Assembly: GCA_016186915.1 (NCBI GenBank) | Contig: JACPKU010000006.1 | Location: 173,739 to 237,738 of the forward strand | Origin: Candidatus Doudnabacteria bacterium | GTDB taxonomy: Bacteria > Patescibacteriota > Doudnabacteria > UBA920 > O2-02-FULL-48-8 | Length of the DNA: 64,000 nt | Direction of reading: 5' to 3' | Shown here: in pieces, positions 1 to 64,000 of the stretch | Numbering within the stretch: the first letter of the stretch is position 1 | Layout: each line of letters begins with the position of its first letter | Made by a program: the position numbers and the translations under genes | The notes under the pieces: generated by a model | Databases searched by the model: none | The model's input: only the letters and a program-made list of their open reading frames with translations | Told to the model about the DNA's origin: nothing

Positions 1-438
1 AGCAAAAGCTCGGTCCAGTCTTGAGCATCTACCCCGCCAGCACCTGCGTGAATTGAGATAAATGCTGAGTTTTGGTCGTATTTTCCAGACAGGAAGGTGT
101 GGAATGCTATCTGATCGTATAACCTCTCCAAATCGCCAAATTTTGCTTTTAAATCCCGCTCCAGCGCCTGATTAGGCTCTCTTAAAGCCATTGCAGACAT
201 TTCTTCTAGATCAGCCAGTTCTTGGGTTAAAGCGGCCCAGTTGGAGAGCTCGGTTTTCAGGCTATCCAAGGTCTTGGCAATAGTTTGGGCATTTCCATAA
301 TCTGTCCAAAAACCAGGGCTGGCCATCCGTTCTTCGAGTTCTAGAATTTTCTGTTTTTTCTGATCCAGGTCAAAGATGCTCCTTCAGATCCGAAGTCCGA
401 TCTTTTAGCGCTTTAATTTGTTTTAGCAACTCTTCCAT
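1..438 (-). CDS. prfB: Peptide chain release factor 2, N-terminal portion (continues beyond the window start), with a programmed +1 frameshift
   Basis: A minus-strand ATG at about 436-438 gives 22 codons (MEELLKQIKALKDRTSDLKEHL). It is then followed by an in-frame TGA (reverse complement of about 370-372) in the context AAGGAG-CAT-CUU-UGA-C, the classic RF2 shift site with an upstream SD-like element. The +1 frame then reads DLDQKKQKILELEERMASPGFW...ISIHAGAGGVDAQDWTELL, which matches RF2. Confidence 0.8.
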
Positions 439-441
439 AGT

Positions 442-927
442 CTATATTCTATCATAAGTCGTCCAAGTAAACTCCTCGTGCCTCTCTTCGTCAAACTTTT
501 TCCACTTGGATAGGTCTAATTCAGGAAACATAATGTCGCCTTCGACTTTCTTGTGAACATGAGTCATATAGATCCTGTCAACTTGTCCTAAATCGACCAG
601 CTGTTTGTAAATCTGCGCTCCACCCGCGATCATTAATTCGTCCGTGTCTTTTTCCAGTTGCTTGAGAGCTTCCTCCAAAGAATGAAAAACTATCACTCCT
701 TCCTGGTGAAAATTCAGATCATGCGTAACCACCACGTTTTTTCTATTCGGCAACGGCTTGCCCAAGCGCTTCAGGATGGAATTGAAAGTGTTGCGTCCCA
801 TGAGCACGGTGCGGCCTTCGGTGAGTTTCTTGAAATGCCTTAAGTCTTCCGGAATATAAAAAGGCAAATCATTGTGACTGCCAATCACGCCGTTCTGCGC
901 CACCGCAACTACAAAGGAAATTATCAT
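442..927 (-). CDS. folA: Dihydrofolate reductase
   Basis: The N-terminus MIISFVVAVAQNGVIG...LPF, the motifs TVLMGRNTFNS and GGAQIY, and a length of 161 aa fit DHFR. Confidence 0.85.
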   Translation of the reverse strand: MIISFVVAVAQNGVIGSHNDLPFYIPEDLRHFKKLTEGRTVLMGRNTFNSILKRLGKPLPNRKNVVVTHDLNFHQEGVIVFHSLEEALKQLEKDTDELMIAGGAQIYKQLVDLGQVDRIYMTHVHKKVEGDIMFPELDLSKWKKFDEERHEEFTWTTYDRI

Positions 928-1310
928 ACTTTAAAATTTTTAATCGCAGTTATTACTTCGTCGACGGTCTGGTATCGTTGGAATTTATATTTCGGATGCG
1001 GGTTTCCCGTTATCATTCTGCTCACAGAGACATCCGACAACGCCACGGCAAGCACCGGCTTATTAATTGATAAGGCGTAGCCAATCTCGAAGCCAACGCC
1101 TAATGAAGGTTGACTGCATTCCGCTAATACCAAGTCAGCATTATGCATTTGCTGAATGTTATGCTGAAAAACTGCTTTAGCTTCGCCGGGGCCAAGACCA
1201 AAGAAATCAAGTAATTCAAACTCAGCTCTTACCTTTTCTTTTAATTCATCTATGACTGGTTTTAATGCTTTCGAGGCTTGCGTTATGGACGACGCCAAAT
1301 ATATTTTCAT
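924..1310 (-). CDS. Nucleoside 2-deoxyribosyltransferase-like protein
   Basis: The motif SLGVGFEIGYA...KPV resembles the catalytic-Glu region of the NDT / Rcl-DNPH1 family. It is 128 aa. Confidence 0.5.
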   Translation of the reverse strand: MKIYLASSITQASKALKPVIDELKEKVRAEFELLDFFGLGPGEAKAVFQHNIQQMHNADLVLAECSQPSLGVGFEIGYALSINKPVLAVALSDVSVSRMITGNPHPKYKFQRYQTVDEVITAIKNFKV

Positions 1311-1343
1311 TTATAACTCACGATTGATCTAACTTATAATACG

Positions 1344-2033
1344 TTAAAGTATTTTAACTTTTGGTTTATTAAGTTTAATAATAATTCGCTTAAGTTCGGT
1401 TAGGTTGTGGATCAAGAAATCTGGTCTCATGGCCTTAAGTCTCAAGGTGCTATTGTGTCCGCCTGTGATCGCGACAGAATGACAACCAAAGTTTTTTGCA
1501 ATCTCTATTTCTTCCACCGTATCCCCCACGATCACTATCTCTTTCATTGTAAGCTTTTTGGCCTTGATGTAATCGCGCAAAAACTGGTCTTTAAATTTTT
1601 TATGCTGGTGATCGCGGTTGTGCTGAGGTCTTGCCAATACTTTACTGAAATACTTTTTAATACCTAACCCTTCCAGGCGAGCCTCAATATGCGGAATGAT
1701 ATGATTACTAAAAATAAGGCACTCGATTTGTTGTCTCTTCAAATACTCCAAGATTTGTTTGGCGCCAGTTCTGGTTCGAACTCTTTTTTCTTCTGGTTCG
1801 AACTTACTTAGAAAAATTCTCTCTTGTTCTTTAGCGTGCTGGTCGAAAAAATTCGGGTCTAACCCTAAGCTTATCCAGTATTTTCTAATCGGCACATCAT
1901 AGTGTTTCCTATATTGACCCAGGCTTATGGGCTTGAAACCAAAGTGCTTCAAGACTTCGTTATTAGCTCTGAGTGTAACCTCAGTATCGGCCACAATCGT
2001 CCCATTCCAATCAAAAGCCACGAGTTTTATCAT
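1344..2033 (-). CDS. HAD-superfamily hydrolase (phosphatase)
   Basis: The N-terminal motif I reads VAFDWNGT, and a late motif reads VGDT. Confidence 0.6.
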   Translation of the reverse strand: MIKLVAFDWNGTIVADTEVTLRANNEVLKHFGFKPISLGQYRKHYDVPIRKYWISLGLDPNFFDQHAKEQERIFLSKFEPEEKRVRTRTGAKQILEYLKRQQIECLIFSNHIIPHIEARLEGLGIKKYFSKVLARPQHNRDHQHKKFKDQFLRDYIKAKKLTMKEIVIVGDTVEEIEIAKNFGCHSVAITGGHNSTLRLKAMRPDFLIHNLTELKRIIIKLNKPKVKIL

Positions 2034-3029
2034 TTAGAATCCCCCGATGTTGGCGATGGGCGCTTTGATTGCCGGATGCGGATTGTAGTTTTCCAATTTA
2101 AAATCTTCGAATTTGAAATCGTCGATGTTTTTTATCTTGGGATTAATACTAATGTTCGGCCAGGGTTTGGGATCTCGGGATAGTTGTTCCTTGACCGCGT
2201 CGAAATGATTGGAATAAATGTGAACGTCGCCGAAAAAATGGATAAATTCACCGGGTTCAATCCCAGTGACTTGTGCGACCATTAGAGTTAACAGCGAATA
2301 ACTGGCAATATTAAACGGCACTCCTAAAAACAAATCTCCGCTTCGCTGAAACATTCCACATCGCAATTTGTTATTTACCACAGCAAACTGAAAAGTAGTA
2401 TGACAAAACGGCGGCACTTCATTCGCATTCCCCTTCGATGCCATTTGATAAATAAAATCCGGATTCCAAGCAGATACTACGTAAGATTTGCGGTAGGGTT
2501 TGTTTTTCAGACCCTCAATCACCCAACCAAGCTGGTCAATCTCTCGTCCATCAGAAGCTGGCCATCGCCTCCACATCCGGCCGTAGACGGTAATCAAATC
2601 TCCCCAATTTTTGACGAACTCGCTATCTGTGGGCTCGGCTTTGAGCCTGGCAATAAATTCGTCCTGCGTCAGATCGGGATGCGCGCCGGCCAGGGCCAGT
2701 TTATGGTATCGCTTCCAGGCCCATTCATCCCAAATATGAACATCATTATCCACTAAATATTTAATATTGGAACTGCCGGAAAGAAACCAGAGAAGTTCGT
2801 GTATGATGCCGCGAGTAAAAATTTTTTTTGTAGTCAACAATGGAAAACTTTTCGACAAATCAAATTTCATCATTTGACCAAAAACCGAACGAATGAACGG
2901 CGGCTCCTCGCCTTTCTTTTTATACTCCGCCAGAACTTCCGGCGTAAAAAATAAAGGCTTATCCGAGCCGTGGTTCAAGATATCTTTCAGCAAATTCAAA
3001 TATTGATACTCGGGGTGTTGGAATGACAT
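2034..3029 (-). CDS. thyA: Thymidylate synthase (ThyA type) with lineage-specific insertions
   Basis: The sequence FPLLTTKKIFTRGIIHELLWFLSG plus downstream ThyA blocks identify it. At 331 aa it is longer than the roughly 264 aa typical form. Confidence 0.85.
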   Translation of the reverse strand: MSFQHPEYQYLNLLKDILNHGSDKPLFFTPEVLAEYKKKGEEPPFIRSVFGQMMKFDLSKSFPLLTTKKIFTRGIIHELLWFLSGSSNIKYLVDNDVHIWDEWAWKRYHKLALAGAHPDLTQDEFIARLKAEPTDSEFVKNWGDLITVYGRMWRRWPASDGREIDQLGWVIEGLKNKPYRKSYVVSAWNPDFIYQMASKGNANEVPPFCHTTFQFAVVNNKLRCGMFQRSGDLFLGVPFNIASYSLLTLMVAQVTGIEPGEFIHFFGDVHIYSNHFDAVKEQLSRDPKPWPNISINPKIKNIDDFKFEDFKLENYNPHPAIKAPIANIGGF

Positions 3030-3040
3030 CTATTTATTTT

Positions 3041-3066
3041 ACATTCATACAGTCGTGTATGAATGT
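3041..3066. repeat. Palindromic hairpin repeat ACATTCATAC-n6-GTATGAATGT, copy 1
   Basis: It has perfect 10 bp arms and lies 2 nt after the CYTH stop codon. Two further copies lie at 3177-3202 and 19753-19782. Confidence 0.7.
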
Positions 3067-3067
3067 A

Positions 3068-3742
3068 TCAGTCTATATTAAAAGTTTTCTCAGTTCCATA
3101 ATAATCTTGCCAGTTCTGGTTATAATATGCAAACATGCGTTCCAAGCGATCCTGCGGCAACTCTTGTAATCCAAGCACATTCATACAGTCGCGTATGAAT
3201 GTCTTTGTGTTTTCTGCCTTGTCAGGATCACTTATGATTTTTTCGAACTCTGCCAAATAACCATAACCGGCGTTTTTATCAATACTGACGTTCATGTCTT
3301 TGTATTTAAACTCTTGGCGTTCTCTTGACCACTTGGCCTGATAGTGGAAACCTGAATCGAGAATCAATTTATCCAGTTCCTCCAAAGAGAGATCTACTTC
3401 GGATTCTAACTCTATTCTCGCGGTGCCGTTGCTTGAGGTGGTGTCATCAATGGATGCTTTGATGATTAATAAAACCCGGCCGTCACGATTGGCTGTTCTG
3501 ATAGAATAATCTTTGGCCTGCTCGCATAAATTTTTTAGGTTTTCTTTCTTTTCTTTTTCAACGTGCTTCACTATATTACTGTACAGTAATACAGTGTTGC
3601 TTCCGCTGAAGTAATGGTTTTGCTGCTTGTGCGGACCTAATGATTGAAAATTGGGATCGTCAGCTTTCATCTTGGTAATCAAATTATCAGCGTTATTCTT
3701 CCCGCCTAGTAAGCTTTTAATTTCTATTTCGTAAGCTGCCAT
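3068..3742 (-). CDS. CYTH (triphosphate tunnel metalloenzyme) domain protein
   Basis: The N-terminus carries an ExExK motif (AAYEIEIKSLL). Downstream there are acidic beta-strand motifs (RIELESE, LAEFEKI). Confidence 0.45.
   Translation of the reverse strand: MAAYEIEIKSLLGGKNNADNLITKMKADDPNFQSLGPHKQQNHYFSGSNTVLLYSNIVKHVEKEKKENLKNLCEQAKDYSIRTANRDGRVLLIIKASIDDTTSSNGTARIELESEVDLSLEELDKLILDSGFHYQAKWSRERQEFKYKDMNVSIDKNAGYGYLAEFEKIISDPDKAENTKTFIRDCMNVLGLQELPQDRLERMFAYYNQNWQDYYGTEKTFNID
3177..3202. repeat. Palindromic hairpin repeat, copy 2 (inside the CYTH coding region, about 37 codons from its C-terminus)
   Basis: The sequence is ACATTCATAC-AGTCGC-GTATGAATGT. It is translated as FIRDCMNV. Confidence 0.65.
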
Positions 3743-4289
3743 ATTTTTTGACCTATTGCCTGCTTGGAAAGCAGTTTACCATTAACGACGCATTGAATTC
3801 TGTTCCAAGATTTATCTGACTGTAAAATTTTCAAAGCCCGTTTTCTAGCTCGTTTCTGATGATCCAGATCAGCCTCGTGTTTGTCCTTTTTTCTTGATCT
3901 CATGAGCTTGGCTGAAATCTCCACTGGCATGTCAAGAAGAATCGTGATCTTGGGTTGAGGCAGTTTCAGTAAACCAAATGGATCATGTTTGAACCGGTGT
4001 ACCGGTCGAGTATTACTACATTTCCTTGGTTTAAACTTTTTATCAACTGGTCGCGGTATTCGTACCTGTTTAAAGCGTATAAAAAAGCAATTAATTTCGC
4101 GCCGTCAAATTTGAGCTGTCCGTTTAAATATTTTGCTATCAGCTTGCCGGTTGGCGTATGGTATCGGGGGAAAGATACCACTGCAACCGGATAACCGTGG
4201 TTTTTGAAGTTCATCCTTAAAAGTTCCGCTTGTGTTCCTTTTCCCGACCCGTCAATCCCTTCAATTGCAATAAGCCTTCCCTTGGACAT
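3724..4289 (-). pseudogene. tmk: Thymidylate kinase split into two out-of-frame ORFs (3966-4289 N-terminal part, 3724-3930 C-terminal part)
   Basis: The N-terminal ORF has the P-loop EGIDGSGKGTQ and a DRY motif, then stops. The C-terminal ORF (RSRKKDKHEADLDHQKRARKRALKIL...WNRIQ) resembles the Tmk LID/C-terminal region. The two ORFs are in different frames, and about 35-40 central residues appear to be missing. Confidence 0.45.
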
Positions 4290-4294
4290 GTTGC

Positions 4295-4879
4295 TTATTT
4301 TTTTCTTTTTTTAAACTCTTCGAAAAGTTTGGACGCTGAAGCCACTTTGGCACCGGAGTACTTATTACTTTTCTTTTTATTATACGGGGTCAAGGCCGGG
4401 CTTGATAGTTCTTCAAACGTAAACGCGCATATCCTCATGCCTGGATAAAGTGCTACCGGCATTACGCCCAAATTCCCTAATTCCAAAGTAGGCTTACCGA
4501 TCCAGCCCGGATGAAACACTGAAGCCGTGCCGTGAACAATGATCCCCAATCGGCCAAGGCTGCTGCGCCCTTCCACGCGCCCCACCAGATCACTGGATAT
4601 TTGCAGAGTCTCTACTGTAGTCACTAGAGCAAAGTCACCAGGCTGCATGATGAAAGACTCTCCTTTCGGCACAACAATTTCTTTCATTAACTTGCTGGCG
4701 TCAATCTTACTTTTAAGATCAATGTACGGATGGCTGGAATGTTGAAAAACTCGAAACCGGTTGCCTAAATGCAAATCGATCATACAGGCATCGAGTTGTT
4801 CCTGATAGTTCGGTTTCGGGGTAATTTTTATTCGCCCGGCTTTTATCGCTTGTTTGATGTCTTGGTCTGAAAGAATCAT
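4295..4879 (-). CDS. dcd: dCTP deaminase
   Basis: The protein begins MILSDQDIKQAIKAGRIKITP...IDLHLG, which is the dCTP deaminase / dUTPase fold. It is 194 aa. Confidence 0.8.
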   Translation of the reverse strand: MILSDQDIKQAIKAGRIKITPKPNYQEQLDACMIDLHLGNRFRVFQHSSHPYIDLKSKIDASKLMKEIVVPKGESFIMQPGDFALVTTVETLQISSDLVGRVEGRSSLGRLGIIVHGTASVFHPGWIGKPTLELGNLGVMPVALYPGMRICAFTFEELSSPALTPYNKKKSNKYSGAKVASASKLFEEFKKRKK

Positions 4880-4909
4880 GTGCTTATTATTTGGCTACAA
4901 CTTATTCTA

Positions 4910-5635
4910 TCATACTTTTCGGCTTTTCATAAAACCTCGCAGGATCGGGTAGTAAAGGTCGTCTTTCAGAGGCATGACAGTTTTTCGATATGTGGCTTTG
5001 TTGGTGAACCGAGTTTTGAAGCCGCGGATAATCACAATTGGCGTTTGTTCAGATCCCTCGCCCATCAACAAAACCGCCATGGCTGCCAATGGCTCTACAA
5101 GATTAGCTACAGTAACCTTCAGTTTACGGCCAAAGATATCAGGAGTCTTTCGGTAATCCTTTAGAGGTTCAAAACCGAAAAACCCAATTGATATTCCGCT
5201 AATTCCCCTACGTAGAGGTGTAATATGACTATCAGTCGCGATTAGACCCAACTTCTTAAGGCCGTGTTTGCGCTTAAGATAAGACCAAAACTGTTTAAGA
5301 AGCTTATTTGTATCTTTAGGCCAGAGAATATAGTGGCCTTTGGCATTGCTCTCGTCGATCCCGGCAGAAGCTATGATCGTGTGATGCTTAATAGTGAACA
5401 CAAACTTGTGTTTACTATTTGTAGGATGCAAAGCCACGTACTCAGCCTCTGATTGAATCAGTTTATTCTTATCTACCTTCGTATCTATTTTAACAGTGCG
5501 GCCTTGGTGGATGGCCAGGATCTTGGACGTGATCACCGCGATATCCCCGTCTTTGAGCTTAAGTTTGTCTAAGATGTCGTAGATTTCGTCTTTTGGTGGC
5601 AGGACCTTACGAGTTTTAACTTTGATGAATTGCAT
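4910..5635 (-). CDS. CofE-like (F420-0:gamma-glutamyl ligase family) protein of unknown function
   Basis: It contains DGDIAVITSKILAIHQGR, ASAGIDESNA, LIATDSH and LLMGEGSEQTPIVIIRG, which are blocks typical of the CofE/FbiB N-terminal domain family. Confidence 0.55.
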   Translation of the reverse strand: MQFIKVKTRKVLPPKDEIYDILDKLKLKDGDIAVITSKILAIHQGRTVKIDTKVDKNKLIQSEAEYVALHPTNSKHKFVFTIKHHTIIASAGIDESNAKGHYILWPKDTNKLLKQFWSYLKRKHGLKKLGLIATDSHITPLRRGISGISIGFFGFEPLKDYRKTPDIFGRKLKVTVANLVEPLAAMAVLLMGEGSEQTPIVIIRGFKTRFTNKATYRKTVMPLKDDLYYPILRGFMKSRKV

Positions 5636-5752
5636 ATGTATTTAACAATCCTTTTTCACTGAACTTGCTTACAAGTTTTTTGAATATCACGTAATTAAAC
5701 GCGATCCCTACAGCAAACAATGAGCGCTCCAAAATTACAATCGGGATTAAGC

Positions 5753-6217
5753 TTAGCCAAACCGCACTTGGCAGAAAGTGGCTCCCAGACTTCGCGCCAG
5801 CAATGATTTATTATACAGCGGATACATCAACAATGGAATCAACCAGAACATGGCGTAGAACCAGACGGTTCTGCCGATGGGATGAGCAATAAATGCTAAG
5901 ATTGCCAAAACCGGAATAACTAAATTTATTTTAGATTGTCTTGCGAAGTAGATTACTGCGAACATTGTCGGGATCAAGCGAATGATTGAGCCGAAGTCAA
6001 GATTAAAGTTGCCGTGCAGAAATAAATTTACGACTTGCATCGCCACCACAGACAGAATTCCCCAAGCTGTGCCTAAGAAAGAACCAACAATTGGAGCGAA
6101 CGCATCAAACAGAGTGAAGTTGGCGGTTGAGCCCGCCAGGTTCGAAATTTTAACTTGCAGCGCCACGATTCCTAAAGTGGTGAAAAGGACTATAAATATT
6201 ATTTTTCTTGTGTTCAT
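5753..6217 (-). CDS. Small polytopic membrane protein, possibly an ECF-transporter S-component-like protein
   Basis: It is about 154 aa with 5 transmembrane segments, counted from an internal Met (MNTRKIIFIV). The upstream part of the track ORF overlaps a structured RNA region and is probably not coding. Confidence 0.35.
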   Translation of the reverse strand: MNTRKIIFIVLFTTLGIVALQVKISNLAGSTANFTLFDAFAPIVGSFLGTAWGILSVVAMQVVNLFLHGNFNLDFGSIIRLIPTMFAVIYFARQSKINLVIPVLAILAFIAHPIGRTVWFYAMFWLIPLLMYPLYNKSLLARSLGATFCQVRFG

Positions 6218-6429
6218 ATGTTTAAGATTGTCATTCCAGCGAAAGCTGGAATCCAGAAACTTTGGATCTGGATCCCAGATCAAGTCTGGGATGACAGATT
6301 AATTCTCAAATCAAAAACTCCCGGCATGGGAGCTTGTTAAATAATACGCTAACAACTCCCAAGTCTAAAAGACTTCGGAATTTTCCGCAAACGATGACCA
6401 GATTTGTTTGTTTCGAGTAATTAACATAA
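6218..6429 (-). promoter_or_regulatory. Structured leader between rplA and the membrane-protein gene: an intrinsic terminator plus several mutually exclusive hairpins, a candidate riboswitch or attenuator
   Basis: On the minus strand the leader contains AAGCUCCCAUGCCGGGAGUUUUUGAUUU (a terminator). The upstream segment UUGGGAGUUGUU can pair with its 5' arm. It is followed by repeated CCAGA/UCUGG hairpins (about 6230-6299), including UUCCAGC-UUUC-GCUGGAA. Confidence 0.35.
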
Positions 6430-7104
6430 CTATATTTTAACTTTTATTGCTGGTCCCATTGTAGCATGAAGTGTAATGCCTTGCACAAACTCCTTTTTCA
6501 CTCCTGCTGTTCTGGTTTGCATCAAAGCATTCAAAAAGGACCTGTAGTTCTCCAAAAGTTTAGCCGAGTCTAGATCGGACTTGCCAAGCAGCATATGCAC
6601 ATTGCCTGATTCGTCGTTTTTAAACTCCGTCTTGCCAGCGGCATATTCCTTGATCGCCGTGCCAATGTCTTGGGTAACAGTTCCGGCTTTGGGGTTGGGC
6701 ATCAATCCTTTGGGTCCCAGTATTTTGGCGATCTGGGCAAGTTTAGGCATCATGGCTGGTTCAGCAATTGCTACGTCAAATCCAATTGTTCCTTTTTCTT
6801 TGATTTGCTTAATCAGATCCTCTCCGCCAACCACCACGGCTCCTGCATCCTGCGCTTCTTTTTCTTTGCCTTCTGTCACGAAGGCTCCGACTTTTTTGGT
6901 TTTGCCTGTTGCGTGAGGCAGAGTGAGAGTTGACCGCACCACTTGGTCAGTTTTTTTCGGATCTATACCTAATCGGACGTGAACCTCAAGATTCCCCACA
7001 AACTTGGTGGTGGCAGTCTGTTTGGCAAGCTTAATTGCTTCTTCTGGAGTGTATAGTTTGGTGTTGTTAACTGCCTTTTTTGCATCCTCGAATCGTTTAC
7101 CCAT
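6430..7104 (-). CDS. rplA: 50S ribosomal protein L1
   Basis: The sequence MGKRFEDAKKAV...KFVGNLEVHVRLGIDPKK...TLPHATGK identifies L1. The track ORF is extended upstream by a TTG start. Confidence 0.85.
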   Translation of the reverse strand: MGKRFEDAKKAVNNTKLYTPEEAIKLAKQTATTKFVGNLEVHVRLGIDPKKTDQVVRSTLTLPHATGKTKKVGAFVTEGKEKEAQDAGAVVVGGEDLIKQIKEKGTIGFDVAIAEPAMMPKLAQIAKILGPKGLMPNPKAGTVTQDIGTAIKEYAAGKTEFKNDESGNVHMLLGKSDLDSAKLLENYRSFLNALMQTRTAGVKKEFVQGITLHATMGPAIKVKI

Positions 7105-7161
7105 AAAATCCTTTCGTGGTGTTAACGTCGCGCTCAACCGCGGACTCCCACAATTAATTGA

Positions 7162-7524
7162 TTAAACCTGTCCTTCTTTTTGAATTAATCGCCAATGATA
7201 AACGAACAACGGCAAGCCAACTATGAGTTGGGCAACCGCGTTTGAGGCCTGTCTTTGTCTGTCAGAGGTTCTCTGTTGTCTTTGCCTTTCCTCTTCTTTC
7301 GCTTCTTTGGCGGCAATTTCTTCCTCAGTCAACTCCTCTTGCGTCCCTTCCTTAGTCGGTGCGGCGAATCGGTCTACGTAAATAGGATAATTATCAGCCT
7401 GTTTAAACACAAAGGTTTTCAATCCCAGATCAATCAGGCTGACTGAACCGGTAATCATAAGCACCAAACCCACGACCGCGAACAGATAGAGATAGATTTT
7501 TCGCACCGTTAGATTTAAGGCCAT
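7162..7524 (-). CDS. Hypothetical two-transmembrane membrane protein inserted between rplK and rplA
   Basis: It has two hydrophobic helices flanking a charged linker rich in E, K, R and Q. Confidence 0.4.
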   Translation of the reverse strand: MALNLTVRKIYLYLFAVVGLVLMITGSVSLIDLGLKTFVFKQADNYPIYVDRFAAPTKEGTQEELTEEEIAAKEAKEEERQRQQRTSDRQRQASNAVAQLIVGLPLFVYHWRLIQKEGQV

Positions 7525-7539
7525 ATTTCTCCTTTTTAA

Positions 7540-7962
7540 TTATTTTATTTCTACGCCCATAGAACGAGCAGTGCCTTCCACAATTTTCATGGCTTGTCCA
7601 AGATCATTGGCATTCAGATCAGGCATCTTGGTTTCCGCAATTTCCTTAACTTGCGCCTTGCTAATACTGCCGACTTTGATCTTCAAAGGATTGCCTGAAC
7701 CCTTTTCGATCCCCGCGGCCTTGCGAATAAGCACGGCCGCTGGCGGAGTTTTGAGGATAAACTTAAAGGACCGATCCTCATAAATCGTGATTTCAGCCGG
7801 CACCACAGTGTCGCCCATTGCGGCAGTCTTTTCGTTGAACTCCTTGGTAAATTGCCCGATATTAATACCATGCGGTCCCAAGGCTGTGCCCACCGGAGGC
7901 GCGGGAGTGGCTTTGCCTGCAGGCAGTTGAATTTTTACGATTATTTTGACTTTCTTGGCCAT
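7540..7962 (-). CDS. rplK: 50S ribosomal protein L11
   Basis: The sequence [35 protein letters not shown] identifies L11. Confidence 0.9.
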
Positions 7963-7974
7963 ATTATTATTGGG

Positions 7975-8520
7975 TTATAATTTCTTGATCTGAAGAAAAT
8001 CTAACTCCAAAGGAGTCTCTCGACCAAAAATTGAAACTAATACTTTTATCTTTCCTTTTTCTGCGTCCACTTCAGAAACCTTGCCTTCGTAATCCTTAAA
8101 CGGCCCGTCCATGACTCTAACCAGATCTCCGATCACCACGTCAATCTTATACTTCGGCTCTTCTACTCCGGTGCGCTTCTGCAAAGACAAAATCTCTGGC
8201 GGCGAAATCGGGGTCGGTACAATGCCCGATCCTACAAACCCTGTGACGTTGGGCGTATTTCGCACCACGTACCATGAATCGTCAGTGACAATCATCTGCA
8301 CCAAAACATATCCTGGAAAAATCTTCTCTTCCACTGTCACGCGCTTACCGTCCTTAATCTTAATCTTTTTTTCCTTGGGCACCATGACGTTAAAAATTTT
8401 ATCCTCCATACCCATGGATTCGATGCGCTGTTGGAGATTAAAAGCCACGCTGTCCTCATAACCAGAATAAGTGTGGAGTACGTACCAATTTTTTTCACCT
8501 GTTACTTGTTGTCTAGACAT
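7975..8520 (-). CDS. nusG: Transcription termination/antitermination factor NusG
   Basis: It has WYVLHTYSGYE and a KOW-like C-terminus (GDLVRVMDGPFKDYEGKV). Confidence 0.85.
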   Translation of the reverse strand: MSRQQVTGEKNWYVLHTYSGYEDSVAFNLQQRIESMGMEDKIFNVMVPKEKKIKIKDGKRVTVEEKIFPGYVLVQMIVTDDSWYVVRNTPNVTGFVGSGIVPTPISPPEILSLQKRTGVEEPKYKIDVVIGDLVRVMDGPFKDYEGKVSEVDAEKGKIKVLVSIFGRETPLELDFLQIKKL

Positions 8521-8535
8521 AAAATCAGTGAGTAG

Positions 8536-9060
8536 TTAGTAGTTTGTAGTGAGTAATGTTAACAGCGCCAGGATGATTAAGATAACTTCTAGTTTAAAGG
8601 TAAATGTTTTAAAGTATTTTATTAAGAACTCCATCCAGTGGGCGAAGAACGGCTTGCTCTCGATTACGATCCTGTTGTCCGTATTAAAACTTAAAGGTTT
8701 TTTGGAAAACGGATAAAGCCAGATCACTCCTTCAGCAGAAAACGTATCCAGAAAAAAATGAGACCAGGTGCCTAAGATAAATGCATACGCGATCAAGCTT
8801 GATTCAGGGAACAGAATAATCCAGCCAAGAAAAACTAGTAAGTATGCAAGCGGTGCGTGAGTTATATACAACCTATGATCCTCATCTGCCCTGGAGGTAA
8901 AGCTTTTGATTCTGATAAAAGTGACAAACCTATCCAGATCCGGTACAAAAGCAAACAGAGCTGTAAGAGCAAAAAACGTGGAGTTAGCTAAGCTAGAGCT
9001 TGATAAGGCTGTCAATCTTGCTACTAGATATCCACCAACCACGTGACCCGGAGGAAGCAT
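8536..9060 (-). CDS. YdjM-like membrane-bound metal-dependent hydrolase (DUF457) inserted between secE and nusG
   Basis: It is a multi-transmembrane protein with conserved His and Asp residues in the contexts PDLD and SHFFLD. Confidence 0.45.
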   Translation of the reverse strand: MLPPGHVVGGYLVARLTALSSSSLANSTFFALTALFAFVPDLDRFVTFIRIKSFTSRADEDHRLYITHAPLAYLLVFLGWIILFPESSLIAYAFILGTWSHFFLDTFSAEGVIWLYPFSKKPLSFNTDNRIVIESKPFFAHWMEFLIKYFKTFTFKLEVILIILALLTLLTTNY

Positions 9061-9065
9061 ATTTA

Positions 9066-9248
9066 TTATACAGACAAAAATTTAAATAATTCATTCAAGC
9101 CAAAATCAACGGCACCCAAAAACAAGGCTACGGCCAAAGAAAGCAGGATCACCGCCACAGTAATACGAATGGTTTCGCGTCTGGTGGGCCACACTACTTT
9201 TCTCAGTTCGCCCCACGCTTCTTTTACGAATTGTATCGGATTTGCCAT
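9066..9248 (-). CDS. secE: Preprotein translocase subunit SecE
   Basis: It is 60 aa and reads KEAWGELRKVVWPTRRETIRITVAVILLSL. Confidence 0.8.
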   Translation of the reverse strand: MANPIQFVKEAWGELRKVVWPTRRETIRITVAVILLSLAVALFLGAVDFGLNELFKFLSV

Positions 9249-9254
9249 AAAAGC

Positions 9255-9285
9255 TCGTTTTTTAAAACCCCTTTCGGGGCTTTGT
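9255..9285 (-). terminator. Intrinsic terminator after gyrB
   Basis: The minus strand reads AAAGCCCCGAAAGGGGUUUUAAAAAA. Confidence 0.5.
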
Positions 9286-9339
9286 ATCCAGCATTATATA
9301 ACGTTTTATTATTTTACGCAAGTTCATGCGCAAACAAGC

Positions 9340-11403
<2,064 letters not shown>

Positions 11404-11439
11404 TCAGTCCGTCCCGGACCCCGATCCGGGATCTAAAAA

Positions 11440-12579
11440 CTACCTAATTTCCGCGTTAAATTGCTTCTTTGTTTCTTCAATCAGCTTGTTTTGCAGAGGC
11501 TCGATTTCTTCGGTTTTGAGCGTCCTCTCAATACTGCGGTAAACCACTCGATAAGTGTAGCTTAATTGGTCCTTGCCGAACTTTTCTTCGTTCTCATACT
11601 TATCCAAAAGCCTGACTTCTTCCACCAAATCGCCGCCAATATCTCGAATTAAATCGAAATATATATTCGGCTCAAAGCCTTTATCCACGATGAAAGAAAT
11701 ATCACGCGTGATCGGAGGAAACTTGCTGACTTCCTGAAACTTTTGCCGAAGTTTCAATTGTTTAACGACGCGCGGATCTTGCGACCAGAGTAACCTGATA
11801 TCTGGGAGATCCATACTGGCAATCGCCAGCCTTTCTAAGCCAAACCCAAACGCCCAGCCATTCCACTTGGAAGAATCCACTCCCAATTTTTCCAAAACCG
11901 TGGCCTTAACCACGCCACTTCCCAAAACTTCGATCCATTTACCTGCTTTTTCTACTTCCAACTCTAGACTAGGATCCGTGTAGGGAAAGGTATCGAGGTT
12001 AAAACGGCATTTTACATTCTCACCGAAAACAGCTTTCGCGATGTCAGTTTCCACTTGTTTTAAATCTTGGGTCCCAATAACTCTTTGCGCTTTGGGCGCC
12101 AGAAACCAGCCGTCAATCTGATGAAACACGTTCATATGATGCCGGTCGATTTCGTCTTTACGGTAAACTTTGCCGAAACAAAACGCGCCGACTGGCCGCC
12201 CCGCGGCCATTCTTTTTTTTACTCCTTCGTTCCGCATATGGTAAAACCACATTACCGTGGTGTGGGTCCGCAAAATGTTAGTTGCGTTGACGTAATACGT
12301 ATCGGATTTTGATCGCACCGGGTGATCTATTGGAAAATCAAAGAGATCAAAGCTGACGTCCGTGGGGACAATTTCCGGCACCTGAATAGTGTCGAAGTCG
12401 TGAAAGTCTGGCAAAGCCAGAAATCGTTGGACCATTTCATAGATCGGGCTGCCTTTAGTCCGCGACAAATCAGGCATATTTAAAAACCGCAGCATGCGTT
12501 TAGCGTCTGCGTCTGTTCTTTTTTCAAGCTGTTTTTTCAATTTTACCTCTTCAGGTGATTCAATAACTATATTACTCAT
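11440..12579 (-). CDS. pheS: Phenylalanine--tRNA ligase alpha-type catalytic subunit with a C-terminal FDX-ACB anticodon-binding domain (mitochondrial FARS2-like architecture)
   Basis: Class II motifs are present (FPYTDPSLELEV, GWAFGFGLERLAIA). The C-terminal roughly 95 aa (FPPITRDISFIV...IGGDLVEEVRLLDKY...YTYRVVYRSIERTL) closely matches the FDX-ACB domain of monomeric mitochondrial PheRS. There is no N-terminal coiled coil. Confidence 0.8.
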   Translation of the reverse strand: MSNIVIESPEEVKLKKQLEKRTDADAKRMLRFLNMPDLSRTKGSPIYEMVQRFLALPDFHDFDTIQVPEIVPTDVSFDLFDFPIDHPVRSKSDTYYVNATNILRTHTTVMWFYHMRNEGVKKRMAAGRPVGAFCFGKVYRKDEIDRHHMNVFHQIDGWFLAPKAQRVIGTQDLKQVETDIAKAVFGENVKCRFNLDTFPYTDPSLELEVEKAGKWIEVLGSGVVKATVLEKLGVDSSKWNGWAFGFGLERLAIASMDLPDIRLLWSQDPRVVKQLKLRQKFQEVSKFPPITRDISFIVDKGFEPNIYFDLIRDIGGDLVEEVRLLDKYENEEKFGKDQLSYTYRVVYRSIERTLKTEEIEPLQNKLIEETKKQFNAEIR

Positions 12580-12979
12580 GGTTTATCATATCCTTTGTGA
12601 ACTCGCTTCCTGGTTGAACGTCATCTTTTAACACTAAAATCTTTGGCTCTCTACTCTGGTCCAGCCCCAATTCAAATCCGGAAACTATCATGCCCCGACT
12701 TTCCACACCCCTGATCGTGGCTGTTTGCAAAATAAAAGGTTCGTGGGCTTCACTATGTACGTTCCTTGGTATACTGGCGCCGGGTAGAGCCAAGACTACT
12801 GTGTCGCCGACATCAAAATTGTAAGCTCCACATACCACAGGATAAATCGTCTCCCTGCCATCTGTCAATTCTACTATTCTTAATCTGTCCGCATTGGGAT
12901 GCTTTTCAATTCTAATTACCTTTGCTGAAATAATATTTGCTTGGTCGAATCCCAATAATTTTTTTAGCCAGTTGATCAT
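12572..12979 (-). CDS. Standalone tRNA-binding domain protein (PheT N-terminal / EMAP-Myf type)
   Basis: The motifs KHPNADRL, VCGAYN and TIRGVESRGMIVS identify the domain. It is 135 aa and overlaps the pheS start by 8 nt. Confidence 0.7.
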   Translation of the reverse strand: MINWLKKLLGFDQANIISAKVIRIEKHPNADRLRIVELTDGRETIYPVVCGAYNFDVGDTVVLALPGASIPRNVHSEAHEPFILQTATIRGVESRGMIVSGFELGLDQSREPKILVLKDDVQPGSEFTKDMINHE

Positions 12980-13734
12980 TTAGTTATGGCCTTAATCAAT
13001 AAAAACCTGGGCAACCTGGTGATATATTCAACCTCTGGATTGCGCTTGAGAAACCCTTCCGGCAATTCCCGTGGTTCCCACATCTGTTCTACAACAAAAC
13101 CAGCATCGCGCAGAGATTGGGAATAATCACTTAAAGTTCTGTGGTAATAAGGTACTTTGATCGGCGTGCGGTCCTCCTGCCTCATGCTGCGGCCGGTTTG
13201 AAAATAATCCCAAGCTAAGCCTTTTGGTTGCCGCAAAAAAATTTTGTCCCGCAATGTTTTATATAATCTCATGGTGGGGTAGTTGAATGCCGGATGCAGT
13301 ACTGCCGCGAAAAAAAAGCCGCTGGGCTTTAATACTCGCCTTGATTCGGCTAAAAACGTGTCGAGTGTTTTTAAACTCATCAAAACCATACTGGCCACGA
13401 TCGAATCAAAAGTGTTGCTGGGAAACTCTAACTTTTCCAATAAATCCGTTTGCTTAAAATCTATTTCAGGATAATTGCCTCTCGCCATCTCAATCATCCG
13501 TCCAGAGCCGTCTAGGCCGAGCACAGAGTGTCCCAGAGATTTAAGCTTTTGAGCGTACGTGCCGTCGCCGCAGCCGGCGACCAAAATTTTCATGCTGTCG
13601 CCGCCGGAAAAAATATCATCAAAGGCTTTGTAGAGCAGCAGCTCTTTAAAGTTCCGATGGTTTTGTCGATCGCGTTCAATCAAACTTGCCCACTCTTCTG
13701 CGCTGTCATCCCAGTACTGAATGTCTTCAGTCAT
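12976..13734 (-). CDS. Class I SAM-dependent methyltransferase
   Basis: Motif I reads ILVAGCGDGTY, and there is a post-I acidic residue (LGLDGS). Confidence 0.7.
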   Translation of the reverse strand: MTEDIQYWDDSAEEWASLIERDRQNHRNFKELLLYKAFDDIFSGGDSMKILVAGCGDGTYAQKLKSLGHSVLGLDGSGRMIEMARGNYPEIDFKQTDLLEKLEFPSNTFDSIVASMVLMSLKTLDTFLAESRRVLKPSGFFFAAVLHPAFNYPTMRLYKTLRDKIFLRQPKGLAWDYFQTGRSMRQEDRTPIKVPYYHRTLSDYSQSLRDAGFVVEQMWEPRELPEGFLKRNPEVEYITRLPRFLLIKAITK

Positions 13735-13741
13735 AATTTAT

Positions 13742-14716
13742 TTATCTCACTTCAATCACCCCGGTTATCTCCGGGCTCAATTCGTCAAAATAATTGTAAG
13801 TGCCGGCAACGTCAAAAGTGAAGCTAAAGGTTTGATCAAGGCCCAAAACCTGCGAGTCAAAGTTTGGCAGTTCGGAGGTCAAATTGTATTTCACTTTATG
13901 CTGATCCGAGTCTTTATTCAGCCAAACTACGGTGTCGCCGCGATTGATAAAGGAAGTCTCTGGCAAGAACTCTTTATTCTCAATAAAAACGGATATGGTC
14001 TTGGTTTGGTTTGAAGAAGACTGGTTGCCGTTGCTGACTCCCAAAGTCGTGATAGTTGGCTCATGCAGGCCAAATGTCGTGGCGTCGGCAGTAATTTGAC
14101 TGATTCTGGTTTCGGTCAACAAAATTCCGGGAGTGAGCGGGTCATAGTTATTTTTTAAAGAATGCCCGTCGTTGTAATCTGCTTGGACTGCTATGGTTCT
14201 GCGGTCAGTGTATTTAAGAACCGGGTCGGTTTTGTATACATTGACTTCATCCCCGTCTGCCAGTCCGTCCTCATCAGTATCCGGGCTGACAGGCGAAGTG
14301 CCTGCTTTAAACTCATCAAGATTGCTGAGTCCGTCGCTTTCCGGATCTGCTTCATCACCGCAAACAACCGGGTCCTGGCAGGCTTCAGTGTTAAAATACT
14401 GCATTAACCAAACCTTGGGCAGCCGGCTTACGACAGTGTCTGGTTGCCGCGACTGATCCCTGTTGGCGTACCAAAGATATCCGAGAGTCCCTACGATAAT
14501 AACCAAAAAAGTAATCAGTGAAACAAAAAAGCCTTTGCTCTTAAAAAAACTGGGACGAGCGGGAGCACCCAGAGAGGCTGTAACCTCGGGCTCTGGTTTA
14601 ACCACCTGTTGCGGGGCTGACTGCTTCTCGCTCAGGTGGGGCATTACTTGGTAACTCACGTCTTCTGGCTTGCGCTCTGGAATTGGCAGATTTTTGTTGT
14701 CTCTGATTGGTTCCAT
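13742..14716 (-). CDS. Membrane-anchored surface protein with Ca-binding TSP3-like DxDxDG repeats and a C-terminal cupredoxin-like domain that lacks copper ligands
   Basis: It has one transmembrane segment (FFVSLITFLVIIVGTLGYLW), the repeats DPESDGLSNLDE and DTDEDGLADGDE, and a C-terminus reading RGDTVVWLNKDSDQHKV...AGTYNYFDEL. Confidence 0.35.
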   Translation of the reverse strand: MEPIRDNKNLPIPERKPEDVSYQVMPHLSEKQSAPQQVVKPEPEVTASLGAPARPSFFKSKGFFVSLITFLVIIVGTLGYLWYANRDQSRQPDTVVSRLPKVWLMQYFNTEACQDPVVCGDEADPESDGLSNLDEFKAGTSPVSPDTDEDGLADGDEVNVYKTDPVLKYTDRRTIAVQADYNDGHSLKNNYDPLTPGILLTETRISQITADATTFGLHEPTITTLGVSNGNQSSSNQTKTISVFIENKEFLPETSFINRGDTVVWLNKDSDQHKVKYNLTSELPNFDSQVLGLDQTFSFTFDVAGTYNYFDELSPEITGVIEVR

Positions 14717-14742
14717 ATGTTATAGATATATGTTAATTTTAA

Positions 14743-15129
14743 CTATTCAATATTTTTTTGCCTGGCGATAAAAAATGACTCCAGAAAGATTAAGGCCAAA
14801 ACAAGGAGAATCGAATTGACCAGACTAAACAAGTCGTGGCTTAGAAGATACAGGGAAGCGGTTAGTAAGATCATAAACCAGACTGCCTGCCTTGCCGACA
14901 CCGCGAAATGTTTGGTTCTAAACTCTCTCTGTCCCCACCGCTGTCGCAAATAAAAGCCGGCGAGGCAGGCCACCATATAGCTCAGAATTGCAAAGTCCGT
15001 GTAAAACAGAAACCTGTTCAGCGCGCTGGACTCGGGATCGAGAATGTAAAGGATCATGATCAGGCTGGCAGCGGATAGCCCTGCAAACAGAAAAATAAAA
15101 AATATGTAAATTTGGATTGATTTTTGCAA
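14743..15129 (-). CDS. Hypothetical four-transmembrane membrane protein
   Basis: Hydrophobicity pattern only. Confidence 0.35.
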   Translation of the reverse strand: MQKSIQIYIFFIFLFAGLSAASLIMILYILDPESSALNRFLFYTDFAILSYMVACLAGFYLRQRWGQREFRTKHFAVSARQAVWFMILLTASLYLLSHDLFSLVNSILLVLALIFLESFFIARQKNIE

Positions 15130-15165
15130 TTTTCCAGCTTTTAAAGCGAAATAATTATATCATAT

Positions 15166-18129
15166 TTATCTCTCTAAGTCACGAAATTTTTGCTTACCCA
15201 GCTTATTCTTATCAAGTTCGGCAAAGGAATCATGCTTGATCGCCTCTACGATCTGCTCGATTACGCTAAGGATCTTGGCTTTGACTTTTTCGATGTCAGA
15301 TTCTGATCCAACAAATGATTCCGTGTCCCGCAAACTTGCCAAATACCAATATTTCAACGAGTCCACCTTTTCTTTAAATTCTTCCTGGGCCGCCCATTGG
15401 TAAATTAGTAATTGAGTCTTGTCATCGCTCGACAGCTTCTCTTTGACCTGTCCGGTCTTGTAGTCAACAATGCTGATGCTGCCGTTGTTGTTCAAATCCG
15501 CGCGGTCGATTTTGCCGGTGAATTTATAATCGCCCAGCTTCAGCTTAAATTTTTTCTCTAAAAATTTTATAGGCTTTGGGTCTTCCTTGTACCGTTCATA
15601 GAAATTATCCAGCATTTTAGCACCAAGCTTGCGATAGTTTTCTTTTTGAATCGAGTCCTCAAACCAATCATCAACCCAGGAATCCTCATAAAGCTTGAAT
15701 AAAACTTTCTTGTCAGGAATAATTATTTTCCCTGGGCTTTTGCCGAATAAATCCGACTGTTCGGTCTGGTTCGCTTGTTGCGTGGCCAGAAGAAACTTTT
15801 CCAAGGTTTTATGAATAGTAATTCCAAAAGACAGTTGCGCTTCGCCGGGCATCGGCAGATGATAAAGATACTTATATTTATATTCCAGCGGAGAGAACAA
15901 AAAAGAGGCGATTTGAGAGTAAGAAAATGTGTCGGGGACTGGAAGGTTAAAGGCTATAGGTTTTAGGTTATCGGTTGCTTTGCTTTTGTCAGAGAAAAAC
16001 ACTTTGCCCACGGGAGCTGGCTTGGCTGGTGTTTGCTCTAATTTTGCCTCAACTAAAAATTGAGACGGCTTTTTTGTGCTCACTCCTCCATAGTCATTCG
16101 CCCAAGTCAGGTACAAATGCCTTTTGGCGCGCGTGATCGCCACATAAAACAGCCGGCGCTCTTCCATTAAATGCGCGTCGCCTTCTGGCAAAATTTCTCT
16201 AATCAGTGTTTCAGGAATTTCAATCGCGTCTCTTCTTTCCCGGGTGGGAAACCTTTGATCCACCATATTCACTAGGAAAACCGTGTCGAACTCCAGCCCT
16301 TTGGCGGAATGAACAGTCATCACCTTGACCGCCTCCGGCCCCAATTCAGGATTGAAACTAAGCATTCCTTGCTCCCCCGCCTCTTGTTCCAAATCAATTT
16401 GGTTCAAAAAGCTTTTGACTGTCTTTGATTTACTTTCGCTTTCAAATTCCAAAGTCTTCTTATATATTTGCTCAAGCAGGTTCCTGTTTTCCTGGTTCGC
16501 CGCAGAATCCTGCTTTAAACTGTCAACCAAGCCCAGGTCAGTCACCACCCTCACAAAAAATTCCGAAACTGGCGCCGCCAGGCTCAAACGAGAATGTTTT
16601 TCGAGCCGAGCTAGCAATTCGGATATCTTTTTTCGGCTTTCCTGGCTGACCGCAACAAGAGCCGGATCTTTAAGGACCTCTATGATATTATGCGCTTTTC
16701 TCTTCGCTGTTTGTGTCACTTGCACCAGGTCATTGTGCTCCAATTGAAACTTCGGCATAGTCAAAACTCGATAAACATCGGCGTTTTCAAAATGATTGTC
16801 GACTATTCGCAAATACGACAAGACATCCAGAATAAACGGCTTGCGATACAGCCCCCGATTGGCCACGTAAATGTAAGGAATATTCAGACGGTTCAACTCT
16901 ACCAAAAACGGCTCGGCGTGGTCATTGGCCCGAACCAGGATGGCAAAATCATTGTAGGTCACGTCCTGTTTTGATTTAAGTTCCTCAATCTTATTCGCCA
17001 CGAGGCTCGCCTCCTCCGGCAAATTTTGGGCGTGCAGAACTTTGATCTCGCCGGCGACGCGTTCTTTATTTGCGACTAACTTCTTACTTATCTTCAATTT
17101 CGATTCCAGGCGCTCTGGGTTATTCAGCTGAATAAAATTATACGCCAGATCAAGAATTTCCTGACTGGAGCGATAATTTTCTGTGAGCGCGACTTCTGCG
17201 GAAGACGGATAATCTTCTTTGAACTTCAAAATGTTAGACACGGAGGCGCCGCGGAATTTATAAATGGATTGGTCATCGTCCCCCACCACTGTGATGTTGT
17301 TTTCCGGTTTTGCCAAAAGCTTCACCAACTCGTATTGGGAAAGATCGGTGTCTTGAAACTCATCGACCAAAATGTATCTGTATTTTTTCTGATAGTGCGT
17401 GAGAATCTTTGGCCGCGTGCGAAAAAGTTTCAGCGCGTAATTAATCAAATCGCCAAAATCCAGATAGCTATTGTCTAAAAGCAACTTTTGGTATTTATAA
17501 TAAGCATTGGCCACTTCGTTAATCCTAGCGGCCTCATTCTCGTCTTCTTCACTGGCCGCTGTTTTCTTCTTTTTTGATTTTGCTTTCTTCTTAATTTCTG
17601 CTGAATCGAATTTTAGCCTCAAATTTTCCGCATATTTCAAATAATCTTCCGGACTGATCTCTTCCCCTTTAGCTTTGTTAAAATGTTTCAACAAAGTATG
17701 GATAAACTTGTTCGGATTGCCGATAGGCTTATAATAATCCAGATCAAACTCGTGAAGGTGTTTTTTCACTAAGATCCAAGCCTCGGTCTCGGTGATCACT
17801 TTGAAATCTCCGGGCAGCCCAATGTCTAAAGGGTGTTGCTGCAAAATGCGTTGCGCGAACGAATGAAAAGTCGAAATATTAATGTCCACATAACCTAAAG
17901 GCGTGAGTAAATCCACCCTTTCTTCCATTTCAGTCGCCGCTTTTTCGGTAAATGTTAAAGCCAAAATTTCATCTGGCTTGGCAAGCTTCTGTTCAAGCAA
18001 GTAAGCAATACGCCTGGTAATTACCGTGGTTTTTCCCGTTCCAGCGCCGGCAATAATTAAAAGCGGCCCATTACCAAAAGTGACGGCTTCTTCTTGCTCT
18101 TTATTTATTCCCTTAAGTATCTGCGCCAT
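15166..18129 (-). CDS. UvrD/PcrA-family helicase fused to a C-terminal RecB/Cas4-type PD-(D/E)xK nuclease (AddA-like)
   Basis: It has a Walker A (AGAGTGKTTV), UvrD motifs, and a C-terminal GKIDRADLNN...IVDYKTG. The start is taken at MAQILKGINKEQ, since the further-upstream part of the track ORF looks non-coding. Confidence 0.75.
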   Translation of the reverse strand: MAQILKGINKEQEEAVTFGNGPLLIIAGAGTGKTTVITRRIAYLLEQKLAKPDEILALTFTEKAATEMEERVDLLTPLGYVDINISTFHSFAQRILQQHPLDIGLPGDFKVITETEAWILVKKHLHEFDLDYYKPIGNPNKFIHTLLKHFNKAKGEEISPEDYLKYAENLRLKFDSAEIKKKAKSKKKKTAASEEDENEAARINEVANAYYKYQKLLLDNSYLDFGDLINYALKLFRTRPKILTHYQKKYRYILVDEFQDTDLSQYELVKLLAKPENNITVVGDDDQSIYKFRGASVSNILKFKEDYPSSAEVALTENYRSSQEILDLAYNFIQLNNPERLESKLKISKKLVANKERVAGEIKVLHAQNLPEEASLVANKIEELKSKQDVTYNDFAILVRANDHAEPFLVELNRLNIPYIYVANRGLYRKPFILDVLSYLRIVDNHFENADVYRVLTMPKFQLEHNDLVQVTQTAKRKAHNIIEVLKDPALVAVSQESRKKISELLARLEKHSRLSLAAPVSEFFVRVVTDLGLVDSLKQDSAANQENRNLLEQIYKKTLEFESESKSKTVKSFLNQIDLEQEAGEQGMLSFNPELGPEAVKVMTVHSAKGLEFDTVFLVNMVDQRFPTRERRDAIEIPETLIREILPEGDAHLMEERRLFYVAITRAKRHLYLTWANDYGGVSTKKPSQFLVEAKLEQTPAKPAPVGKVFFSDKSKATDNLKPIAFNLPVPDTFSYSQIASFLFSPLEYKYKYLYHLPMPGEAQLSFGITIHKTLEKFLLATQQANQTEQSDLFGKSPGKIIIPDKKVLFKLYEDSWVDDWFEDSIQKENYRKLGAKMLDNFYERYKEDPKPIKFLEKKFKLKLGDYKFTGKIDRADLNNNGSISIVDYKTGQVKEKLSSDDKTQLLIYQWAAQEEFKEKVDSLKYWYLASLRDTESFVGSESDIEKVKAKILSVIEQIVEAIKHDSFAELDKNKLGKQKFRDLER

Positions 18130-18420
18130 ACAGGCATTATAGCATTGCGCATGGTCCTGATGAAATATAAATAAAAAAATATAAATAAAATATAAAAAGC
18201 GTACGTTGACCATTTTCAGCGATCGCTTTTTTTACTCAACGACAACGGAAATAAAATAAACAGCCTTTGGGCATAAACTTAATTAAGCGCCAAAAATATT
18301 ATCCCGGTTAAAACTGTGACCATCGTCACAACAAGCAATACCTCGAAAAAGGTATATCCCCGATAAATTTTGTTTTTTGGTTTCTGTTTGTTCACAAACG
18401 TGTGTATAAATATTATATAA

Positions 18421-18455
18421 AAAAAGAGGCGGTGAAGCAAGTGCTTGCCATCGCC
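18421..18455 (-). terminator. Intrinsic terminator closing the GC-rich islet
   Basis: The minus strand reads GGCGAUGGCAAGCACUUGCUUCACCGCCUCUUUUU. Confidence 0.6.
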
Positions 18456-18473
18456 TCGGGTGCTGACACGCAG

Positions 18474-19563
18474 TCAAGGAGCCTTCACGGTTTTAGGTCC
18501 TTGATCGCGCCGGTCGGCGAAAGGACCCGAAGGCCCCTCGTAGCCCACGTTCCAGCCGTTGCCAGACGGATTTGGCACCCTGGTAGGTGCCTCATCCGGA
18601 ACTTGATGCTCCGGACCACGTCGGTACAAGACACCGCCGCGCCCAGTAAGGTGGGCAAAATACACGTCGTCGCTCTCGTCGCTCATGCTTCCTCCAGTAA
18701 GAATTAAGGTGCCTCGCGCAGGTAGGATCAACGCGCATGATCGCTCACTGGCGGTCTGTGCGCGTAATGCAGCAGGAGGGCGAACTGCATCCTCTAAGGC
18801 GCGGCTCGCAGGGCCAGCAACCGTGAGAGGGCGACCGGAAGGTCGACTTTGACAGATCCTTATTCACCACGCGAGACACCCACCCAAACTATACGCCCAA
18901 ACAGCCAGCCGGTCAAAGCACTCCGGTGCGCTGTAGCGAACGCCGAACCTCTCCGTTCTTGACCCAAGCCCCGACGAACTGCGTCCAAATCAGTCGATCG
19001 GTGTTCGAGGTAAGGTCAAAAACCTTTCTCGCGAGATAGATCCTGAAGTCGAGACTGGGCCCTTCTGACTGTCCCAGTTCCATCAGCAGCAAGCCGTAGT
19101 CCTTCGGGTCGCACACGACGAGCACGTCACGCCAGTTTTTGGCTGCAGCCCGGAGCAGACTCGGTCCGCCGATGTCGATTTCCTCCACCAGATCGTCGAA
19201 ACCAATGGCTTCCCTCGCGGACTGCTCGAACTGATAGAGGTTAACCACGACGATGTCGTACGGATGGAGGCCATGTTGCTCGAGCGAGTGCATATCCGAC
19301 GCGTTCGCTCTCCGAGCGAGAATTCCGGCGAACACGGCCGGATGGAGCGTCTTTACACGTCCATCCATCATCTCGGGGAAACCCGTGACGTCGCTGATAT
19401 GCACGACTGGCACGCCGCCGGCTTCGATAACACGCGCCGTGCCGCCGGTAGACACCAGCTCATAGCCACGGCCCAGAAGGGCACGCGCCAACTCCACGAT
19501 TCCGGTCTTGTCCGTCACACTGATCAAAGCACTGGGCATCACTCCTCCTTTGGAAAAAGCCAA
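18474..19563 (-). pseudogene. purH: GC-rich (about 60%) remnant of purH: an intact IMP cyclohydrolase (MGS-like) N-terminal domain, with the AICAR transformylase part mostly deleted or frameshifted
   Basis: ORF 18913-19563 reads ALISVTDKTGIVELA...STGGTAR...GFPEMMDGRVKTLHP...VVVNLYQFE...IDIGGPSLLRAAAKN and then stops after the linker. A downstream frame (18474-18731 and its extension) weakly resembles the PurH C-terminus. The GC content is far above the genome background. Confidence 0.6.
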
Positions 19564-19640
19564 ACCTTGGCGGTCGGGCCTTTGTGTTGTGTCTTCAGTT
19601 TACTGCTTCCGTGATAAATTGACAAGCTTGAAAGATAGTC

Positions 19641-19656
19641 CCGCGTCCTAGGACGC
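19641..19656. repeat. Perfect 16 bp palindrome CGCGTCCTAGGACGCG between the tRNA-Arg gene and the purH remnant
   Basis: It is directly visible in the sequence. It may be a terminator or processing hairpin after the tRNA. Confidence 0.5.
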
Positions 19657-19673
19657 GAAACTATTTGCCTAGT

Positions 19674-19750
19674 TGGCGTCCCCAGAAGGACTCGAACCTT
19701 CGACCTTCTCCTCCGGAGGGAGACGCTCTAATCCACTGAGCTATGGGGAC
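19674..19750 (-). tRNA. tRNA-Arg (anticodon CCG), CCA encoded
   Basis: The reverse complement is GTCCCCATAGCTCAGTGGATTAGAGCGTCTCCCTCCGGAGGAGAAGGTCGAAGGTTCGAGTCCTTCTGGGGACGCCA, which folds as a cloverleaf. Confidence 0.85.
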
Positions 19751-19752
19751 TC

Positions 19753-19782
19753 ATACATTCATACACGACTGTATGAATGTAT
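19753..19782. repeat. Palindromic hairpin repeat, copy 3 (12 bp arms, ATACATTCATAC-ACGACT-GTATGAATGTAT)
   Basis: It overlaps the stop codon of the NYN gene and abuts the tRNA-Arg 5' end. Its loop is inverted relative to copy 1. Confidence 0.7.
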
Positions 19783-31003: not shown

Positions 31004-31119
31004 ATTAATTATTTCCTTTCTCCGACGCTTCGGTCGGAGTCCGACTGCAACGTCGAACTTGTTTCACTTACTCGACCATATTAATCTTGTAGTTTATTTG
31101 GTCGGTGTTGAAACCTTAA

Positions 31120-31923
31120 TTAATGAGCACTTTCTGTCACCGGCACAGTCGCTACAGCCAGATACGTCAAAGCCAGCATTGCAAATACAATTGCTTGAAT
31201 CAAGCCAATCAATAATTCCAAAAATATAAACGGCAGTGGGATGAAGTATGCAATCAATCCGGCAATCACGGTTAAGAGCACCTCGCCGGCGAAGATGTTG
31301 CCGAACAACCTCAACGACAACGAGACCATCTTTGCAACTTCGGAGAAAATCTCGATTATCCCCACCCCGAATTCAATCACTGCCACCATAATGCTAATCC
31401 CGCCACGGCGCAGAGAACGATAAATGTCTCCTAGTTTGATGAACCTGTTTGCGTATTTGAAAACCCCGATCGTCACAATGCCGAAAATATGGGAAGCAAT
31501 CACGGCTAAAACCGCCATCGCCAGCGTTAGGTTCAAATCGGAAGTGGCGGGGCGAAAAACCGGCACCAACTCCAGGTGTCCGCCCTGGATTAACCAGCGG
31601 CCGATTGAACCAGTGCCCGGAATCAACCCCATCCAATTGGAGAGCAAAATAAACAAAAAGATCCCGCCGACAATCGGCAAGAACTTCAAAGATTTTTTAC
31701 GATCCTGGGTGACGCGGTCTACATAGCCCAGCATATATTCCAAAGTCGCTTCGGCGAAATTCTGTACCCCGTGCGGAATCAAAGCGGTCTTGGTCCGCAA
31801 AATCAAGCCTGTAATCACAAAAAACAAAAGGGCCAACGTAGAATTGATATACGCGTTGGTCACAGGAAAACTTCCGAGTTGGAATATTGGTTCTGCGACT
31901 AATGATGGGAGCGCTAAAATCAT
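31120..31923 (-). CDS. atpB: F1Fo ATP synthase subunit a
   Basis: It has LSLRLFGNIFAGEVLL and the conserved Arg region. Confidence 0.85.
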   Translation of the reverse strand: MILALPSLVAEPIFQLGSFPVTNAYINSTLALLFFVITGLILRTKTALIPHGVQNFAEATLEYMLGYVDRVTQDRKKSLKFLPIVGGIFLFILLSNWMGLIPGTGSIGRWLIQGGHLELVPVFRPATSDLNLTLAMAVLAVIASHIFGIVTIGVFKYANRFIKLGDIYRSLRRGGISIMVAVIEFGVGIIEIFSEVAKMVSLSLRLFGNIFAGEVLLTVIAGLIAYFIPLPFIFLELLIGLIQAIVFAMLALTYLAVATVPVTESAH

Positions 31924-32153
31924 TTAATTAGTTCTTTAATTCTTTTGGTCAGCCAAATGGTGGTGCTGATAATGGCGATCAAGATGGCAATCAGCGTTAG
32001 CCAAGGATCAGTGTCGAATTTCTCATCTAACCATTTGCCGATGAGCCCAAATCCGACTAAAGGGAGAGCAATTATAAACCCAAGTTCGAACGCGAGATTA
32101 ACAAGGCGCCATTTGCTCAAGGACTGGTCTGGTTTTTGTTCGGAATTTTGCAT
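31920..32153 (-). CDS. atpI: AtpI/AtpZ-like small membrane protein preceding atpB
   Basis: It is a 77 aa two-transmembrane protein in the position of atpI. Confidence 0.5.
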   Translation of the reverse strand: MQNSEQKPDQSLSKWRLVNLAFELGFIIALPLVGFGLIGKWLDEKFDTDPWLTLIAILIAIISTTIWLTKRIKELIK

Positions 32154-32244
32154 ACCTTTTTAATTTAGCGCGTCAAGTTTAGCAGAAAAAACCAAATCTA
32201 GCAAGACTGCCAAATTTTGTGGGGGTTGACATTTAAGAAAAATA

Positions 32245-32290
32245 CGTGGTGGGTGGTTAACTCAAAGGTAAACCAACCCACCAGTCGTGC
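32245..32290 (-). terminator. Intrinsic terminator after the GC-rich islet ORFs
   Basis: The minus strand reads GGUGGGUUGG...CCACCCACC followed by ACGUAUUUUUCUU. Confidence 0.5.
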
Positions 32291-32292
32291 GC

Positions 32293-32565
32293 CTAGCGGA
32301 GACGGATCACCATCGCCGTCGTGAAGGACTGCTGTCCTGCGTCAAAAAACTCCTGCAAGGAGCACCCCGCCTGTTGCATCGCAAGTTGAGCCATCGTGCC
32401 GTCCAGTTCAGTTGATGTCACTTCAGCAACCGGCTTCTCATAGCAAGCCGCGATTGTTCGCCTCACACGGCCCAGCTCCCGACCACCTGGTTTGTCCACG
32501 GCAACGAGGTCCACATCTGAACCGACCCAGTTTCCGAGTCCTCCGAGTTGGTGCCAGAATTCCAT
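32293..32565 (-). CDS. Hypothetical 90 aa protein in the GC-rich (about 55%) islet
   Basis: It begins MEFWHQLGGLGNWVGSDVDLVAVDKPGG. It is probably the frameshifted continuation of the adjacent 45 aa ORF. Confidence 0.35.
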   Translation of the reverse strand: MEFWHQLGGLGNWVGSDVDLVAVDKPGGRELGRVRRTIAACYEKPVAEVTSTELDGTMAQLAMQQAGCSLQEFFDAGQQSFTTAMVIRLR

Positions 32566-32577
32566 CGGGTCAGATCT

Positions 32578-32715
32578 TCAGACGCAGCCCTTGATCCCTC
32601 GAAGTTCCACGAGACTAATTCCGTAGTGAAAGATCTTGGCTGGGATGTCTGTCTCTTCTTTCACCAGCGTGCTGGAGCTGGAGATCACCGTAATGGGGCG
32701 AAAACCCTTCTTCAT
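32578..32715 (-). CDS. Hypothetical 45 aa ORF with a strong SD (AGGAGG-5 nt-ATG) in the GC-rich islet
   Basis: It reads MKKGFRPITVISSSSTLVKEETDIPAKIFHYGISLVELRGIKGCV. Its stop codon lies 15 nt upstream of the start of the next ORF. Confidence 0.3.
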   Translation of the reverse strand: MKKGFRPITVISSSSTLVKEETDIPAKIFHYGISLVELRGIKGCV

Positions 32716-32766
32716 GTAATCCTCCTAGGTTTTGACCATTGCACAGAAGAATTATCGCTCTTCTCT

Positions 32767-32790
32767 ACAATCGTCTTGGAGCCGACCGTC
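32767..32790 (-). pseudogene. Isolated tRNA 3'-end fragment (…GTTCAAGTCCGACGGTCGGCTCCA), about 80% identical to the tRNA-Thr 3' end
   Basis: Its acceptor 3' strand (GGTCGGC-T-CCA) is perfectly complementary to the 5' acceptor strand of the partial tRNA at 32935-32990. No T-stem can form. Confidence 0.5.
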
Positions 32791-32859
32791 GGACTTGAAC
32801 CCCGGTAGTAGAACACTTCGTGTTCACTACGGGGCAGGCCTCCAACTTTACCCCGTACC
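32791..32859 (-). other. Long imperfect hairpin (CCCCGTAGTGAACAC-GAAG-TGTTCTACTACCGGGG) plus spacer within the rearranged tRNA-Thr locus
   Basis: It is directly visible. It shares the CCCCGTA start with the inverted repeats that flank tRNA-Thr. Confidence 0.4.
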
Positions 32860-32934
32860 GAATGCTTGATGGAGCCGGCTGTCAGATTTGAACTGACGAC
32901 CTACCGCTTACGAAGCGGTTGCTCTACCCCTGAG
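32860..32934 (-). tRNA. tRNA-Thr (anticodon CGT), flanked by a 14 nt inverted repeat (CCCCGTACCAGAATG ... CATTCGGTACGGGG)
   Basis: The reverse complement is GCCGGCTTAGCTCAGGGGTAGAGCAACCGCTTCGTAAGCGGTAGGTCGTCAGTTCAAATCTGACAGCCGGCTCCA. Confidence 0.85.
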
Positions 32935-32990
32935 CTAAGCCGGCATTCTGGTACGGGGCTACGGTTTACGATACCGTTGCTCTACCATTG
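32935..32990 (-). pseudogene. 5' half of a second tRNA-Thr(CGT)-like gene (acceptor GCCGACC, D-arm, anticodon arm ACGGT-ATCGTAA-ACCGT) lacking a T-arm
   Basis: The reverse complement is GCGCCGACCTAGCTCAATGGTAGAGCAACGGTATCGTAAACCGTAGCCCCGTACC. Its matching 3' acceptor strand lies 145 nt downstream, beyond the intact tRNA-Thr. Confidence 0.5.
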
Positions 32991-32994
32991 AGCT

Positions 32995-33045
32995 AGGTCG
33001 GCGCGTTGGTGCAGGCTGCTGTTATGATACTGCTGCTCTACCATT
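32995..33045 (-). pseudogene. Second, more degenerate copy of the same tRNA 5' half
   Basis: AATAGCTCAATGGTAGAGCAGCAGTATCATAACAGCAGCC aligns with CTAGCTCAATGGTAGAGCAACGGTATCGTAAACCGTAGCC. Confidence 0.45.
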
Positions 33046-33097
33046 GAGCTATTTTGGTGTATTCAATTACAATTATACCACATATATCACAAAAAAC

Positions 33098-33136
33098 AGC
33101 CCAAACCCTATGTTTATATTTTCCGCGATCGTTGTA
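33098..33136. repeat. 39 bp perfect direct repeat, copy 1 (CTATGTTTATATTTTCCGCGATCGTTGTAATTATAAACA)
   Basis: It is identical to the sequence at 33737-33775. The two copies bracket the PaaX-like gene. Confidence 0.8.
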
Positions 33137-33168
33137 ATTATAAACATCGGACCCCTTCTCAAATAAAA

Positions 33169-33720
33169 TTAAAATAAGCTAAAAATACGTCTTAGTTTTT
33201 TAGCAATGTCTATCTCTCTTGCAGTTACTAAGGTCACAAAGGGTCTGATCTCATATACTTCTTTCAAAAAAGTAATCACGTCCTCACAAGGATAAGGATG
33301 TACCCAAGCGCTCTTCTGTAACTGGTGAAACCCAAGTTCCTTAAGTTTCAAACGAAAATGGTCTCTAGCTAACCTAAATTTTTCGGGAATGTCGAATATC
33401 ACCAGCCGCCATTGCTTATCCCACCTCAAAGGTTTTTTTAATTCCAGGTTATCCAAATTATACCTCAATACTTTTTCCTCTCCCTTTTTTGTCAACGTGA
33501 CGACGACTTCGTCTCCCTCATATCCAATCCCAACCATACCCTGTCGTTTCAAATATCCCAGTGTTTGGCTAACTTTCCTCTTATTATATTTATTTTCCAG
33601 TTGTAATTCCTCAGCGATTGCCATAAATACTAAGGGGCCGGCAACTGGGACAGCTAATAACCCCGCCGCCGCTAGCATCAGCAAAATATCTTTTACGATT
33701 TTGGTGTTCTTAACTCTCAT
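33169..33720 (-). CDS. PaaX-family-like regulator: an N-terminal transmembrane segment, a winged-helix region and a PaaX-C / Cas2-VapD-like C-terminal domain
   Basis: It contains LGYLKRQGMVGIGYEGDEVVVTLTKKG and, in the C-terminus, WRLVIFDIPEKFRLARDHFRLKLKELGFHQLQKSAWVHP. Confidence 0.4.
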   Translation of the reverse strand: MRVKNTKIVKDILLMLAAAGLLAVPVAGPLVFMAIAEELQLENKYNKRKVSQTLGYLKRQGMVGIGYEGDEVVVTLTKKGEEKVLRYNLDNLELKKPLRWDKQWRLVIFDIPEKFRLARDHFRLKLKELGFHQLQKSAWVHPYPCEDVITFLKEVYEIRPFVTLVTAREIDIAKKLRRIFSLF

Positions 33721-33736
33721 TATTTATGTTTCTCAG

Positions 33737-33775
33737 CTATGTTTATATTTTCCGCGATCGTTGTAATTATAAACA
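33737..33775. repeat. 39 bp perfect direct repeat, copy 2
   Basis: It lies 17 nt upstream of the PaaX-like start codon and overlaps the Nudix stop codon. Confidence 0.8.
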
Positions 33776-34168
33776 ACAAGTCTTATAATTTATCAACACC
33801 GGCTCAAGCCAATCCGGAACCTCTATCTCAAAATTGCTTAAATCTTCCCACTTATATTCCTGATGCTCGTGGGAAAGCAGGATGCTATCGGACTTTTTCT
33901 CGCACAGGAAAAACAAAAGCGTGATGATCTGTCCATCCTGCCTGGTGAAGTGCTGGACATCCAGAGGTAGAAGTAATTTAATGTCCAAATTGGTTTCTGC
34001 CTTGGTTTCGCGGACTAAACCGGTTCGTGGATCTTCTCCAAGATCCACTCTCCCTCCCGGCAAATCCCACTGATTGGCATTGTGCGGATCGTCTTTGCGC
34101 CTGCGGATCATCAACAACTTTCCATCCTCAACTATAAATGCTTTTACCCCAATCCGAAAATTGATCAT
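33767..34168 (-). CDS. Nudix hydrolase
   Basis: The Nudix box reads GGRVDLGEDPRTGLVRETKAETNL. Confidence 0.8.
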   Translation of the reverse strand: MINFRIGVKAFIVEDGKLLMIRRRKDDPHNANQWDLPGGRVDLGEDPRTGLVRETKAETNLDIKLLLPLDVQHFTRQDGQIITLLFFLCEKKSDSILLSHEHQEYKWEDLSNFEIEVPDWLEPVLINYKTCCL

Positions 34169-34169
34169 A

Positions 34170-34808
34170 TCACTTTTTGCCAGCCCTTTTTAAAACATCA
34201 ATGGAACTTTTATCCTTGCTTATTTCTTTAAGCCAATAGTCTGTCAGTTCTTTGATTACTTTTTTGGTGTGTTTGTTTCGAATTTTACTTATCATTTTCG
34301 GTAATGCCTTGCCCAAAATATCATCGTCGTCATTTTTATAATGGCCGGAGTATCTCAAAAAGTGCCCACATTCCATATAGTCGGCCATTTTGAAAATCCA
34401 AGCTTCATCAGTTTTCGGATCAAGCATCTCTTTTGCCAGTTTCCTAAAATATTTTTCATCCTCTCCAAAAAACTTGCCTATAAATTTATGGTTTTCCTCT
34501 TCAAATGCTTTTGCCTTCACTCTGGCACGCTTATTAAGCTCAACATAAATCCTGGAAATATCACCGCCGAACAACTCTCCCAAATCGTGAATCAGCGCAT
34601 ACTCCAAAACTTTCTGGATATCAATTACTCCGCCCTGGTTTTTAATATGTCTAGCCAACTGCCAGGCGATCATTGTTACTAAATAATGGTGCTCGGCGAG
34701 ATTGCTCAACTCATAACTTTTTACATCACTAAGAGCATATCCGTATTGCGGTTGGGTTCTGGTTAATTCGAGTAGTCGAAATAAATCGGGTAAGTTTTTC
34801 ATAATCAT
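34170..34808 (-). CDS. HD-domain phosphohydrolase (YfbR-like 5'-deoxynucleotidase family)
   Basis: The H...HD motif reads HHYLVTMIAW...ALIHDLGELFGGDI. The start is taken at an internal Met, because the track N-terminus overlaps tRNA-Gly. Confidence 0.6.
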   Translation of the reverse strand: MIMKNLPDLFRLLELTRTQPQYGYALSDVKSYELSNLAEHHYLVTMIAWQLARHIKNQGGVIDIQKVLEYALIHDLGELFGGDISRIYVELNKRARVKAKAFEEENHKFIGKFFGEDEKYFRKLAKEMLDPKTDEAWIFKMADYMECGHFLRYSGHYKNDDDDILGKALPKMISKIRNKHTKKVIKELTDYWLKEISKDKSSIDVLKRAGKK

Positions 34809-34862
34809 CTCTTTTTTGGAGCACGATACGGGAATTTCACCCCGCACCAAATTAATTAATCT

Positions 34863-34936
34863 TGGAGCGAGCGACGGGAATCGAACCCGCGTCTCAACCT
34901 TGGGAAGGTCGTATACTGCCATTGTACTACGCTCGC
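34863..34936 (-). tRNA. tRNA-Gly (anticodon CCC)
   Basis: The reverse complement is GCGAGCGTAGTACAATGGCAGTATACGACCTTCCCAAGGTTGAGACGCGGGTTCGATTCCCGTCGCTCGCTCCA. Confidence 0.8.
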
Positions 34937-34957
34937 AAAAATTTTGGTGCGGAGCAG

Positions 34958-35000
34958 GCCCATGCCTAAACCTTGGGAAGGTCTCGTACTGCCATTATAC
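34958..35000 (-). pseudogene. Degenerate partial duplicate of the tRNA-Gly 5' half, about 20 nt upstream of the intact gene
   Basis: taaaccttgggaaggtctcgtactgccattatactaatcccgc aligns with tcaaccttgggaaggtcgtatactgccattgtactacgctcgc. Confidence 0.5.
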
Positions 35001-35008
35001 TAATCCCG

Positions 35009-35851
35009 CTATTTTACGATTTTCCAAACCGGCAAGTTTTGGGTTTGGTGCTCAAACCATTGATCAAACCCGCTGGTTTCCACCAAAATATGCTTAACCT
35101 GCCAAACTTTCGCTTCGCCTTGACCATTGGATTCAACTGGGTAAAGCAGATGATAGCCAAACCTGCTCACCACGATCTGGTCCAACACCGCGCCAATTTG
35201 GGCTTGGTCAATTTTATTAAACAATTCCGGGATAATTTCATGTTCCTGGACAAATCCCAAATCTCCGCCAAATTGCCCAGTCAGTTTATCATCGCTTTTC
35301 TCCCGCGCCAAGTCTTCAAAACTTCGTCCTTCATTCAGCTGCCTTTGAATATCCTTGATTCGATTAAATGCGTTACTGTTCATCTCAAAGTTTGAGTTGA
35401 AACGAATCTTTAGTGCCGCAGACAAAGCTTCGGGCTCAACCACGAATTTTTCAAACAATTTTTCCTGTCCGGAAAAATGATCCTTGACCAATTTAATATA
35501 TTCATCATTGTTGTTGGTCTTGAAAAACAAAAACTCATCGGTTATCTTTCCACTGTCATAATCCACCCTTAGTTTCCTCACCAGGCTTTCCATTTTTTTC
35601 GCGCTGATCAGTTGATCAATCACAGTTTTTTTGGAAACGGTACTGTCTAAGCTTCTGGCAATTTCAAACGCTTTATCTAACTCATATATTGATATCAGGC
35701 GCTCCCGGACCACCACGGCTGGATAGATTTTTTTGAAGGTTAAACTCAGCGGGTCATGAAAATCAGCAGCGTAGGCGATAAACGCAGTCAAAGCAAAAAG
35801 CACGAGCACTCCCAAAATAATTACGATGGTCAAATAAATCTTGTGCGCCAT
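35009..35851 (-). CDS. Membrane-anchored PpiC/parvulin-type peptidyl-prolyl isomerase (PrsA/SurA-like)
   Basis: It has an N-terminal transmembrane segment and the parvulin block GGDLGFVQEHEIIPELF...GYHLL. Confidence 0.7.
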   Translation of the reverse strand: MAHKIYLTIVIILGVLVLFALTAFIAYAADFHDPLSLTFKKIYPAVVVRERLISIYELDKAFEIARSLDSTVSKKTVIDQLISAKKMESLVRKLRVDYDSGKITDEFLFFKTNNNDEYIKLVKDHFSGQEKLFEKFVVEPEALSAALKIRFNSNFEMNSNAFNRIKDIQRQLNEGRSFEDLAREKSDDKLTGQFGGDLGFVQEHEIIPELFNKIDQAQIGAVLDQIVVSRFGYHLLYPVESNGQGEAKVWQVKHILVETSGFDQWFEHQTQNLPVWKIVK

Positions 35852-35859
35852 GCTGATGA

Positions 35860-36225
35860 TTAGGAACTAAAAAAATAATCAAACCACTTGCGAGGGTTGG
35901 AAACCGTTTGCGGCTCCGCTGGCTCGTTTGCCTCATCCGCCCTGCCAACTGGCAGGGCAACCACAAACTCTCCTTCTTTCTTTAAGTTTAACTGTTCTCT
36001 GGCCTGTCTTTCTTTATACTCCGGCGTGTCGAGGTATTTAATCAACTCAGACAATTCCAAATTTTTTTGGTTAATTTTTTCGGCTTCCTTTTCCAACTTT
36101 TTAATTTCGCTGTCGACCTGATACTTTTGGATAAAAATCCTGGCACTGCCAACCATCACCAAAACCAAGGTCAGTCCCAAGACAAAAGTCGCTAATCTGG
36201 ATTTAAGAAATTTGACAAAATCCAT
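35860..36225 (-). CDS. FtsB/DivIC-like septum formation initiator
   Basis: It has a single transmembrane segment plus a coiled coil (IKKLEKEAEKINQKNLELSELIKYLDTPEY). Confidence 0.5.
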   Translation of the reverse strand: MDFVKFLKSRLATFVLGLTLVLVMVGSARIFIQKYQVDSEIKKLEKEAEKINQKNLELSELIKYLDTPEYKERQAREQLNLKKEGEFVVALPVGRADEANEPAEPQTVSNPRKWFDYFFSS

Positions 36226-36339
36226 ATGCGTATCAAAAACTTGATGAGATGAAGAGCGGGAACAGGGTAAACAAAAGCATGCCCACAATCATAATCAGAG
36301 CAAATATGATCCAAATTTTTTTTAATAGTTTTCTATTTC

Positions 36340-38565
36340 TCATTTTTTTAATATTGCCAAGAATGCTTCCTGCGGTATATCCACTGAACCGACCCGCTTC
36401 AGCCGCTTTTTGCCTTTCTTCTGTTTTTCCAGAAGTTTCATTTTTCTGGTCACATCGCCGCCATAGAGTTTGGCTGTCACGTCTTTGCGCATGGCGGGTA
36501 TGGTTTCGCGAGCGACTATTTTGGATCCGATCGCGGCCTGCAGCGCCACTTCAAACTGCTGTCGGGGAATCACAGTCTTAAGCTTTTCTACCAGCGACCG
36601 CCCTTCTGATTCAGCCACTTCCTTATGGACGATCAACGACAGCGCGTCCACTTTTTCTTGTGCCACCAGAATGTCCAGTTTAACCAGCTCCGCCTCCCTT
36701 AGATCCAAAAGTTCGTAATTCAGAGAAGCGTAGCCAGAGCTGATACTTTTAAGTTTATCATAAAAATCAATAATGATGTTGGCCAGCGGAATTTCAGCGG
36801 TTATCATCACTCGATCCTCTCTGACGTAGTCAGTATTTTTATAAATCCCACGGCGCGCGGTAATCAGTTCCATCACTCCCCCAATGTATTTTTGTGGAAT
36901 CAAAATTTCCACCAGCACCCATGGTTCCTCCACGCTTTCTATGTGTGACGGATCAGGCAATTCGGCCGGGGTGTGGACGATTTTCGAATCCCCATTTTTT
37001 AAATTCACCTTGTATTCCACGGAAGGAGCGGTCAGAATTAAATCGAGATCGTACTCGCGCGACAGCCGTTCCTGCACAATGTCCATATGCAAAAGCCCCA
37101 AAAATCCCGCTCGGAATCCAAACCCGAGAGCGGGTAAATTTTCTGCCTCAAACTCGAGTGCCGCGTCATTGAGCTTGAGTTTGTCCATTGCGTCTCGAAG
37201 CAGCGGGTAGTCGTCGCCGCTGGTCGGAAAGATGCTCGCATAAACCATGGGTTTGACCTGTTTATACCCGGGCAGTGCTTTCGCTGTATTGCTTGATTGG
37301 AGCGTGGTTACTGTATCTCCTACCCGCGCTTTGCGCACTTCTCGCAAGCCGGTCACAATATAGCCGACCTCTCCTGTTGCCAGCTCAATCGCTGGAAACA
37401 ATTTTGGTTTAAAGAAACCAACTTCCAGAGCCTGCGACTGCGTTTTGGTGCCCAACATTTGGATTTTTTCATTTTTTTTCAACTGTCCGTCAACAATTCT
37501 GACAAATATCACCACCCCGCGGTGTTGATCGTACTTTGAATCAAAAATCAAAGCCCGTAGCGGCTGATCCTCTTTTCCGTTCGGTGAGGGAATCCGAGCC
37601 ACTATCTGCTGTAAGATCTCCTCTACGCCCTCGCCGGTTTTGCCGGAAGCAAACAATATGTCCTCTTTCTTAAACCCAAAAACATTAACGATTTCTGCTG
37701 CCGTCTTTTCGCGCTCGGCATTTGGCAGGTCGATTTTATTAACCACGGGAATAATCTTTAATTTATGCTGCTGGGCCAAATGCACGTTGGCAATTGTCTG
37801 CGCTTCTATGCCTTGCGTGGAGTCAACGACCAAAATCGCTCCTTCACAAGCGGCAAGCGAACGGGAAACTTCGTAAGTAAAATCTACGTGTCCGGGGGTA
37901 TCTATTAAATTCAATACGTACACAGACTCAGGCGGACTGGACGCGGACTGGTCGGAATTTATTAGCCTTTTAATTTCAGCTCCATCAGGTCCAAAATTTA
38001 CAAGTAATGCCAGTTTATGCGGGGTTCCCTTTAAATAATTCCATAATTGTGCTTCTTCTTTTCTACCAATAAGCGGCAATGCTTTGATCTCTAAAATTAT
38101 TTTATTATCAACTAGAAAATCTGGACGGTAAACGCCAACCTTCGCGCCCTTATAAGAAACCGTAATCTCTTTTTCCTGAACAAAGGGTATACTTCTCTGT
38201 TTAAGCTCCAGAGCCAATGCTTTTTGATAGACGTTTTCCTTATGACCGCTTCCAAGCTGTTTCCTAACCTCAAAAATCGCACCTCTAACACTATAACTCA
38301 GGTCTTCATAGAGCAGTCCTTTGTCTGCATTAGTCTGTTTGCTGTCAGCGTTAGTCTGCGGCGGTGTCCACTCCATCCGAACTGGCTGCAGCTTAATAGT
38401 AATCCCCCGCTCGCGCTCCAAATCCATGGTGTCCAAAAGCTGGTCCTTCATCTCCCGTTTGGCCAAAGTGTGCGTCACTTCCAAAAGCCGATCCGCCAGC
38501 GTGGACTTGCCGTGATCAATGTGGGCAATGATGCAAAAATTACGGATTTTTTCTGCTGCAGACAT
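36340..38565 (-). CDS. lepA: Elongation factor 4 (LepA) carrying an in-frame, roughly 140 aa GxxExxY (PD-(D/E)xK superfamily) domain insertion in the G domain
   Basis: LepA blocks are present (IIAHIDHGKSTLADRLL, DTPGHVDFTYEVSRS, the C-terminal LepA_C KMKLLEKQKKGKKRLK). Between GITIKLQPVRMEW and LNLIDTPGH lies an insert reading GAIFEVRKQLGSGHKENVYQKALALEL...YRPDFLVDNKIILEIKA...AQLWNYLK. The start is taken at MSAAEKIRNF, with the RBS GAGGG. Confidence 0.8.
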   Translation of the reverse strand: MSAAEKIRNFCIIAHIDHGKSTLADRLLEVTHTLAKREMKDQLLDTMDLERERGITIKLQPVRMEWTPPQTNADSKQTNADKGLLYEDLSYSVRGAIFEVRKQLGSGHKENVYQKALALELKQRSIPFVQEKEITVSYKGAKVGVYRPDFLVDNKIILEIKALPLIGRKEEAQLWNYLKGTPHKLALLVNFGPDGAEIKRLINSDQSASSPPESVYVLNLIDTPGHVDFTYEVSRSLAACEGAILVVDSTQGIEAQTIANVHLAQQHKLKIIPVVNKIDLPNAEREKTAAEIVNVFGFKKEDILFASGKTGEGVEEILQQIVARIPSPNGKEDQPLRALIFDSKYDQHRGVVIFVRIVDGQLKKNEKIQMLGTKTQSQALEVGFFKPKLFPAIELATGEVGYIVTGLREVRKARVGDTVTTLQSSNTAKALPGYKQVKPMVYASIFPTSGDDYPLLRDAMDKLKLNDAALEFEAENLPALGFGFRAGFLGLLHMDIVQERLSREYDLDLILTAPSVEYKVNLKNGDSKIVHTPAELPDPSHIESVEEPWVLVEILIPQKYIGGVMELITARRGIYKNTDYVREDRVMITAEIPLANIIIDFYDKLKSISSGYASLNYELLDLREAELVKLDILVAQEKVDALSLIVHKEVAESEGRSLVEKLKTVIPRQQFEVALQAAIGSKIVARETIPAMRKDVTAKLYGGDVTRKMKLLEKQKKGKKRLKRVGSVDIPQEAFLAILKK
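37915..38367 (-). other. Inserted GxxExxY nuclease-fold domain within lepA
   Basis: It shows the signature G-H-K-E-N-V-Y and the downstream D...E.K-like blocks of the PDDEXK_3/GxxExxY family. The LepA reading frame continues uninterrupted. Confidence 0.7.
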
Positions 38566-38567
38566 GG

Positions 38568-40187
38568 TTATTCCCTCGTATACCAAGCACTATTAATATT
38601 ACGAGAAAATTTGATGAGCATTGATTTAAGAAGGTTAACCAGACCATGCGTTTCCGCCAGCCCGCTAAACCAGGTTATTCCCAAATAAATCACAAGACCG
38701 ACGAGTGACGCTCCAGCGGCTTGGGTAAACACCCCGACATAGGTCTGCATGTTAACCAGCGGAGCAATCAAATACAAAGATACATAAGCGCCAGCAGCAG
38801 ACAGAGCCGATCCAATCACAATCTTTAAACTATTGATGATCAAGTATTCGTCATGGATGTGACCGATTTTTTTATGCAACTCCATAACTAGCATAACTAA
38901 GTGAATAATACTGGTCAGGGAAAACGCGATCGCCATGCCAGGAATGCCGAATCTTCTGACAAAGAAATAAGTGGCGAAAACATTTACTACGATAACAATA
39001 AGACCAATGATTACCGGGATAGCGGTATTGTGCCGGGCATAAAACGCTCGAGTGAACAAAGGGGCCAGCGCCTGGGCAAACAGGGAGACCACAAATAATC
39101 CGAGTGTTAAAGACACCACGCGCGTATCCGCAAAAGTAAAGCTGGTATTTTCTCCAATTCCCAACACCAACCTGACTATCTGGGCACGCAGAATAAGCAT
39201 CAATACGGACAGCGGAATGATAAAATATAAAATCTGAATCGTGGTTCTGGCGAGAACATCCTTAAATTTTTGATCGTCGCGCTGGTTGAAGTATTCCGAC
39301 AAGGTTGGAAAAACCGCAATGGCGGCCGAGATGGCAAAAATGCTTAAAAACACCGCCTGCAAATTGTTAGCGTAATAAAAGACCGACAACGAGCCGGTGC
39401 CTAAGAACGATCCAAAAATCGTGGCCACCAAAAGGGTCACCTGGCTGGTGCCCATGGAAAAAATCCTTGGCCAATACAATTTCCAAAATTGGATGAATCC
39501 GGAGTCACGCAGCGCCAGCACCAAGGAATAACGGAAGCCCATAAAAAACACTTGCGGTAGTTGAATGAGAAAATGCAGGAGAGCTCCGATAACCACGCCG
39601 ATGGGCAAACCTATTGGTCCCATGATCGGATACAACACCAGCACGCCAAATATAATGGACAAGTTATAAACCAAAGGCGCCGCGGCAACCACTGCAAATT
39701 TTTTATAGGTATGGAGAATGCTGGAAGTGATCGAGGAAAGGGACAGAAACAGAGGAGAAAAAAGCAAAATCTTGGTAAAACTTCTGGTCAGTTCATAAGC
39801 TTCACCAGTAAATCCCGGGGCAATAACCCTAACCAGCGGATCGATAAATAAAAGCGCGAACAAGGATATGCCAATCACTCCAAAAATCGTGCTGTTCGCA
39901 ATACCTGACGCGATCCGAAAAGCCCGGTCTCGATCTTTAAACAAGTAGTCGGAAAATACCGGAATAAATGCCACTGACACGGTGCCCAAAAAAAGCAGAT
40001 TAAAAATAAAGTCCGGAATCCGGAAAGCCGCGAAATAGGCGTCGATCAAAACACTGGTCCCGAACCGGTTGGAAAACACCGCGTCCCGAATAAGCCCCGA
40101 GAATTTGGCCAAGAGCGAAAAAACCGCGATGATCACGGTTGCTTTGGTAAGCGAATCAGATTTAGTATTCAACAACCTGGCAATCAT
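38568..40187 (-). CDS. murJ: Lipid II flippase MurJ (MviN)
   Basis: It is a 539 aa protein with 14 transmembrane segments. Its N-terminus reads ...ATVIIAVFSLLAKFSGLIRDAVFSNRFGTS. Confidence 0.8.
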   Translation of the reverse strand: MIARLLNTKSDSLTKATVIIAVFSLLAKFSGLIRDAVFSNRFGTSVLIDAYFAAFRIPDFIFNLLFLGTVSVAFIPVFSDYLFKDRDRAFRIASGIANSTIFGVIGISLFALLFIDPLVRVIAPGFTGEAYELTRSFTKILLFSPLFLSLSSITSSILHTYKKFAVVAAAPLVYNLSIIFGVLVLYPIMGPIGLPIGVVIGALLHFLIQLPQVFFMGFRYSLVLALRDSGFIQFWKLYWPRIFSMGTSQVTLLVATIFGSFLGTGSLSVFYYANNLQAVFLSIFAISAAIAVFPTLSEYFNQRDDQKFKDVLARTTIQILYFIIPLSVLMLILRAQIVRLVLGIGENTSFTFADTRVVSLTLGLFVVSLFAQALAPLFTRAFYARHNTAIPVIIGLIVIVVNVFATYFFVRRFGIPGMAIAFSLTSIIHLVMLVMELHKKIGHIHDEYLIINSLKIVIGSALSAAGAYVSLYLIAPLVNMQTYVGVFTQAAGASLVGLVIYLGITWFSGLAETHGLVNLLKSMLIKFSRNINSAWYTRE

Positions 40188-42278
40188 TTAATTGTCCTGA
40201 GAAAGCAATATGGCCCAGTACCCATCCTTATCGCTTTGATAACTAAAATTGGCTTGCTGGCCTTGGGGTGCAACATTGGTCGTAGACCAGATTGTCTTCA
40301 ATCCTTCAAATACCAGCGTGTGATCAAATGGCCAGCCTCGACTACCCAGCTGTTTTTGAAAAAGCATGCTGTAAACCGCCGTCCTATCCAACAATTTTGG
40401 ATTGACTTTAAACGGCAAACTATAAGTTAGCTCCACTTGAGAAATTTCTTTTGAGTCCGTATTCACCCACCCCGCGAATTCAGTTTTTCCCGCTTCTTCT
40501 CTGACAAACACTCGATCAAACTTCAGTTCCCCGATATCCCACGCAGCCAAGTCTGGGTCGGTTTTTAATCCTCTGAAAACCGAAGCCAGGTGAGGATCAG
40601 AATCCAAGCCGGTTGCTGAGATCAGCTCACTGCCTTTGGGCACCAAGACGCGCAAATAATCTCGATTCGGCTCGTTCGCAGCGTTCTCGCGCTTAATCCG
40701 TAAATTGTTGATTACCGTGCCATCAGTCAAAATCTGCGACTTAAGCGTCAATTTTTGAACAATTTCCAAATCGGTTTTAGTCCCTCCCTGGTTGCTGTTG
40801 ACCACTAAGAGATAATCGCCGTCAGTGGGCAAGACCTGTCCGCCGAAGCCCAAAGATTCAATCTGGGTTTGCGTGTCAGACTGCTTGCTGAACAGCAAGA
40901 GGTGTTTTTCCAGCAGGTTGGTTTGCAAGATTTGGAAGAAAGAAAACCATTGCTCTTTTTTTAAATTATTCAGCCGATTAAGCAAGATCAAGGCAAAGTC
41001 AGCCAGAAACTTTTTTGGCTGGTTTTGCTCCAGGTCATAATCCACTGAAGTTTTGTATTGAACAACCTCCTGAAAATTGCTTGCGGTCAAAATCACGCCG
41101 TATTGATCCATATGAATTGGGCCGACAATTTCCAAAAGCCCTTCAAATATTTTCGGCGTAAAGGCAACCACGCCGTCCGCGGTTTCTTTGCCCTTTTCAA
41201 AAAATTCTAAAAGCTTCGCGCTCGACTGACGAAAATCCACAAACCAGTTGGCGTCTCGCAGTCCCCATTTTTTAATTTCCGGTTGAAACGGCCCCGGTGC
41301 TGCGACATCCTCATAAAAACTGCCGTCGAAATCATATATACTCTGGATATCCAACTTCTCAATCAATCCTTGATTGATCTTTACCACCCCATAGGTGCCG
41401 ATAAATCCACCGGTTGCCCTGGCCTCATCATAATTTTGAAAAATTAAAAGATAGGTTTTTGGCGACCCGTCAAAAAACGTCAAATACAGATCCTCCAAAT
41501 TGATTAATCCTTCCAAGACACCGCTTAATTCTTGGACTTGCCTTTTGGCTTCGTCTAGGGTCGAGATATAGTCCGCTGGCAAGTTACTGACTTTGTCAAA
41601 GTGTTCCGAGGATTCATTGAGCAAAGCAAGACTTTCCTTCAACAGCAGCCGGTTTTGCCTTAATTTTTTGTTGAAGTCTTGAGTCTCAATCCCCTGGTCG
41701 GAAACCGTAACCATATCGAACAGCTGCAACGATTCCGTAAGTTTAGAGCCGGCTTGCGATAAAAGATACGCGCCAGAAAGAATGTTATCCGCGCCCTTGG
41801 CTTGCGAGTTGACCAAGGTTAGCGCTTTATACTGAGCAAGCTTATCCTGAGCAATTTCCAGATTATTCTGCGCCGAGCTGAACAGCTGCAGTGCTGATTC
41901 AAAATTTTGATCGCTTAAACTTGCCTGGGCGCCGGACAAATCGGTATAAGCGCTGGTGGCCGCGCCCAAGATTTCACCCGAAGCGTCTTTCACCGAAGCA
42001 AGATAAGCCAGTCCTTGCAGGCTCAAAGCCAGAACCAAAACCGCCGCGGCAAACGCAGCAACCTTCGAAGGCCGCCACTGATAAGTATATACACGCTTGG
42101 TTTTTTTTATTGCCTTGGCCGGCTGAAATAAACTCTTATCAATCGAGACGATTCGATCATAACTGCGCCTGACTATAAAACCAATATCAAATTTAGACGG
42201 TTTGTAATACCTCAAACCGGTCTGGATGCGGATTATCTTCCTGTTCACCTCTTTTGGTTTTTTCTTAAGCTTTTTCAT
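40188..42278 (-). CDS. Large membrane-anchored extracytoplasmic protein, DUF4012-like
   Basis: It has an N-terminal transmembrane segment and the block YLLIFQNYDEARATGGFIGTYGVV, which resembles the DUF4012 signature. It is 696 aa and lies next to murJ. Confidence 0.35.
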   Translation of the reverse strand: MKKLKKKPKEVNRKIIRIQTGLRYYKPSKFDIGFIVRRSYDRIVSIDKSLFQPAKAIKKTKRVYTYQWRPSKVAAFAAAVLVLALSLQGLAYLASVKDASGEILGAATSAYTDLSGAQASLSDQNFESALQLFSSAQNNLEIAQDKLAQYKALTLVNSQAKGADNILSGAYLLSQAGSKLTESLQLFDMVTVSDQGIETQDFNKKLRQNRLLLKESLALLNESSEHFDKVSNLPADYISTLDEAKRQVQELSGVLEGLINLEDLYLTFFDGSPKTYLLIFQNYDEARATGGFIGTYGVVKINQGLIEKLDIQSIYDFDGSFYEDVAAPGPFQPEIKKWGLRDANWFVDFRQSSAKLLEFFEKGKETADGVVAFTPKIFEGLLEIVGPIHMDQYGVILTASNFQEVVQYKTSVDYDLEQNQPKKFLADFALILLNRLNNLKKEQWFSFFQILQTNLLEKHLLLFSKQSDTQTQIESLGFGGQVLPTDGDYLLVVNSNQGGTKTDLEIVQKLTLKSQILTDGTVINNLRIKRENAANEPNRDYLRVLVPKGSELISATGLDSDPHLASVFRGLKTDPDLAAWDIGELKFDRVFVREEAGKTEFAGWVNTDSKEISQVELTYSLPFKVNPKLLDRTAVYSMLFQKQLGSRGWPFDHTLVFEGLKTIWSTTNVAPQGQQANFSYQSDKDGYWAILLSQDN

Positions 42279-42299
42279 ATAGTGGCTGGTCTTATAATA

Positions 42300-43406
42300 C
42301 TACTCGGAAAAACGAGAAATGTTAAGCAGCACCCCAATGCTGGCAAGGCTGATAGCCAAAGCAGAAGAGCCGTATGAGATAAACGGCAGCGGAATGCCGG
42401 CCAGGGGGATGATGGCCGTGATGCCGCCGATATTCATCAAAGATTGAAATACCAGCCAGGAAGTAATTCCAGCGGCCACCAATTTTCCAAACACATCCGG
42501 GGCGTTCTTTGCGATCTTATAACCGCGGAAAGCAAAGAACAATAAAATCAAAAGCAGAATTGTCATTCTCACAAACCCTAATTCTTCGGACATAATAGCG
42601 AAAATCGAATCACCGATGGTCTCCGGCAAATAGTTGAATTTTTGACGGGATTGGCCGAACCCCGTTCCCCACAAGCCGCCGGAACCAATGGCCAACAGAG
42701 CCTGGTTGATTTGATAAGAGATTCCCTGCTGGTCCACTTGCGGATTAAAATATGCCACGATCCGCTCCAGCCGATAGGGAGCGGCCTTGATCAAAAGCCA
42801 CAGCACGAGCAGTGACGCCAGGGCGGTTGAAAATAAATGTTTTATTTTCGCGCCGCCGACAAAAAACATGGTGGCGGCAATCAGAGCCAATCCTACCATC
42901 GTGCCCAAATCCGGCTCGAGGATAATCAAGCCGGAAATTATGCCGACGATAAATAATGTGGGCAGGAATCCATAATACAAATCATTAGCATTAAGCTTCC
43001 GCTTGTCATACCAACTGGCCAAATAAAAAATTATGGCCAATTTCACGAACTCGGCCGGCTGAAATAAGAAATAGCCAAAATCTATCCAACGCCTCGCCCC
43101 TCCCACCGCGAAGCCAATTCCCGGAATCAGCACCAAAACCAGGAGCACCATCCCGATCAGCACCAAAAGCGGGGCAAATTTCTGCCAGACGTGATAATTA
43201 ATCCTGGAAAAAAAATATAGCAGAATAAGTCCTGGAATAGCCCCAAAGGTAATTTGGCGCAGGACATAAAAATGATTGTTGCCGAAGCGCTCAAAGGACA
43301 AAACCGAGGATGCGGAAGAGAGCGCCAGCAATCCAAAAGCAAGGAGCGTCAAAACTAACCCCAACAAAACGTAATCCATTTTTGGCAGATCAAGCTTTTT
43401 GGGCAT
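42300..43406 (-). CDS. ftsW: SEDS-family peptidoglycan polymerase (FtsW/RodA)
   Basis: The sequence RWIDFGYFLFQPAEFVKL and the transmembrane topology fit the family. Confidence 0.8.
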   Translation of the reverse strand: MPKKLDLPKMDYVLLGLVLTLLAFGLLALSSASSVLSFERFGNNHFYVLRQITFGAIPGLILLYFFSRINYHVWQKFAPLLVLIGMVLLVLVLIPGIGFAVGGARRWIDFGYFLFQPAEFVKLAIIFYLASWYDKRKLNANDLYYGFLPTLFIVGIISGLIILEPDLGTMVGLALIAATMFFVGGAKIKHLFSTALASLLVLWLLIKAAPYRLERIVAYFNPQVDQQGISYQINQALLAIGSGGLWGTGFGQSRQKFNYLPETIGDSIFAIMSEELGFVRMTILLLILLFFAFRGYKIAKNAPDVFGKLVAAGITSWLVFQSLMNIGGITAIIPLAGIPLPFISYGSSALAISLASIGVLLNISRFSE

Positions 43407-44658
43407 ATTTTTTTACTGCTTTAGTGAACTTTTCAGACCGGTCTTTTTCATTTTTAAACATATCAAAACTGGCAGTCCCCGGAGAGAACACGGTTGTGTC
43501 CCCTTTTTTAGACAAGCTGAAAGCCTGCTCAACTATTTTATCCATGCTTTGGGCCCCGCTTTTGACCTTACCTTTAAATCCTGCGAGTTGCTTCAAAATT
43601 TTAGGCGTTTCTTCACCGACCACGACCGCGCCTTTTATATTTTTGGACTGCTTAATCAGCGCGCCAAGATTTTCAAAGTCGAATCCCTTATTCGAGCCTC
43701 CGATAATTATAATCAGCGGGGCAGTGAAAGATTTAATGGCGGCCATGGTCGCTTCCGGATTAGTGCTGAATCCATCATTAATCACCCTAATTCCTTTTTT
43801 TATCCCCAGATCCTGCAAGCGGAAGGGCAATCCTCGAAATTCTTTTACCCCCAGTTTGATCACATCATCCTCAATTTTTAACAGCCTTGCCACTTCTACC
43901 GCTGCTGCGATGTTGGCCAAATTATGCCTGCCCAAAAGCTGGGTTTCAAAACCGTTTACACTGTCTGTCTTGGCCAGAATTTTTTTGGCATTGCCTAGTG
44001 TCTGATAACTCTGGGGCACTTCTTCTCCTAACACCGCATAGTCTTGCGCGGACTGATGAATAAGAATTTGTGCCTTGGCATCCCGATACTCTGAAACAGA
44101 ATAATGCGCGGCATAAATTTTCGTCTTGGTTTCATCAATGTGGTCACGCCCGACATTTAGCACCACCGCGATATGCGGGCTCTTGTGAAGGTCCTGAAGC
44201 TGAAAACTGGAGAGTTCCAGCACTACCAGGTGATCGGGTTTTATGCGCTCAATGAATTCAAACGGATCTTGGCCGATGTTTCCGGCAAGCCAAACTTTCA
44301 TTTTCCTGGATCTCTGCAGGATTTGATAAATCAAACTGCTGGTCGTGCCCTTGCCTTTGGTGCCGGTTACGCCAATAATTGGACAGGGACAAAGATCAAA
44401 AAACAATTTGGTTTGACTGCTGACTGTAACCCCGGCTTTTGTCGCTTTTTGGATGGGAGCCGAGAGATAAGGCAGGCCCGGGGTTCGAAAAATCACGTCA
44501 AAGCCGCGGAGCCTGTCCCAAAGTTCATCCAGCGAGGTCCAGTTTTCTATCACTTCAAAAAAAATCCCCTGGTTTTTCAAATAAGCCGCGAGGTGCTGAT
44601 TATTTACTCCCAGTCCAGCAATTATAATTTTCTGATCCTTTAACGCATCTATGGTCAT
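43390..44658 (-). CDS. murD: UDP-N-acetylmuramoylalanine--D-glutamate ligase
   Basis: It has an N-terminal Rossmann fold (KIIIAGLGVNN) and a P-loop (GVTGTKGKGTTSS). Confidence 0.8.
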   Translation of the reverse strand: MTIDALKDQKIIIAGLGVNNQHLAAYLKNQGIFFEVIENWTSLDELWDRLRGFDVIFRTPGLPYLSAPIQKATKAGVTVSSQTKLFFDLCPCPIIGVTGTKGKGTTSSLIYQILQRSRKMKVWLAGNIGQDPFEFIERIKPDHLVVLELSSFQLQDLHKSPHIAVVLNVGRDHIDETKTKIYAAHYSVSEYRDAKAQILIHQSAQDYAVLGEEVPQSYQTLGNAKKILAKTDSVNGFETQLLGRHNLANIAAAVEVARLLKIEDDVIKLGVKEFRGLPFRLQDLGIKKGIRVINDGFSTNPEATMAAIKSFTAPLIIIIGGSNKGFDFENLGALIKQSKNIKGAVVVGEETPKILKQLAGFKGKVKSGAQSMDKIVEQAFSLSKKGDTTVFSPGTASFDMFKNEKDRSEKFTKAVKKYAQKA

Positions 44659-46217
44659 CTCGAAATTACTTTTCCGCTTAAAGTCAAAACTTCTTTATCT
44701 TGAAGCGATATTTTGCCGTTGACAATCACGGTCTCAATTCCATCGGATAACTGGTGAGGATGTTCATAGTTCGCGCGGTCGGTCACGACTTTCGGATCAA
44801 AAATCACCAGATCGGCTTTTAATCCTTTGGCAATCATGCCGCGGTCTGTCAGACCCAAAATTCTTGCCGGCTCCGCGGTAATCTTTTTGATCGCATATTC
44901 CCAGGGCAAAATTTTCTTCTCTCCAACCAGTCGCAAAAATCTTGGCATCGTGCCGAAGCATCGAGGATGCACCAGATTTTCAAACTGGCTTATAGAATAT
45001 CCGGCGCCGTCTGTGGCAATCAGAGACAAAGGAGAGCTCATAAACATTTCCACCTGCTCCTGACTAAGATTATGATCAAACACTATCGCCTGCCCCGAGT
45101 TGGCTGTGATGACATTCAGTATAGCTTCTTCATTCGAAGTGCCTTGATTCTCGGCTACTTTCGTAATACTCTTGCCCACGAACCCGAGATTGCTTTCAGA
45201 GTTGGCAACGATAATTTTGTCATACTCGTATTCTTGATCTTTCAAATAATCAATGATTTTTCGTCGCTCAATGCCTGATTTAATTCTTCTTAGAGTCTGA
45301 TTCCTGCCGCCTTCATAAGCCCATTTGGGTAAATAAGTATAAAGTACTGACCAAGAGGAGTCATAAGGGTACACATCAAAGCTTATGTCTAGTCCCTGAT
45401 GATAGGCATTTTCCAGCTTGTTGATTATCTCATCAAACAAATGCCAGTTAATCCGCCCGCGAAGTTTGAGATGGGAAATTTTTAAGCCGACCTCGGCCTT
45501 GCGCGCCAAAGCGAGTGCTTCGTCCAGCGCATCCAGAATTTTGCCGGTTTCAGAGCGCAAATGCACGCTTAAATATTTTTTTGGGGTTTTCAGGGTCTTG
45601 GCTAAGGCCACCAGCTCATCAAAACTTGAATCAACTTCGTGGGCGTAAATTAACCCCAAAGACAGTCCCAGAGCGCCTTGCCTTAAGGCTTCGGACAACA
45701 GTTGATTCATAACTTTCTCTTCTTCAGAAGACACCGCTCGCACCTGATCGCCGATTAACCCTCTGCGTAAGTTGGCGTGCCCTACTAAACTTCCCACGTT
45801 GACACCAAGCTTGATGTTTTTCAGACTAGTCAAGAATTCTTCGAACGAAGCCCAATTGATGTTTAAGCCGGCAAGATTGTGCCACTTCTGAATTGTCTTA
45901 ATTGAATCAGCGGTGGGCAGAGGGGCCAAGGACGAGCCGCAATTTCCAATGATGATAGACGTAATGCCTTGAGACAAAAGGCTCAATTGCTCCGGCTGAT
46001 CAAACAAGGTCCAATAGGAATCCGAATGATTCTGGATATCAATAAAACCCGGGGAGACATATTTGTCCTGCGCGTCCAAAACCCGCGTTCCTTTGCCAGG
46101 GTCGAGTCTACTTTCTATGGCCTCTATTTTCCCATCTTTAAGGCCGAGGTCTTTTTTGACCATCGGCTTTCCTGACCCGTCTAAAACAAAAGCATTTTTT
46201 ATTAATACATCAAACAT
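44655..46217 (-). CDS. Amidohydrolase of the D-aminoacylase (N-acyl-D-amino-acid deacylase) family
   Basis: It has PGFIDIQNHSD and further amidohydrolase metal-binding blocks. It is 520 aa. Confidence 0.6.
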   Translation of the reverse strand: MFDVLIKNAFVLDGSGKPMVKKDLGLKDGKIEAIESRLDPGKGTRVLDAQDKYVSPGFIDIQNHSDSYWTLFDQPEQLSLLSQGITSIIIGNCGSSLAPLPTADSIKTIQKWHNLAGLNINWASFEEFLTSLKNIKLGVNVGSLVGHANLRRGLIGDQVRAVSSEEEKVMNQLLSEALRQGALGLSLGLIYAHEVDSSFDELVALAKTLKTPKKYLSVHLRSETGKILDALDEALALARKAEVGLKISHLKLRGRINWHLFDEIINKLENAYHQGLDISFDVYPYDSSWSVLYTYLPKWAYEGGRNQTLRRIKSGIERRKIIDYLKDQEYEYDKIIVANSESNLGFVGKSITKVAENQGTSNEEAILNVITANSGQAIVFDHNLSQEQVEMFMSSPLSLIATDGAGYSISQFENLVHPRCFGTMPRFLRLVGEKKILPWEYAIKKITAEPARILGLTDRGMIAKGLKADLVIFDPKVVTDRANYEHPHQLSDGIETVIVNGKISLQDKEVLTLSGKVISR

Positions 46218-46234
46218 AAAAAGTTAAACTCCAA

Positions 46235-46335
46235 ATTACAAGCATCAAATAACAAATAAATTACAAATGCCGATCACTAAATCAGAGTTTGGAATTTGAT
46301 ATTTGTAGCTTATTTGTATTTTGTTATTTGTCATT
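46235..46335. repeat. Intergenic inverted repeat (about 35 bp AT-rich arms, ATCAAATAACAAATAAATTACAAAT and its complement) upstream of mraY
   Basis: It is directly visible and could form a long hairpin. Confidence 0.4.
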
Positions 46336-46344
46336 TGATATTTT

Positions 46345-47388
46345 TTATCGTCCGATAAGATTTATGGCCACGCCGATAGCCGCAAACACGGCTGCCACCA
46401 CCCAAAACCTCATCGTGACTTTTGTTTCCGGCCAGCCTAAAGCTTCGAAATGATGATGGAGGGGGCTTGTTAAAAAAAGTTTTTTGCCGAATAATTTGCG
46501 GCTGACTGTTTGCAAAATCACAGAGCCCGATTCCAGTACCAGGACAAATCCGATAATTGGCAAAACAACTACCGAGTTGGTCAAAAACGCAATCACGGCC
46601 AGCACGGTCCCTAAGGACATCGAACCCGTATCGCCCAAAAAAAAGCGCGCGGGATATATATTGAACCACAAAAAAGCCAACAAAGCTCCGGCTAACACGC
46701 CGCTCAACACAGCCAGTTCGGCCCGGCCCTGTAGAAAAGCTATCAAACCATAGGCAAAAAACGCTACGGCCAATACACCGCCGGCCAAACCATCTAACCC
46801 ATCAGTTTCGTTGACTGAAAAACTCGTGGCCACAACCACGAAAATAAACAGTGGCACGTACCACCAACCAATAGGAAAAACTCCAAAGCCGGGAACGCGC
46901 AGAATGTCAAATTCCAACTTGTAATAAAACCAGTAAGCCCCCACCACCGCAACCAAAGTATAAAGTAAAAGGCGGTGTCTAATTCGGAGCCCCCCGCCGC
47001 CAGAAACCAGTCCGCGAACATCCACGTAGTCGTCAATCAGCCCAAGTACCGCGGTTGCCGCTAACACACCAAGCGGCAGGAGAGTTTGGGCGCGCGTCAA
47101 AAAATTCAGGTTATGAAATAATTCTATATTTAAAACTCTATCCAAAAACCAAAACAGCGAAGCCAGAAAAATTGCGGTAAACCAAACCAAAATCCCGCCC
47201 ATGGTCGGCGTCCCTCGTTTTTTTTTATGGAGCTCGCTGTACACCGGCGTTGTACCGTCGTCACGGATCTTCTTTGTCACTTTGTATTTATAAAGAAAAT
47301 GGGTCAAGATGGGCGTTAAAATAATGGCCACAACAAAAGAAATTGCGGCCAAACTAAAAATTTTGATAAGCACTGCCGAATCAGGCAT
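46345..47388 (-). CDS. mraY: Phospho-N-acetylmuramoyl-pentapeptide transferase
   Basis: Blocks typical of MraY (GLIDDYV, GDTGSMSLG). Confidence 0.85.
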   Translation of the reverse strand: MPDSAVLIKIFSLAAISFVVAIILTPILTHFLYKYKVTKKIRDDGTTPVYSELHKKKRGTPTMGGILVWFTAIFLASLFWFLDRVLNIELFHNLNFLTRAQTLLPLGVLAATAVLGLIDDYVDVRGLVSGGGGLRIRHRLLLYTLVAVVGAYWFYYKLEFDILRVPGFGVFPIGWWYVPLFIFVVVATSFSVNETDGLDGLAGGVLAVAFFAYGLIAFLQGRAELAVLSGVLAGALLAFLWFNIYPARFFLGDTGSMSLGTVLAVIAFLTNSVVVLPIIGFVLVLESGSVILQTVSRKLFGKKLFLTSPLHHHFEALGWPETKVTMRFWVVAAVFAAIGVAINLIGR

Positions 47389-47453
47389 TTTATTGTCCTT
47401 GTATACTAATTAAGTCACTAAATTATACCATATTTCTCGTGTTTAACCAATCA

Positions 47454-48443
47454 TCACCACCGATAAGAACCAAACACCCAGGCCAGCAGTTTTCTTGTGT
47501 CTTCTTCCCTGTCATCGCTTCCTAAAATAATCGTGACAACATCGGCCTCCCCTTGTTTTTTGCGAATAACTAAATTTCCTTTGGCTTCATCAGTGTAGCC
47601 AGTCTTGATTCCCATAATGCTTGCATCTTCGATTAATAATTCATTGGTTGAAGTAAGCACGTGCCTAAACTTATCATCCACTGATGCGACTTCCAGCTGT
47701 CTGAGTTGCACTACTCTCGCTAACTCCGGTTTGCTTACAAACTCACCCACGATTCTTCCTAAATCAAAAGTGGTGGAGTAATTATCAGCACTGTCCAGTC
47801 CCACTGGATTTGAAAAATGGGAGGAACTCAACCCTAAAGCTGTAATTTTTTGATTCATTAAAACCACAAACTCTTCAGCCGAACCAGCCACCTGTCTGGA
47901 CAAGGCCATCGCTGCGTCATTGCTGGAAGAAATAAGCATGCCATGTAAAAGATCAATCACTTTTATTCTCTCGCCGGGAACCAAGCCCATGTTTGAGCCA
48001 ACAACCAAAGTGTCTGCCCGCTCCACTACCACCTCGTCATTAAACGAAAGCTTGTCCACCACCACCAAAGCAGTAACCAACTTGGTCAAACTGGCAACCG
48101 GCAGTTCCTGATCAAAATTTTTGGTGTATAAAATAGCGCCCGAATTCAGATCAAAGGACAAGGCCGCTCTGGCCGATAACTGGGGGGTCTCCAAATTGCC
48201 AGCCAACTCGGGCGCGGGCTTGATGAATAAATCAATTTGTTCTAGTTCGGTGTTTTCTACTTTGGTTCCCAGCACCTGCGGGGTGCCAGAAACATTTTTT
48301 TCTTTTGTTGCTTGCGGGACCAGAACCAGGATTAAAACCAACCCTGTGGCTCCCAGAATAATTTTGTTTAACATTATTATTAGGATACTAAAATATAACT
48401 CCTTTGACAATTTTGGCAAATCCGGATTATAATACGTGAGCAA
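47454..48443 (-). CDS. D-alanyl-D-alanine carboxypeptidase (S11, PBP5/6-like)
   Basis: It has SxxK (ASLTKLVT), SxN (SSSNDAA) and KTG motifs. Confidence 0.75.
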   Translation of the reverse strand: MLTYYNPDLPKLSKELYFSILIIMLNKIILGATGLVLILVLVPQATKEKNVSGTPQVLGTKVENTELEQIDLFIKPAPELAGNLETPQLSARAALSFDLNSGAILYTKNFDQELPVASLTKLVTALVVVDKLSFNDEVVVERADTLVVGSNMGLVPGERIKVIDLLHGMLISSSNDAAMALSRQVAGSAEEFVVLMNQKITALGLSSSHFSNPVGLDSADNYSTTFDLGRIVGEFVSKPELARVVQLRQLEVASVDDKFRHVLTSTNELLIEDASIMGIKTGYTDEAKGNLVIRKKQGEADVVTIILGSDDREEDTRKLLAWVFGSYRW

Positions 48444-48467
48444 TTAAGCGGCAGAGAGGAAATAAAA

Positions 48468-48785
48468 ATGGAAGTAACTTTGACCGATCAAAACTTTGAT
48501 CAGGAGGTGATTCATTCAGATAAGCCGGTGTTGGTTGATTTTTGGGCAGAATGGTGCGGACCGTGCAAAATGGTCTCGCCAGTGGTCACTCAAATCGCTG
48601 AGGAAATGAAAGACAAACTCAAAGTGGGCAAACTGAACGTGGACGAACACTCGCGAACTGCTCAAAAATACAATGTCTCCAGCATCCCGACGCTAAAAAT
48701 CTTTAAGAACGGCAAGATTATCAATGAAATCATTGGCGCCGCCCCCAAAGGCGCAATTGAACAAAAAATCAAAGCTTCAATATAA
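48468..48785 (+). CDS. trxA: Thioredoxin
   Basis: It has the motif WAEWCGPCK and is 105 aa. Confidence 0.9.
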   Translation: MEVTLTDQNFDQEVIHSDKPVLVDFWAEWCGPCKMVSPVVTQIAEEMKDKLKVGKLNVDEHSRTAQKYNVSSIPTLKIFKNGKIINEIIGAAPKGAIEQKIKASI

Positions 48786-48790
48786 TCACA

Positions 48791-48845
48791 AAGGTCACCT
48801 TTGCAGTATGCAAAGGTGACCTTTGTATTCTTGTATTTTGTAGCG
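48791..48845. terminator. Bidirectional terminator: a 17 bp perfect stem (CAAAGGTCACCTTTGCA-GTA-TGCAAAGGTGACCTTTG) plus a T-rich tail, shared by the convergent trxA and the DUF458 gene
   Basis: Directly visible. Confidence 0.7.
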
Positions 48846-48848
48846 GTG

Positions 48849-49373
48849 CTAGGTATGCCTATCAGCCACAGATGACGCGCCATAGGAATCCGGCTTGGTT
48901 TTAACCACAAACCCGTTGCCTCGCACCATCCCTACAATCTCCTGCAGCATTTGTTTGGTCTGACCATTGGGCCCAATGTCCACGTGGATAGTTAAACTAA
49001 ACTCTGTAATATCTCGCAATTTTAGCTCAGTAATCAACTGTTCAGCCAACTTGATCGAGTGTAATGCCTCCTGATAGATTCTTTGCCTAAGCGTGTAGAC
49101 TTTGGTCTCGTGCTGCTTGGTCCAAAAATAAATGCCGCCGCATTTTTTGCGGTGGACCACGATGGCAGACACAAACTCGGCACTGCTGCCGTTTTCAGGC
49201 ATGGAGTCTGTGCCCACAATTAATTCATACTCAAATCCCGGTTCATTGCCCAGATATTCCAAAAGCTTGTCCAAAACCGCGGTAAAATTCAAAGGCCCGT
49301 GTGTGGGACTTACAAATTTATTAAAAAACAGAAGCTTATCCCCCTGTTGTTGTTCAACTTCTTGCCTTAGCAT
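48849..49373 (-). CDS. DUF458 / YkuK-like RNase H-fold protein
   Basis: The sequence LIVGTDSMPE...AEFVSAIVVHRKKCGGIYF identifies the family. Confidence 0.5.
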   Translation of the reverse strand: MLRQEVEQQQGDKLLFFNKFVSPTHGPLNFTAVLDKLLEYLGNEPGFEYELIVGTDSMPENGSSAEFVSAIVVHRKKCGGIYFWTKQHETKVYTLRQRIYQEALHSIKLAEQLITELKLRDITEFSLTIHVDIGPNGQTKQMLQEIVGMVRGNGFVVKTKPDSYGASSVADRHT

Positions 49374-49399
49374 GGCTTAATATTAATACTTCTCTCAAA

Positions 49400-49432
49400 T
49401 TTTGGCAAAAAAAAATCCCGTAAAACCGTGTC
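49400..49432 (-). terminator. Intrinsic terminator after the dksA/traR-like gene
   Basis: The minus strand reads AUCCCGUAAGACACGGUUUUACGGGAU followed by UUUUUUUUU. Confidence 0.6.
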
Positions 49433-49915
49433 TTACGGGATGACCAAGCCAAGCATCTGGGCCAAGGGCGAAGATCCTCGAGCCTTCATTGCCCGCTTTT
49501 CCGCCAGCCGTTCTCGTTCCTCACGCATCTCTCTTTGATCCTCGCATGTCTTGCAACGGATCGCGAAAGGCAACGAGCGCAGGCGAGCTTCGGCAATCTC
49601 ATCACCACAGGACTTGCACTCGCCATAGTCGCCTTTTTGGAGACGGCTCAGGGCAGTGTTTATCAGGCGGAGTGTTCTACACCTCATGGCGGTGAGCTCA
49701 GCGTCGAGGTCATGCTGGGTTTGTCCAGCCGAACATTCTGCCTGGTCGCCTGGTTGGGTATCCCAGGCTTCGCGCCCAGGCTTCAGAGCAGCCATAACTT
49801 CCCGCTGCCGACTCAGCAGAATTTCACCAAGTACACGATTCCGCAAGGTCTCTCTCTCAAACGGCAGGCTCTGCTGCCGACTATCCTTCTTCTTGGCCAT
49901 GATTCCTCCAGTCAT
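49433..49915 (-). CDS. DksA/TraR-family C4 zinc-finger protein, encoded by a GC-rich (about 56%) cassette
   Basis: The zinc-finger block reads CKSCGDEIAEARL...PFAIRCKTCE. The probable start is the second Met, with GGAGG 4 nt upstream. Confidence 0.65.
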   Translation of the reverse strand: MTGGIMAKKKDSRQQSLPFERETLRNRVLGEILLSRQREVMAALKPGREAWDTQPGDQAECSAGQTQHDLDAELTAMRCRTLRLINTALSRLQKGDYGECKSCGDEIAEARLRSLPFAIRCKTCEDQREMREERERLAEKRAMKARGSSPLAQMLGLVIP

Positions 49916-49936
49916 GTTTGGAATATATTATATTAT

Positions 49937-50506
49937 TTACAAAAATTGCGCAATGCTCACGACCACGAAAATTCCTACAGTGTTAAGAGCATATGAAATA
50001 AACAAAAACTGCCAGTGTTTCAATTTGGAAATGCCCAAAAGTCCGATCCCCAATTCATCGGGAAAAGGCGAACTAATAATAATCGCGCCCAACACGGGAG
50101 ACAGCCAAGCGAAGAAAGGTGTGTGAAAAATATGCCTTAGTTTCGAACCAACAGTTTTTAAGAATATGGGGGTCAGTTCTTCGAACACCCGGTCTTGCAA
50201 AAAACGAAAAATAAGATAATCGCCCGCCACAGCGCCCAGTCCGCCGATCAGTGCAATCTGCAAAGGATTGAATGTAGACGCTAATTCTGACAGTACCACG
50301 ATCGCAGGCGCAACTGTAAAAGTAGAAACAAAAAACATCCCAGCTAGAAAAAGGCCGAAATAATCCAGTGCTGCCACCTGCTCGACCACTCCCTGCAGCA
50401 TCCCGTTTCTGCTCAAATCAAAAAGGATCATGAAACTGACCAGAAGAAAGAAAGTATTTTTTAACTGCCAGTGTTTGTATTTGTTTCTATTTAGCGGCTT
50501 GGTCAT
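49937..50506 (-). CDS. Hypothetical polytopic membrane protein
   Basis: Hydrophobicity pattern only. Confidence 0.35.
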   Translation of the reverse strand: MTKPLNRNKYKHWQLKNTFFLLVSFMILFDLSRNGMLQGVVEQVAALDYFGLFLAGMFFVSTFTVAPAIVVLSELASTFNPLQIALIGGLGAVAGDYLIFRFLQDRVFEELTPIFLKTVGSKLRHIFHTPFFAWLSPVLGAIIISSPFPDELGIGLLGISKLKHWQFLFISYALNTVGIFVVVSIAQFL

Positions 50507-50526
50507 ATGTTGATGTTTGTGTTGGG

Positions 50527-51444
50527 TTATCCTCCTGCTTTGCCGGCGGTGTGTATGGTGCGTTGGGGGAACGGGATCTCGATTCCTTCTTTATCAAACG
50601 CGATTTTCAGCCGCTTGCGCAGCTCTCCGGTGACGTCCCATTGCTTGATCGGCTGCGTGTCGCCCAAAATTTTTATCATAATCGCCGAGTCGGCAAAGTC
50701 ATCCACCCGCAAAAACTGCGGTGGCTTGATAATCTTGTCTTTCCAGGCGGGATCTTTGGCCAATTCATGACCCACCCGGTTAACCACTTTGATCACGTGT
50801 TCTAAATCGGAAGCATAGCTGACCCCGATATTTAAATTAACCCGAGCGTAATCTTTGGTCAGGTTCGAGACTTTGTTAATCGCGCCATTGGGAATATGAT
50901 GCACGGTACCATCCAAATCTCTCAAGGTGGTCATCCGCAGGCTGATGCCTTCCACCAAGCCGCAGGTGCCGTCAAAGCACACGACGTCTCCAACCCGATA
51001 CTGGTTTTCCAAAATCATAAACAATCCAGCAATCAGATCGCGAATCAAGTACTGTCCACCAAAGCCGAAAGCTAAACCAGCCACGCCAGCGGCTGCGAGA
51101 ATCGGTCCAATCTCTATTTCCAATTCTTGCAAAATCATTAACGAGGCAATCACCCAAACCAATGTACCGACAGCGCCTCTGGAAATCGCAATCAAAGTAT
51201 CCTCTCGCTTCTTTTCTGACTCTTTGTTCAAAAACTGATCAGGCACTATTAGCCGCCTGATTGCTCGTTCTATTACATTGCCGGCTGTGGCATGCAGAAT
51301 CCAAGCAACAACTATCACTATCAAAATCACTACCCCGTGGTCCAAAAGCCATGGAGTTATGTTTTGTACAAATTCAATCATTGTTTTTTGGTTGATTGTG
51401 TGACCAGCAATCAGGACACTTGTGCGCGTCCTCTGGCCACTCAC
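50527..51444 (-). CDS. mscS: Mechanosensitive channel of small conductance (MscS family)
   Basis: It has the MscS beta-domain blocks VGDVVCFDGTCGLVEGISLRMTTLRDLDGT...IPNGAI. The true start is probably the internal MIEFVQN at about 51381. Confidence 0.75.
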   Translation of the reverse strand: MSGQRTRTSVLIAGHTINQKTMIEFVQNITPWLLDHGVVILIVIVVAWILHATAGNVIERAIRRLIVPDQFLNKESEKKREDTLIAISRGAVGTLVWVIASLMILQELEIEIGPILAAAGVAGLAFGFGGQYLIRDLIAGLFMILENQYRVGDVVCFDGTCGLVEGISLRMTTLRDLDGTVHHIPNGAINKVSNLTKDYARVNLNIGVSYASDLEHVIKVVNRVGHELAKDPAWKDKIIKPPQFLRVDDFADSAIMIKILGDTQPIKQWDVTGELRKRLKIAFDKEGIEIPFPQRTIHTAGKAGG

Positions 51445-51465
51445 AACCGCAATCAGGACATTTTT
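51405..51465 (-). promoter_or_regulatory. 12 bp direct repeat TGTCCTGATTGC (two copies, 45 nt apart) upstream of mscS
   Basis: On the minus strand it reads AAAAAATGTCCTGATTGCGG...AAGTGTCCTGATTGCTGG. It is a possible operator pair. Confidence 0.3.
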
Positions 51466-51585
51466 TCGCTTTTTCTTCTGGCATATGTTAACAATTTTTA
51501 TCTACTTAAATTATAACACATTCTTACTTTTACAACGCAGCTAATGTTGAAAAAAGTCCAAATTTTTGCTATATTTAAGACGATT

Positions 51586-51660
51586 TGGGGAGTAGCCAAG
51601 CGGTAAGGCAGGGGCCTTTGAAGCCCCCATTCGTAGGTTCGATCCCTACCTCCCCAGCCA
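51586..51660 (+). tRNA. tRNA-Gln (anticodon TTG)
   Basis: The sequence is TGGGGAGTAGCCAAGCGGTAAGGCAGGGGCCTTTGAAGCCCCCATTCGTAGGTTCGATCCCTACCTCCCCAGCCA. It has a U1-A72 pair, as in bacterial tRNA-Gln. Confidence 0.85.
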
Positions 51661-51666
51661 AATACA

Positions 51667-51690
51667 AAGCCCGGCAAGGCTTTTTTAATT
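51667..51690 (+). terminator. Intrinsic terminator after tRNA-Gln
   Basis: The sequence is AAGCC-CGGCA-AGGCTT followed by TTTTTT. Confidence 0.6.
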
Positions 51691-51720
51691 AACGTCATTG
51701 ACAAAAAGTCAGGAGGACCA

Positions 51721-52257
51721 ATGACAGGCAAATTCGATCGCATCTTCCGCGGGGTGGCTGATCAAGGCAACCTCTCAGGGGTGCTTGAGGCCCTGCGGCT
51801 TCACGACCGCACAGATCTCGAACTAGAGCGGTTTCTCGATGTCGTCACAACCCAAAGCACCCGCTGCGTGGCAGAGGGTTGTACGGCAGACATGAATCGA
51901 GCGCAAGCGTTTGCCATGCTCGCTTCATCGGACGAGCTGATTGTCGGGTGCCGCGACGACATCTCTCTGTTCGCCGGATTTGACGCAGATCGCCCGTTCG
52001 TCCATGCCCCAGCGCTCTTCCTCGAGATCGGCAAGGTCATGGACGCCCGGAAGAAGGCGAGAAACGAAGCGCGTGACAAGCTCTTTGCCAGATACCGGGA
52101 CTACCTGGTCAAGATCCGCGGGGTCCCAAAGCCCGAGATCACCAACGACCTGATCGAGAAAGAGCTGAAGGAAAAAGGCTATCTCGACGAAGCCGGCAAC
52201 CCGCGAGAGAAGGTGTCTCGAACCACGACGGTTACAGCGACCACGCTTCGGCGTTGA
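51721..52257 (+). CDS. Hypothetical 178 aa protein in a GC-rich (about 58%) single-gene cassette with its own TTGACA box, strong SD and terminator
   Basis: Upstream sequence reads TTGACAaaaagtcAGGAGGaccaATG. The protein shows no family recognisable by eye. Confidence 0.5.
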   Translation: MTGKFDRIFRGVADQGNLSGVLEALRLHDRTDLELERFLDVVTTQSTRCVAEGCTADMNRAQAFAMLASSDELIVGCRDDISLFAGFDADRPFVHAPALFLEIGKVMDARKKARNEARDKLFARYRDYLVKIRGVPKPEITNDLIEKELKEKGYLDEAGNPREKVSRTTTVTATTLRR

Positions 52258-52284
52258 CTCGAGTTAGATCCGATGAATACAAAG

Positions 52285-52325
52285 CACGGTTACAGCTGCG
52301 GGCTGAACCGTGCCTTTTTTTAGTT
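52285..52325 (+). terminator. Intrinsic terminator after the GC-rich ORF
   Basis: The sequence is GCACGGTT-(14 nt loop)-AACCGTGC followed by CTTTTTTT. Confidence 0.6.
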
Positions 52326-52377
52326 TTCTTATCAGGAAACCCCTGAGCAAAACTTCGGGGTTGTTTTTTTATTCCAG

Positions 52378-53853
52378 CTACTCCACTTCCCCGCCCATGA
52401 TTTTCAGGGCAGATTCAACCAGTTCTTCCTCATTGTTGTTATCATCTTCCTGTTCATTCTTCAAAATTGGTTTAACCATTAACTTAGCGCCGATCACTTC
52501 CTCTATCGCTTGATCAACCACGATTCTGTTCTTTCGCGCCTCAATCGCATCTTTATGAAATCGGTATGGAAAGACCAAGACCAGTTCAGAGCCAACAACT
52601 GCGACTGGCTCTGCCAGCTTTAGGCTTGAGATGAGAGAGTGGTTATAATCTTTAACTTTTTCCAAAATTTGCTTCCAATGAGTTTGTACAAGACTAAGAG
52701 TGTCACTATTACTTCTTGCGTTTACAGCTGGCGCTGGCTCTTGTTTTGATTCTAAAACTGGTAACGCATTGGGCGACGGCGCTGTCGCTTCCACAACTGC
52801 AACCTCCAAAGGAAGCGCCGGAATGCTCGCCCATTTCAATTCACTCTCTGCTTTTTGAAAAATCTTGATAATGCTCGTGATTTCGTCCAGACTTTGAGCA
52901 TCTGCTTGAGCTTGCAGTTTTTCCCTCGTCTCTGCGGTAAGCGAATGCCCCTCCAAACTGCCTATTTTAGTAAGCAGTACTTTTCTCAAATATTCCAGCA
53001 GATCCTTCTGAAACTGATACAAATCAGCGCCGGAGTAAGTTAGGTTGGAGATAAAATTGACTGCTTCTTTGGTTTGTCTCTGGATTAACAGATCCAAAAA
53101 TTTGGCTATGACACTACTACCGGTCAGCCCCAAGATGTTCTGAACAGTTCCTTCAGAAATGGGGCCTTCTTCGTAATTTAGCAACTGGTCCAGCAGGGAA
53201 AGACCGTCTCGGAAGCTTCCGTCTGCGGCCTCGGCCAGCTCAACCAAGGCTTCTTGAGTGATTTCGCGCTTACTGTCTTCGGTCACGTATTTTAGAAGCT
53301 TGACCAAATCCGCGATAGAGATTTTTCGAAAATCAAACCGCTGCGTCCTGGAAACAATGGTCGCGGGCACTTTATGAATCTCTGTGGTGGCCAAAACAAA
53401 AATCGCGTGCGCTGGCGGCTCTTCCAAACTTTTCAAAAGCGCGTTGAACGCGCCTTTGGACAGCATGTGCACCTCGTCAATAATGATCACTTTATATCGA
53501 GACCGGCTTGGGGCAAATTTCAGATGCTCAATAATTTCTCGAATGTTATCAACGCCGGTGTGCGAGGCGGCGTCAATCTCTAAAATATCCAGCGAAGTCC
53601 CATTTAACAATTGGGTGCAGACCTCGCAATTGTTGCAAGGCTCTCCCCTGTCAGGCCGCAGACAATTTACTGAACGCGAAAAAATTCTGGCGATGGTGGT
53701 TTTGCCCACTCCTCTGGGGCCTGTAAAAAGATAGGCGTGGCCAATCCGCTCATTTTTTACGGCATTAACCAGCGTGGATTTGATATGCTCTTGATTAATC
53801 ACCTGAGCAAAATTCAGCGGCCGGTATTTTCGATATAAGACTAAATTAGGCAT
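52378..53853 (-). CDS. dnaX: DNA polymerase III subunit gamma/tau
   Basis: It has an AAA+ clamp-loader N-terminus (GPRGVGKTTIARIF, Walker B IIDEVHMLS, sensor SRTQRF). Confidence 0.85.
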   Translation of the reverse strand: MPNLVLYRKYRPLNFAQVINQEHIKSTLVNAVKNERIGHAYLFTGPRGVGKTTIARIFSRSVNCLRPDRGEPCNNCEVCTQLLNGTSLDILEIDAASHTGVDNIREIIEHLKFAPSRSRYKVIIIDEVHMLSKGAFNALLKSLEEPPAHAIFVLATTEIHKVPATIVSRTQRFDFRKISIADLVKLLKYVTEDSKREITQEALVELAEAADGSFRDGLSLLDQLLNYEEGPISEGTVQNILGLTGSSVIAKFLDLLIQRQTKEAVNFISNLTYSGADLYQFQKDLLEYLRKVLLTKIGSLEGHSLTAETREKLQAQADAQSLDEITSIIKIFQKAESELKWASIPALPLEVAVVEATAPSPNALPVLESKQEPAPAVNARSNSDTLSLVQTHWKQILEKVKDYNHSLISSLKLAEPVAVVGSELVLVFPYRFHKDAIEARKNRIVVDQAIEEVIGAKLMVKPILKNEQEDDNNNEEELVESALKIMGGEVE

Positions 53854-53859
53854 GCCTTT

Positions 53860-53915
53860 CTAAATACTAAATACTAAATACTAAATACTATATACTATAT
53901 ACTAAATAACAATCG
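53860..53915. repeat. Tandem heptamer repeat (AATACTA / TATACTA, about 7 units) upstream of dnaX
   Basis: The sequence reads aaatactaaatactaaatactaaatactatatactatatactaaat. Confidence 0.6.
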
Positions 53916-53924
53916 AGCTTTATT

Positions 53925-53960
53925 CTAGCACAAACAAAAAAGGGCTGACAGCCCTTAATT
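53925..53960 (-). terminator. Intrinsic terminator after the 201 aa ORF
   Basis: The minus strand reads AAGGGCUGUCAGCCCUUUUUUGUUUG. Confidence 0.55.
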
Positions 53961-53971
53961 TTGATTATGAA

Positions 53972-54577
53972 CTATGTCTCTTCCAATTCTTTCTCCTCGC
54001 CGTCATCATCGTCAGAGTCGTCATCACTATAGCTCTCGTCTCCGCCGCTGCCGCTTTTGATGACATTTTCCACCGCGCCCCAATCGGCGTCCTTGTCTTT
54101 CGGTAGCACTATGGTCACCTGATCTCCCGGTTCTGCCTTAAAATAAGTCAAGCTTGCCAGTAAAACTTTATAAGTCTTGCCCTCGGCCACCACTTGATAT
54201 TCGCCCTTCTCGTCCTGAGACAGCATCCCCAAAACTTTCTTTCGCTCGATCGGCCCGATTTGTTTGTAGATAAATGACCCGTCATCAGCTATGGTCAATT
54301 TCAAAACATCACCTTCCACCAGCTTGCTTTTGGAGGCGTAATTGGCCGGCACCGGATACTGCTTGCCGTCTGGGCCGATCATGTTTTGCCCGTCAAACAC
54401 GCCCTCAATGATTTTACCGCCCGGCATAACCGAAAGATCTTGGGCCTTTTTTGCAAGTTCTTTAGTATCAAGTTTGCCGCCCAAAATTTCGCGCAAAAGC
54501 TGTTTGGCTGATTGAATATTTTTCTCAGCCGAATCAATCATCTGCGCAATTAGGGCAAGATTGGTCAAGTTATTCAT
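53972..54577 (-). CDS. Hypothetical protein with a conserved GxFDGxNMxGPDGKxYxVPANYASKSKLV block and a poly-acidic C-terminal tail
   Basis: It is 201 aa. I do not recognise the family. Confidence 0.4.
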   Translation of the reverse strand: MNNLTNLALIAQMIDSAEKNIQSAKQLLREILGGKLDTKELAKKAQDLSVMPGGKIIEGVFDGQNMIGPDGKQYPVPANYASKSKLVEGDVLKLTIADDGSFIYKQIGPIERKKVLGMLSQDEKGEYQVVAEGKTYKVLLASLTYFKAEPGDQVTIVLPKDKDADWGAVENVIKSGSGGDESYSDDDSDDDDGEEKELEET

Positions 54578-54677
54578 ATTGTTTTATCCACACCTTTTAT
54601 TTTCGTTTCTATTGGAGTAAGCCTATATTTGAAGTAAAAACATTATAGCAAACTTATGCCTGACTTCGCAAGTCTGA

Positions 54678-54896
54678 TCATAGAATCTGATCTGCCAGCC
54701 AGGCCGCAAACGACTTCAAAGTCTGGACAAACGTGCGCTTCCCATCACTGTTCTCCAGATATTGGGCGGCTTTTGCTCTGAGCTCTGGTGTTTCCTTTGT
54801 TTCTCGTTTTTCCGAAACAGCTTGCTCGGTTTCAGCAGTAGATTCCGGAGTTTCTGCCCGCTGTTCAATTGGATCTAATGGATCTGCGTTTTGCAT
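54678..54896 (-). CDS. Hypothetical acidic 72 aa protein
   Basis: The ORF overlaps the next gene by 32 nt. There is no homology evidence. Confidence 0.3.
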   Translation of the reverse strand: MQNADPLDPIEQRAETPESTAETEQAVSEKRETKETPELRAKAAQYLENSDGKRTFVQTLKSFAAWLADQIL

Positions 54897-55311
54897 CTTT
54901 GTTTAAGACAAATTGTCTAAACTCTGGGAATTGTCCCATAAGCTTTTCTACATCCGCCCCGTCCTTAGTTGCCGCCTCGGTAATTTCTGCGGCCAGCATC
55001 GGATTCTGAGGCAGAAACTCAACCGTGAATTCTCTGACCAAATCAGTTAATCGTTCGTCTTCGGCAGCCACAGCATTCATATATACCCGCGGCTCAAGTC
55101 CGGCCATATATTCCTGATCGCGGGCAAGTTCTTTGATTAATTTTAAAGCATCCTGCTCGGTTTCCACAAGCCTCAAATTGCTGGCAACAGTTTCTGTGAG
55201 TTCACGCGCCTGATTTAAATTCATTCTATCCTCTCTTAATTCTTCCGCGGCAAATAAACAAACTTCTCTGGCTAAATTTTCTTGGCTTGTTTCTATTTTG
55301 GTCTCTGACAT
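54865..55311 (-). CDS. Hypothetical 148 aa protein
   Basis: ORF only. Confidence 0.35.
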   Translation of the reverse strand: MSETKIETSQENLAREVCLFAAEELREDRMNLNQARELTETVASNLRLVETEQDALKLIKELARDQEYMAGLEPRVYMNAVAAEDERLTDLVREFTVEFLPQNPMLAAEITEAATKDGADVEKLMGQFPEFRQFVLNKDAKRRSIRSN

Positions 55312-55331
55312 AGATTATGTTCAATCTTATT

Positions 55332-57863
55332 TTATCCTGTCCTTTCAGTGGATGCAATACCGCTTTTTACAGGCGAGCCGAGTCGAGTACGCCTTAAAAT
55401 TTCTTCTTCTACCTCGGACTTGGGACGTCCGTATTTTAACTTGGAAAGATTCTTGATTGTTTGAGCCACTCGCGGATCGCCTTGAGTCGGTTTCGGATAA
55501 GTTTCCATGCTGAAAGGGCGGGACGCGGTGCCGTCAATCATAAGTTTGACGTAAGCATTGTATCTGTCAATATTGACAACATCAAATTCGTTAAACACCG
55601 GAGCAAACTCCTTGCCCATAATTTCCGCATCCTCTACCCCGATGCGAAAAGTAATCATAGTGCCGGCATTGCCAAACACCGCGTCTCGCATCCGGCTGTC
55701 CAAAGTATTGCTTCCTTCTTTTTCTGTGGTGAGCTGGGAAATAAACTGATGGGCCATAATCAAATCCAGCCGATATTTTCTGGCCTCAGACAAAATCGTG
55801 GCAAAGCTGTCTGTGACAAAATTTTGAAACTCATCCACATACAGATAGAAGTCCCGTCTTTGATCTTCCGGCTGATCAGCGCGCGACATCGCCGCCATCT
55901 GGAGCTTAGAAACGACAATCAACCCCAAAAGTTTGGCGTTGACCTCGCCGGTCTTGCCTTTGGAAAGGTTGATCAGCAATATCTTGCCTTCATCCATGAC
56001 CTTGCGGAAATCAAACGAGCTGGTGGGCTGGCCGATGATGTTGCGCATCATTTCGTTTTCCACAAATCTGCCGACTTTGGAAATCAAATACCCCAACATT
56101 TCGGACTTGTGAAAGTCCGAAGTTTTCGCCATTTCTTTTTCCCAAAACGCCCGCACCACTGGATCTTGAACTTTCGAAAGCTTGTAGCGCTGAAAAGCGG
56201 TGTCTGTAAACATCCTAGGGATATCCGCGATGGTTCCCGGATTTTGTTTGTCTTCCAAAAGCGTGAGCATGACGTTGCGCATATTATGCTCAAACATCGG
56301 CCCAATCATTTCCGGCGGGAACAGCTTATAAAAAATCGAGATCATTTCCTGAATTACGAAATCTTTTTGCTCCGCTCCTTTGGCTTCCAGCATATTAAGC
56401 CCCACCGGCCGATCAAGATCAAACGGTTCAAACAAAATCACGTCGTCCGCGCGCTCTTTGGGGATGTATGAAAGCAGGTCGTCCACCAGATCGCCGTGCG
56501 GATCCACCACGCACAACCCTTCGCCTTGGCGAATGTCCTGAATCGCCAGGTTTTTCATCAGTTCGGTTTTGCCCGTCCCAGTGCGGCCAATAATATACAT
56601 GTGTCTTCTACGGTCATCGTGTTTGATGTACACTTTTGTCTCCACTCCGCGGTAAAGGCTTTTGCCCAAAAGCAATCCTTCCTCCGGCAGATTATGAGGC
56701 GGCACGCCCTTTTTTGAACCCAGCCACTTGATATGCGGCGTTTCCGTGAATCGGGTTGGCAAATGCCAGATGCTGGCCAGTTCTTCGGTGTTCAGGATTT
56801 CCCTGCTTCCCCGAAAAATCCGAAAAATAAAATCAGTCACCACCCGCTTAACTGGTTTATGTTTGACCTTAAATCCGTTAAACGGCGGCATGGAATATTG
56901 CATAAACGAGGAGAGAATGTTTTTCAGATGCGCCTGCGCCGCTCCCTCACTGCTCGAAGAGGCGACTAATCTTAAATTATACGTAAACCCGGCTCGCGAG
57001 GCTTTTTCCTCAAAACGTTTGACAATCTCCTGCTGCATCGGGGTGAGCGTCAGAGGTTTTTGCCTTGAGTTTTGTGGCAAAAGGTCTGTTTGGCTTTTCT
57101 TTTTTCCGGACAGCAATTCGTTAAACGCGTTTCCTAAAACATCAAAAGTATTTAAAACAAATTTTTGGCTGCCGCTGGCTGTAACTCTGCCCGGATCCTT
57201 GCCCTGTTGTATCTGCGAAGCCAAGCGCCTGGGTTTTGCCTGCCAGTTGCTGCCCGCGGGGCTGATAATCAGTTGAATTGCCGCCCCTTCATCCTCGGTC
57301 AACTTGGAGAGGCTGTTGGTTAAAGAATTGAGCGGGTCGGTTTCTGTCTCTTTGTAAGTGCGGATAGGAAAAATGTAGTTTTTCTGCAGTCCCAGCTCCA
57401 CGGCCGCCACTGCAGAGTCCGGTTTAAAAAGTTTGTATGGTTTGATCGTTTCTATCTGGGCAGTTGGATATTGCGCGTGCAGTTGTTTTTCAATCAATGC
57501 TTGAAGTTTCTTTGGTACATTCAAATAAAACGAAATTTTCTTGCCAACTGCCGCAATCTCCAAGCTGATATTCTCATTAATGCCCAAAAGACGGTTGAGG
57601 TCTCCTTTTTCCCTGACATCCGCAATGGTTGTAAAAAATTGCTCAGCAATGCTGATTACGTCCTTCTCTTCTTTTTTAGGATCATTGTCCTTTGCCTCGC
57701 TTTCTTTGGGAACCTGCACCTCCAAAAACACAGAATTTTTTATTCGGGGCACCCAGCCTTTTTTGCGCGTAGATTCCTCAATTAAAAAATACAAAAGCAG
57801 GCCGACCAAAATAAGTATGGCGACTAATAACAACCAGAAAAAAACAATGGCGGCACTAGACAT
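55332..57863 (-). CDS. Membrane-anchored TraD/TraG/VirD4-family (type IV coupling-protein-like, FtsK/HerA-class) P-loop ATPase
   Basis: It has an N-terminal transmembrane segment, a Walker A (HMYIIGRTGTGKTELMKN), a Walker B (FYLYVDEFQNF) and a TraD-like C-terminus. It is 843 aa. Confidence 0.6.
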   Translation of the reverse strand: MSSAAIVFFWLLLVAILILVGLLLYFLIEESTRKKGWVPRIKNSVFLEVQVPKESEAKDNDPKKEEKDVISIAEQFFTTIADVREKGDLNRLLGINENISLEIAAVGKKISFYLNVPKKLQALIEKQLHAQYPTAQIETIKPYKLFKPDSAVAAVELGLQKNYIFPIRTYKETETDPLNSLTNSLSKLTEDEGAAIQLIISPAGSNWQAKPRRLASQIQQGKDPGRVTASGSQKFVLNTFDVLGNAFNELLSGKKKSQTDLLPQNSRQKPLTLTPMQQEIVKRFEEKASRAGFTYNLRLVASSSSEGAAQAHLKNILSSFMQYSMPPFNGFKVKHKPVKRVVTDFIFRIFRGSREILNTEELASIWHLPTRFTETPHIKWLGSKKGVPPHNLPEEGLLLGKSLYRGVETKVYIKHDDRRRHMYIIGRTGTGKTELMKNLAIQDIRQGEGLCVVDPHGDLVDDLLSYIPKERADDVILFEPFDLDRPVGLNMLEAKGAEQKDFVIQEMISIFYKLFPPEMIGPMFEHNMRNVMLTLLEDKQNPGTIADIPRMFTDTAFQRYKLSKVQDPVVRAFWEKEMAKTSDFHKSEMLGYLISKVGRFVENEMMRNIIGQPTSSFDFRKVMDEGKILLINLSKGKTGEVNAKLLGLIVVSKLQMAAMSRADQPEDQRRDFYLYVDEFQNFVTDSFATILSEARKYRLDLIMAHQFISQLTTEKEGSNTLDSRMRDAVFGNAGTMITFRIGVEDAEIMGKEFAPVFNEFDVVNIDRYNAYVKLMIDGTASRPFSMETYPKPTQGDPRVAQTIKNLSKLKYGRPKSEVEEEILRRTRLGSPVKSGIASTERTG

Positions 57864-57888
57864 TATTTATTTTAATTGTGTTGATTTC

Positions 57889-58257
57889 TTAAGCTTCGGG
57901 TCTCTCTTCTGCTGGTGTTTCATCTCCTTCTTGCGTTACTTGAACCATTAGATCTTCTAATTTAGAAGGATTAAATTCTCCATTCTGTAACCGGGCATTG
58001 CCAATTATCTCGTTCAATTTATCTTTATCAAGCTTTGGCTGCTGTAAACCACGCTCGGCTTCTCTGCTTGTCTGTGACTGAGGCAACTCATAGGGCTCCA
58101 CAGGCGCGGGCTTAAATTCAGGTACTGCAACCGTAGAGCCAGTTTCCATTGGGTTGTACTCTTCTGGACGGACGCCATGAAATTCGACCTCTGGTTTGGG
58201 GCCTTTTATAAATCCTGGTTCTCCCTCTGCTGGTTGTTTTCTCATTGGTTTTAACAT
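57889..58257 (-). CDS. Hypothetical Pro/Glu-rich 122 aa protein
   Basis: ORF only. Confidence 0.3.
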   Translation of the reverse strand: MLKPMRKQPAEGEPGFIKGPKPEVEFHGVRPEEYNPMETGSTVAVPEFKPAPVEPYELPQSQTSREAERGLQQPKLDKDKLNEIIGNARLQNGEFNPSKLEDLMVQVTQEGDETPAEERPEA

Positions 58258-58415
58258 AACGAGCTATTATATCCTGGTTTTGTGTTTGTGTCAAAGCCTA
58301 TAATGTACCCCAAAATTATACCACGTTTACCCTCACTTTGACAAATCGGCCAAAAAATTGTTAAACTATGATTAAGTTATTTACAACTTGAAACAAAATT
58401 CATTCACAAGAATAA

Positions 58416-60080
58416 ATGCTAACAGGAATTACTGAACTAGCAATTGCCATAACCTTGGCCGCTGTTTTAAGTTTTGTGGCCCGATGGCTTAGACAGCCTT
58501 TGATTTTAGCATACCTTGCCGCAGGTGCTATCATTAGCTACTTTGGATTCTTTGATCCGCTGGGACAGGAGACGTTCAATATTTTTGCGGACCTGGGCAT
58601 TATGTTCTTGCTATTTTTGGTCGGCTTGGAAATCAACTACAATTCTCTGCGCCTAGTAGGAAAAACTTCCATAATAATCGGCTTGGGACAGATTATTTTT
58701 ACTTCCTTGGTCGGTTTTTTTATTGCCCAGGGCTTTGGATTTTCCCAAATTGAATCCGCTTACATAGCGATTGCGCTCACCTTCTCCAGCACCATTATCA
58801 TCGTCAAGCTTTTATCGGATAAAAAAGATCTGAATAGTTTGTATGGCAAGATTAGCATTGGTTTTATGCTAGTGCAGGATGCGGTGGCCATATTTTTAAT
58901 GATTATTCTCACCGGTATAGAAACTGGCACTGACGCTTTTACCAATCTGTACGTTACCGCGATTAAAGGGTTGGTTTTGTTTTTGATTATTCTTTGGCTG
59001 GGGAAACATGTTTTGCCCGCCTTGTTTGATAAAATCGCCCACTCCCAGGAACTGTTATTTTTGGCAAGTACGGCTTGGGTGTTTGTGCTGGCCGCAATAG
59101 TCAGCAAAATTGGCTTCTCTATTGAGATTGCCGGGTTCCTCGCCGGAGTGGCGCTGGCTAATTCTTTGGAAAGCTATCAAATCGCCTACAAAATCCGGCC
59201 GCTGCGAGATTTCTTTATCCTGATCTTCTTTGTGATTTTAGGGGCGTCGTTCGTGTTCGGCGACTTTACCGGGCTGACCAAACCAATCATCACTTTCTCA
59301 CTGTTCGTGTTGATCGGCAACCCGCTGATAGTTTTAATTCTTATGGGCCTTATGGGCTACAGGAAACACACTAGTTTTCTGGCTGGTATAACGGTCGCGC
59401 AGATCTCGGAGTTTAGCTTGATTCTGGCCGCCCTCGGCCTCAAGCTCGGCCAGATAAACGAGCAGGTGGTTGCGCTGATAACTGCTGTTGGAATCATTAC
59501 CATTACTCTTTCCACCTATCTTATTATCTATGGCAACACTATCTATCACTGGCTGCGAAACCCCTTGTCAATTTTTGAGCGCAAGAATACCGCGGAAAAT
59601 CATTTGTTTGATCCTAGCGCCAAAAAATCAATTGTGCTGGTCGGGTTCCATCGAACCGGACGCAGCTTTGTCCAAAACTTTCCTAAAAAAGATCTTTTGG
59701 TAATTGACCAGGATCCGGATGCCATACAAGAACTCAAAAAGCAAGGCTACGATCATCTGTTCGGCGACATCATTGATCAAGAAATTTTTGACAAGATCCG
59801 TTCCACCAAACTGGACCTGATCGTCTCCACTTCCCCGGATTTGGAAGACAATCTGATCCTCATCAAAAAAGTCCGCGGACTTTCTCGTAGACCAAAAGTA
59901 GTAGTAAGAGCTGAGTCTGACAAAGAAGCTCGAATGCTTTATCAAAAAGGCGCTGACTACGTGATTCTTCCACACTTTACTTCGGGGCATTACTTGGGCG
60001 CGGCCATTGCTTCGGATGCGTCATTAAAAGTCTTTCGCCGGCTCAAACAGCGCGACTCCAAAATCCTGAACAAAATCTAA
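58416..60080 (+). CDS. Kef-type (CPA2) cation:proton antiporter with a C-terminal RCK/TrkA-N domain
   Basis: It has a transmembrane Na_H_Exchanger core and the Rossmann block IVLVGFHRTGRSFVQNF. Confidence 0.75.
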   Translation: MLTGITELAIAITLAAVLSFVARWLRQPLILAYLAAGAIISYFGFFDPLGQETFNIFADLGIMFLLFLVGLEINYNSLRLVGKTSIIIGLGQIIFTSLVGFFIAQGFGFSQIESAYIAIALTFSSTIIIVKLLSDKKDLNSLYGKISIGFMLVQDAVAIFLMIILTGIETGTDAFTNLYVTAIKGLVLFLIILWLGKHVLPALFDKIAHSQELLFLASTAWVFVLAAIVSKIGFSIEIAGFLAGVALANSLESYQIAYKIRPLRDFFILIFFVILGASFVFGDFTGLTKPIITFSLFVLIGNPLIVLILMGLMGYRKHTSFLAGITVAQISEFSLILAALGLKLGQINEQVVALITAVGIITITLSTYLIIYGNTIYHWLRNPLSIFERKNTAENHLFDPSAKKSIVLVGFHRTGRSFVQNFPKKDLLVIDQDPDAIQELKKQGYDHLFGDIIDQEIFDKIRSTKLDLIVSTSPDLEDNLILIKKVRGLSRRPKVVVRAESDKEARMLYQKGADYVILPHFTSGHYLGAAIASDASLKVFRRLKQRDSKILNKI

Positions 60081-60137
60081 CCCAAGTCACTTTTTTGTCT
60101 AATTGTGGAATCGGCTTTTGGTTGTTATAATCAGTTT

Positions 60138-61526
60138 ATGCTTAAACTATACAATTCTCTAACACGGAAACTGGAAGAATTCCAACCCACCAAAAAAAAC
60201 CAAGTCGGCCTTTATACGTGCGGTCCGACGGTTTATAACTACCAACATATTGGAAACTTAAGAAGCAGTATCTTTGCGGATCTGCTTTTTCGTACGCTAA
60301 ATTACAATGGACTGAAGGTCAAATGGGTCATGAATATTACCGATATTGATGACAAAACCATAAAAAACACCACGATTGAGTATGGCCCTCAGGCAAACGT
60401 TGCCAATTTAAGAACATTTACCGATCGATACCTGAATGCGTTTAAAGAAGATATTAAAAAAATTAATCTTTCAATCAAAAGCGTAAAATTTATCAGAGTC
60501 TTAGATGTAGTCGATGAAATTAAACATTTCATAAAAAGCCTGATCAAAAAAGGTTATGCTTACAAGACGGCAGATGGCGTTTATTTTAATATAGAAAAAT
60601 ATCAACAAAATTTTGGTGATTATGGAAAACTGGTCGGTGAAAATTTTCTAAAAGGCCAGAAGCTTGGTGTGAGAGTCAGGGTAGACGAATACGATAAAGA
60701 AAATTTAAGCGATTTTGCCTTATGGAAAGCCAAAGAAGAAGACGACGCAAATATTTTTTGGGAGAATGCAGAGCTTGGCCGAGGACGACCGGGCTGGCAC
60801 ATCGAATGTTCAGTAATCAACTACATCGCATTTAAATCATCCACTACAGACATTCATACTGGCGGTGTGGATCTAATTTTTCCTCATCACACAAACGAAA
60901 TCGCACAAACCCAGCCCATCTATAAACCCTTTGTAAACTACTGGCTCCACGGCGAACATCTTTTAGTAGCAGGCGAAAAGATGGCAAAATCAAAAGGCAA
61001 TGTTTATGTTTTAGATGATCTCATAAAGAAACTAAACATCAACCCCCTCGCTTTCCGGTATTTGATCTTAACCTCTCACTACCGTTCCAAGCTGAATTTC
61101 ACTTGGGAAAGCTTGCAAGCCGCGCAAAATGCCTTAAACAATCTCTACACCGAGATCTCGGCTTACGAAAAACCAAAAATTGGCTGTGCGGAATATGAAC
61201 AAAATTTCTTGGAAGCAATCAATAATGATTTGGATACACCCAAGGCTTTGGCCGTGGTCTGGGATTTGATCCGGTCAGATTACCCTGGACATGCTAAATT
61301 ACAAAGCTTGCTCAAATTCGACAAAGTGCTGGGGCTGAAACTGAGAGAGACTTGGAAAGCTTCTCAAAAAATTCCAGCCACGCTTAAAAAATTGCTGACC
61401 GCCCGCGAACAAGCAAGGGCCGCCAAAGACTTTCAAAAATCCGACGACTTAAGACATCAAATCGAATCTCAAGGGTTCATCATCGAAGATCTTTCTCATG
61501 GCTACCGACTCAAAAAGAAATTTTAA
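60138..61526 (+). CDS. cysS: Cysteine--tRNA ligase
   Basis: It has the HIGH-type motif (HIGNLRS), zinc-site blocks and KMSKS (KMAKSKGN). The start is taken at MLKLYNSLTRK. Confidence 0.85.
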   Translation: MLKLYNSLTRKLEEFQPTKKNQVGLYTCGPTVYNYQHIGNLRSSIFADLLFRTLNYNGLKVKWVMNITDIDDKTIKNTTIEYGPQANVANLRTFTDRYLNAFKEDIKKINLSIKSVKFIRVLDVVDEIKHFIKSLIKKGYAYKTADGVYFNIEKYQQNFGDYGKLVGENFLKGQKLGVRVRVDEYDKENLSDFALWKAKEEDDANIFWENAELGRGRPGWHIECSVINYIAFKSSTTDIHTGGVDLIFPHHTNEIAQTQPIYKPFVNYWLHGEHLLVAGEKMAKSKGNVYVLDDLIKKLNINPLAFRYLILTSHYRSKLNFTWESLQAAQNALNNLYTEISAYEKPKIGCAEYEQNFLEAINNDLDTPKALAVVWDLIRSDYPGHAKLQSLLKFDKVLGLKLRETWKASQKIPATLKKLLTAREQARAAKDFQKSDDLRHQIESQGFIIEDLSHGYRLKKKF

Positions 61527-61541
61527 TCTTAAAATTGCTCT

Positions 61542-61730
61542 ATGTCAAATATGCCGCCAACGATTAAAGCCATCATTCGTACTGTCCGCGGCATTCAATA
61601 TGCCAACCGACACGGCCACCCAAGTATATGGATACAACAGGGCAAATTCGCCCACGAATTGCCCGACAGCGAAACTGGCCAGCCCACCTACACCATTACA
61701 GACTTGCGAGAACTGAAACAAATACTTTAA
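61542..61730 (+). CDS. Possible 62 aa small ORF between cysS and the terminator
   Basis: It ends about 20 nt before the terminator at 61751-61771. It has no recognisable SD and no homology visible by eye. Confidence 0.2.
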   Translation: MSNMPPTIKAIIRTVRGIQYANRHGHPSIWIQQGKFAHELPDSETGQPTYTITDLRELKQIL

Positions 61731-61750
61731 AATATCAACATTAGAGTATT

Positions 61751-61771
61751 GGCGGCACAAAGCCGCTTTTT
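61751..61771 (+). terminator. Intrinsic terminator
   Basis: The sequence is GGCGGC-ACAAA-GCCGC followed by TTTTT. Confidence 0.55.
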
Positions 61772-61790
61772 CCATACTAATTTCAGAGGC

Positions 61791-61893
61791 GAGAGTTTGC
61801 TGCAAAATTAGCCTTCGCAGGCCGACGGGCCGAGAAAGCAGGCCGCAAAATCAGCAGATTTTGACGGCCGGTAATTTTGCAGCAAACTTGAGC
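61791..61893. repeat. About 100 bp structured repeat element, copy b
   Basis: It has a 16 bp perfect outer inverted repeat (GTTTGCTGCAAAATTA and TAATTTTGCAGCAAAC) and the core CAAAATCAGCAGATTTTG at 61846-61863. It is homologous to copies a and c. Confidence 0.7.
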
Positions 61894-61963
61894 TATCCCC
61901 TTTTCCACATATTGCACAAAGTTATGCCTTCTATTTATAATAAGATACCAGTCAAACAAACGT

Positions 61964-63376
61964 ATGTCTGAAAATCCTAACGAAACCAAGCAAATCAACA
62001 GCTTTTTAAACCGGATGCCGCCGCAAAACATTGAAGCGGAGCAGTCAGTGTTGGGCTCTCTTTTGCTGGACAAAGATGCAGTGATTAAAATTGCTGACAC
62101 CTGTACGGCTGATGATTTTTACGACGATAAACACGCCGTCATCTACCGGACCATCCTCAAACTGTTCGATGAACGCGCTTCCATCGATATCCTCACGGTT
62201 TCGAACAAGCTCGACGAAGGCGGCCACTTAGACAGAATTGGAGGCATGAGCTACCTCACCACTCTCGTCAACGCTGTGCCTTCTTCCGCCCACGTGGTGC
62301 ATTATGCGAACATCGTCAAGCGCAAAGGCACGCTTAGAAGATTGATCTCGCAAGCTTCGGAAATTGTGAGCCTTGGCTACCAAGAAGGAATTGATCTGGA
62401 GACCATCTTGGACGAGGCGGAGCAAAAATTGTTCGCAGTGTCGCAAAAGTCGCTCAAACAAAACTTTGTGCCGATCAGCGAAATTCTTCACGAAACTTTT
62501 GACCGCTTAGACGAATTGCACCGCGACAAAGGTAAACTACGGGGACTCCCCACCGGTTTTAATGATTTAGACAACAAACTCGGCGGCTTGCAGAAATCCG
62601 ATCTTGTAATTCTGGCCGCCCGCCCGTCTATGGGTAAAACCTCTCTCGCCTTGGACATGGTGCGCAACGCGGCTATCACCAGCAAGCATCCAGTGGCTGT
62701 CTTTTCTTTAGAAATGAGCAAGGATCAGTTGGTGGATCGTCTGCTGGCGGCTGAAGCTGACGTGGATCTTTGGAAAATGCGCACCGGCCGGCTTTCTGAT
62801 ATCGGACCAGACAATGACTTTGAGCGGATTGGACACGCCTTGGGCCGCATCTCGGAAGCGCCAATTTATATTGACGACTCCGGTACGCTCAACATTATGG
62901 AATTGCGCACTAAAGCCAGAAGACTTCAAGCCGAGCATGATCTGGATTTGATAATTGTGGACTATCTGCAGTTGATGCAAGGCCGCTCTTCAGAAAACCG
63001 CGTGCAGGAAGTCTCGGAAATTTCCCGTTCTCTCAAAGCTTTGGCCCGCGAACTCAATGTCCCGGTCCTTGCCCTCTCCCAGCTTTCCCGCGCCGTAGAA
63101 CAGCGAGGCGGCGACAAAAAACCCCAGCTCTCTGACCTAAGAGAATCCGGATCAATTGAACAAGACGCGGATGTGGTAATGTTTATTTACCGCGACGAGA
63201 TGTACACAGGCGCGGACAGCCGCAAGCCGCACATTGCCGACATCTTAATTCGCAAACACCGCAACGGCCCGACTGGCGAAGTGGAACTGTTCTTTGACGC
63301 GGAAAAAACCAGCTTTAAAAACCTAGCCAAAACCCCAACACCGGATGAGGTTATGATGGATCAAATAATGGAGTGA
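61964..63376 (+). CDS. dnaB: Replicative DNA helicase DnaB
   Basis: It has a Walker A (ARPSMGKTSLAL), a Walker B (LIIVDYLQLM) and the DnaB N-terminal domain. Confidence 0.9.
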   Translation: MSENPNETKQINSFLNRMPPQNIEAEQSVLGSLLLDKDAVIKIADTCTADDFYDDKHAVIYRTILKLFDERASIDILTVSNKLDEGGHLDRIGGMSYLTTLVNAVPSSAHVVHYANIVKRKGTLRRLISQASEIVSLGYQEGIDLETILDEAEQKLFAVSQKSLKQNFVPISEILHETFDRLDELHRDKGKLRGLPTGFNDLDNKLGGLQKSDLVILAARPSMGKTSLALDMVRNAAITSKHPVAVFSLEMSKDQLVDRLLAAEADVDLWKMRTGRLSDIGPDNDFERIGHALGRISEAPIYIDDSGTLNIMELRTKARRLQAEHDLDLIIVDYLQLMQGRSSENRVQEVSEISRSLKALARELNVPVLALSQLSRAVEQRGGDKKPQLSDLRESGSIEQDADVVMFIYRDEMYTGADSRKPHIADILIRKHRNGPTGEVELFFDAEKTSFKNLAKTPTPDEVMMDQIME

Positions 63377-63390
63377 AAGCACTCAGGATT

Positions 63391-63486
63391 GGGTTGCAAA
63401 ACTACCGACTGTCAAAATCTGCTGATTTTGCAGTCTACTCGCTCGCACCGTCGTGCTGCGCGGGTTAGTTTTGCAACAATCCCTCG
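63391..63486. repeat. About 100 bp structured repeat element, copy c (reverse orientation)
   Basis: Its terminal inverted repeats are GGTTGCAAAACTACC and GGTTAGTTTTGCAACAATCC. The core CAAAATCTGCTGATTTTG lies at about 63413-63430. Confidence 0.7.
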
Positions 63487-63507
63487 TTAAAGATAAAATG
63501 ATAAAAA

Positions 63508-64000
63508 ATGTCCTTACTCCCCAAATCAATCCAAAATTTAATCAATGAATTTTCGAAACTCCCTGGTATTGGGCCCAAGTCTGCCTCCAGGCTGGTTTTT
63601 TATTTGCTCAAACAGCCTGACATTGATTTGGGCAGTTTTTCCAAGGCCGTGGAGGACCTCAAAAAAGGCATTATCTTTTGCGACACTTGCCATAATATGA
63701 CTGAAAAAAATCCGTGCGTGATCTGCGCTGACAACAGACGCAATCGAAATCTGATCTGCGTGGTGGAAGATCCCTTGGATGTGCTGGCTATGGATCAAAT
63801 TGATGGGTTTGAAGGGTTATTCCATGTGCTGGGCGGTGTGATTTCGCCGATTGATGGCGTGGGGCCTGAGGATTTAAAGATCAATGAGCTTTTGCAACGA
63901 CTGGAATCCAAAGAGCCAATGGAAGTAGTGTTTGCCACCAATCCTTCGCTGGAAGGCGAAGCCACGGCTTTATACATTGCCAAACTTTTGAAACAGCCAA
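63508..64000 (+). CDS. recR: Recombination protein RecR (N-terminal about 164 aa; runs off the window end)
   Basis: It reads MSLLPKSIQNLINEFSKLPGIGPKSASRLVFYLL (an HhH motif), then a C4 zinc finger (CDTCHNM...CVIC) and a Toprim block (ICVVEDPLDVLAMD). It is absent from the ORF track because it is truncated. Confidence 0.8.
   Translation, partial: MSLLPKSIQNLINEFSKLPGIGPKSASRLVFYLLKQPDIDLGSFSKAVEDLKKGIIFCDTCHNMTEKNPCVICADNRRNRNLICVVEDPLDVLAMDQIDGFEGLFHVLGGVISPIDGVGPEDLKINELLQRLESKEPMEVVFATNPSLEGEATALYIAKLLKQP

Follow-up and report, generated by a model that had tools for sequence, protein, structure and literature searches.

Candidate operator palindromes of a TrpR-like regulator in Doudnabacteria, some of them held within coding sequence

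A stretch of 64,000 nt of DNA from Candidatus Doudnabacteria (the window) contains three exact copies of the palindrome ACATTCATAC-N6-GTATGAATGT, at positions 3041–3066, 3177–3202, and 19755–19780, and the same palindrome or a lineage variant of it is found on both sides of a gene for a helix-turn-helix protein of the TrpR/HisR (YerC) family, about 165 residues in length, at 12 of 12 loci. Because the family always brackets this TrpR-type gene, the palindromes are most likely the binding sites of the regulator that it encodes, and we assign a probability of about 0.55 to the reading that they are double-stranded DNA operators of a Doudnabacteria-specific protein that is predicted to bind them. 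A protein-binding operator was among the options named in an earlier reading of this DNA made without database searches (the sequence-only reading); it is the best supported of them because the family flanks the regulator gene and its arms co-vary with the predicted recognition helix of the regulator. To our knowledge, how transcription is controlled has hardly been explored in the CPR (Patescibacteria), bacteria that do not grow in culture on their own. The palindromes and the TrpR-like protein constitute a candidate regulator-operator pair, open to experiment, for the whole class Doudnabacteria, with an apparently readable "specificity code" that relates recognition-helix residues 78 and 82 to four arm positions and with candidate targets that span dTMP, folate, and purine synthesis, glycolysis, ribosomal protein L1, and PsbP-like paralogues. 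They also include a rare natural case of a 26-bp palindrome held in coding sequence, where amino acids change in a way that preserves the symmetry, which bears on the evolution of overlapping codes in very small genomes.

The three palindromes noticed in the sequence-only reading are real: perfect arms of 10–11 nt flank an N6 center, and 100 shuffled controls gave 0 matches to ACATTCATAC-N6-GTATGAATGT with up to 3 mismatches tolerated. In the window, no degenerate copies were found above background with up to 6 mismatches and spacers of 4–8 nt; the single extra match at 6 mismatches (35327–35352) is at the background level, the shuffles yielding 1–6. The relaxed search of the window thus adds nothing above background, which indicates that the copies are all-or-none. 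The genes at all three copies are on the minus strand (Table 1). The core of copy 1 lies 1 nt past the CYTH stop codon (TGA, 3068–3070), a distance first given as 2 nt, or 0–1 nt past it when the 28-mer is considered, and 11 nt ahead of the ATG of thyA (3029); the gene order past thyA is HAD hydrolase, a 128-aa gene, and folA. Copy 2 is situated, as had been described, within the C-terminal coding region of CYTH, 110 nt from copy 1 (136 bp from center to center). The core of copy 3 lies 1 nt past the NYN stop codon (19782–19784) and 4 nt ahead of the 5′ end of tRNA-Arg(CCG) (19750), and its arms reach 16 nt with one mismatch, incorporating the stop codon.

Table 1. Palindromes and genes in the window, palindromes that flank the regulator gene at the bracketed loci, and arm types sorted by regulator residues 78 and 82.
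Feature	Positions	Strand	Description
Copy 1	3040..3067		28-mer TACATTCATAC-AGTCGT-GTATGAATGTA; occupies the CYTH-thyA intergenic spacer
Copy 2	3176..3203		within CYTH coding sequence, codons 181–189, TFIRDCMNV
Copy 3	19750..19785		core 19755–19780, center ACGACT; separates the NYN stop codon from tRNA-Arg (5′ end)
Second palindrome, same superfamily, other arm type	3569..3596		CACTATATTAC-TGTACA-GTAATACAGTG; within CYTH, codons 49–58
CYTH-domain gene HYW51_02320	3068..3742	minus	two palindromes inside; protein conserved in orthologues, including the C terminus
thyA (thymidylate synthase)	2034..3029	minus	first gene downstream of copy 1
NYN-domain gene	19782..20297	minus	stop codon abuts copy 3
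tRNA-Arg(CCG)	19674..19750	minus	4 nt downstream of copy 3
Flanking palindrome, L004, L006, L008, L027/L035			ACATTCATAC-type arms
Flanking palindrome, L064			ACCTTCATAC-ACGACT-GTATGAAGGT
Flanking palindrome, L063			ACCATCATAC-ACTCCT-GTATGATGGT
Flanking palindrome, L069			ACTATCATAC; center AGGAGC upstream, ACTCCC downstream
Flanking palindrome, L070			ACTGCAATAC-TTTCTC
Flanking palindrome, L071			ACTGCGATAC-TGCGAC
Flanking palindrome, L062, L072			ACTATATTAC-TATCTA / TAGATA
Regulator with R78			arm AC(A/C)TTCATAC; type found with ACATTCATAC arms
Regulator with N78 and K/R82			arm AC(C/T)ATCATAC
Regulator with H78			arm ACTGCAATAC
Regulator with G78 and R82			arm ACTGCGATAC
Regulator with S/T78 and K/R82			arm ACTATATTAC

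The centers of copies 1, 2, and 3 are AGTCGT, AGTCGC, and ACGACT, respectively, so the loop is indeed reverse-complemented between copies 1 and 3, and because A11 pairs with T16 the loop proper comprises 4 nt (GTCG or CGAC). The flanks had been said to keep their orientation while the loop is flipped. A flank ATCAG is common to the copies, but it consists of the TGA stop of the upstream gene and the conserved T/A pair of the 28-mer, and in copy 3 it lies inside the extended palindrome (CTCAT...ATCAG). The second palindrome inside CYTH, of the ACTATATTAC type, matches the regulator-flanking type of L062 at all but 1 of 24 arm positions and is also close to the L072 type.

Scans of genome and metagenome collections gathered 37 unique sites, and the family, which might have been limited to the three copies in the window, extends throughout the lineage. 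The same 26–28-mer, including the center AGTCGT/ACGACT, is present in at least 8 other Doudnabacteria/Patescibacteria assemblies with a few copies in each, where the center appears in either orientation and is GTCGAC in one assembly. About 35 sites are identical at all 26–28 positions, the asymmetric center included. Exact copies number 3 in a contig of 949 kb and 2 in one of 496 kb. Across 21 distinct variants, TAC/GTA is invariant and AC/GT nearly so. Matches in unrelated phyla look like chance and have random centers, and viral contigs, in one scan for each type, gave no match to the main palindrome or to the second type. One variant copy, the L039 palindrome, adjoins an IS630-like transposase; L039, whose flank seemed to resemble that of copy 2, is not a CYTH gene.

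The genes at the sites include thyA, purN, purH, pgk, rplA, recR, rplT, metK, prmC, and those for glucan phosphorylase and PsbP-like paralogues. A coherent folate/purine regulon was considered as the common denominator and is weakened by the sites at pgk, rplA, and all that follow in this list. The neighboring genes are mostly co-directional; convergent genes flank at least 5 sites and divergent genes none, and about 9 of the 37 are intragenic, with CYTH, prmC, a Wzy-like gene, and a racemase gene among their hosts. The sequence-only reading placed the palindromes exactly at the 3′ ends of genes. Many sites do lie 0–10 nt past a stop codon, but the tighter regularity is with respect to the next start codon, which follows after 8–12 nt in 9 of the 17 sites that have a downstream gene and after exactly 11 nt in five of them, including the site at thyA. 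The orientation of the center relative to the sense strand is 11:6 over the family, which represents no bias. It is thus not tied to gene direction, and the flipped loop is explained without inversion; as the centers of partner copies also often differ, the invertible element that had been suggested is not borne out.

The bracketed loci that were examined are L004, L006, L008, L027/L035, L062, L063, L064, L069, L070, L071, and L072; those from L062 onward represent homologues of the regulator in more distant genomes, bracketed by lineage-specific variants. In every locus the downstream palindrome lies 0–8 nt past the stop codon of the regulator gene, and the paired sites are about 530–550 bp apart; the two copies may have either relative orientation, direct or inverted (L008 and L069). 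The regulator matches the Pfam profile Trp_repressor (PF01371) and falls just under the cutoff of the NCBIfam profile YerC/YecD (TIGR02531). Sequence and fold searches alike match its first 100 residues to the TrpR-like structures 3frw, 3kor, and 3g1c, and its AlphaFold model is all-helical and TrpR-like, with a recognition helix at residues 77–90 and a long helix at residues 92–125; the helical extension at the C terminus comprises about 65 residues. Clustering and Pfam searches ruled out that the bracketed gene is the NYN gene or a RAYT/TnpA transposase. A PADLOC scan of the regulator, CYTH, and NYN proteins returned nothing relevant. No regulator gene was found in the window itself by tblastn of the 64-kb stretch. 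The CYTH protein of the window has exactly the sequence of HYW51_02320, from a metagenome-assembled genome of Candidatus Doudnabacteria, and the regulator homologue of the window's genome is P0082 (HYW51_02935), which has Arg at position 78 and the same locus-tag prefix as the CYTH protein P0121 (HYW51_02320); the contigs listed for the two proteins have one length, 420,227 bp.

In the otherwise conserved predicted recognition helix, residues 78 and 82 are hypervariable, and the arm type of the palindrome partitions with these two residues (Table 1). Two genomic contexts are shared by loci with different palindromes: L062 and L064 both have uvrA next to the regulator gene, and L070 and L072 both have the order ROK-regulator-scpB. 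Since the palindromes differ within each of these pairs, both copies at a locus change together in place. Within one genome, arm complementarity is kept between copies, as seen in the upstream and downstream palindromes of L063 and in the four arm types of L065.

The nearest known counterpart is YerC of Bacillus subtilis, identified as HisR, a repressor of the TrpR family that is often autoregulated and has lineage-specific palindromes of the form cacTTTA-N6-TAAAgtg; HisR and TrpR sites are 20 bp in length (PMC9413887). The Doudnabacteria system resembles HisR and TrpR in that the protein is of the same family (PF01371; 3frw, 3kor, and 3g1c), the sites are dyad-symmetric with an N6 center, (C/T)AC...GT(G/A) ends, and a lineage-specific consensus, and one site is upstream of the regulator's own gene. 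In contrast with HisR and TrpR, the sites comprise 26–28 bp with almost no degeneracy, the stop codon of the regulator gene is always followed by a second copy, the protein has the C-terminal helical extension, the candidate targets (thyA, purN, purH, pgk, rplA, and PsbP-like genes) are not histidine or tryptophan genes, and some sites are intragenic with compensatory arm changes. Two other types of regulatory site were compared. A LexA/SOS box was ruled out on sequence and association. NrdR boxes are tandem 16-bp elements, acaCwAtATaTwGtgt, upstream of nrd genes; the palindromes differ from them in sequence and in their 26–28-bp architecture, copies 1 and 2 are 136 bp apart instead of about 31 bp, and the targets are not nrd genes.

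If the palindromes are operators of the TrpR-like regulator, a dimer would bind the two half-sites, (T/C)AC-NNNN-ATAC, that border the N6 center. Binding to copy 1, which occupies the region 12–37 nt upstream of the thyA ATG, would be expected to repress the thyA-HAD-folA transcription unit, either through blocked initiation at a promoter in the end of CYTH or as a roadblock. The C-terminal helix may form oligomers through which copy 2, centered 136 bp (about 13 helical turns) upstream, cooperates with copy 1 by DNA looping, and the site pairs around the regulator gene could loop likewise. Copy 3 would bring tRNA-Arg under the same control, and the site upstream of the regulator's own gene would imply autoregulation. 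Some features of the flanking sequence are consistent with action near promoters. A −10-like hexamer abuts the site on its upstream side in 7 of 17 sites as compared with 0 of 17 mirrored flanks (p = 0.017), the palindrome of L062 is inside a TTGACA-N16-TAATAT sequence, and in the upstream copy of L070 an arm is mutated in a way that yields TATAAT. Other features are not: at the copies in the window, promoter matches are weak and at the chance level, and at least 5 sites of the family are convergent. Models in which the right arm is itself a −10 element, or in which TTCATA is a −35 element with a leaderless thyA mRNA, were rejected since they fit only 3–4 of 9 sites.

Not all of the observations suit a plain operator. 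The information content of the palindromes is far above that of ordinary operators, a single dimeric regulator would not require the arms to stay complementary between the copies of one genome or, at the expense of amino-acid changes, within coding sequence, and the arms of the CYTH-internal palindromes are mismatched with the regulator-flanking type of their own genome in the JACQHB genome (L067 versus L063); the same mismatch is probable for L065, if it comes from the same genome as L008. Orthologues of the CYTH protein show strong conservation of the C terminus, a check that had been proposed, and the coding sequence around copy 2 is therefore genuine. The order nusG-rplK-rplA-tmk-dcd-CYTH-thyA-HAD-folA is shared between genomes, and in orthologous CYTH genes palindromes occupy the same two places (about nt 148–173 and 541–566). 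The arms of these palindromes differ between orthologues yet stay mutually complementary, with amino acids changing on both sides, and CYTH-internal sites with compensatory arms are found in the window and at L065, L067, and L068. Two genomes likewise have a type-A palindrome within prmC, at orthologous positions. In the intragenic copies, codons are replaced without insertion or deletion. On the sense strand, the center of copy 2 is GCGACT instead of ACGACT, which provides the codon CGC for the invariant Arg184 rather than CAC (His); at this center the site and the protein code can be seen to compromise.

Compensatory change of this kind could in principle arise without selection, and the palindromes might then have no function, being products of chance or of "quasipalindrome correction" by template switching that persist neutrally. 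Template switching is an established mutational mechanism that can perfect imperfect inverted repeats, and it would mimic compensatory changes in the arms. It is nevertheless very improbable that the palindromes are without function: 0 copies are expected by chance, the 26–28-mer is identical across genera whose regulators share only 54–78% identity, its distance from start codons and its placement around the regulator gene are conserved, and the center of copy 2 leaves the consensus exactly where the invariant Arg codon demands it.

A more serious competitor, although one that we consider distinctly less probable than the operator, is that the palindromes act as RNA hairpins in polycistronic transcripts, where they would protect the upstream mRNA against 3′-exonucleases, provide processing sites (for example, by the tRNA-Arg), or couple the translation of the next gene; an RNA-binding factor, for which the basic C-terminal part of the flanked protein is a possible candidate, might read the conserved AC...TAC/GTA...GT. 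The pairing of the arms points in this direction. In the 21 variants, several of which were themselves found by searching for palindromes and are therefore subject to ascertainment, 95% of cells are paired and 7 of 11 pairs have changed on both sides, and such two-sided change includes the orthologous CYTH positions where the amino acids change. Stems also extend past the conserved core by 1.68 pairs as compared with 0.72 by chance (p < 0.0002), reaching up to 18 bp, and the extended stems are sometimes followed by a T-tract at true 3′ ends, such as those after rplT (L060) and recR. The absence of divergent sites and the many sites just past stop codons agree with a role in RNA, as do the stable folds of the three window copies, with predicted energies of −13.7, −15.0, and −23.8 kcal/mol and z-scores of −4.6 to −6.7. 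Inspection of the positions that depart from Watson-Crick pairing, for a strand bias of G·U versus A·C, shows G·U more often on the sense strand (about 13 as against 6), a difference that is not significant.

Against recognition as RNA, the loop occurs in both orientations with respect to the sense strand and is otherwise invariant, and this lack of a link between center and sense strand counts against recognition of an RNA loop. The sequence, beyond the structure, is conserved across genera. A hairpin leaves unexplained both the bracketing of the helix-turn-helix gene and the tracking of the recognition helix by the arms, and the upstream copies of L070 and L071 have given up pairing but keep promoter-like sequence. 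TrpR-family proteins are known DNA binders (PMC9413887). Rfam scans of the whole window at the gathering threshold and of positions 2900–3800 at a permissive threshold identified only tRNAs. The DNA-level and RNA-level readings may be combined in part. As perfect palindromes, the sites would also form stable hairpins in polycistronic mRNA, and since some relatives have extended their sites into terminator-like stems, a secondary role of the palindromes at the RNA level is likely. The co-variation of the arms, the extended stems at 3′ ends, and the occurrence of convergent but never divergent sites do not follow from a simple operator and make a role as RNA hairpins, or a REP-like mobile origin, possible.

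REP-like hairpins had been proposed in the sequence-only reading, and the three features just named agree with that proposal; the very low copy number and the lack of a REP-type transposase do not. More broadly, the palindromes could represent a small mobile or duplicative family, akin to REP/RAYT or Xer/pdif elements, in which the bracketed gene would be an autonomous or domesticated unit and the solitary copies would have been dispersed. The unit of one gene with two palindromes is found in about 8 different genomic contexts in which the neighboring operons keep their gene order, the solitary copies are perfect and not degenerate, the 11-6-11 layout resembles the core sites of tyrosine recombinases, and the flanking copies can be direct or inverted, as noted above. 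The variant copy beside the IS630-like transposase has the same tendency, as does the CYTH-thyA spacer, which is 38 nt in the window, where it contains the palindrome, versus 2 nt in L066, where the palindrome is absent. We nonetheless regard a mobile family as unlikely. The flanked helix-turn-helix protein has no catalytic domain, and no recombinase or transposase of the HUH, tyrosine, or serine type was found beside the bracketed genes at the 12 loci. The copy number is tiny (3 exact per 949-kb contig), the intragenic copies swap codons without indels, and lineages differ in the palindrome that they have at one orthologous location, which indicates that the sites evolve in place. The centers of partner copies differ, both between copies 1 and 2 and in L065 (GCTCCC and ACTCGT), which is incompatible with strand exchange, and no target-site duplications were seen.

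The Doudnabacteria palindromes are like REP/BIME elements and RAYT in being short palindromes, most of them (apart from the intragenic sites, about 9 of 37) in spacers between co-directional or convergent genes, with a single-copy gene that is bracketed by, and co-evolves with, its cognate palindromes. They are unlike them in that the bracketed gene encodes a helix-turn-helix protein and not a Y1 HUH transposase, that a genome has just a few copies, not tens to hundreds, that a GTAG-type 5′ tetranucleotide is lacking, and that some sites are in-frame in genes without indels. With the core sites of tyrosine recombinases (dif, pdif, and loxP-like sites) they share inverted arms of 11 bp, an asymmetric 6-bp center, and a small bracketed module; however, the arms are identical instead of forming distinct XerC and XerD halves, there is no associated recombinase, partner centers differ, and the sites are inside essential operons where recombination would be harmful. 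A partnership of a new kind in the CPR, similar to that of REP and RAYT, is also conceivable: a TrpR-fold helix-turn-helix protein would partner dispersed hairpins that are recognized as folded nucleic acid and that spread or are homogenized between sites, even within coding sequence (CYTH and prmC). This scheme is speculative, and we consider it improbable, to about the same degree as a mobile family.

Like intrinsic terminators, the palindromes are stable stem-loops right past stop codons, and the relatives L054, L060, and L069 add GC-rich extensions and T-tracts; unlike them, the window copies have AT-rich stems, and no U-tract follows any of the three on the sense strand, in accord with the original view that these are not classical terminators. 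The sole hit of a terminator scanner among the window copies is copy 2, on the antisense strand. Canonical GC-rich terminators with T-tracts are present elsewhere in the same window, for example at 23842–23871 and 27596–27631.

In a related genome (locus L065), the thyA/HAD and HAD/folA spacers each carry a palindrome of the TAC/GTA-core superfamily, and the arms of the one between thyA and HAD are identical to those of the palindrome inside the CYTH gene of the same genome. This pairing of a spacer palindrome with a CYTH-internal one mirrors copies 1 (CYTH-thyA spacer) and 2 (inside CYTH) of the window. The features are collected in the table.

Palindromes and associated features in the window and in related loci
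Feature	Location	Description
Superfamily palindrome	L065 4781-4808	TAGTGCAATAC-ACTCGT-GTATTGCACTA; thyA/HAD spacer
Superfamily palindrome	L065 5520-5547	CACTATAATAC-ACTAGT-GTATTATAGTG; HAD/folA spacer
Palindrome within prmC	L017 2959-2984; L054 872-897	release-factor methyltransferase gene
PsbP-like paralogue array	L025 4070-7634; L004 1226-2041	253, 368, 143 and 363 aa
Variant palindrome copy	L039 351-376	centre ACGACC
Near-perfect palindrome	window 5391-5418	ATAGTGAACAC-AAACTT-GTGTTTACTAT; 10/11 arm positions matching
Long perfect palindrome	window 48788-48826	18-nt arms (ACAAAGGTCACCTTTGCA)
Long perfect palindrome	window 28175-28214	17-nt arms (GAAACGTCTGACGTTTC)
Canonical GC-rich hairpin	window 23842-23871	flanking T-tracts
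Canonical GC-rich hairpin	window 27596-27631	flanking T-tracts
Thymidylate kinase gene	window 3724-4289	minus strand; broken (reading frames)
GC-rich segment	window ~18400-19600	1.2 kb (base composition)
69-aa ORF	window 21774-21983	minus strand

Palindromes also occur within and in front of other genes. The prmC-internal palindrome lies at an identical alignment position in two different genomes, and the residues that it encodes, (H/N)IHT..YEC, belong to a variable linker of PrmC. In the array of PsbP-like paralogues, a palindrome with the arm type of the window copies (type A) is located 11-12 nt upstream of three genes, and the fourth is preceded by the variant ACTATAATAC-AATCTT-GTATGATAGT; the upstream flanks of the type-A copies at 4902 and 6070 are near-identical to each other. 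The variant at another locus, L039, lies 113 nt upstream of an IS630-like transposase made of two ORFs. A 12-nt stretch (caaggcagaaaa) is common to the flank of this variant and that of copy 2 of the window, although the L039 locus has no CYTH gene.

Within the window, the palindrome at 5391-5418, located within a 241-aa ORF (4910-5635), falls outside the family as defined here because its core is CAC/GTG instead of TAC/GTA. The two long perfect palindromes are unrelated in sequence, and the two GC-rich hairpins look like terminators.

The thymidylate kinase gene of the window is broken. Its frame -3 encodes residues 1-104 and frame -2 residues 127-218, with ~22 residues absent near position 3978; the orthologues are unbroken proteins of ~225 aa. 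The gene is either a pseudogene or the product of an assembly error, in a dTMP operon that is otherwise conserved. Immediately downstream of tRNA-Arg and copy 3 is a segment with a GC content of 56-60%, as compared with ~43% in its surroundings, whose purH-like gene comprises only the N-terminal ~175-216 aa and shares 32% identity with a purH from Doudnabacteria. Either a piece of foreign DNA or a chimeric assembly may explain this segment. At locus L029, the same palindrome as copy 3 is found 8 nt upstream of an unbroken purH. The 69-aa ORF directly upstream of the tRNA-Met/tRNA-Asp cluster looks, from its residues (YVYVLRN...GILYKGSTNNLERRVEQH), like a GIY-YIG nuclease.

Follow-up and report, generated by a model that had tools for sequence, protein, structure and literature searches.

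Layout of the spacer and its neighbours

The window analysed here is a stretch of 64,000 nucleotides from Candidatus Doudnabacteria bacterium, a member of the Patescibacteriota (CPR). On its minus strand, rplA is separated by a spacer of 212 bases from a gene for an ECF-S-like membrane protein, referred to below as the transporter, which is followed by a CofE-like ligase gene, dcd and a split tmk (Table 1). The spacer consists of two unrelated parts, a leader with a small upstream open reading frame (uORF) and a terminator, and a palindromic repeat. Folded as a whole it reaches -73.5 kcal/mol (z = -7.4), which none of 200 shuffles equals; the 5' part alone has a z-score of -3.4, and the 3' part, which is the repeat, folds at -33.3 kcal/mol with z = -5.2. 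All of the sequence features that an earlier note had described here were found on the minus strand, where it had placed them, and its reading of folate and thymidylate genes in the surroundings is borne out as well.

Table 1. Coordinates of the features at the rplA-transporter spacer and of the adjoining genes
Feature	Positions	Strand	Basis or remark
rplA (ribosomal protein L1)	6430..7137	-	Pfam Ribosomal_L1, E = 2e-52; ORF list
-10-like hexamer TAAAAT	6434..6439	-	6 nt upstream of uORF ATG; no Shine-Dalgarno motif after it
uORF, 20 codons + stop, MLITRNKQIWSSFAENSEVF	6365..6427	-	ATG 6427, stop 6365; core recurs in 16 loci
Small hairpin GAAGTC-TTTTA-GACTT	6361..6376	-	MFE folds; uORF stop codon lies in loop and 3' arm
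Antiterminator helix GGGAGTTGTT/AACAAGCTCCC	6328..6360	-	MFE and centroid folds; strands 6360-6351 and 6338-6328
Intrinsic terminator GCTCCC/GGGAG(T), loop ATGCC	6313..6335	-	Terminator scan 6335-6315, 8 pairs; stem 6333-6318, T5 at 6317-6313
AATCT, left copy of 5-bp flanking direct repeat	6296..6300	-	Read from sequence; target-site-duplication-like
66-nt palindromic two-hairpin repeat, GTCATCCCAGACTTGATCTGGGATCCAGA-N8-TCTGGATTCCAGCTTTCGCTGGAATGAC	6230..6295	.	Fold, Rfam sub-threshold, other copies
AATCT, right copy of 5-bp flanking direct repeat	6225..6229	-	Read from sequence
ECF-S-like membrane protein gene (pseudogene)	5616..6217	-	11-homolog alignment; frame translations
CofE-like gamma-glutamyl ligase, next operon gene	4910..5635	-	PF01996, E = 9e-35
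dcd	4295-4879		After the CofE-like gene, followed by split tmk

The start codon of the transporter gene is orthologous to the starts of the 11 aligned homologs, and these place the upstream part of a 176-aa ORF, the translation of which the earlier note had considered, outside the protein. The gene itself has decayed: about 15 conserved residues (TAHAVGGALWIWAFN) are lost and the frame shifts near 5770-5776. Faulty assembly was rejected as the origin of the frameshift, since six independent assemblies agree at 100% identity over the lesion. The label ECF-S-like is supported at the level of the fold, with an AF2 model of pLDDT 92.5 whose ten best Foldseek matches in the PDB are all S components (RibU, BioY, FolT; E = 8e-3 to 0.3, TM 0.5-0.65). 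At the level of sequence the evidence is weaker, in that the match to Pfam ECF_trnsprt (PF12822), at 22 bits and E = 1.8e-4, stays under the cut-off of 30.7, this model recognizes 4 of 24 homologs, and a sequence search of the PDB gave no relative. The CofE-like ligase likewise scores 202.8 bits against TIGR04132 ('putative folate metabolism gamma-glutamate ligase'), below the cut-off of 350. Across related loci (denoted by L and a number), the genes downstream of the uORF are those for the ECF-S-like transporter, the CofE-like glutamate ligase, DHFR, FolC, dcd and tmk; the transporter gene is accompanied by the CofE-like ligase and sometimes also by DHFR, while L207 combines a FolC-like gene with DHFR and the transporter, and L210 a 2OG-oxygenase-like gene with dcd and tmk.

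The small upstream ORF and the terminator behind it

The uORF starts only 2 nt after the rplA stop codon (TAG, 6432-6430). Its conserved core comprises codons 1-13 (6427-6389), including an invariant Trp10 at 6400-6398, and the start of the peptide, ML[IL]x6WS[SG][FY] with the consensus ML[IL]T[RH]xKxIWSS[FY], recurs in 16 distinct CPR loci, each of which lies upstream of transporter or folate operons or was taken from a pattern scan. In L130, L131, L007, L158 and L168 the uORF was met independently, through homology of the transporter, as it was in L171, L205, L218, L175 and L207. A scan of metagenomes with a degenerate form of the pattern returned 8 matches, against an estimate of about 0.01 by chance; viral contigs returned none, and nowhere else in 1.75 Mb read in six frames does the pattern appear. 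In L131 a NUDIX gene separates the uORF from rplA, which indicates that the module is linked to the operon and not to rplA. Its conservation upstream of the same operon in other CPR lineages upholds the term attenuator that the earlier note had used. The same note had named a lack of conservation in relatives as speaking against its proposal, and on this point the outcome is divided: the module is kept in these other lineages, whereas in the nearest ortholog (L004/L129) rplA overlaps the transporter start (ATGA) and there is no leader, so that the control is dispensable.

The signature of coding was examined in nine loci, with those from the pattern scan left out. Pairwise differences amount to 0.24, 0.31 and 0.48 at codon positions 1, 2 and 3, the mean BLOSUM62 score is 3.17 in frame 0 as against 1.10 and 1.58 in frames 1 and 2, and stop codons number 0, 8 and 11 in the three frames. 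The synonymous share of differing codons is 0.36, a value that none of 2000 column permutations reaches. Judged by these statistics, the conserved 5' block behaves as coding sequence and not as an aptamer. The peptide is as short as 15 residues in some loci and its C-terminal part varies. No tandem codons for one regulatory amino acid are found in the uORF, its sole repeat being Ser-Ser. Such tandem codons are the mark of the amino-acid subclass of attenuators, not of the attenuation mechanism as such.

How the uORF is expressed can be approached from its upstream side. A hexamer of the form TANNNT lies 5-9 nt upstream of the uORF ATG in 10 of the 16 loci, as against 9.9% when every ATG of these loci is counted (binomial P = 4e-7), and 15 of the 16 instances have no Shine-Dalgarno-like motif. 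Because of these two features the uORF is probably leaderless, with a promoter whose -10 hexamer we infer to lie inside the end of rplA. A scan with strict -35/-10 consensus called no promoter before the uORF in the window; a full promoter, TTGACG-17-TATAAT, is present in L212.

Downstream of the uORF, the hairpin with its T-run after rplA, as well as the antiterminator geometry in which its 5' arm is claimed by an upstream segment, were both described in the earlier note and are reproduced here, the latter in the MFE fold. The 5' strand of the antiterminator begins 7 nt past the first base of the stop codon, that is, within the footprint of a terminating ribosome. In most members the stop codon is only 0-7 nt from the segment complementary to the terminator 5' arm, well beyond what shuffles give. 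A hairpin followed by a T-run is found downstream of the uORF in 13 of 16 instances (11 of 11 among the first instances) and is weak in L175; L158 and L168, with leaders of 270-350 nt, have no terminator near the uORF. The terminator stems are unrelated in sequence (CTCCC/GGGAG, CCGCC/GGCGG, CTGCCC/GGGCAG, CGCCC/GGGCG, CCACC/GGTGG, CCCGTCT/AGGCGGG), and L211 and L218 have GCUAGG/CCUAGC in place of the ACUAGGG/CCCUAGU of the others.

Mask folding of the window leader gives a probability of 1.0 that the terminator 5' arm is paired when a ribosome is placed at codon 13, and of 0.2 when it is placed on the stop codon, a difference reached by 1 of 100 shuffles. The same pattern, with the 5' arm sequestered at codon 13 and free at the stop, fits 9 of 14 terminator-bearing instances. 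Summed over the first 10 instances the mask effect is 5.53, compared with 1.24 +/- 0.88 in dinucleotide shuffles, none of which (0 of 5000) reaches it. The model in which a ribosome on the stop means off and a stalled one means on fails in the other five (L130, L007, L211, L175, L207), and in L130 and L207 translation would seem to favor read-through. In most members, folding predicts that an untranslated leader favors the antiterminator. Formal covariation is weak: among five alignable close relatives 96% of cells are paired with a single compensated pair, which 90 of 500 shuffles equal, and MAFFT applied to all leaders does not bring the divergent stems into register. The structural argument thus rests on an architecture that recurs while its sequences differ.

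The palindromic repeat

The 3' part of the spacer is of a different nature. It belongs to the GTCATTCC...GGAATGAC (dRS3-like) family, which can also be written GTCATTCC-hairpin-GGAATCCAG, and is a later insertion between the terminator and the start codon, outside the conserved regulator. Its ends read GTCAT.../...ATGAC and AATCT flanks it on both sides, an arrangement of terminal inverted repeats and target duplication that resembles a MITE. A clear flanking duplication is evident only at the window copy, not at the other copies, and no transposase or recombinase was seen in association with the repeat. The plus strand of the repeat carries a spurious ORF ('...VIPAKAGIQ...'), and nothing was found in the literature for 'VIPAKAGIQ'. 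At least 172 modules of the repeat have compensated stems, and more than 120 stretches with its hairpin module occur in viral contigs among the matches listed. Twelve modules lie in six other CPR loci, and in L165 and L175 the transporter homologs are immediately preceded by the repeat; apart from L175, no other uORF-bearing leader has the repeat. Independent assemblies break at 6256-6258 and at 6229/6230.

This assignment changes the meaning of several elements to which the earlier note had drawn attention. The CCAGA/UCUGG hairpins exist, but they form a single imperfect palindrome of 66 nt and not a set of mutually exclusive regulatory alternatives. The 'GNRA-like' stem TTCCAGC-TTTC-GCTGGAA is equally real, and it is part of a copy of a widespread repeat. 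A partial resemblance to the TPP riboswitch falls inside the same palindrome and is not supported.

A candidate leader-peptide attenuator and its relation to known systems

We estimate a probability of roughly 70% that two things are combined in the spacer, a leader-peptide attenuator of transcription that depends on the ribosome (6305-6429) and the palindromic repeat that was inserted later. In the attenuator, translation of the uORF would yield the peptide with the 13-residue N-terminal core that CPR lineages share. A ribosome that arrives at the stop codon would cover the 5' strand of the antiterminator, the terminator could then form, and transcription would end ahead of the operon genes (ECF-S-like, CofE-like, dcd and tmk). 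If instead the ribosome is held at Trp-Ser-Ser-Phe/Tyr, the presumed stall site, the antiterminator would form first and RNA polymerase would read through; at the window locus an uORF that is not translated at all should have the same effect. Impaired translation of the leader peptide would in this way raise expression. Given that the controlled genes all serve folate salvage, polyglutamylation or reduction, or thymidylate supply, we infer an input that reflects folate or one-carbon status. The literature on CPR/Patescibacteria leaders and on leader-peptide attenuation of folate genes yielded no earlier description, and the attenuator, found ahead of genes for folate and thymidylate salvage in several CPR groups, has seemingly not been described before.

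The earlier note had favored a metabolite-binding riboswitch. Rfam 15 was scanned with cmscan at the gathering score over the whole window, which returned tRNAs only, and permissively (E <= 10) over 6100-6550, which returned no riboswitch or leader family but noise and sub-threshold matches to the models of two small RNAs, FtrB (RF02748) and WsnRNA46 (RF02625), that derive from the repeat. In 20 related loci no riboswitch reaches the gathering score ahead of the transporter gene, the one AdoCbl element being 2.2 kb away from it. The sole conserved block is an open frame with the third-position and synonymous variation typical of coding, the region between uORF and terminator varies in both sequence and length between loci, and the 3' half owes its structure to a mobile repeat. 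Although a terminator/antiterminator pair exists, the leader folds much better than its shuffles, and folate-family transporter genes of other phyla are often under riboswitch control, it is highly improbable that a vitamin or nucleobase flips the switch by binding to this RNA. We give equally little credence to an ordinary end of a ribosomal protein operon, with a plain terminator after rplA, some chance hairpins and no regulation. The module does directly follow rplA in the window, L130 and L210, and the nearest ortholog manages without a leader; yet uORF and terminator occur together without rplA upstream in L131, L207 and L007, they follow a canonical promoter in L212, and chance is excluded by the z-scores and shuffle tests. 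An autoregulatory site for L1 was also rejected, as some copies of the module have no rplA before them and Rfam gave no ribosomal-protein leader.

Alternatively, the uORF may encode a free-standing micro-protein, with the hairpin ending its own or the rplKA transcript and the operon transcribed from a promoter of its own without attenuation. The peptide core is indeed conserved at the amino-acid level, and the five instances that do not fit the mask model as well as the two loci without a nearby terminator speak in its favor. Nevertheless, we regard a micro-protein as unlikely: the peptide can be very short with an unconserved C-terminal part, the uORF is always on the same strand as the next start of the folate/thymidylate operon, 30-350 nt before it with no gene between, and in most members its stop codon lies close to the complement of the terminator 5' arm, to an extent well beyond shuffles. 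A function of the palindromic element itself, be it occlusion of the ribosome-binding region, stabilization of the mRNA or a small RNA, would be compatible with the attenuator. The element ends 12 nt before the transporter start codon, its fold is stable (-33 kcal/mol), the family recurs just upstream of the transporter homologs in L165 and L175, and the Rfam families FtrB and WsnRNA46, which it resembles, were described as sRNAs. However, it is missing from most other uORF-bearing leaders, the two Rfam models reach 31 bits, half of their gathering scores of 65-66, and match both strands, as they would for any DNA palindrome, the family is scattered over unrelated contexts, and the gene behind the element is already a pseudogene. 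Such a function is therefore quite unlikely.

Returning to the attenuator, a more far-reaching proposal is that ML[IL]T[RH]xKxIWSS[FY] senses folate or one-carbon status in CPR by way of translation, as a new sensor in the role that THF riboswitches have elsewhere. This is tentative and, in our judgement, rather doubtful. In theory, sensing could be achieved by arrest of the nascent chain in dependence on a folate- or thymidylate-related ligand, by formyl-Met-dependent initiation on the leaderless uORF, where low 10-formyl-THF would abolish leader translation and lead to read-through, or by tRNAs that decode slowly for want of folate-dependent modifications. The proposal is compatible with a regulon confined to folate and thymidylate, with conservation of a peptide and not of a codon run, with the leaderless appearance of the uORF and with the preference for the antiterminator that is predicted for the untranslated leader in most members.

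CPR/Patescibacteria cannot make most cofactors and must tune their salvage, and to our knowledge almost nothing is known about their gene regulation. If the reading is correct, the attenuator would count among the first cis-regulatory systems to be defined in the CPR radiation, and its leader peptide, which is short and testable, may link the ribosome to one-carbon status. It is also worth noting that in genomes like these a real regulator and a selfish palindromic repeat can together make up a 'structured leader'. Mosaic leaders of this kind would mislead riboswitch hunting based on structure, and repeats of the same family also break metagenome assemblies.

Among known elements, the repeat resembles Neisseria dRS3/NIME and the hairpin module contained in FtrB and WsnRNA46. 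It consists of the hairpins ATTCCAGC-TTTC-GCTGGAAT and ATCCCAGA-CTTGA-TCTGGGAT and has GTCAT/ATGAC ends. Its two hairpins are of the 20-nt class, and both Rfam models match over that module. The dRS3 consensus is a 20-bp inverted repeat, ATTCCC-N8-GGGAAT (PMC1797815). In contrast, the window copy, the only one in 64 kb, has the arms ATTCCA-N8-TGGAAT, which are compensated changes relative to dRS3, together with ATCCCAGA-N5-TCTGGGAT.

For the regulator, several classes of systems invite comparison. The THF-I/THF-II, ZTP, TPP and preQ1 riboswitches control folate, one-carbon and vitamin transporter genes through terminator/antiterminator switches, and a switch of this kind is also predicted ahead of folate and transporter genes here; unlike in those classes, there is no model match at E <= 10 and the conserved part is coding. 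In TnaC, SpeFL, ErmCL/ErmBL and SecM, conservation of the leader peptide reflects stalling within the tunnel of the ribosome, in some cases together with a small-molecule ligand, and TnaC acts through Rho whereas ErmCL acts through translation. The CPR leader has in common with these arrest sensors a short peptide that is conserved as a peptide and not as a codon run, but it has no sequence similarity to any of them and its predicted read-out is an intrinsic terminator.

In mycobacteria, leaderless short ORFs with poly-cysteine tracts are reported to be cysteine-responsive attenuators (bioRxiv 10.1101/834739). They too are leaderless first cistrons whose translation sets downstream expression, as proposed here, but they sense through tandem Cys codons, whereas the CPR leader has no codon run and a clear intrinsic terminator/antiterminator pair; phylum and regulon differ as well. 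There are also parallels in architecture with the attenuators of amino-acid operons in E. coli, trpL, hisL, leuL and pheL, which likewise have a leader ORF, an intrinsic terminator before the first structural gene and an alternative helix in which the terminator 5' arm is tied up. Which helix forms in these classical attenuators depends on where the ribosome stands along the leader ORF, as is predicted here. What sets the CPR leader apart from them is the absence of a regulatory-codon run in favor of a specific conserved peptide of 13 residues, a regulon of folate and thymidylate salvage instead of amino-acid biosynthesis, and a probably leaderless start in CPR/Patescibacteria without a match to an Rfam leader family. 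In the L131 group the segments can pair three ways as 1:2, 2:3 and 3:4, like those of trp.

The upstream reading frame

The 5' 125 nt of the spacer between rplA and the ECF-S-like transporter gene probably form a leader-peptide attenuator, a reading to which we give a probability of about 0.7. The window comes from a metagenome-assembled genome of Candidatus Doudnabacteria (CPR/Patescibacteria), and the order on its minus strand is secE, YdjM-like, nusG, rplK, DUF5671 membrane protein, rplA, spacer, ECF-S-like, CofE-like, dcd, tmk and CYTH. The rplK-DUF5671-rplA arrangement, unusual for an L11-L1 operon, is kept in the Doudnabacteria-like relatives L004, L130 and L131 (L handles denote other CPR loci).

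Features of the window and their positions
Feature	Position	Strand	Remark
DUF5671 membrane protein gene	7162-7524	minus	between rplK and rplA
rplA	7137-6430	minus	
TANNNT hexamer (TAAAAT)	6439-6434		within last rplA codons
Spacer, 212 nt	6429-6218	minus	between rplA and ECF-S-like gene
Attenuator (candidate)	6429-6305	minus	
uORF	6427 (ATG), 6365 (stop)	minus	
Antiterminator strands	6360-6351, 6338-6328		GGGAGTTGTT, AACAAGCTCCC
Terminator	6333-6313		GCTCCC-ATGCC-GGGAG + T5
AATCT	6300-6296, 6229-6225		either side of repeat
Palindromic repeat, 66 nt	6295-6230		GTCATCCCAGACTTGATCTGGGATCCAGA-N8-TCTGGATTCCAGCTTTCGCTGGAATGAC
ECF-S-like gene	5616-6217	minus	start ATG 6217; lesion near 5770-5776
CofE-like gamma-glutamyl ligase		minus	PF01996
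tmk, split	3724-4289	minus	107-aa N-terminal ORF 3966-4289; separate 68-aa ORF 3724-3930
~95-nt repeat	21498-21594, 61790-61881, 63395-63493		~80% identical, one inverted
tRNA cluster	21331-21692		adjoins one ~95-nt copy
Palindromic family ACATTCATACAGTCGTGTATGAATGT	3040-3073, 3176-3207, 19748-19785		
tRNA gene	19677-19750		abutted by one ACATTCATACAGTCGTGTATGAATGT copy
Tandem tRNA-like direct repeats	32901-33051, 34886-35009		adjoin called tRNAs 32873-32944, 34866-34936
39-nt direct repeat, perfect	33108-33146, 33737-33775		629 nt apart, near tRNA-like repeats

A block of the window leader is common to two other syntenic relatives, L130 and L131, and read in frame it is a short ORF (uORF) whose predicted peptides are MLITRNKQIWSSFAENSEVF in the window, MLLTRNKKIWSSYAE in L130 and MLITRNKRIWSSYAETALGH in L131. 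A NUDIX gene separates rplA from the uORF in L131, so the association of the uORF is with the transporter operon. The closest syntenic relative, L004/L129 (Doudnabacteria assembly GCA_016198045.1; rplK, DUF5671, rplA, transporter, CofE-like, dcd, dut, tmk, thyA), has no leader, the stop of rplA and the start of the transporter gene overlapping there as ATGA. When all fetched loci were searched by mismatch, nhmmer and peptide pattern, L007, L158, L168, L171, L205, L218, L175 and L207 joined the set. A degenerate DNA pattern, with about 0.01 chance matches expected by our estimate, had eight matches in JGI metagenomes, seven of them distinct (one contig pair is duplicate), all with a hairpin and T-run on the 3' side. 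In six frames of 1.75 Mb, the peptide pattern ML[ILV]x6WS[SG][FY] occurs 26 times, representing 16 distinct loci that either lie on the same strand as, and upstream of, transporter/folate operons or stem from the pattern scan; it occurs nowhere else in that search. Where a record names the lineage, it is Doudnabacteria, Uhrbacteria, Magasanikbacteria or unclassified Patescibacteria.

Coding tests were confined to the nine loci found by other means than the degenerate pattern, because that pattern would bias codon positions in loci found by scanning with it. Pairwise differences at codon positions 1, 2 and 3 were 0.24, 0.31 and 0.48; mean BLOSUM62 was 3.17, 1.10 and 1.58 in frames 0, 1 and 2, and stop codons numbered 0, 8 and 11. 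Synonymous changes made up 36% of differing codon pairs, a share reached by 0 of 2000 column permutations. Codon choice varies (Leu TTA/TTG/CTG/CTA; Thr ACT/ACA/ACG; Ser12 TCG/TCC/TCA/TCT), and M1, L2, W10 and S11 are invariant. All these measures point to translation; as the sequences are few and related, they are to be read as indications, not probabilities.

An SD-like motif is absent in 15 of the 16 uORF instances. A TANNNT hexamer ends 5-9 nt before the ATG in 10 of them, against a background of 9.9% among all ATGs of these loci (binomial P = 4e-7), and L212 reads TTGACG-17-TATAAT-6-ATG. We infer from such sequences that the uORF is leaderless. A strict two-hexamer promoter scan before the window uORF gave no call, and since the rplA stop lies 2 nt before the uORF ATG, re-initiation after rplA is also possible there.

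Architecture of the proposed attenuator

An earlier note, made from the sequence alone, had proposed a riboswitch or attenuator here, and every sequence feature that it described is present in the spacer. A consensus scan agrees on the terminator, and the equilibrium fold of the leader has the alternative pairing of GGGAGTTGTT with AACAAGCTCCC instead of the terminator. The spacer folds better than 200 of 200 shuffles, with z-scores of -7.4 (whole spacer), -3.4 (5' part) and -5.2 (3' part).

The first 11 instances all carry a hairpin and T-run 3' of the uORF, built on unrelated stem sequences. In the L131 group, a CCCUAG/CUAGGG hairpin carries the uORF stop codon in its 3' arm, and CUAGGG plus GCUUU can pair with AAAGC...CCCUAG, which is the terminator 5' arm plus loop. 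L211 and L218 have GCUAGG with CCUAGC in place of the others' ACUAGGG with CCCUAGU, and L216, L171, L205 and the window build the same relation from entirely different sequences. Formal pair counting in five alignable relatives was not significant.

Each leader was folded as far as the terminator loop while the A-site codon and 12 nt were kept unpairable, as under a ribosome. In the window, L131, L210, L212, L213, L216, L171 and L205, a ribosome at codon 13 leaves the terminator 5' arm paired (P 0.43-1.0; window 1.0), and one on the stop codon leaves it free (P 0.01-0.33; window 0.2); L218 also fits (0.79 versus 0.45). When the segment between mask and terminator was shuffled, the summed effect was 1.24 +/- 0.88, versus 5.53 observed, a value that 0 of 5000 resamplings reached; individually extreme were the window (1/100), L216 and L171 (0/100 each). 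Exceptions are L211 and L007 (unchanged), L175 (weak terminator), L130, whose terminator 5' arm lies inside the uORF, and L207, with a trp-like segment 1 beneath the last uORF codons; in the latter two, a ribosome at the stop would by the simple model have an effect of reversed sign. The uORF leaders of L158 (2650-3000) and L168 (2726-3000) extend 270-350 nt, lack a nearby terminator, share further conserved blocks (e.g. tagNttgtagaNatgccatc, caatctatctNgaNaaaatc, aaagcacccc) and may hold an additional structured element.

In the mechanism that we propose, a ribosome completing the uORF would sit on the antiterminator 5' strand, and transcription would then end at 6313-6317. Were leader translation delayed or, at the window locus, absent, the antiterminator would form and the operon would be read. 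That the peptide is conserved although it has no codon run is suggestive of pausing specific to this peptide, in the region from Trp10 to Phe/Tyr13.

The operon and its decay in the window

Behind the module lie the ECF-S-like gene and CofE-like ligase in the window, L130, L131, L211, L212, L218 and others, with DHFR in addition in L007, and FolC-like, DHFR and transporter genes in L207. L210 has a 2OG-Fe(II)-oxygenase-like gene, dcd, tmk and CYTH, and otherwise mirrors the window. In the window and L004, dcd, (dut), tmk and thyA continue the same transcription unit. All of these functions indicate folate salvage and the thymidylate cycle, and because of this regulon we expect the attenuator signal to reflect folate or one-carbon supply.

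CPR homologs of the membrane protein number in the hundreds (366 confirmed in species-representative genomes); its gene is linked to the CofE-like ligase gene in most of 80 loci examined, and some of those with gene tables viewed also have DHFR. The ligase matches TIGR04132 ('folate metabolism gamma-glutamate ligase') below its cut-off. The transporter model has pLDDT 92.5, and ECF S components (RibU, BioY, FolT) make up the whole top ten of its PDB matches, with weak scores, so no substrate is assigned. In the window, about 15 nearly invariant residues (TAHAVGGALWIWAFN) are missing and the C-terminal 50 residues are encoded in a different frame. NCBI HYW51_02345, on a 420-kb contig, is identical to this shortened protein, and the lesion is base-for-base identical in six independent assemblies, which rules out assembly error; the gene is a real pseudogene. 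Split-tmk calls also recur in independent assemblies; the 107-aa ORF covers no more than positions 1-93 of the 185-position profile, and relatives' tmk is intact (222-241 aa). In the window, the attenuator would by now act mainly on the CofE-like gene, dcd and the genes behind them.

The riboswitch question and the palindromic repeat

A riboswitch, the other reading of the leader, finds no match in Rfam. At gathering score, seven tRNAs are the sole matches in the whole 64 kb, and a looser scan, covering 6100-6550 at E <= 10, returned neither a riboswitch nor a leader family. The latter gave sub-threshold matches to the Francisella FtrB and Wolbachia WsnRNA46 'sRNA' models at 6210-6318 on both strands (31 bits each versus gathering scores of 65-66), aligned to the hairpin GUCAUUCC-NGCG-NNNN-CGCN-GGAAUC. 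The supposed TPP-like CUGAUCUGG, the CCAGA/TCTGG hairpins and the TTCCAGC-TTTC-GCTGGAA stem all fall within the palindromic repeat. Nor is the upstream extension of the 176-aa ORF coding, since an alignment of 11 homologs places the orthologous start at ATG 6217. Separately, an AdoCbl riboswitch (52.3 bits, gathering score 50) lies in the Parcubacteria locus L167 at 644-804 (+), 2.2 kb upstream of a transporter homolog, and is unrelated to the leader under study.

The repeat is made of two hairpin modules, inverted relative to each other. The module pattern GTCATTCCNGCNNNNGCNGGAATCCAG, with 21 fixed bases, has more than 120 matching stretches in a viral-contig collection, a lower bound. In 172 modules from the matches listed, the two free stem positions are complementary in 25 of the 25 commonest variants (C-G, G-C, A-T, T-A), and many copies among those matches form inverted pairs like the window's. 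Twelve further modules lie in six CPR loci (~617 kb searched, fetched for other reasons). L165 has a compact two-hairpin copy (2921-2975) immediately upstream of the transporter homolog start; L175, from Uhrbacteria, has three or four copies, and its 2611-3001 stretch repeats the window layout of uORF, hairpin and T-run, repeat copy and transporter gene. The repeat has entered the intergenic position before the transporter several times independently. It is absent from most other uORF-carrying leaders and single-copy in the 64-kb window; short-read assemblies made independently from the same population are interrupted at its centre (6256-6258) or edge (6229/6230). We conclude that it is an inserted repeat outside the conserved regulator, and it would have arrived later than the attenuator.

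The table lists the further repeats of the window. Two copies of the ACATTCATACAGTCGTGTATGAATGT family flank the CYTH gene 3' end. The extra tRNA-like copies score below the Rfam tRNA gathering score and may be tRNA fragments or pseudo-tRNAs, and the 39-nt direct repeat could mark an insertion or attachment-site duplication.

The leader has no counterpart among Rfam families or descriptions in the literature searched. Ribosome-dependent attenuation is a known kind of regulator, but this leader is a new family of it, in a phylum group for which almost no cis-regulation has been charted. The class of the palindromic repeat is known already and is very widespread. Its hairpin is like that of the dRS3 repeat of Neisseria, ATTCCC-N8-GGGAAT (PMC1797815), and the window copy carries the compensated change ATTCCA...TGGAAT.

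Follow-up and report, generated by a model that had tools for sequence, protein, structure and literature searches.

A probable single-chain phenylalanyl-tRNA synthetase of the mitochondrial kind and a putative accessory tRNA-binding protein in Candidatus Doudnabacteria

Textbooks present the single-chain phenylalanyl-tRNA synthetase (PheRS) as a mitochondrial peculiarity and the (alpha-beta)2 enzyme as the bacterial form. The family definitions follow the same division (TIGR00469; "PheRS-M" in PMC11580382 and PMC10810186), and in our literature searches, which also covered pheT in CPR, no earlier description of a monomeric PheRS from CPR or other bacteria was found. A 64-kb stretch of DNA from a Candidatus Doudnabacteria bacterium, hereafter the window, contains a pheS-like gene that ends in an FDX-ACB domain and overlaps a short tRNA_bind gene, which raises the question of whether a bacterium could rely on a PheRS of mitochondrial architecture, and of what the short gene contributes to it.

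Domain architecture and organisation of the locus

The features of the locus are as follows.

9340-11349, minus strand: gyrB, the commonest conserved downstream neighbour of fused pheS in CPR genomes
11440-12579, minus strand: single-chain PheRS gene, 379 aa, with N-terminal extension, class-IIc core and FDX-ACB domain
11443-11727, minus strand: FDX-ACB (B8-type) anticodon-binding domain, aa 285-379 (PF03147, 82.5 bits, E = 3.1e-23)
11758-12447, minus strand: catalytic domain, aa 45-274 (PF01409 tRNA-synt_2d, 183 bits, E = 7.5e-54)
12448-12579, minus strand: N-terminal 44-residue extension, two short helices without a coiled coil
12572-12579, minus strand: 8-nt overlap of the tRNA_bind stop codon with the pheS start codon, ATGAGTAA
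12572-12979, minus strand: standalone B2-type OB-fold tRNA-binding protein, 135 aa (PF01588 tRNA_bind, E = 2.7e-15)
12976-13734, minus strand: class I SAM-dependent methyltransferase gene, whose stop codon overlaps the tRNA_bind start (ATGA)

Both open reading frames, pheS and tRNA_bind, were present exactly as the original prediction had placed them, and its description of a PheS that lacks the bacterial N-terminal coiled coil and ends in an FDX-ACB domain was borne out: a Pfam domain search found no PF02912 match in the 379-aa protein, E. coli PheS could be aligned to it only from E. coli residue 108 onward, and the PF03147 match occupies the C terminus. The catalytic domain carries class II motifs 1-3, the FPYT strand of the Phe pocket and GWAFG with the specificity Ala, and the ortholog alignment showed that the Phe pocket and the anticodon-binding domain are both intact. 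The N-terminal extension, 39% identical to the N terminus of a relative (P0125), contains the motif R..R.L..PDL.R..GSP, which is kept in CPR orthologs and in an Oligoflexia relative.

Homology with the canonical (alpha-beta)2 enzyme (pheS/pheT; TIGR00468/TIGR00472) extends to the catalytic core (33% identity to E. coli PheS), to FDX-ACB, whose counterpart is PheT B8, and to the 135-aa protein, whose counterpart is PheT B2, but the N-terminal coiled coil of the canonical alpha subunit is missing, B8 is joined to the alpha chain and B2 is a separate gene upstream of pheS. The other PheT domains, B1, B3/4 (editing), B5 and B6/7, lie nowhere in the window. In tblastn searches of the window, E. coli PheT matched only through its residues 45-127 (the 135-aa ORF) and 692-794 (the C terminus of the fused PheS), no large ORF of the window is a PheT, and B3/4, B5 and B6/7 had no match either there or in about 1 Mb from 80 related loci, although these loci amount to about 1.5% of each genome and show non-adjacency only. 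The earlier statement that there is no pheT is verified for the 64-kb window only.

The 8-nt overlap predicts that the tRNA_bind gene is translationally coupled to pheS, and since the methyltransferase stop codon overlaps the tRNA_bind start, the methyltransferase gene is probably the first of the tRNA_bind-pheS transcription unit. The complete methyltransferase-tRNA_bind-pheS arrangement was common to one other locus (L044) only. Matches in a promoter and terminator scan were not above shuffled expectation, and an Rfam search of the window returned tRNAs only, neither a T-box nor a leader preceding pheS.

Likeness to mitochondrial PheRS and assignment of the fused protein

The top PDB sequence match of the 379-aa protein was human mtPheRS (E = 1e-58, about 200 bits), with bacterial alpha subunits at no more than 123 bits. 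Its AlphaFold (AF2) model (pLDDT 92.3) superposed on full-length human mtPheRS (3CMQ) with a TM score of 0.79 and an rmsd of 3.0 Å over about 390 columns, domain arrangement included, and on the open-state mtPheRS structure 3TUP with a TM score of 0.58. Mitochondrial PheRS (human FARS2, yeast MSF1; PheRS-M, TIGR00469) likewise combines a class-IIc core and, at the C terminus, an FDX-ACB (B8-like) domain in a single chain, and both enzymes lack the coiled coil and the editing domain. These data, together with the domain content and the invariant motifs of 120 orthologs, strongly support the proposed reading of a single-chain, editing-domain-free enzyme of mitochondrial type. The further claim that the FDX-ACB domain is near-identical to that of FARS2 survived only in its motifs, which are common to both, since identity was 31% in the structural alignment and about 38% within FDX-ACB. 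This domain is 33-41% identical to that of other fused forms and 27.5% identical to E. coli PheT B8, and the catalytic core by itself is roughly equally distant from mitochondrial-type enzymes and from E. coli PheS.

The CPR and mitochondrial enzymes also differ: overall identity of the 379-aa protein to human mtPheRS is only about 31%, the CPR form lacks a stretch of about 30 residues that is inserted behind motif 2 in the mitochondrial enzyme, the conserved 44-residue N-terminal extension is specific to CPR, and a B2-like OB protein is apparently co-transcribed with fused pheS in the Doudnabacteria-type lineage. As its host is bacterial, the CPR enzyme has no targeting peptide, unlike its mitochondrial counterpart.

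The same pair of domains was found in thousands of homologs, each about 380 aa long. The fused PheRS occurred in 80 GTDB species-representative loci, all of them Patescibacteria, across many lineages of Paceibacteria and Doudnabacteria, and is widespread in Parcubacteria-type bacteria. Identity was about 60-75%, mean column identity reached 73% with 133 invariant columns among 120 orthologs, and motifs 1-3, FPYT and GWAFG were invariant in alignments of 47-120 sequences. Most of the 80 loci kept the order pheS-gyrB, and the housekeeping neighbours of fused pheS comprised gyrB, nusG, rplK, rpsB, tsf, prfA and thrS.

Profile models left the naming of the 379-aa protein ambiguous, because it scored under the curated equivalog cutoff of TIGR00469 pheS_mito (232.1 bits; cutoff 258.35) and equally well against a model named "PheS-related mystery ligase SrmL" (NF051887, 241.8 bits; cutoff 300), its top NCBIfam match. 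With the canonical PheS alpha model TIGR00468 it reached 158 bits (cutoff 237.45), and PF02912 and a nearby pheT are missing as well. SrmL shares the length class and two-domain layout of the protein, which aligned to model positions 21-344 of 349; our literature search found no paper describing SrmL. The fused protein could accordingly be read as an extra, SrmL-like paralog in a cell whose real PheRS is a canonical pheST elsewhere in the genome, a reading that the SrmL match, albeit under the cutoff, favours, as do the NCBI names, which make every family member a hypothetical protein (the entry HYW51_02385 [Candidatus Doudnabacteria bacterium] is 100% identical to the 379-aa protein), and the known canonical PheST of some Paceibacteria (PMC5370408; PMC10936435), considering that the genome inspected here amounts to 64 kb. 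We nevertheless regard it as unlikely. None of the sampled relatives reached the SrmL cutoff (ten tested, scores 195-253), whereas one CPR relative (P0121, 264.3 bits) passed that of pheS_mito; the fused gene is extremely conserved in a housekeeping genomic context; the protein retains an intact Phe pocket and an intact anticodon-binding domain; and redundancy would be improbable in genomes of about 1 Mb. Moreover, the one canonical-type genome that is fully tabulated, Ca. Yanofskyibacterium PMX_810_sub, has canonical pheST and neither the fused gene nor the tRNA_bind gene (866-gene table, PMC10936435 Table S2), and this single Paceibacteria genome suggests an either/or distribution of canonical pheST and fused PheRS.

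We therefore consider it likely that the 379-aa protein is the housekeeping PheRS of the cell and works like PheRS-M, as one chain that needs no partner. We infer that the fused PheRS is active and monomeric, that pheT is absent from the rest of the genome, and that the OB protein has a role alongside the enzyme.

The standalone tRNA-binding protein

The overlapping upstream gene encodes a tRNA_bind domain alone, as had been proposed, PF01588 being the only Pfam domain in the 135-aa protein, but the label "B1-like" attached to it has to be replaced by B2. Against TIGR00472 (PheT) the protein scored 93.7 bits over model positions 43-151, the B2 region only, without reaching the cutoff of 402.65, and its AF2 model (pLDDT 92) has the fold of PheT B2 and the YtpR C-domain and differs by 1.7 Å from the B2 domain of P. 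aeruginosa PheT. Scores against other OB-fold models were also under their cutoffs: 76.5 bits for YtpR (NF045760; cutoff 100), with a match only to the C-terminal half (positions 81-185), 37.6 bits for TapR (NF045867; cutoff 120) and 17.5 bits for Trbp111/CsaA, a dimeric binder of the tRNA elbow (NF007492, PRK10089; cutoff 150), to which the likeness in fold was weaker too (TM about 0.57, E = 1e-4). The OB fold is common to the 135-aa protein, YtpR, TapR, Trbp111/CsaA and the B2-TyrRS and LysRS-B2 fusions of CPR. YtpR, however, has about 200 aa and two domains, of which the 135-aa protein lacks the N-terminal one, and the neighbour here is pheS, not tyrS as for TapR. There are precedents: the TapR model (NCBIfam) describes a PheT-N-terminal-like protein that accompanies another aaRS gene, and in CPR, aaRSs other than PheRS carry B2-like domains or associate with them (PMC5370408); unlike other standalone or appended B2/Trbp111-type proteins, the 135-aa protein is linked specifically to single-chain pheS. 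A conserved N-terminal F/W-LKKLF helix is followed by a variable linker.

The family is small, with about 145 members. Each of the six homologs sampled had fused pheS downstream, directly adjacent in five and with an inserted RHS gene between in the sixth, and among sampled genomes a single syntenic lineage, of Doudnabacteria type, had the gene upstream of pheS. Of 80 other species, 77 had no tRNA_bind gene at a distance of up to 6 kb from pheS, and the gene was missing next to pheS in three Doudnabacteria loci of the same synteny (L018, L026 and L084), so any role with PheRS would be non-essential. A tRNA_bind-pheS operon conserved across CPR was rejected, the two genes being adjacent in only 2 of the 80 species-representative loci, with one more 10 kb away. 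A single origin of the pairing could not be read from the PheS tree either, as the neighbour-joining (NJ) tree is star-like.

These observations bear on a split enzyme, in which the 135-aa protein, a PheT remnant, would be an obligate B2-like subunit forming a minimal alpha-beta PheRS with the fused alpha chain. Translational coupling through the 8-nt overlap, the six-of-six linkage and the best HMM match to the PheT N-terminal region fit such a partnership, and the F/W-LKKLF helix with its linker could serve as a docking element. Set against this are the absences in 77 of 80 species and in L018, L026 and L084, and the disproportion between some 145 tRNA_bind members and thousands of fused PheRS sequences. 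Human mtPheRS, moreover, works without any B2-like partner. In E. coli PheRS the B2 domain is dispensable for aminoacylation, according to the account of Roy & Ibba 2006 cited in PMC5370408. The split enzyme thus appears quite improbable, and the idea that tRNA_bind is an integral part of the enzyme in general gave way to linkage in one sublineage. By analogy with Trbp111, YtpR or TapR, the 135-aa OB protein is instead probably a lineage-specific accessory that binds tRNA in trans.

Proposed mechanism, possible origin and meaning of a single-chain bacterial PheRS

The fused PheRS would thus belong, as a bacterial representative, to the monomeric enzymes of type PheRS-M, joined in one lineage by a putative tRNA-binding accessory, and it is mechanistically familiar. 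Its class-IIc core would activate Phe and then transfer it to tRNAPhe, whose GAA anticodon would be read by the C-terminal FDX-ACB domain. The enzyme may pass from a closed state, such as AlphaFold predicts, to an open tRNA-bound state through rotation of FDX-ACB, as in human FARS2. As the fused PheRS has no B3/4 domain, cis-editing of Tyr- or m-Tyr-tRNAPhe would be absent. Where present, the 135-aa OB protein may raise tRNA affinity, although the enzyme family as a whole would not require it.

An architecture otherwise known from mitochondria might have been acquired recently and horizontally, either as a nuclear FARS2-type gene of a eukaryote or from a huge phage, rather than being an ancestral CPR trait, and short relatives that pass the pheS_mito cutoff do sit on huge-phage-like contigs. 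These phage enzymes have the same two-domain architecture as the CPR form, but are shorter (345-370 aa) and 35-40% identical to it. In the NJ tree, however, the CPR sequences formed a tight, deeply separated clade with an Oligoflexia-type group, and the huge-phage forms clustered with the eukaryotic ones, apart from the CPR clade; rooted with E. coli PheS alone, this tree is suggestive and too thin to tell which way the gene moved among bacteria, phages and eukaryotes. The CPR sequences also lack the mitochondrial insertion, and the gene occurs in many lineages of Paceibacteria and Doudnabacteria, where pheS-gyrB synteny is kept. Recent acquisition is accordingly very improbable.

With the fused protein taken as the housekeeping PheRS, the canonical (alpha-beta)2 enzyme would apparently have been replaced in many Paceibacteria and Doudnabacteria. 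A bolder version, which we hold only tentatively and think doubtful as a whole, is that a large share of the Patescibacteria (Paceibacteria and Doudnabacteria) gave up the supposedly universal bacterial (alpha-beta)2 PheRS entirely for a single-chain, editing-free enzyme sharing its fusion origin with mitochondrial and huge-phage PheRS, that the "mitochondrial" form arose long ago in bacteria or phages and was acquired by eukaryotes instead of being their own innovation, and that in Doudnabacteria a leftover PheT B2 became a trans-acting tRNA-binding subunit.

The labels in use, "PheRS beta chain" for the 135-aa protein in IMG and "hypothetical protein" for the enzyme in NCBI, would hide this pattern from KO-based surveys. 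If the replacement in many CPR lineages is true, the pheS/pheT markers TIGR00468 and TIGR00472, which belong to bac120, would be systematically missing there, with effects on the marker sets used for genome quality and phylogeny. For the engineering of orthogonal synthetase pairs, a bacterial PheRS encoded by one compact gene, to which the OB cofactor could be added or not, may also be of use. The origin of mtPheRS would become testable against real bacterial and phage relatives, and Tyr/m-Tyr editing by PheRS would be missing from translation in these bacteria, a parallel to Mycoplasma, whose PheRS is editing-defective.

Gene arrangement in the window

Two overlapping minus-strand ORFs were found exactly at the positions of the original prediction, preceded by a generic methyltransferase gene.

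11440-12579 (minus strand): fused PheRS, ORF call, 379 aa, deposited as "hypothetical protein HYW51_02385"
12572-12979 (minus strand): tRNA_bind protein, ORF call, 135 aa, deposited as HYW51_02390
12976-13734 (minus strand): class I SAM methyltransferase, generic

The 379-aa protein and HYW51_02385, from a Candidatus Doudnabacteria MAG, share 100% identity. Pfam placed tRNA-synt_2d at aa 45-274 (183 bits) and FDX-ACB at aa 285-379 (82.5 bits) and detected no N-terminal PheS coiled-coil domain, confirming the predicted architecture of a PheS core lacking the coiled coil and carrying a fused C-terminal FDX-ACB domain. In the 135-aa protein, tRNA_bind was the sole Pfam domain. Because tRNA_bind and pheS overlap in ATGAGTAA and the methyltransferase and tRNA_bind genes overlap in ATGA, the three genes are translationally coupled. 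Among the loci examined, only the window and one other (L044) have this arrangement; a putative tRNA-related role of the methyltransferase is conceivable.

The rest of the window is an ordinary CPR chromosome encoding gyrB, nusG, rplA, the F-ATPase operon, murein genes, dnaX, dnaB, cysS, DUF4012 and a T4SS coupling protein. None of its seven tRNAs is tRNA-Phe, and upstream of pheS Rfam detected neither a T-box nor a leader. Other features were as follows.

19674-19750 (minus strand): tRNA-Arg-CCG
19782-20297 (minus strand): NYN-domain protein
21328-21692 (minus strand): tRNA cluster Asp-GTC, Met-CAT, Met-CAT
33169-33720 (minus strand): PaaX_M (Cas2-like domain) protein
36340-38586 (minus strand): LepA/EF4 homolog, 748 aa, with a PD-(D/E)XK nuclease domain (PF13366) at aa 95-207
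55332-57863 (minus strand): TrwB/VirD4-type T4SS coupling protein

The PF13366 insert lies within the LepA/EF4 GTPase domain, which Pfam splits in two; this may be a housekeeping gene with an endonuclease-type insertion.

Likeness to mitochondrial and canonical PheRS

The closest solved structure by sequence was human mitochondrial PheRS (~200 bits, E 1e-58), whereas bacterial alpha subunits scored ≤123 bits and covered the core alone. The AlphaFold model (pLDDT 92.3, pTM 0.87) matched the whole chain of the closed human enzyme (3CMQ) with TM 0.79, 3.0 Å and 31% identity, and fitted the open tRNA-bound state (3TUP) less well (TM 0.58). The catalytic core is roughly equidistant, with 35-39% identity to mitochondrial-type enzymes versus 33% to E. 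coli PheS. Judged by sequence, FDX-ACB clearly resembles other fused forms (33-41% identity, 62-85 bits) more than it does E. coli PheT B8 (27.5%, 42 bits). These domain-by-domain identities show that the earlier description "near-identical" to human FARS2 was overstated.

Naming by NCBIfam profiles is ambiguous, as the window protein scored 232.1 bits against pheS_mito (cutoff 258.35) and 241.8 bits against SrmL, the "PheS-related mystery ligase" NF051887 (cutoff 300). An SrmL-like paralog, with a canonical PheRS elsewhere in the genome, is an alternative that we regard as unlikely; no sampled relative reached the SrmL cutoff, and a CPR relative (P0121) exceeded that of pheS_mito. Our literature search returned no SrmL paper and no description of a bacterial single-chain PheRS, and aaRS classification papers class this form, PheRS-M, as mitochondrial (PMC11580382, PMC10810186).

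Host range, conservation and pheT

Searching with the 379-aa protein returned thousands of homologues, the best 120 of which were all ~380 aa, 69-75% identical and with the same two Pfam domains. Alignment of these 120 orthologs gave 133 invariant columns, among them class-II motifs 1-3, the Phe-pocket FP(Y)T strand and GWAFG, which contains the specificity alanine; mean column identity was 73%, a level that, on this alignment, is that of an essential enzyme. All 80 loci from a scan of GTDB species representatives were Patescibacteria, including Yanofsky-, Giovannoni-, Zambryski-, Kaiser-, Vogel- and Doudnabacteria and Paceibacteria, and a deeper relative as query added Wolfe-, Staskawicz-, Nealson- and Portnoybacteria. 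In 60 of the 80 loci gyrB lay within 6 kb of pheS, and in 29 it was the gene directly downstream; other housekeeping neighbours were nusG, rplK, rpsB, tsf, prfA and thrS. At one locus (L097 4422-5559, MAG GCA_021811585.1), the gene was called as two ORFs of 195 and 173 aa, reflecting a frameshift, a pseudogene or an assembly error. Five longer proteins (P0153, 872 aa; P0156, 704; P0199, 690; P0250, 669; P0197, 761) carry the single-chain module C-terminally, after N-terminal regions of 340-660 aa.

The predicted lack of a full beta subunit beside pheS was borne out within the 64-kb window. By tblastn, E. coli PheT (L086) matched only through residues 45-127, to the 135-aa ORF, and 692-794, to the fused PheS C-terminus; the B3/4 editing, B5 and B6/7 domains had no counterpart, and no large ORF encoded PheT. 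PheT was also absent from ~1 Mb of sequence surrounding the fused pheS genes, which rules out adjacency only. Canonical PheST does occur in Paceibacteria: in Ca. Yanofskyibacterium parasiticum PMX_810_sub, pheS carries the N-terminal domain and adjoins a pheT with B3/4, CLM, B5 and FDX-ACB but without B2 (PMC10936435, Table S2). Its full 866-gene table holds one PF01409, one PF03147 and no PF01588 entry, and this genome therefore has the canonical enzyme without the fused gene. Based on this genome, the ~1 Mb null result, essential-gene conservation and small genome size, we infer, rather than measure, that genomes with the fused type very probably lack pheT.

NCBI labels the fused family "hypothetical protein" throughout and IMG "PheRS alpha chain", and IMG/JGI labels the ~135-aa proteins (window, P0279-P0398) "phenylalanyl-tRNA synthetase beta chain"; KO-based surveys would therefore count pheT as present and miss the fused PheRS.

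The tRNA_bind partner and the wider family

The 135-aa protein matched the PheT model at positions 43-151 (93.7 bits), YtpR over its C-terminal half (76.5 bits) and TapR weakly, all below cutoff. Its predicted structure is an OB barrel (pLDDT 92) lying 1.7 Å from the P. aeruginosa PheT B2 domain and similar to the YtpR C-domain, with Trbp111 and EMAPII further away. Because of these structural matches the protein is B2-like, not B1-like as originally labelled. Its first 15 residues (12935-12979) form a conserved amphipathic F/W-LKKLF motif (pLDDT ~56), followed in the family by a variable-length linker and the OB fold, and might be a docking helix.

This family is small (~145 clusters, 113-212 aa, mostly Doudnabacteria). 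Seen from pheS, tRNA_bind adjoins it in only two of the 80 species loci (L044, L077); seen from tRNA_bind, five of six sampled homologs (54-62% identical) lie directly upstream of fused pheS and then gyrB, and in the sixth a 2,544-aa RHS gene separates the two. This insertion (L095, CAZFTX010000006.1, from 4524, compared with L009) was seen in one species, and its RHS/YD-repeat product is toxin-like, with SpvB and TEN_YD-shell domains. The common block comprises a helicase, a TSP3-repeat protein, sometimes the methyltransferase, tRNA_bind, pheS and gyrB, and three Doudnabacteria loci (L018, L026, L084) have it without tRNA_bind. These counts and three loci mark the tRNA_bind protein as a lineage-specific accessory, one that the pheS locus can lose, and an obligate two-subunit split enzyme is improbable, slightly more so than a paralog. 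The PheS tree is star-like and does not separate one from several origins of the pairing. Many CPR PheRS-beta proteins lack B2, CPR TyrRS and LysRS carry fused B2-like domains and E. coli PheRS can do without B2 (Mukai et al., PMC5370408), which fits a view of B2 as generic and mobile, helping with tRNA binding.

After 50% clustering, 218 representatives scored E < 1e-30. When rooted on E. coli PheS, the sole outgroup, an NJ tree placed all fused forms together, one branch holding the CPR clade with deeper bacterial P0125 (Oligoflexia MAG), P0123 and P0129, and the other eukaryotic mitochondrial-type sequences with short proteins of 345-370 aa that exceed the pheS_mito cutoff. Genes for the latter lay on huge-phage-like contigs wherever context was visible, with terminase, T4 Rnl1, PNKP and another aaRS on a 494-kb contig, dNMP kinase, dCMP deaminase and PcfJ on others, and a NUMOD endonuclease also among the neighbours; a 634-kb GenBank phage matched as well.

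L087 (JGI 3300024262 Ga0210003_1000004, 494 kb), 10001-11104: short PheRS
L098, 8001-9065: short PheRS
GenBank LR745206.1, 614016-614750: short PheRS

With a single outgroup and NJ alone, the tree does not show which way transfer ran among bacteria, phages and eukaryotes. We regard recent acquisition from a eukaryote or a phage as very unlikely.

We consider it likely that the 379-aa protein functions unaided as a single-chain PheRS, as FARS2 does. Its core would activate Phe and charge tRNAPhe, FDX-ACB would read the anticodon once a domain rotation had taken the enzyme from closed to open, and cis-editing would be absent; in the Doudnabacteria-type lineage, the co-translated B2-like protein would probably enhance tRNA capture in trans. 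The enzyme belongs to a known kind and probably shares its mechanism; what is new is the host range of single-chain PheRS, the way it appears to have taken over from the canonical bacterial enzyme across a large radiation, and a lineage-specific OB partner of PheRS.

Follow-up and report, generated by a model that had tools for sequence, protein, structure and literature searches.

A stand-alone purJ in a GC-rich, variable slot between tRNA-Arg(CCG) and uvrD of Doudnabacteria

We analysed a GC-rich islet in a 64-kb stretch of Doudnabacteria DNA (the window, hereafter) and find that it is probably the form which a hypervariable, GC-rich slot takes in this genome, holding an intact, selectively maintained purJ whose origin is ultimately foreign and old. 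Judged by its sequence, purJ is a complete stand-alone cistron for an IMP cyclohydrolase (IMPCH) and no pseudogene. From homology, kept motifs and a dN/dS of 0.21, we infer that its product works as a cyclohydrolase of the PurJ/PurH2 type, converting FAICAR to IMP.

The islet had been picked out, in a reading made from the sequence only, as a GC-rich segment of about 1.2 kb, and its composition bears this out: GC is 58.3% at 18421-19665 (59.4% in the core, 18426-19596) vs 44.8% for the remaining window, a z of ~5 against all 1245-bp windows, the highest of which elsewhere reaches 51.5%. The comparison of tetranucleotide and codon usage proposed in the same reading also marks it as a strong outlier, with a tetranucleotide distance of z 8.3 and a GC3 of 0.69 in the purJ ORF vs 0.495 +/- 0.049 in 39 other ORFs (z 4.0). 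As that reading had further stated, the islet adjoins tRNA-Arg(CCG), lying directly 3' of the tRNA (19674-19750, minus strand), whose 3' end points toward it, and it is closed by an intrinsic terminator. This terminator-like hairpin with its U7 (18457-18419, minus strand) falls exactly on the left GC boundary and was overlooked by a simple terminator scan because of an internal loop. At the other end, a strong hairpin directly 3' of the tRNA is the probable end of the tRNA transcript. Structured RNA was rejected as the source of the GC richness, since Rfam, at both gathering and E<=1 thresholds, matched the tRNA only.

The islet is joined to uvrD and tRNA-Arg at 100% identity in per-run Logan assemblies of at least four SRA runs. 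A chimera, in which assembly joined a fragment of a high-GC organism to a Doudnabacteria contig, is favoured by the sharp GC steps at both islet edges and by the Logan contigs, all of which end at 19781 and two of which end near 18185-18195. However, the junctions are reproduced in each of these runs, independent genomes show the same gene order, and the edges match the terminator on one side and the promoter candidate on the other, with no arbitrary breakpoints. This leaves a chimera with almost no probability, and misassembly is effectively excluded.

Table 1. Features of the islet and its flanks, in window coordinates.
Feature	Coordinates	Strand	Remarks
UvrD/PcrA-like helicase with PDDEXK_1 nuclease domain	15166..18213	-	Conserved flank of the slot, opposite the NYN-domain gene
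Terminator-like hairpin GAGGCG...CGCCUC, then U7	18419..18457	-	Fold -17.2 kcal/mol, z -2.3; sequence
GC-rich tract (60.7%), purJ stop to terminator	18458..18912	-	Without recognisable homologue
purJ, stand-alone PurH-type IMP cyclohydrolase, 208 aa + stop	18913..19539	-	Pfam, NCBIfam, PDB, motifs
Shine-Dalgarno region AAAGGAGGAGUG	19540..19551	-	Directly before ATG 19539; sequence
Leader hairpin, then U-run	19555..19583	-	Between promoter-like site and Shine-Dalgarno; folds
Sigma-70-like promoter candidate TTGTCA-17-TAAACT	19597..19625	-	9/12 matches
Strong hairpin (13 bp) next to the tRNA-Arg 3' end	19635..19664	-	Fold -19.3 kcal/mol, z -4.75
tRNA-Arg(CCG)	19674..19750	-	Native gene; after the NYN gene in 16/17 related genomes
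NYN-domain gene	19782..20297	-	Flanks the slot; conserved among Doudnabacteria (80-88% aa identity)

An intact IMPCH domain of PurH, as originally proposed, is recognised by Pfam, NCBIfam and PDB searches of the purJ product. On the ORF 18913-19563 (minus strand), which extends to an alternative in-frame TTG upstream at 19563 and would give 216 aa, Pfam finds MGS (4.7e-21) and positions 1-58 of AICARFT_IMPCHas. The NCBIfam purH models match at positions 3-195 of about 510 only, with 232-240 bits, well below the equivalog cut-offs for full-length bifunctional PurH of 528 (TIGR00355) and 402 (NF002049). PDB PurH structures match residues 3-189 with E values of 4e-47 to 1e-41, and the protein is 100% identical to NCBI 'IMP cyclohydrolase [Candidatus Doudnabacteria bacterium]'. 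The motif columns SVxDK, STGGT, GRVKTLHP, NLYxF, IDIGG and RAAAKN, invariant in our alignment (A1), are all kept in purJ, including the forms SVTDK and NLYQF; the latter carries a P to Q change that is also present in L003, a variant of the locus from another sequencing run. We take these motifs to be substrate-binding or catalytic, assuming residue roles as in the ATIC literature. The reading frame is unbroken, and its stop falls within the interdomain linker, ahead of the LRYGENPHQ block, a position common to 7/7 Doudnabacteria PurJ proteins.

The Shine-Dalgarno sequence GGAGG, AAAGGAGG, lies 4 nt ahead of ATG 19539 and is as strong as had been claimed. Both hexamers of the promoter candidate are the same in L003, which also has a leader hairpin at this place, with a different stem sequence; a terminator-like scan picks up 19571-19559 within the leader hairpin of the window. 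The L003 sequence starts within the hairpin 3' of the tRNA.

Besides the IMPCH domain, the sequence-only reading had seen what was left of an AICAR-transformylase (AICARFT) domain after frameshift or deletion, and this remnant went undetected by Pfam, tblastn and an HMM of full-length PurH. Positions 1-58 of AICARFT_IMPCHas belong to the cyclohydrolase half and thus provide no evidence for such a remnant. In the tract after purJ, Pfam has no match in any of the three minus-strand frames, the best E of a tblastn search with an AICARFT query is 0.29, an HMM built from 53 full-length PurH proteins and run with --max over six frames gives negative scores only, and tblastx of the islet against all fetched loci gives no AICARFT signal. 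The visual likeness of LILTGGSMSDE to QPGGSxRD was rejected as a trace of AICARFT at a score of -6.4 bits. The 487-bp tract after purJ (18426-18912) is orphan sequence, similar to no fetched locus; it folds with a z of -2.97 and is without homologues for a covariation test. It includes an orphan ORF of 70 aa preceded by a Shine-Dalgarno sequence (18474-18686, minus strand), and this 70/85-aa ORF was rejected as a real conserved gene, matching only itself among 5.8 billion proteins.

Comparison with L003, which is about 81-83% identical to the window (83% at the nucleotide level), shows that purJ has been under purifying selection since the two diverged. Between them, purJ has a dN/dS of 0.21 as a whole, or 0.15 when only codons 1-170 are counted, and the two copies end at 208/209 aa. 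Since the purJ-only form is common to both, it is older than their split, at a dS of about 0.6-0.75. The label of a decayed purH therefore does not suit a complete cistron that ends in the linker, with its frame unbroken, its motifs intact and a dN/dS of 0.15-0.21. What decay looks like at this locus is illustrated by L020, a genuinely decayed purJ in which the IDIGG and AAKN motifs are gone. A recently acquired, possibly host-derived purH fragment decaying as a pseudogene, the original reading of the islet, would be consistent with the strongly atypical composition, the absent AICARFT half and the orphan GC-rich tract downstream. Yet the selection and the intact catalytic motifs, a stop that is the natural end of a purJ cistron, the presence of the same short form in L003 and the contrast with L020 all argue against it, as do the putatively actinobacterial-type sequences of 71-75% GC, which are only distantly similar. 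We therefore consider it very improbable.

The slot itself is a feature of the lineage. The gene order RmuC-NYN-tRNA-Arg(CCG)-[slot]-UvrD is kept in 17 other Doudnabacteria genomes, and a 351-kb contig that carries the PurJ P0020 has the same order. The slot content varies: split purJ/purV genes are found in L009, L022, L034 and the P0020 contig, with a PurO-like ORF besides purJ and purV in L034; L035 has a fused, divergent PurH-like protein of 567 aa; purJ stands alone in the window, L003 and L019; L020 has the purJ relic; and L012 and L016 are empty or nearly so. Some slots also hold a cytidine deaminase, and the slot purV genes are of two very different types. In most Doudnabacteria genomes the slot is GC-rich, orphan and relic sequence included, and in every genome checked the GC3 of purJ/purV is 0.62-0.74 vs 0.41-0.56 in the flanking genes. 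The divergence among Doudnabacteria PurJ proteins (45-56%) falls inside the 27-88% spanned by other syntenic orthologues.

These comparisons bear on how the islet was acquired. A recent capture specific to this genome is contradicted by the purH-family genes that fill the same slot in many Doudnabacteria and by the best outside protein, which is at most 66% identical among 5.8 billion proteins. Best hits of the same lineage and GC content would have spoken against the original proposal, and this outcome is half borne out: homologues of the same lineage at the same locus do exist, and these are also GC-rich relative to their own genomes. Atypical composition and variable presence at a tRNA, as in tRNA-adjacent islands, are both seen. 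The islet holds purJ and the orphan ORF only, with no integrase or recombinase, and a search of 18100-19850 for an att-like repetition of the tRNA 3' end found none. A plasmid or phage origin was rejected, as only generic purH core matches were found (66-69% identity).

Outside Doudnabacteria, the nearest PurJ homologues are 60-63% identical and lie on contigs of 63-70% GC. Because the cassette is a compositional outlier by a tRNA and its closest outside relatives are high-GC, a horizontal and ultimately foreign origin is plausible on sequence grounds. Horizontal acquisition is thus a plausible part of the original proposal, but its recency is not supported, as the acquisition event predates the split of the window and L003. 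Nor is a host identity, for example Actinomycetota, supported. No donor can be named, and sequences of 71-75% GC, a group that we take to be actinobacterial-type from a signature resembling Mycobacterium PurH, are only 46-50% identical to the window purJ, so that a donor of this type is disfavoured. The metagenome scan gave high-GC contigs only, and P0020's own contig was not among the matches. On long ENA contigs (ERZ250395xx), PurH hits of short length were rejected as natural stand-alone forms; many genes on these contigs are in fragments, purH is frameshifted, and the short ORFs are therefore likely assembly artefacts.

Using neighbour-joining with bootstrap on 186 IMPCH columns, we found that Doudnabacteria PurJ proteins do not form one clade: the window groups with L003 (bootstrap 100) and L009 with L034 and L019 (74), and P0020 stands apart. 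Every Doudnabacteria PurJ is nearer to a high-GC PurH than to other Doudnabacteria PurJ, and P0020 shares 74% identity with PurH from soil contigs of 65-66% GC vs at most 59% with other Doudnabacteria PurJ. This pattern raises the possibility, which we hold only tentatively, that the site 3' of tRNA-Arg(CCG) is a hotspot for insertion or replacement of GC-rich purH-family genes, with high-GC bacteria, possibly hosts, as donors and with the window purJ as an import later cut to its first domain. The variable slot content with its empty examples, the two unrelated types of purV and the GC-rich orphan and relic sequence would fit such recurrent capture, as would a GC3 that is unameliorated in any lineage, even though flanking orthologues have diverged to 27-88% identity. 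However, all Doudnabacteria copies share a rare fission, the linker stop, and their high-GC relatives are fused PurH; there is no integrase, no att-like second copy of the tRNA 3' end and no plasmid or phage link; the tree backbone has bootstrap values of at most 20%; and the closest donor does not exceed 66% identity. If recurrent capture were true, the window purJ would be a retained import and the slot sequence a usable tracer of host identity.

The shared locus and shared fission across the class, together with a divergence commensurate with that of flanking orthologues, also favour a native, vertically inherited purJ without horizontal transfer, in a slot whose GC is kept high by a local process such as GC-biased gene conversion at a recombination-prone tRNA flank or mRNA selection. 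A local force could also explain why non-coding and relic slot sequence is GC-rich. We nevertheless regard this as unlikely: such a force is hypothetical, some genomes have empty slots, and the GC1 of 0.65 and GC2 of 0.42 in purJ (vs about 0.50 and 0.30) correspond to the amino-acid composition of a high-GC organism. In addition, purine synthesis genes are generally absent from CPR bacteria.

We return to an old, ultimately foreign purJ under selection as the probable explanation. In the slot of relatives, a split purH consists of purJ (IMP cyclohydrolase) and then purV (AICAR formyltransferase), and loss of purV from a two-cistron ancestor would have left purJ alone here, with its own promoter-like element, leader hairpin, strong Shine-Dalgarno sequence and distal terminator. 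The foreign origin would lie before the split of the window and L003 and form part of a lineage-wide pattern, with no recent capture of host DNA in decay. Several observations count against this explanation: GC3 is still high, though amelioration would be expected after one old acquisition; the neighbour-joining tree does not unite the Doudnabacteria PurJ proteins, which lie nearer to high-GC PurH, and purV is of two types; and the 64-kb window contains no purV, purP or purO, just as no purH partner was found in it.

The kind of gene described here is already known, as stand-alone purJ/PurH2 was biochemically validated earlier. PurJ/PurH2 proteins such as Archaeoglobus fulgidus AF1811 likewise consist of the MGS-like IMPCH domain only, of about 200 aa, unfused and with conserved motifs, and AF1811, an unfused PurH2, shows activity in vitro as well as complementation of E. 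coli (PMC6797443). In bacteria, purJ occurs in 50/1,266 surveyed genomes, where purJ/purV pairs are known and purJ is almost always accompanied by purV (44/50) or purH (PMC6486802). In contrast to these described cases, the window purJ has no purV adjacent or within 64 kb, and it differs further in its CPR host and its compositionally foreign islet. The Doudnabacteria host probably lacks the rest of the purine pathway.

Bifunctional PurH/ATIC (TIGR00355, NF002049) aligns end to end with purJ over its N-terminal 190 residues and continues into a C-terminal AICARFT domain, about 320 aa long, that purJ lacks entirely. The split purJ-purV and purJ-purO-purV cassettes of L009, L022, L034 and the P0020 contig share with the window the locus, the end in the linker and the elevated GC3; they carry a second cistron that is missing here, and their protein identity to it is 45-58% only. 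Like tRNA-adjacent genomic islands, the islet sits at a tRNA 3' end, has atypical composition and is variably present among relatives, but it measures only ~1.2 kb and has no integrase, tRNA direct repeat or mobility genes. ForH (PDB 6nko), which we take to be a formycin biosynthesis protein, is a single-domain PurH-N homologue of 216 aa that matches purJ with an E of 2e-28; the window purJ resembles bona fide PurH far more than it does ForH, and it has no secondary-metabolite context.

Our literature search on purH in Doudnabacteria or CPR found no paper, and the modestly informative part of the finding is its context. A CPR lineage presumably without de novo purine synthesis keeps a late-IMP module at a fixed locus; the module is compositionally foreign, purifying selection acts on it, and it comes in several configurations, with purJ alone among them. 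From this, the salvage of AICAR or FAICAR as late purine intermediates, perhaps partner-derived, appears to matter to these cells. The lasting GC excess of the slot across deeply diverged genomes would point either to repeated gene import or to a local GC-biased process, and it is possible, though doubtful, that the slot is a recurrent import site for purJ, purV and purO from high-GC bacteria, possibly hosts, or is subject to a local process that raises its GC.

The islet has a single recognisable gene, purJ, which encodes a stand-alone PurH-type IMP cyclohydrolase. Pfam assigns its ORF an MGS domain plus positions 1-58 of AICARFT_IMPCHas, and the ORF covers only profile positions 3-195 of about 510 in NCBIfam purH, far under the equivalog cut-offs; solved structures of PurH/ATIC align with residues 3-189 at E 4e-47 to 1e-41. 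The 208-aa product is 100% identical to the NCBI protein 'IMP cyclohydrolase [Candidatus Doudnabacteria bacterium]', so the window comes from a CPR bacterium, which the sequence-only reading had guessed. Its SVxDK, STGGT, GRVKTLHP, NLYxF, IDIGG and RAAAKN blocks do not vary in the alignment with relatives. In 7/7 Doudnabacteria PurJ proteins the stop falls in the interdomain linker, ahead of the LRYGENPHQ block; the window gene is thus an entire first cistron of a split purH that lacks its second one (purV, AICAR formyltransferase). No purV, purO (PurO-type cyclohydrolase) or purH-like gene was found elsewhere in the 64-kb window, the remainder of which holds ordinary CPR housekeeping genes (gyrB, pheS, ATP synthase, murJ, ftsW, dnaX, CCA-adding enzyme). 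About 5% of bacterial genomes are known to have split purJ/purV or purV/purO combinations (PMC6486802), and AF1811, the unfused PurH2 of A. fulgidus, shows enzyme activity and can complement E. coli (PMC6797443). The window protein would most likely act as a monomeric enzyme of PurH2 type that cyclises FAICAR to IMP. Among the other window genes, a 748-aa LepA/EF4 homologue (36340-38586, minus strand) carries a PD-(D/E)XK nuclease domain (PDDEXK_3, 1.9e-33) inserted as residues 95-207, within the GTPase domain.

Features of the islet and its surroundings, and slot contents in loci of other genomes (L numbers) and on the 351-kb JGI contig carrying P0020
Feature	Position	Strand	Remarks
purJ ORF	18913-19563	minus	216 aa from TTG; 208 aa from ATG 19539
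Orphan ORF	18474-18686	minus	70 aa, SD-preceded
Candidate promoter	19625-19597	minus	sigma-70-like, TTGTCA-17-TAAACT
Leader hairpin with U-run	19583-19555	minus	SD comes after it
GAGGCG...CGCCUC hairpin, then U7	18457-18419	minus	coincides exactly with left GC boundary
Separate strong hairpin 3' of tRNA-Arg	19664-19635	minus	z -4.75
tRNA-Arg(CCG)	19674-19750	minus	3' end towards islet
L009 slot			cytidine/dCMP deaminase, then purJ, then purV (different frame)
L034 slot			small ORF, purJ, PurO-type cyclohydrolase (PF07826, 3.6e-42), purV
L022 slot			purJ and very divergent AICARFT gene
L035 slot			fused, divergent PurH-like protein, 567 aa
L019 slot			purJ alone
L020 slot			purJ relic
P0020 contig			RmuC-N_methyl-NYN-purJ(213 aa)-AICARFT(332 aa)-UvrD

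The sequence-only reading took this gene for a horizontally acquired and decayed purH. From a different run of this series comes L003, a contig of 1054 bp (58% GC) whose purJ variant has 83% nucleotide and 79-81% amino-acid identity to that of the window. Both ORFs stop at 208/209 aa, and dN/dS between them (Nei-Gojobori) is 0.21 overall and 0.15 over codons 1-170, with dS about 0.6-0.75, indicating that the single-domain gene has been under purifying selection since before the two lineages split. For contrast, L020 holds at the same locus a genuinely decayed copy, a 186-aa relic with IDIGG and AAKN destroyed that is detectable only pairwise (E 1e-8). Selection, the shared stop and the intact motifs thus contradict decay, and maintenance since before the split contradicts recency. 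Many 'short PurH' database proteins, as on L004, L116 and L117 (ENA ERZ250395xx, about 64% GC), were rejected as natural single-domain forms, since fragmented nuo genes and frameshifted purH in their assemblies mark them as apparent artefacts.

Between the purJ stop and the terminator lies a 487-bp tract (18426-18912, 60.8% GC), for which an AICAR-transformylase remnant had been proposed. We found none: the three minus-strand frames have no Pfam match, tblastn with an AICARFT protein gave a best E of 0.29, an HMM of 53 full-length PurH (filters off, six frames) gave negative scores only, and neither tblastx nor blastn detected similarity to 115 fetched loci. The 58 matched AICARFT_IMPCHas positions fall in the cyclohydrolase half of PurH and are no piece of the transformylase. 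The orphan ORF retrieved only itself among 5.8 billion proteins, and the minus strand of 18412-18912 outfolds 100/100 dinucleotide shuffles (z -2.97), with no homologues for covariation testing. The orphan ORF begins MSD... behind a GGAGGA site. SD-preceded small ORFs recur in the slot, the variable interval between tRNA-Arg(CCG) and the UvrD gene (L003 ~740-1040, L005 ~2720-2940, L006 ~8880-9100, L034 ~8975-9181), with or without purJ; they have in common only an N-terminal G-x-DAW-x-Q-[SM]-A, a motif absent from the window, and homology of the orphan ORF to them is not demonstrable.

As for expression signals, AAAGGAGG precedes ATG 19539, in agreement with the strong SD claimed earlier. Both candidate promoter hexamers are identical in L003, where the leader hairpin has the same place and a different stem sequence. 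The clean terminator is likewise present, as a hairpin and U7, but 490 nt past the purJ stop. Between the islet and uvrD, the N-terminal methylation motif of prepilins, RGYTFFEVLLVV (PF07963, E 0.008), is encoded in a mini-ORF of 39-53 aa (18279-18440, minus strand) that stops after it, possibly a type IV pilin-like gene in truncated form; an N_methyl gene of 177 aa lies close by on the P0020 contig.

The islet (18421-19665) was confirmed as GC-rich, at 58.3% versus 44.8% in the rest of the window (z about 5; maximum of any other 1245-bp window, 51.5%), and as lying beside tRNA-Arg. In a 200-bp profile, GC climbs near 18400, to 57-64% from 32-42%, and drops back near 19600; the core (18426-19596) has 59.4% and the adjoining intergenic segment (18214-18420) 33%. 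The tetranucleotide profile is 8.3 sd away from the window norm, and purJ GC3 (0.69) is 4 sd above the 39 other window ORFs. The islet is present at 100% identity in per-run Logan assemblies of at least four SRA runs. Among the contigs, one spans 10297-19781, another has one end inside purJ and the other at about 8.5 kb, and both link the islet to uvrD. On the tRNA side, contigs traverse tRNA-Arg up to 19781, where all that reach its end stop, within a hairpin (16-nt arms) immediately 5' of the tRNA gene. NYN-tRNA-Arg adjacency is kept in 16 independent genomes, which together with the identical islet-uvrD junction across runs makes chimeric assembly very unlikely. Two Logan contigs also end at about 18185-18195, in an AT-rich repeat tract before uvrD. 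Both sets of ends could reflect population variants bracketing the cassette or coverage drops.

Using the NYN protein as anchor, we fetched loci from named genomes and found the order RmuC-NYN-tRNA-Arg(CCG)-slot-UvrD in 17 of them, mostly labelled Doudnabacteria, with slots of 28 bp (L012) to 3.3 kb. The NYN-purJ spacing is 240 nt in both the P0020 contig and the window. The slot seems to gather nucleotide-metabolism genes. The deaminase-family ORF of L009 (4407-4892, minus strand; PF00383, 6.7e-9; 57% GC) lies between tRNA-Arg and purJ. The L034 cassette, from a Patescibacteria genome, unites two non-homologous cyclohydrolases, with the PurO-type ('archaeal') gene (10144-10827) amid a split purH (purJ 9276-9938, purV 10843-11799). 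The AICARFT-like domains of L022 (9332-10351) and L035 (6159-7862) are very divergent, 27-34% identical to all other PurH/PurV and 34% to each other (NJ bootstrap 100), and form a type apart from the canonical purV that L009 and L034 carry; purV comprises two unrelated types. The L011 slot has no purine genes and encodes a PadR / PaaX-middle (Cas2-like) domain protein (4830-5309) of ordinary GC (37%).

Most of the compared genomes have a GC-rich slot, and in every genome checked GC3 is 0.62-0.74 in purJ/purV versus 0.41-0.56 in flanking NYN, RmuC and UvrD. Two readings of the origin compete. A single old acquisition that was then inherited vertically and differentially lost is favoured by the locus and the same gene fission being common to relatives; PurJ divergence among Doudnabacteria (45-56%) lies inside the 27-88% range of other syntenic orthologues. 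Recurrent import or replacement at a hotspot slot is favoured by GC3 that is not ameliorated, by orphan and relic slot sequence that is also GC-rich, and by non-monophyly of Doudnabacteria PurJ. Identities of window PurJ are 81% with L003, 58% with P0020, 48-51% with other Doudnabacteria PurJ, 60-63% with fused PurH of metagenome contigs at 63-70% GC, and only 46-50% with a 71-75% GC group, whose 'ILADRR...HRRQL' signature appears to resemble that of Mycobacterium PurH. An NJ tree of 186 columns groups the window with L003 (bootstrap 100) and L009 with L034 and L019 (74), and places P0020 among high-GC sequences, with no backbone resolution. No integrase or att-type repeat was found in the islet, and nothing tied it to plasmids or phages. 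By a rough two-state amelioration estimate that assumes no GC3 selection, import would date to before the window/L003 split and after the Doudnabacteria radiation. The sequence-only observation is mostly confirmed and its reading partly borne out: the foreign-looking composition stands, but neither decay nor recency nor a direct proof of host capture does. purJ itself is an already known kind of gene, of which the window copy is a further case, and the lineage-wide GC-rich purine slot, so far without explanation, is a moderately interesting side result.

Follow-up and report, generated by a model that had tools for sequence, protein, structure and literature searches.

A tRNA-Thr gene nested within a second tRNA-Thr gene in a Doudnabacteria genome and its possible origin as a homing-type tRNA replacement cassette

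Introduction

T-even phages are known to carry homing endonucleases that travel together with tRNA genes. Phages T4 and T6 encode SegB, a free-standing GIY-YIG homing endonuclease located in a tRNA gene cluster, which recognizes a motif in the tRNA T loop and drives the inheritance and amplification of the adjacent tRNA genes (PMC2330249, PMC13096335). Integrase-borne islands and prophages also target tRNA genes, where the element keeps the tRNA functional and partial tRNA copies remain. Additionally, multiple-intron, split and permuted tRNA genes of archaea are interrupted at non-canonical positions that include the variable and T regions, and these interruptions have flanking stems. Short stem-loop insertions occur sporadically in the structured-RNA and coding genes of reduced genomes, as exemplified by the intervening sequences of bacterial rRNA and the Rickettsia palindromic elements. 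The host gene stays functional in these cases, and we know of no enzyme that inserts the stem-loops. Group I introns, which can in principle involve homing endonucleases, interrupt tRNA genes of Patescibacteria with a known hotspot at position 35/36 (PMC13011429).

The locus described here lies in a stretch of 64,000 nucleotides (the window) from Candidatus Doudnabacteria bacterium (contig JACPKU010000006.1). It and its relatives resemble the SegB system in that a GIY-YIG gene adjoins tRNA genes, the target appears to lie inside tRNA genes, the nuclease would be co-inherited with the adjacent tRNA genes, and breaks followed by homologous recombination would produce repeated tRNA segments. In contrast to SegB, the Patescibacteria system resides in cellular chromosomes and not in phage, its replacement tRNA is nested in a resident gene of the same anticodon with GC-rich palindromic hairpins at the junctions, and many of its copies have no nuclease. 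Its protein also differs from both SegB and I-TevI in consisting of a 78-aa catalytic domain without a DNA-binding domain, and its site-specific cleavage is putative. Unlike in integrase islands and prophages, no integrase was found in the window proteins scanned and there are no 3'-end direct repeats bounding kilobases of cargo, but rather a complete tRNA of about 75 nt in a unit of about 110 bp with an inverted-repeat bracket. The group I introns share the phylum, the kind of target and the 35/36 hotspot, whereas here no ribozyme was detected, the inserts measure 20-110 nt, and the host gene appears to be replaced instead of being rescued by splicing. Relative to the rRNA intervening sequences and Rickettsia palindromic elements, the difference is that the insertion inactivates the host tRNA and brings along a spare copy. 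The archaeal genes differ in that the present ones are bacterial, have no bulge-helix-bulge motif, and show decay of the outer copies. In the literature searched, we found no description of tRNA genes nested in others of the same anticodon or of GIY-YIG-tRNA cassettes in Patescibacteria, nor an earlier description of homing endonucleases invading single-copy chromosomal tRNA genes. The pattern of GC-rich hairpin cassettes, often accompanied by the nuclease gene, is apparently undescribed, and it is widespread in the tiny genomes of Patescibacteria (CPR).

Structure of the tRNA-Thr nest

A complete tRNA-Thr(CGT) gene (A) interrupts another tRNA-Thr(CGT) gene (B) exactly at the 45/46 junction, with no target bases gained or lost (Table 1). 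The inner gene, which is the functional one, is identified by both ARAGORN and Rfam; the original prediction had correctly recognized it as intact, although it was placed at 32860-32934, 10 nt off. Also borne out is the 14 nt inverted repeat around this gene, in which CCCCGTACCAGAAT pairs with ATTCGGTACGGGG apart from one bulged A. The 5' part of B contains its acceptor strand, D arm and an intact anticodon arm, and the acceptor strand is complementary at 7/7 positions to that of the isolated 3' end, as had been noted. What had been overlooked is that GTTGGAGG and the following TTCAAGT... segment complete the outer tRNA, with two substitutions in the 5' strand of its T stem. The hairpin already known from the locus is a second, hairpin-only insertion of 39 nt (-21.5 kcal/mol by folding, z = -3.7). 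When both inserts are removed in silico, the outer cloverleaf is restored and ARAGORN calls a tRNA-Thr(CGT). The whole locus of 228 nt folds as a cloverleaf within a cloverleaf at -109.9 kcal/mol (z = -7.9), a value equalled by 0 of 200 shuffles.

Further upstream is the predicted degenerate 5' half, copy C, whose anticodon is now CAT and whose acceptor strand has turned A-rich by mutation. Copies C and B share 90% identity across 30 nt that contain the unusual D-loop AATGGTA. The -10-like box TGGTATAAT upstream of copy C is presumed to be the promoter of the whole nested transcript, and the same box precedes uninterrupted tRNA-Thr genes of relatives; lacking a -35 match, it was missed by the consensus scan.

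Table 1. Coordinates of the disrupted tRNA loci and of the neighbouring islet in the window
Feature	Position	Strand	Remarks
-10-like box TGGTATAAT	33072-33080	-	11 nt upstream of outermost tRNA fragment; read from the sequence
Copy C, decayed tRNA-Thr 5' fragment	33016-33060	-	positions about 1-45
Degenerate left-arm copy CCTGCACCAACGC	33003-33015	-	follows copy C, in register with the arm after copy B
Outer tRNA-Thr(CGT) B, positions 1-45	32959-33002	-	GCCGACC...ACCGTAG; acceptor 5' strand GCCGACC
Left bracket arm CCCCGTACCAGAAT	32945-32958	-	abuts first base of inner tRNA; pairs with 32851-32863
Inner tRNA-Thr(CGT) A	32870-32944	-	complete, CCA-encoding; ARAGORN; Rfam tRNA 69.9 bits
Trailer TCAAGC, right bracket arm ATTCGGTACGGGG (32851-32863), TAAA tail (32847-32850)	32847-32869	-	
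Outer B, positions 46-53	32839-32846	-	GTT + GGAGG = GTTGGAGG; aligns with GTTGTCGG in L001
Hairpin-only insertion CCTG-CCCCGTAGTGAACAC-GAA-GTGTTCTACTACCGGGG	32800-32838	-	between outer B positions 53 and 54
Outer B, positions 54-76, TTCAAGTCCGAC-GGTCGGC-T-CCA	32777-32799	-	T loop TTCAAGT, CCGAC, acceptor 3' strand GGTCGGC, T, CCA
Structured leader hairpin	32733-32776	-	right after tRNA 3' end; -21 kcal/mol, z = -6.3; kept after the tRNA in L016 and L163
Islet orphan gene, about 140 aa	32293-32715	-	in-frame TGA at 32578-32580
Terminator-like hairpin, then TATTTTT	32238-32282	-	closes islet gene; -20.9 kcal/mol, z = -3.8
tRNA-Gly(CCC) nest	34817-35009	-	insertion at position 53/54
Gly outer 5' part	34959-35009	-	
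Gly left arm CCTGCTCCGCACCAAAAT	34941-34958	-	
Gly inner tRNA	34863-34936	-	
Gly right arm ATTTGGTGCGGGG	34840-34852	-	
Gly outer T loop and 3' end	34817-34839	-	
Disrupted tRNA-fMet locus	21617-21997	-	
fMet outer fragment CGCGGGGTGGAG	21978-21989	-	
fMet hairpin	21956-21977	-	
fMet AGCAGCTCGCCAG	21943-21955	-	
fMet GIY-YIG ORF	21708-21929	-	internal TAA (21774-21776); pseudogenised
fMet complete tRNA	21617-21692	-	

Two other tRNA loci in the window are disrupted. A tRNA-Gly(CCC) gene forms a second nest, in which the outer acceptor has acquired a mismatch and a G-U pair, and the third locus involves tRNA-fMet.

Across the Thr nest there is 100% identity among the Logan contigs of SRR4343428 and SRR12113385 and the NCBI MAG. 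Because two independent read-set assemblies agree completely, the locus is not an artefact, which disposes of the concern that the partial copies are assembly duplications. There do appear to be difficulties with these repeats, as the L163 contig ends 1 nt short of the tRNA and an N gap adjoins the hairpins of L006, indicating that they trouble assemblers. Nevertheless, the chance that chimeric or collapsed repeats created the nest is negligible given the agreement of these three assemblies and the identity of the related L001 locus to four JGI contigs.

Recurrence and decay in related genomes

Partial copies are found in 11 of 43 distinct tRNA-Thr(CGT) loci of related Doudnabacteria and in 5 of 15 tRNA-Gly(CCC) loci. 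The points of insertion vary (45/46, 35/36, 38/39, 53/54 and the D loop), and the flank-pairing energies split into two groups. Uninterrupted alleles that resemble the outer copies exist in other species. For example, the L013 allele matches the L001 outer copy at 73/76 positions, and the alleles closest to the outer B copy of the window are those of L016 and L002 with 67/76 each. Excision of the inserts from L001 in silico also leads ARAGORN to call a tRNA-Thr(CGT), and the inner tRNA-Thr of the window is identical at 73/75 positions to the un-nested tRNA of L163. Together with the precision of the inserts and the stacked 5' fragments that recur in relatives, these alleles uphold the original proposal of repeated insertion at a tRNA gene.

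Decay of the outer copy is graded, from near-intact in the window and L001 to truncated in L004, L012, L027, L030, L045 and L123. The best reading is that the outer copies are decaying relics and not split or spliced tRNAs. Syntenic loci without a called tRNA-Thr (L009, L015 and others) gave no tRNA pieces, and thus there is no case of a hairpin-bearing sole tRNA. Sequence comparison indicates rapid turnover of tRNA alleles at one syntenic locus, which would be an indirect sign of cleavage followed by gene conversion. Genome and metagenome scans for closer relatives with an empty site returned none above 77% AtpB identity.

The bracket stem is also conserved as a structure. Across eight cassettes 94.8% of the cells are paired, and 8 of 12 pairs have changed on both sides, a number reached by 0 of 500 shuffles. 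The cassettes of L030 and L123 represent the same nest three compensatory pairs apart. The stem ends are invariant (CCCC...GGGG-TAAA), with ...ACGGGG-TAAA common to L001, L030, L045, L123 and L012. Homologues of the 53/54 hairpin in L001, L030, L032/L119, L045 and L123 have 92% of their cells paired and two compensatory pairs, and the hairpins could constitute an independent element family. We considered G-U strand bias as an indicator of an RNA versus a DNA role of the bracket stems, and sense and antisense energies exhibited no consistent difference. The idea that the bracket insulates the inner tRNA during folding was rejected: the partition function gives a cloverleaf probability of 0.82 for the wild type, which changes to 0.77-0.80 when the arms are shuffled and to 0.96 when they are deleted. 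An IS200/IS605-type element was likewise rejected, as the left flanks vary (GTAG, ATAG, ATCG, TAAA, TGGG, TTGG) and one hairpin spans both ends.

A GIY-YIG nuclease gene adjoins related tRNA loci

In L170, L006 and L013 an ORF of the GIY-YIG family (PF01541, E 1e-13 to 1e-19) is located 4-19 nt upstream of tRNA-Thr(CGT) at the same syntenic locus, accompanied by outer remnants and hairpins. For five homologues from five groups of Patescibacteria, a tRNA lies 2-100 nt downstream of the GIY-YIG gene in 10/10 places. A hairpin-interrupted tRNA 5' fragment lies upstream of the gene wherever upstream sequence existed, that is, in the 10 sampled places minus L177, whose contig begins inside the hairpin; the assignment of this fragment to the tRNA downstream is based on visual comparison in L173, L178, L180 and L183. 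The proteins are 78 aa long, comprise only the catalytic domain with no separate DNA-binding domain, and belong to a very abundant family of at least 1848 clusters. The fMet locus of the window has the same layout as these loci, and its GIY-YIG pseudogene is 41% identical to the L170 protein (tblastn). Most nests have no GIY-YIG gene, and since neither the Thr nor the Gly nest of the window contains one, the link to a nuclease is there drawn by analogy. These two nests are best read, on that analogy, as nuclease-less derivatives of a cassette.

Origin of the nests

We lean towards the view that these loci are homing-type, nuclease-associated tRNA replacement cassettes that arose by serial, precise invasions of one tRNA gene, each carrying a replacement tRNA of the same anticodon. 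A nuclease acting in cis or in trans would break the resident tRNA gene, and repair of the break would copy the nuclease-plus-tRNA unit into it, much as in the homing of T4 SegB with its tRNA cluster. An invader tRNA with different stems would escape cleavage and the cell would survive, with the new tRNA transcribed from the resident promoter and freed through the usual action of RNase P and 3' processing. The nuclease gene would then decay and be lost, stages that may be represented by the fMet pseudogene and by the Thr and Gly nests. The outer halves would decay, gather more hairpins and be trimmed until homologous recombination between inner and outer copies yielded a cleanly replaced allele, possibly like that of L163. 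Selection, for either processing or mobility, may maintain the bracket stem. However, an inverted-repeat bracket around the tRNA is not obviously a product of simple homing, which also does not explain the varying insertion points.

In a second reading, a hairpin cassette that is non-autonomous and independent of the nuclease transposes into positions encoding tRNA loops by means of a trans-acting enzyme. Only copies that happen to carry a matching tRNA would survive, and the GIY-YIG genes would be separate occupants of the same hotspot. The conserved termini CCCC...GGGG-TAAA are in keeping with such an element, as are cargo-free hairpin relatives in both orientations, the same 20-bp palindrome at different positions in L045 and L123, a 62-nt hairpin that is found in L013 as an intergenic terminator too, and the many nests that have no nuclease gene. 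We nonetheless consider this reading rather unlikely. In the window as across 1.33 Mb of related loci, the tested motifs are confined to tRNA loci, the same 1.33 Mb contains no GGGG-TAAA-CCCC site of the kind expected for an excised circle or tandem junction, there is neither a target-site duplication nor a constant target sequence, and no transposase was found in the window. A MITE was rejected on similar grounds, as inverted arms are present but no junction has a target-site duplication. The integrase- or MITE-type agent originally put forward therefore receives no support: the scan of 37 window proteins yielded no integrase, transposase or reverse transcriptase, target sites are not duplicated, and dispersed copies are lacking.

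Scars of tyrosine- or serine-integrase elements, such as a prophage or island that brought a tRNA segment in its attP and was later deleted, are improbable as well. tRNA genes are the usual integration sites, several of the insertion points fall within the anticodon loop and T loop, where integrase crossovers reportedly fall (an account ascribed to Williams, 2002), and relatives have variable cargo of 300 to >2000 nt between tRNA-Thr and the atp promoter. In contrast, the repeats consist of 5' halves and a true nest instead of 3'-end direct repeats bounding an island, the inserted unit is only about 110 bp, the junctions at 45/46 have no core in common with the element ends, and a search of viral contigs for the tRNA-Thr 3' end followed by CGGGGTAAA gave 0 matches. 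Still more doubtful is a new type of small intron in bacterial tRNAs, excised from the RNA, with both tRNAs functional, or its variant in which the halves anneal as a split tRNA, the trans-annealed form of which had been raised at the outset. Such introns would account for precise insertions without duplication, for a stem that joins the two ends, for the nearly intact outer copies of the window and L001, and for the use of position 35/36 (PMC13011429). They are contradicted by the geometry of the junctions, which in this bacterium do not form a bulge-helix-bulge: the stem is continuous from its first pair, and the unpaired AG and UAAA both lie outside it. Group I introns were rejected as there is no Rfam match besides tRNA even at E up to 10, and no ribozyme was found. 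Moreover, outer copies have stem mismatches and are progressively truncated in most relatives, and no tRNA gene present as the sole copy was seen to carry a hairpin-only insert.

An extension of the replacement-cassette model is possible but tentative. Selfish cassettes built from the 78-aa GIY-YIG protein, a GC-rich palindromic hairpin and a tRNA might operate throughout the Patescibacteria phylum. The predicted nuclease would be structure-specific, cutting extruded hairpins or cruciforms of tRNA genes, so that new DNA is copied into loop positions. Hairpin-bracketed tRNAs without a nuclease would depend on mobilisation in trans, the Thr and Gly nests being examples. The outcome would be continuous turnover of tRNA alleles in genomes with one copy per tRNA, possibly in an arms race with nucleases that target tRNA or tDNA.

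If true, replacement by such cassettes would account for the strong divergence of tRNA alleles at one syntenic locus among related CPR species and for breaks of CPR assemblies at tRNA genes, where annotators may mis-call or miss tRNAs. It would also assign an abundant 78-aa nuclease family to the mobile-element proteins and give it a testable target, and would constitute a natural case of a "kill and replace" strategy directed at an essential gene. The precise insertion sites additionally provide material for studying how tiny palindromic hairpins enter structured-RNA genes.

The adjacent islet

Between tRNA-Thr and the atp promoter is a slot with variable cargo in relatives, which in the window is occupied by the GC-rich islet that had been predicted (55.8% GC versus 45% for the window), complete with its terminator-like hairpin. 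Its two small ORFs, both originally described as preceded by a Shine-Dalgarno sequence, are a single gene split by an in-frame TGA, and only the first has a clear Shine-Dalgarno. Searches of Pfam, NCBIfam and PHROGs gave no family match for the islet proteins. A PaaX/Cas2-like neighbour was rejected as a mobilising protein, its homologues in L164, L167 and L172 having no nearby tRNA. Because L163 has an intact islet gene at the same position with no nest, the islet is not demonstrably part of the insertion. The 146-aa homologue P0002 covers both islet ORFs, with R aligned to the stop codon of the window.

Anatomy of the tRNA-Thr nest

The window is bacterial in content: it encodes LepA, MurJ, gyrase B and the operon for an F-type ATP synthase. 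Its closest AtpB relatives belong to Candidatus Doudnabacteria (Patescibacteria/CPR), where identity reaches 76-77% at most. ARAGORN and Rfam call a single intact tRNA-Thr(CGT), as originally predicted but 10 nt above the coordinates first assigned to it. All features of the locus lie on the minus strand (see table), with this inner tRNA (A) and its bracket arms forming a cassette inside an interrupted outer tRNA-Thr (B), preceded by an older decayed 5' fragment (C). When both inserts are excised in silico, ARAGORN calls the remainder tRNA-Thr(CGT), and thus the outer gene is a complete tRNA broken at exactly 45/46 and 53/54. Zero bases were gained or lost in the outer tRNA at these points. 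Folded, the 228-nt stretch forms two cloverleaves, one inside the other (-109.9 kcal/mol, z = -7.9). The objection that the partial copies are assembly duplications is ruled out by independently assembled contigs (SRR4343428 and SRR12113385) that are 100% identical across the locus. Additionally, a strongly structured leader hairpin directly 3' of tRNA-Thr (-21 kcal/mol, z = -6.3) is kept with G-U and C-G exchanges in three genomes (window 32733-32776, and the related loci L016 at 4553-4600 and L163 at 77-125); Rfam gave no match to it.

Features of the nested tRNA-Thr locus, in window positions, ordered 5' to 3'
Feature	Position	Strand	Sequence
-10-like box	33072-33080	-	TGGTATAAT
Copy C, decayed 5' fragment	33016-33060	-	followed by CCTGCACCAACGC
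Outer tRNA B, positions 1-45	32959-33002	-	
Left bracket arm	32945-32958	-	CCCCGTACCAGAAT
Inner tRNA A, complete	32870-32944	-	
Trailer	32864-32869	-	TCAAGC
Right bracket arm	32851-32863	-	ATTCGGTACGGGG
Tail	32847-32850	-	TAAA
Outer tRNA B, positions 46-53	32839-32846	-	GTTGGAGG
Hairpin-only insertion, 39 nt	32800-32838	-	
Outer tRNA B, positions 54-76	32777-32799	-	

Recurrence in relatives and at tRNA-Gly

The original prediction called for alignment with related genomes, where the gene order tRNA-Gly(CCC) ... tRNA-Thr(CGT) ... atpZ-atpB is kept. Judged from the flanks of every tRNA-Thr in the related loci, the same nest architecture is found elsewhere. Partial copies occur at 11 of 43 distinct tRNA-Thr(CGT) loci and a strong flanking stem at 13; the corresponding counts for tRNA-Gly(CCC) are 5/15 and 2/15, and the pairing energies of the 40-nt flanks split into two groups. 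For example, at L001 and four identical JGI contigs the inner tRNA, the outer allele and the bracket (CCCCGCTCCTTC / GAAGGAGCGGGG-TAAA) all differ from those of the window, and the cassette again lies at 45/46 with a homologous hairpin at 53/54. Cassettes lie between anticodon positions 35 and 36 in L030, L123 and L045; another locus (L012) stacks two 5' fragments with a CCCC(C/T)ACACCA arm after each, L004 has a D-loop insertion, and extra cargo-free hairpins are present in L027, L032, L045 and L123. The window tRNA-Gly(CCC) (34863-34936) is likewise nested, with its cassette at 53/54 of an outer tRNA-Gly and bracketed by CTCCGCACCAAAAT / ATTTGGTGCGGGG. Across the 64 kb of the window and 1.33 Mb from related loci, none of the tested bracket and hairpin motifs occurs outside these tRNA loci. 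A mechanically called ORF for an HD-domain protein (34170-34922, minus strand) extends past the 3' end of the outer tRNA-Gly and into the inner tRNA; translation of this protein probably starts at an ATG near 34802.

Decay of the outer copies and maintenance of the bracket

Other species have uninterrupted alleles that resemble the outer copies: L013 agrees with the outer copy of L001 at 73/76 positions, and L016 with that of the window at 67/76. Because these alleles carry different, internally compensated stems, the window and L001 nests arose in different functional alleles. The state of the outer copies is graded: those of the window and L001 are nearly intact, others are truncated, and excised outer versions from the window Gly locus, L012, L030 and L123 were not recognized by ARAGORN. 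Among the loci examined, none of the sole tRNAs carried a cargo-free hairpin. The outer copies are relics and the bracket is maintained. Across eight cassettes 94.8% of bracket cells are paired, with 0/500 shuffles as good, but since the arms were picked for pairing, the informative point is the extent to which sequences differ between cassettes. The first four pairs are an almost invariant CCCC/GGGG and the other eight vary on both sides. L030 and L123 share one common nest and are three compensatory pairs apart. In L163 the inner allele of the window (73/75) occurs without bracket or outer 3' end; the leader hairpin comes directly after it, and then the islet gene in intact form. This state would result if the segment between the inner and outer 3' ends were deleted.

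GIY-YIG nuclease genes beside nested tRNAs

A lookup of homologues of a PaaX-like neighbor recovered a syntenic locus, L170, in which an outer tRNA-Thr 5' part contains two GC-rich hairpins. Next come a 78-aa ORF and, after a gap of 4 nt, a complete tRNA-Thr(CGT). This ORF consists of a GIY-YIG catalytic domain alone (PF01541, E 1e-19). Homologues lie directly upstream of tRNA-Thr in L006/L089 and L013, with hairpins and outer remnants, and a copy in the window (21708-21929) has 41% identity to the L170 ORF and an internal TAA. The window copy is flanked by a hairpin-interrupted tRNA-fMet 5' fragment and a complete tRNA-fMet (21617-21692). The family comprises at least 1848 clusters, with about 70-79% identity across Patescibacteria classes. 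Five homologues sampled from Magasanik-, Buchanan-, Taylor-, Moran- and Doudnabacteria returned 10 places, and in all 10 a complete tRNA (Thr-TGT, Lys-TTT or Val-CAC) lies 2-100 nt downstream of the ORF. Wherever upstream sequence is available it holds a 5' fragment of what by eye appears to be the same tRNA, broken by a CCCGCCCGC...GCGGGCGGG hairpin; one contig (L177) starts inside the hairpin, which leaves the fragment out of view. L183 also retains the outer 3' part and is a full nest enclosing the nuclease gene.

Three further GC-rich hairpins within an otherwise AT-rich spacer lie upstream of the tRNA-fMet fragment (21930-22130, minus strand) and may be older junction debris. Sequence downstream of tRNA-fMet (21486-21616, minus strand) is about 70% similar to that downstream of the L006 tRNA-Thr remnant (about 5470-5560), with the conserved element AAA[GA]CTACCGGC...CTGCTGA...GGGCT...CGCGCCG.CGCGCT. 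A 20-bp palindrome, CCTGCCTGCCGGCAGGCAGG, perfect or near-perfect, is placed differently within dead tRNA fragments of two relatives (L045 563-574 and 4072-4083; L123 2652-2663), and beside this observation stands CCCTGCCGGCCGGCAGGCAG upstream of the tRNA-fMet fragment (22014-22033). Another palindrome, ATTCATACAGTCGTGTATGAATGTAT, is found just upstream of both tRNA-Arg(CCG) in the window (19751-19790, minus strand) and an outer tRNA-Thr fragment in L045 (about 3760-3790). At the Moranbacteria place L181, the GIY-YIG-tRNA-Lys module is followed at once by a large serine recombinase gene (1780-3114). CutA1 takes this position in a sister contig, and thus a second mobile element uses the same tRNA.

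Proposed mechanism and alternatives

A precedent is SegB of phages T4/T6, a GIY-YIG homing endonuclease whose gene sits in a tRNA cluster; it recognizes a tRNA T-loop motif, and through it adjacent tRNA genes are preferentially inherited and are amplified in a recombination-dependent manner (PMC2330249; PMC13096335). For the CPR nests, the architecture, its precision, its recurrence and its physical link to the nuclease gene are established by the data. By analogy with SegB, we infer the following as the most likely course of cleavage, homing and processing. The CPR nuclease would break a resident tRNA gene, and during repair the nuclease gene would be copied in, along with a linked tRNA allele that is not itself cleaved. 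The incoming tRNA would be expressed from the resident promoter, the nuclease gene would decay and be lost, and the dead halves would collect hairpins and be trimmed. Repeated rounds would stack fragments, such as C, B and A in the window.

This nuclease-homing account leaves unexplained the inverted repeat with a TAAA tail that brackets Thr and Gly cassettes, as well as the variation in insertion point between cassettes. An independent hairpin transposon is a further, less probable reading. The integrase-type insertion suggested in the original prediction is unlikely to have left these structures as scars: a scan of 37 window proteins found no integrase, the repeats have the wrong geometry, and there were zero matches in viral contigs. 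Introns or a split tRNA are also unlikely, and the low rank first given to a split tRNA is upheld, as the bulge-helix-bulge motif is absent, no ribozyme was detected, and the outer copies decay. Under nuclease homing, target finding by a 78-aa domain that has no DNA-binding module is also unexplained; one possibility is that it recognizes structure and acts on hairpins when they are extruded.

Phage SegB is already known, as are group I introns that interrupt Patescibacteria tRNAs, for which 35/36 is a hotspot. The literature searched contained nothing on tRNA genes nested within others of the same anticodon, nor on cassettes of a GIY-YIG gene and a tRNA in CPR chromosomes. We rate the CPR nests as probable free-standing homing-endonuclease cassettes, with the minimal nuclease, the hairpins, and the presumed kill-and-replace of single-copy tRNA genes as unusual features.

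The islet gene and neighboring observations

The two small ORFs originally predicted in the islet, the GC-rich stretch of about 0.5 kb adjoining tRNA-Thr, prove to be one gene of about 140 aa with an in-frame TGA (32578-32580), where a 146-aa homologue (P0002) has arginine. The protein is 100% identical to the Doudnabacteria MAG protein HYW51_02510, and family searches matched it to no family. The GC-richness holds at 54-56% in both genomes having the islet, versus 45% for the window. The islet sits in a slot, about 300 to >2000 nt long in relatives, between tRNA-Thr and a conserved atp promoter box. Because L163 has the gene without a nest, we treat the islet as variable cargo at a hotspot, outside the cassette. 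The promoter box (GTCAAGA...TTGCCAAA...TTTTTTGTTA...ACGCG; window 32168-32233) recurs in the tRNA-Thr-atpZ region of L001-L050. It lies directly 3' of the tRNA in many relatives, and in others 0.3 to >1.5 kb of unrelated small genes part the two, which marks a variable cargo slot.

The small PaaX-like protein (33169-33720, minus strand; winged helix and Cas2-like domain, PF20803) is encoded between the two nested tRNA loci, and a paralogue of 52% identity is present at another place in this genome; homologues elsewhere do not adjoin tRNAs and show no general tie to them. The GTPase domain of LepA (36340-38586, minus strand) is interrupted in frame by a PD-(D/E)XK nuclease domain (PF13366, aa 95-207), which may be another in-frame selfish insertion. 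Additionally, the 331-aa thymidylate synthase (2034-3029, minus strand) matches a 266-position Pfam profile end to end, which implies an internal insertion of about 60 aa.
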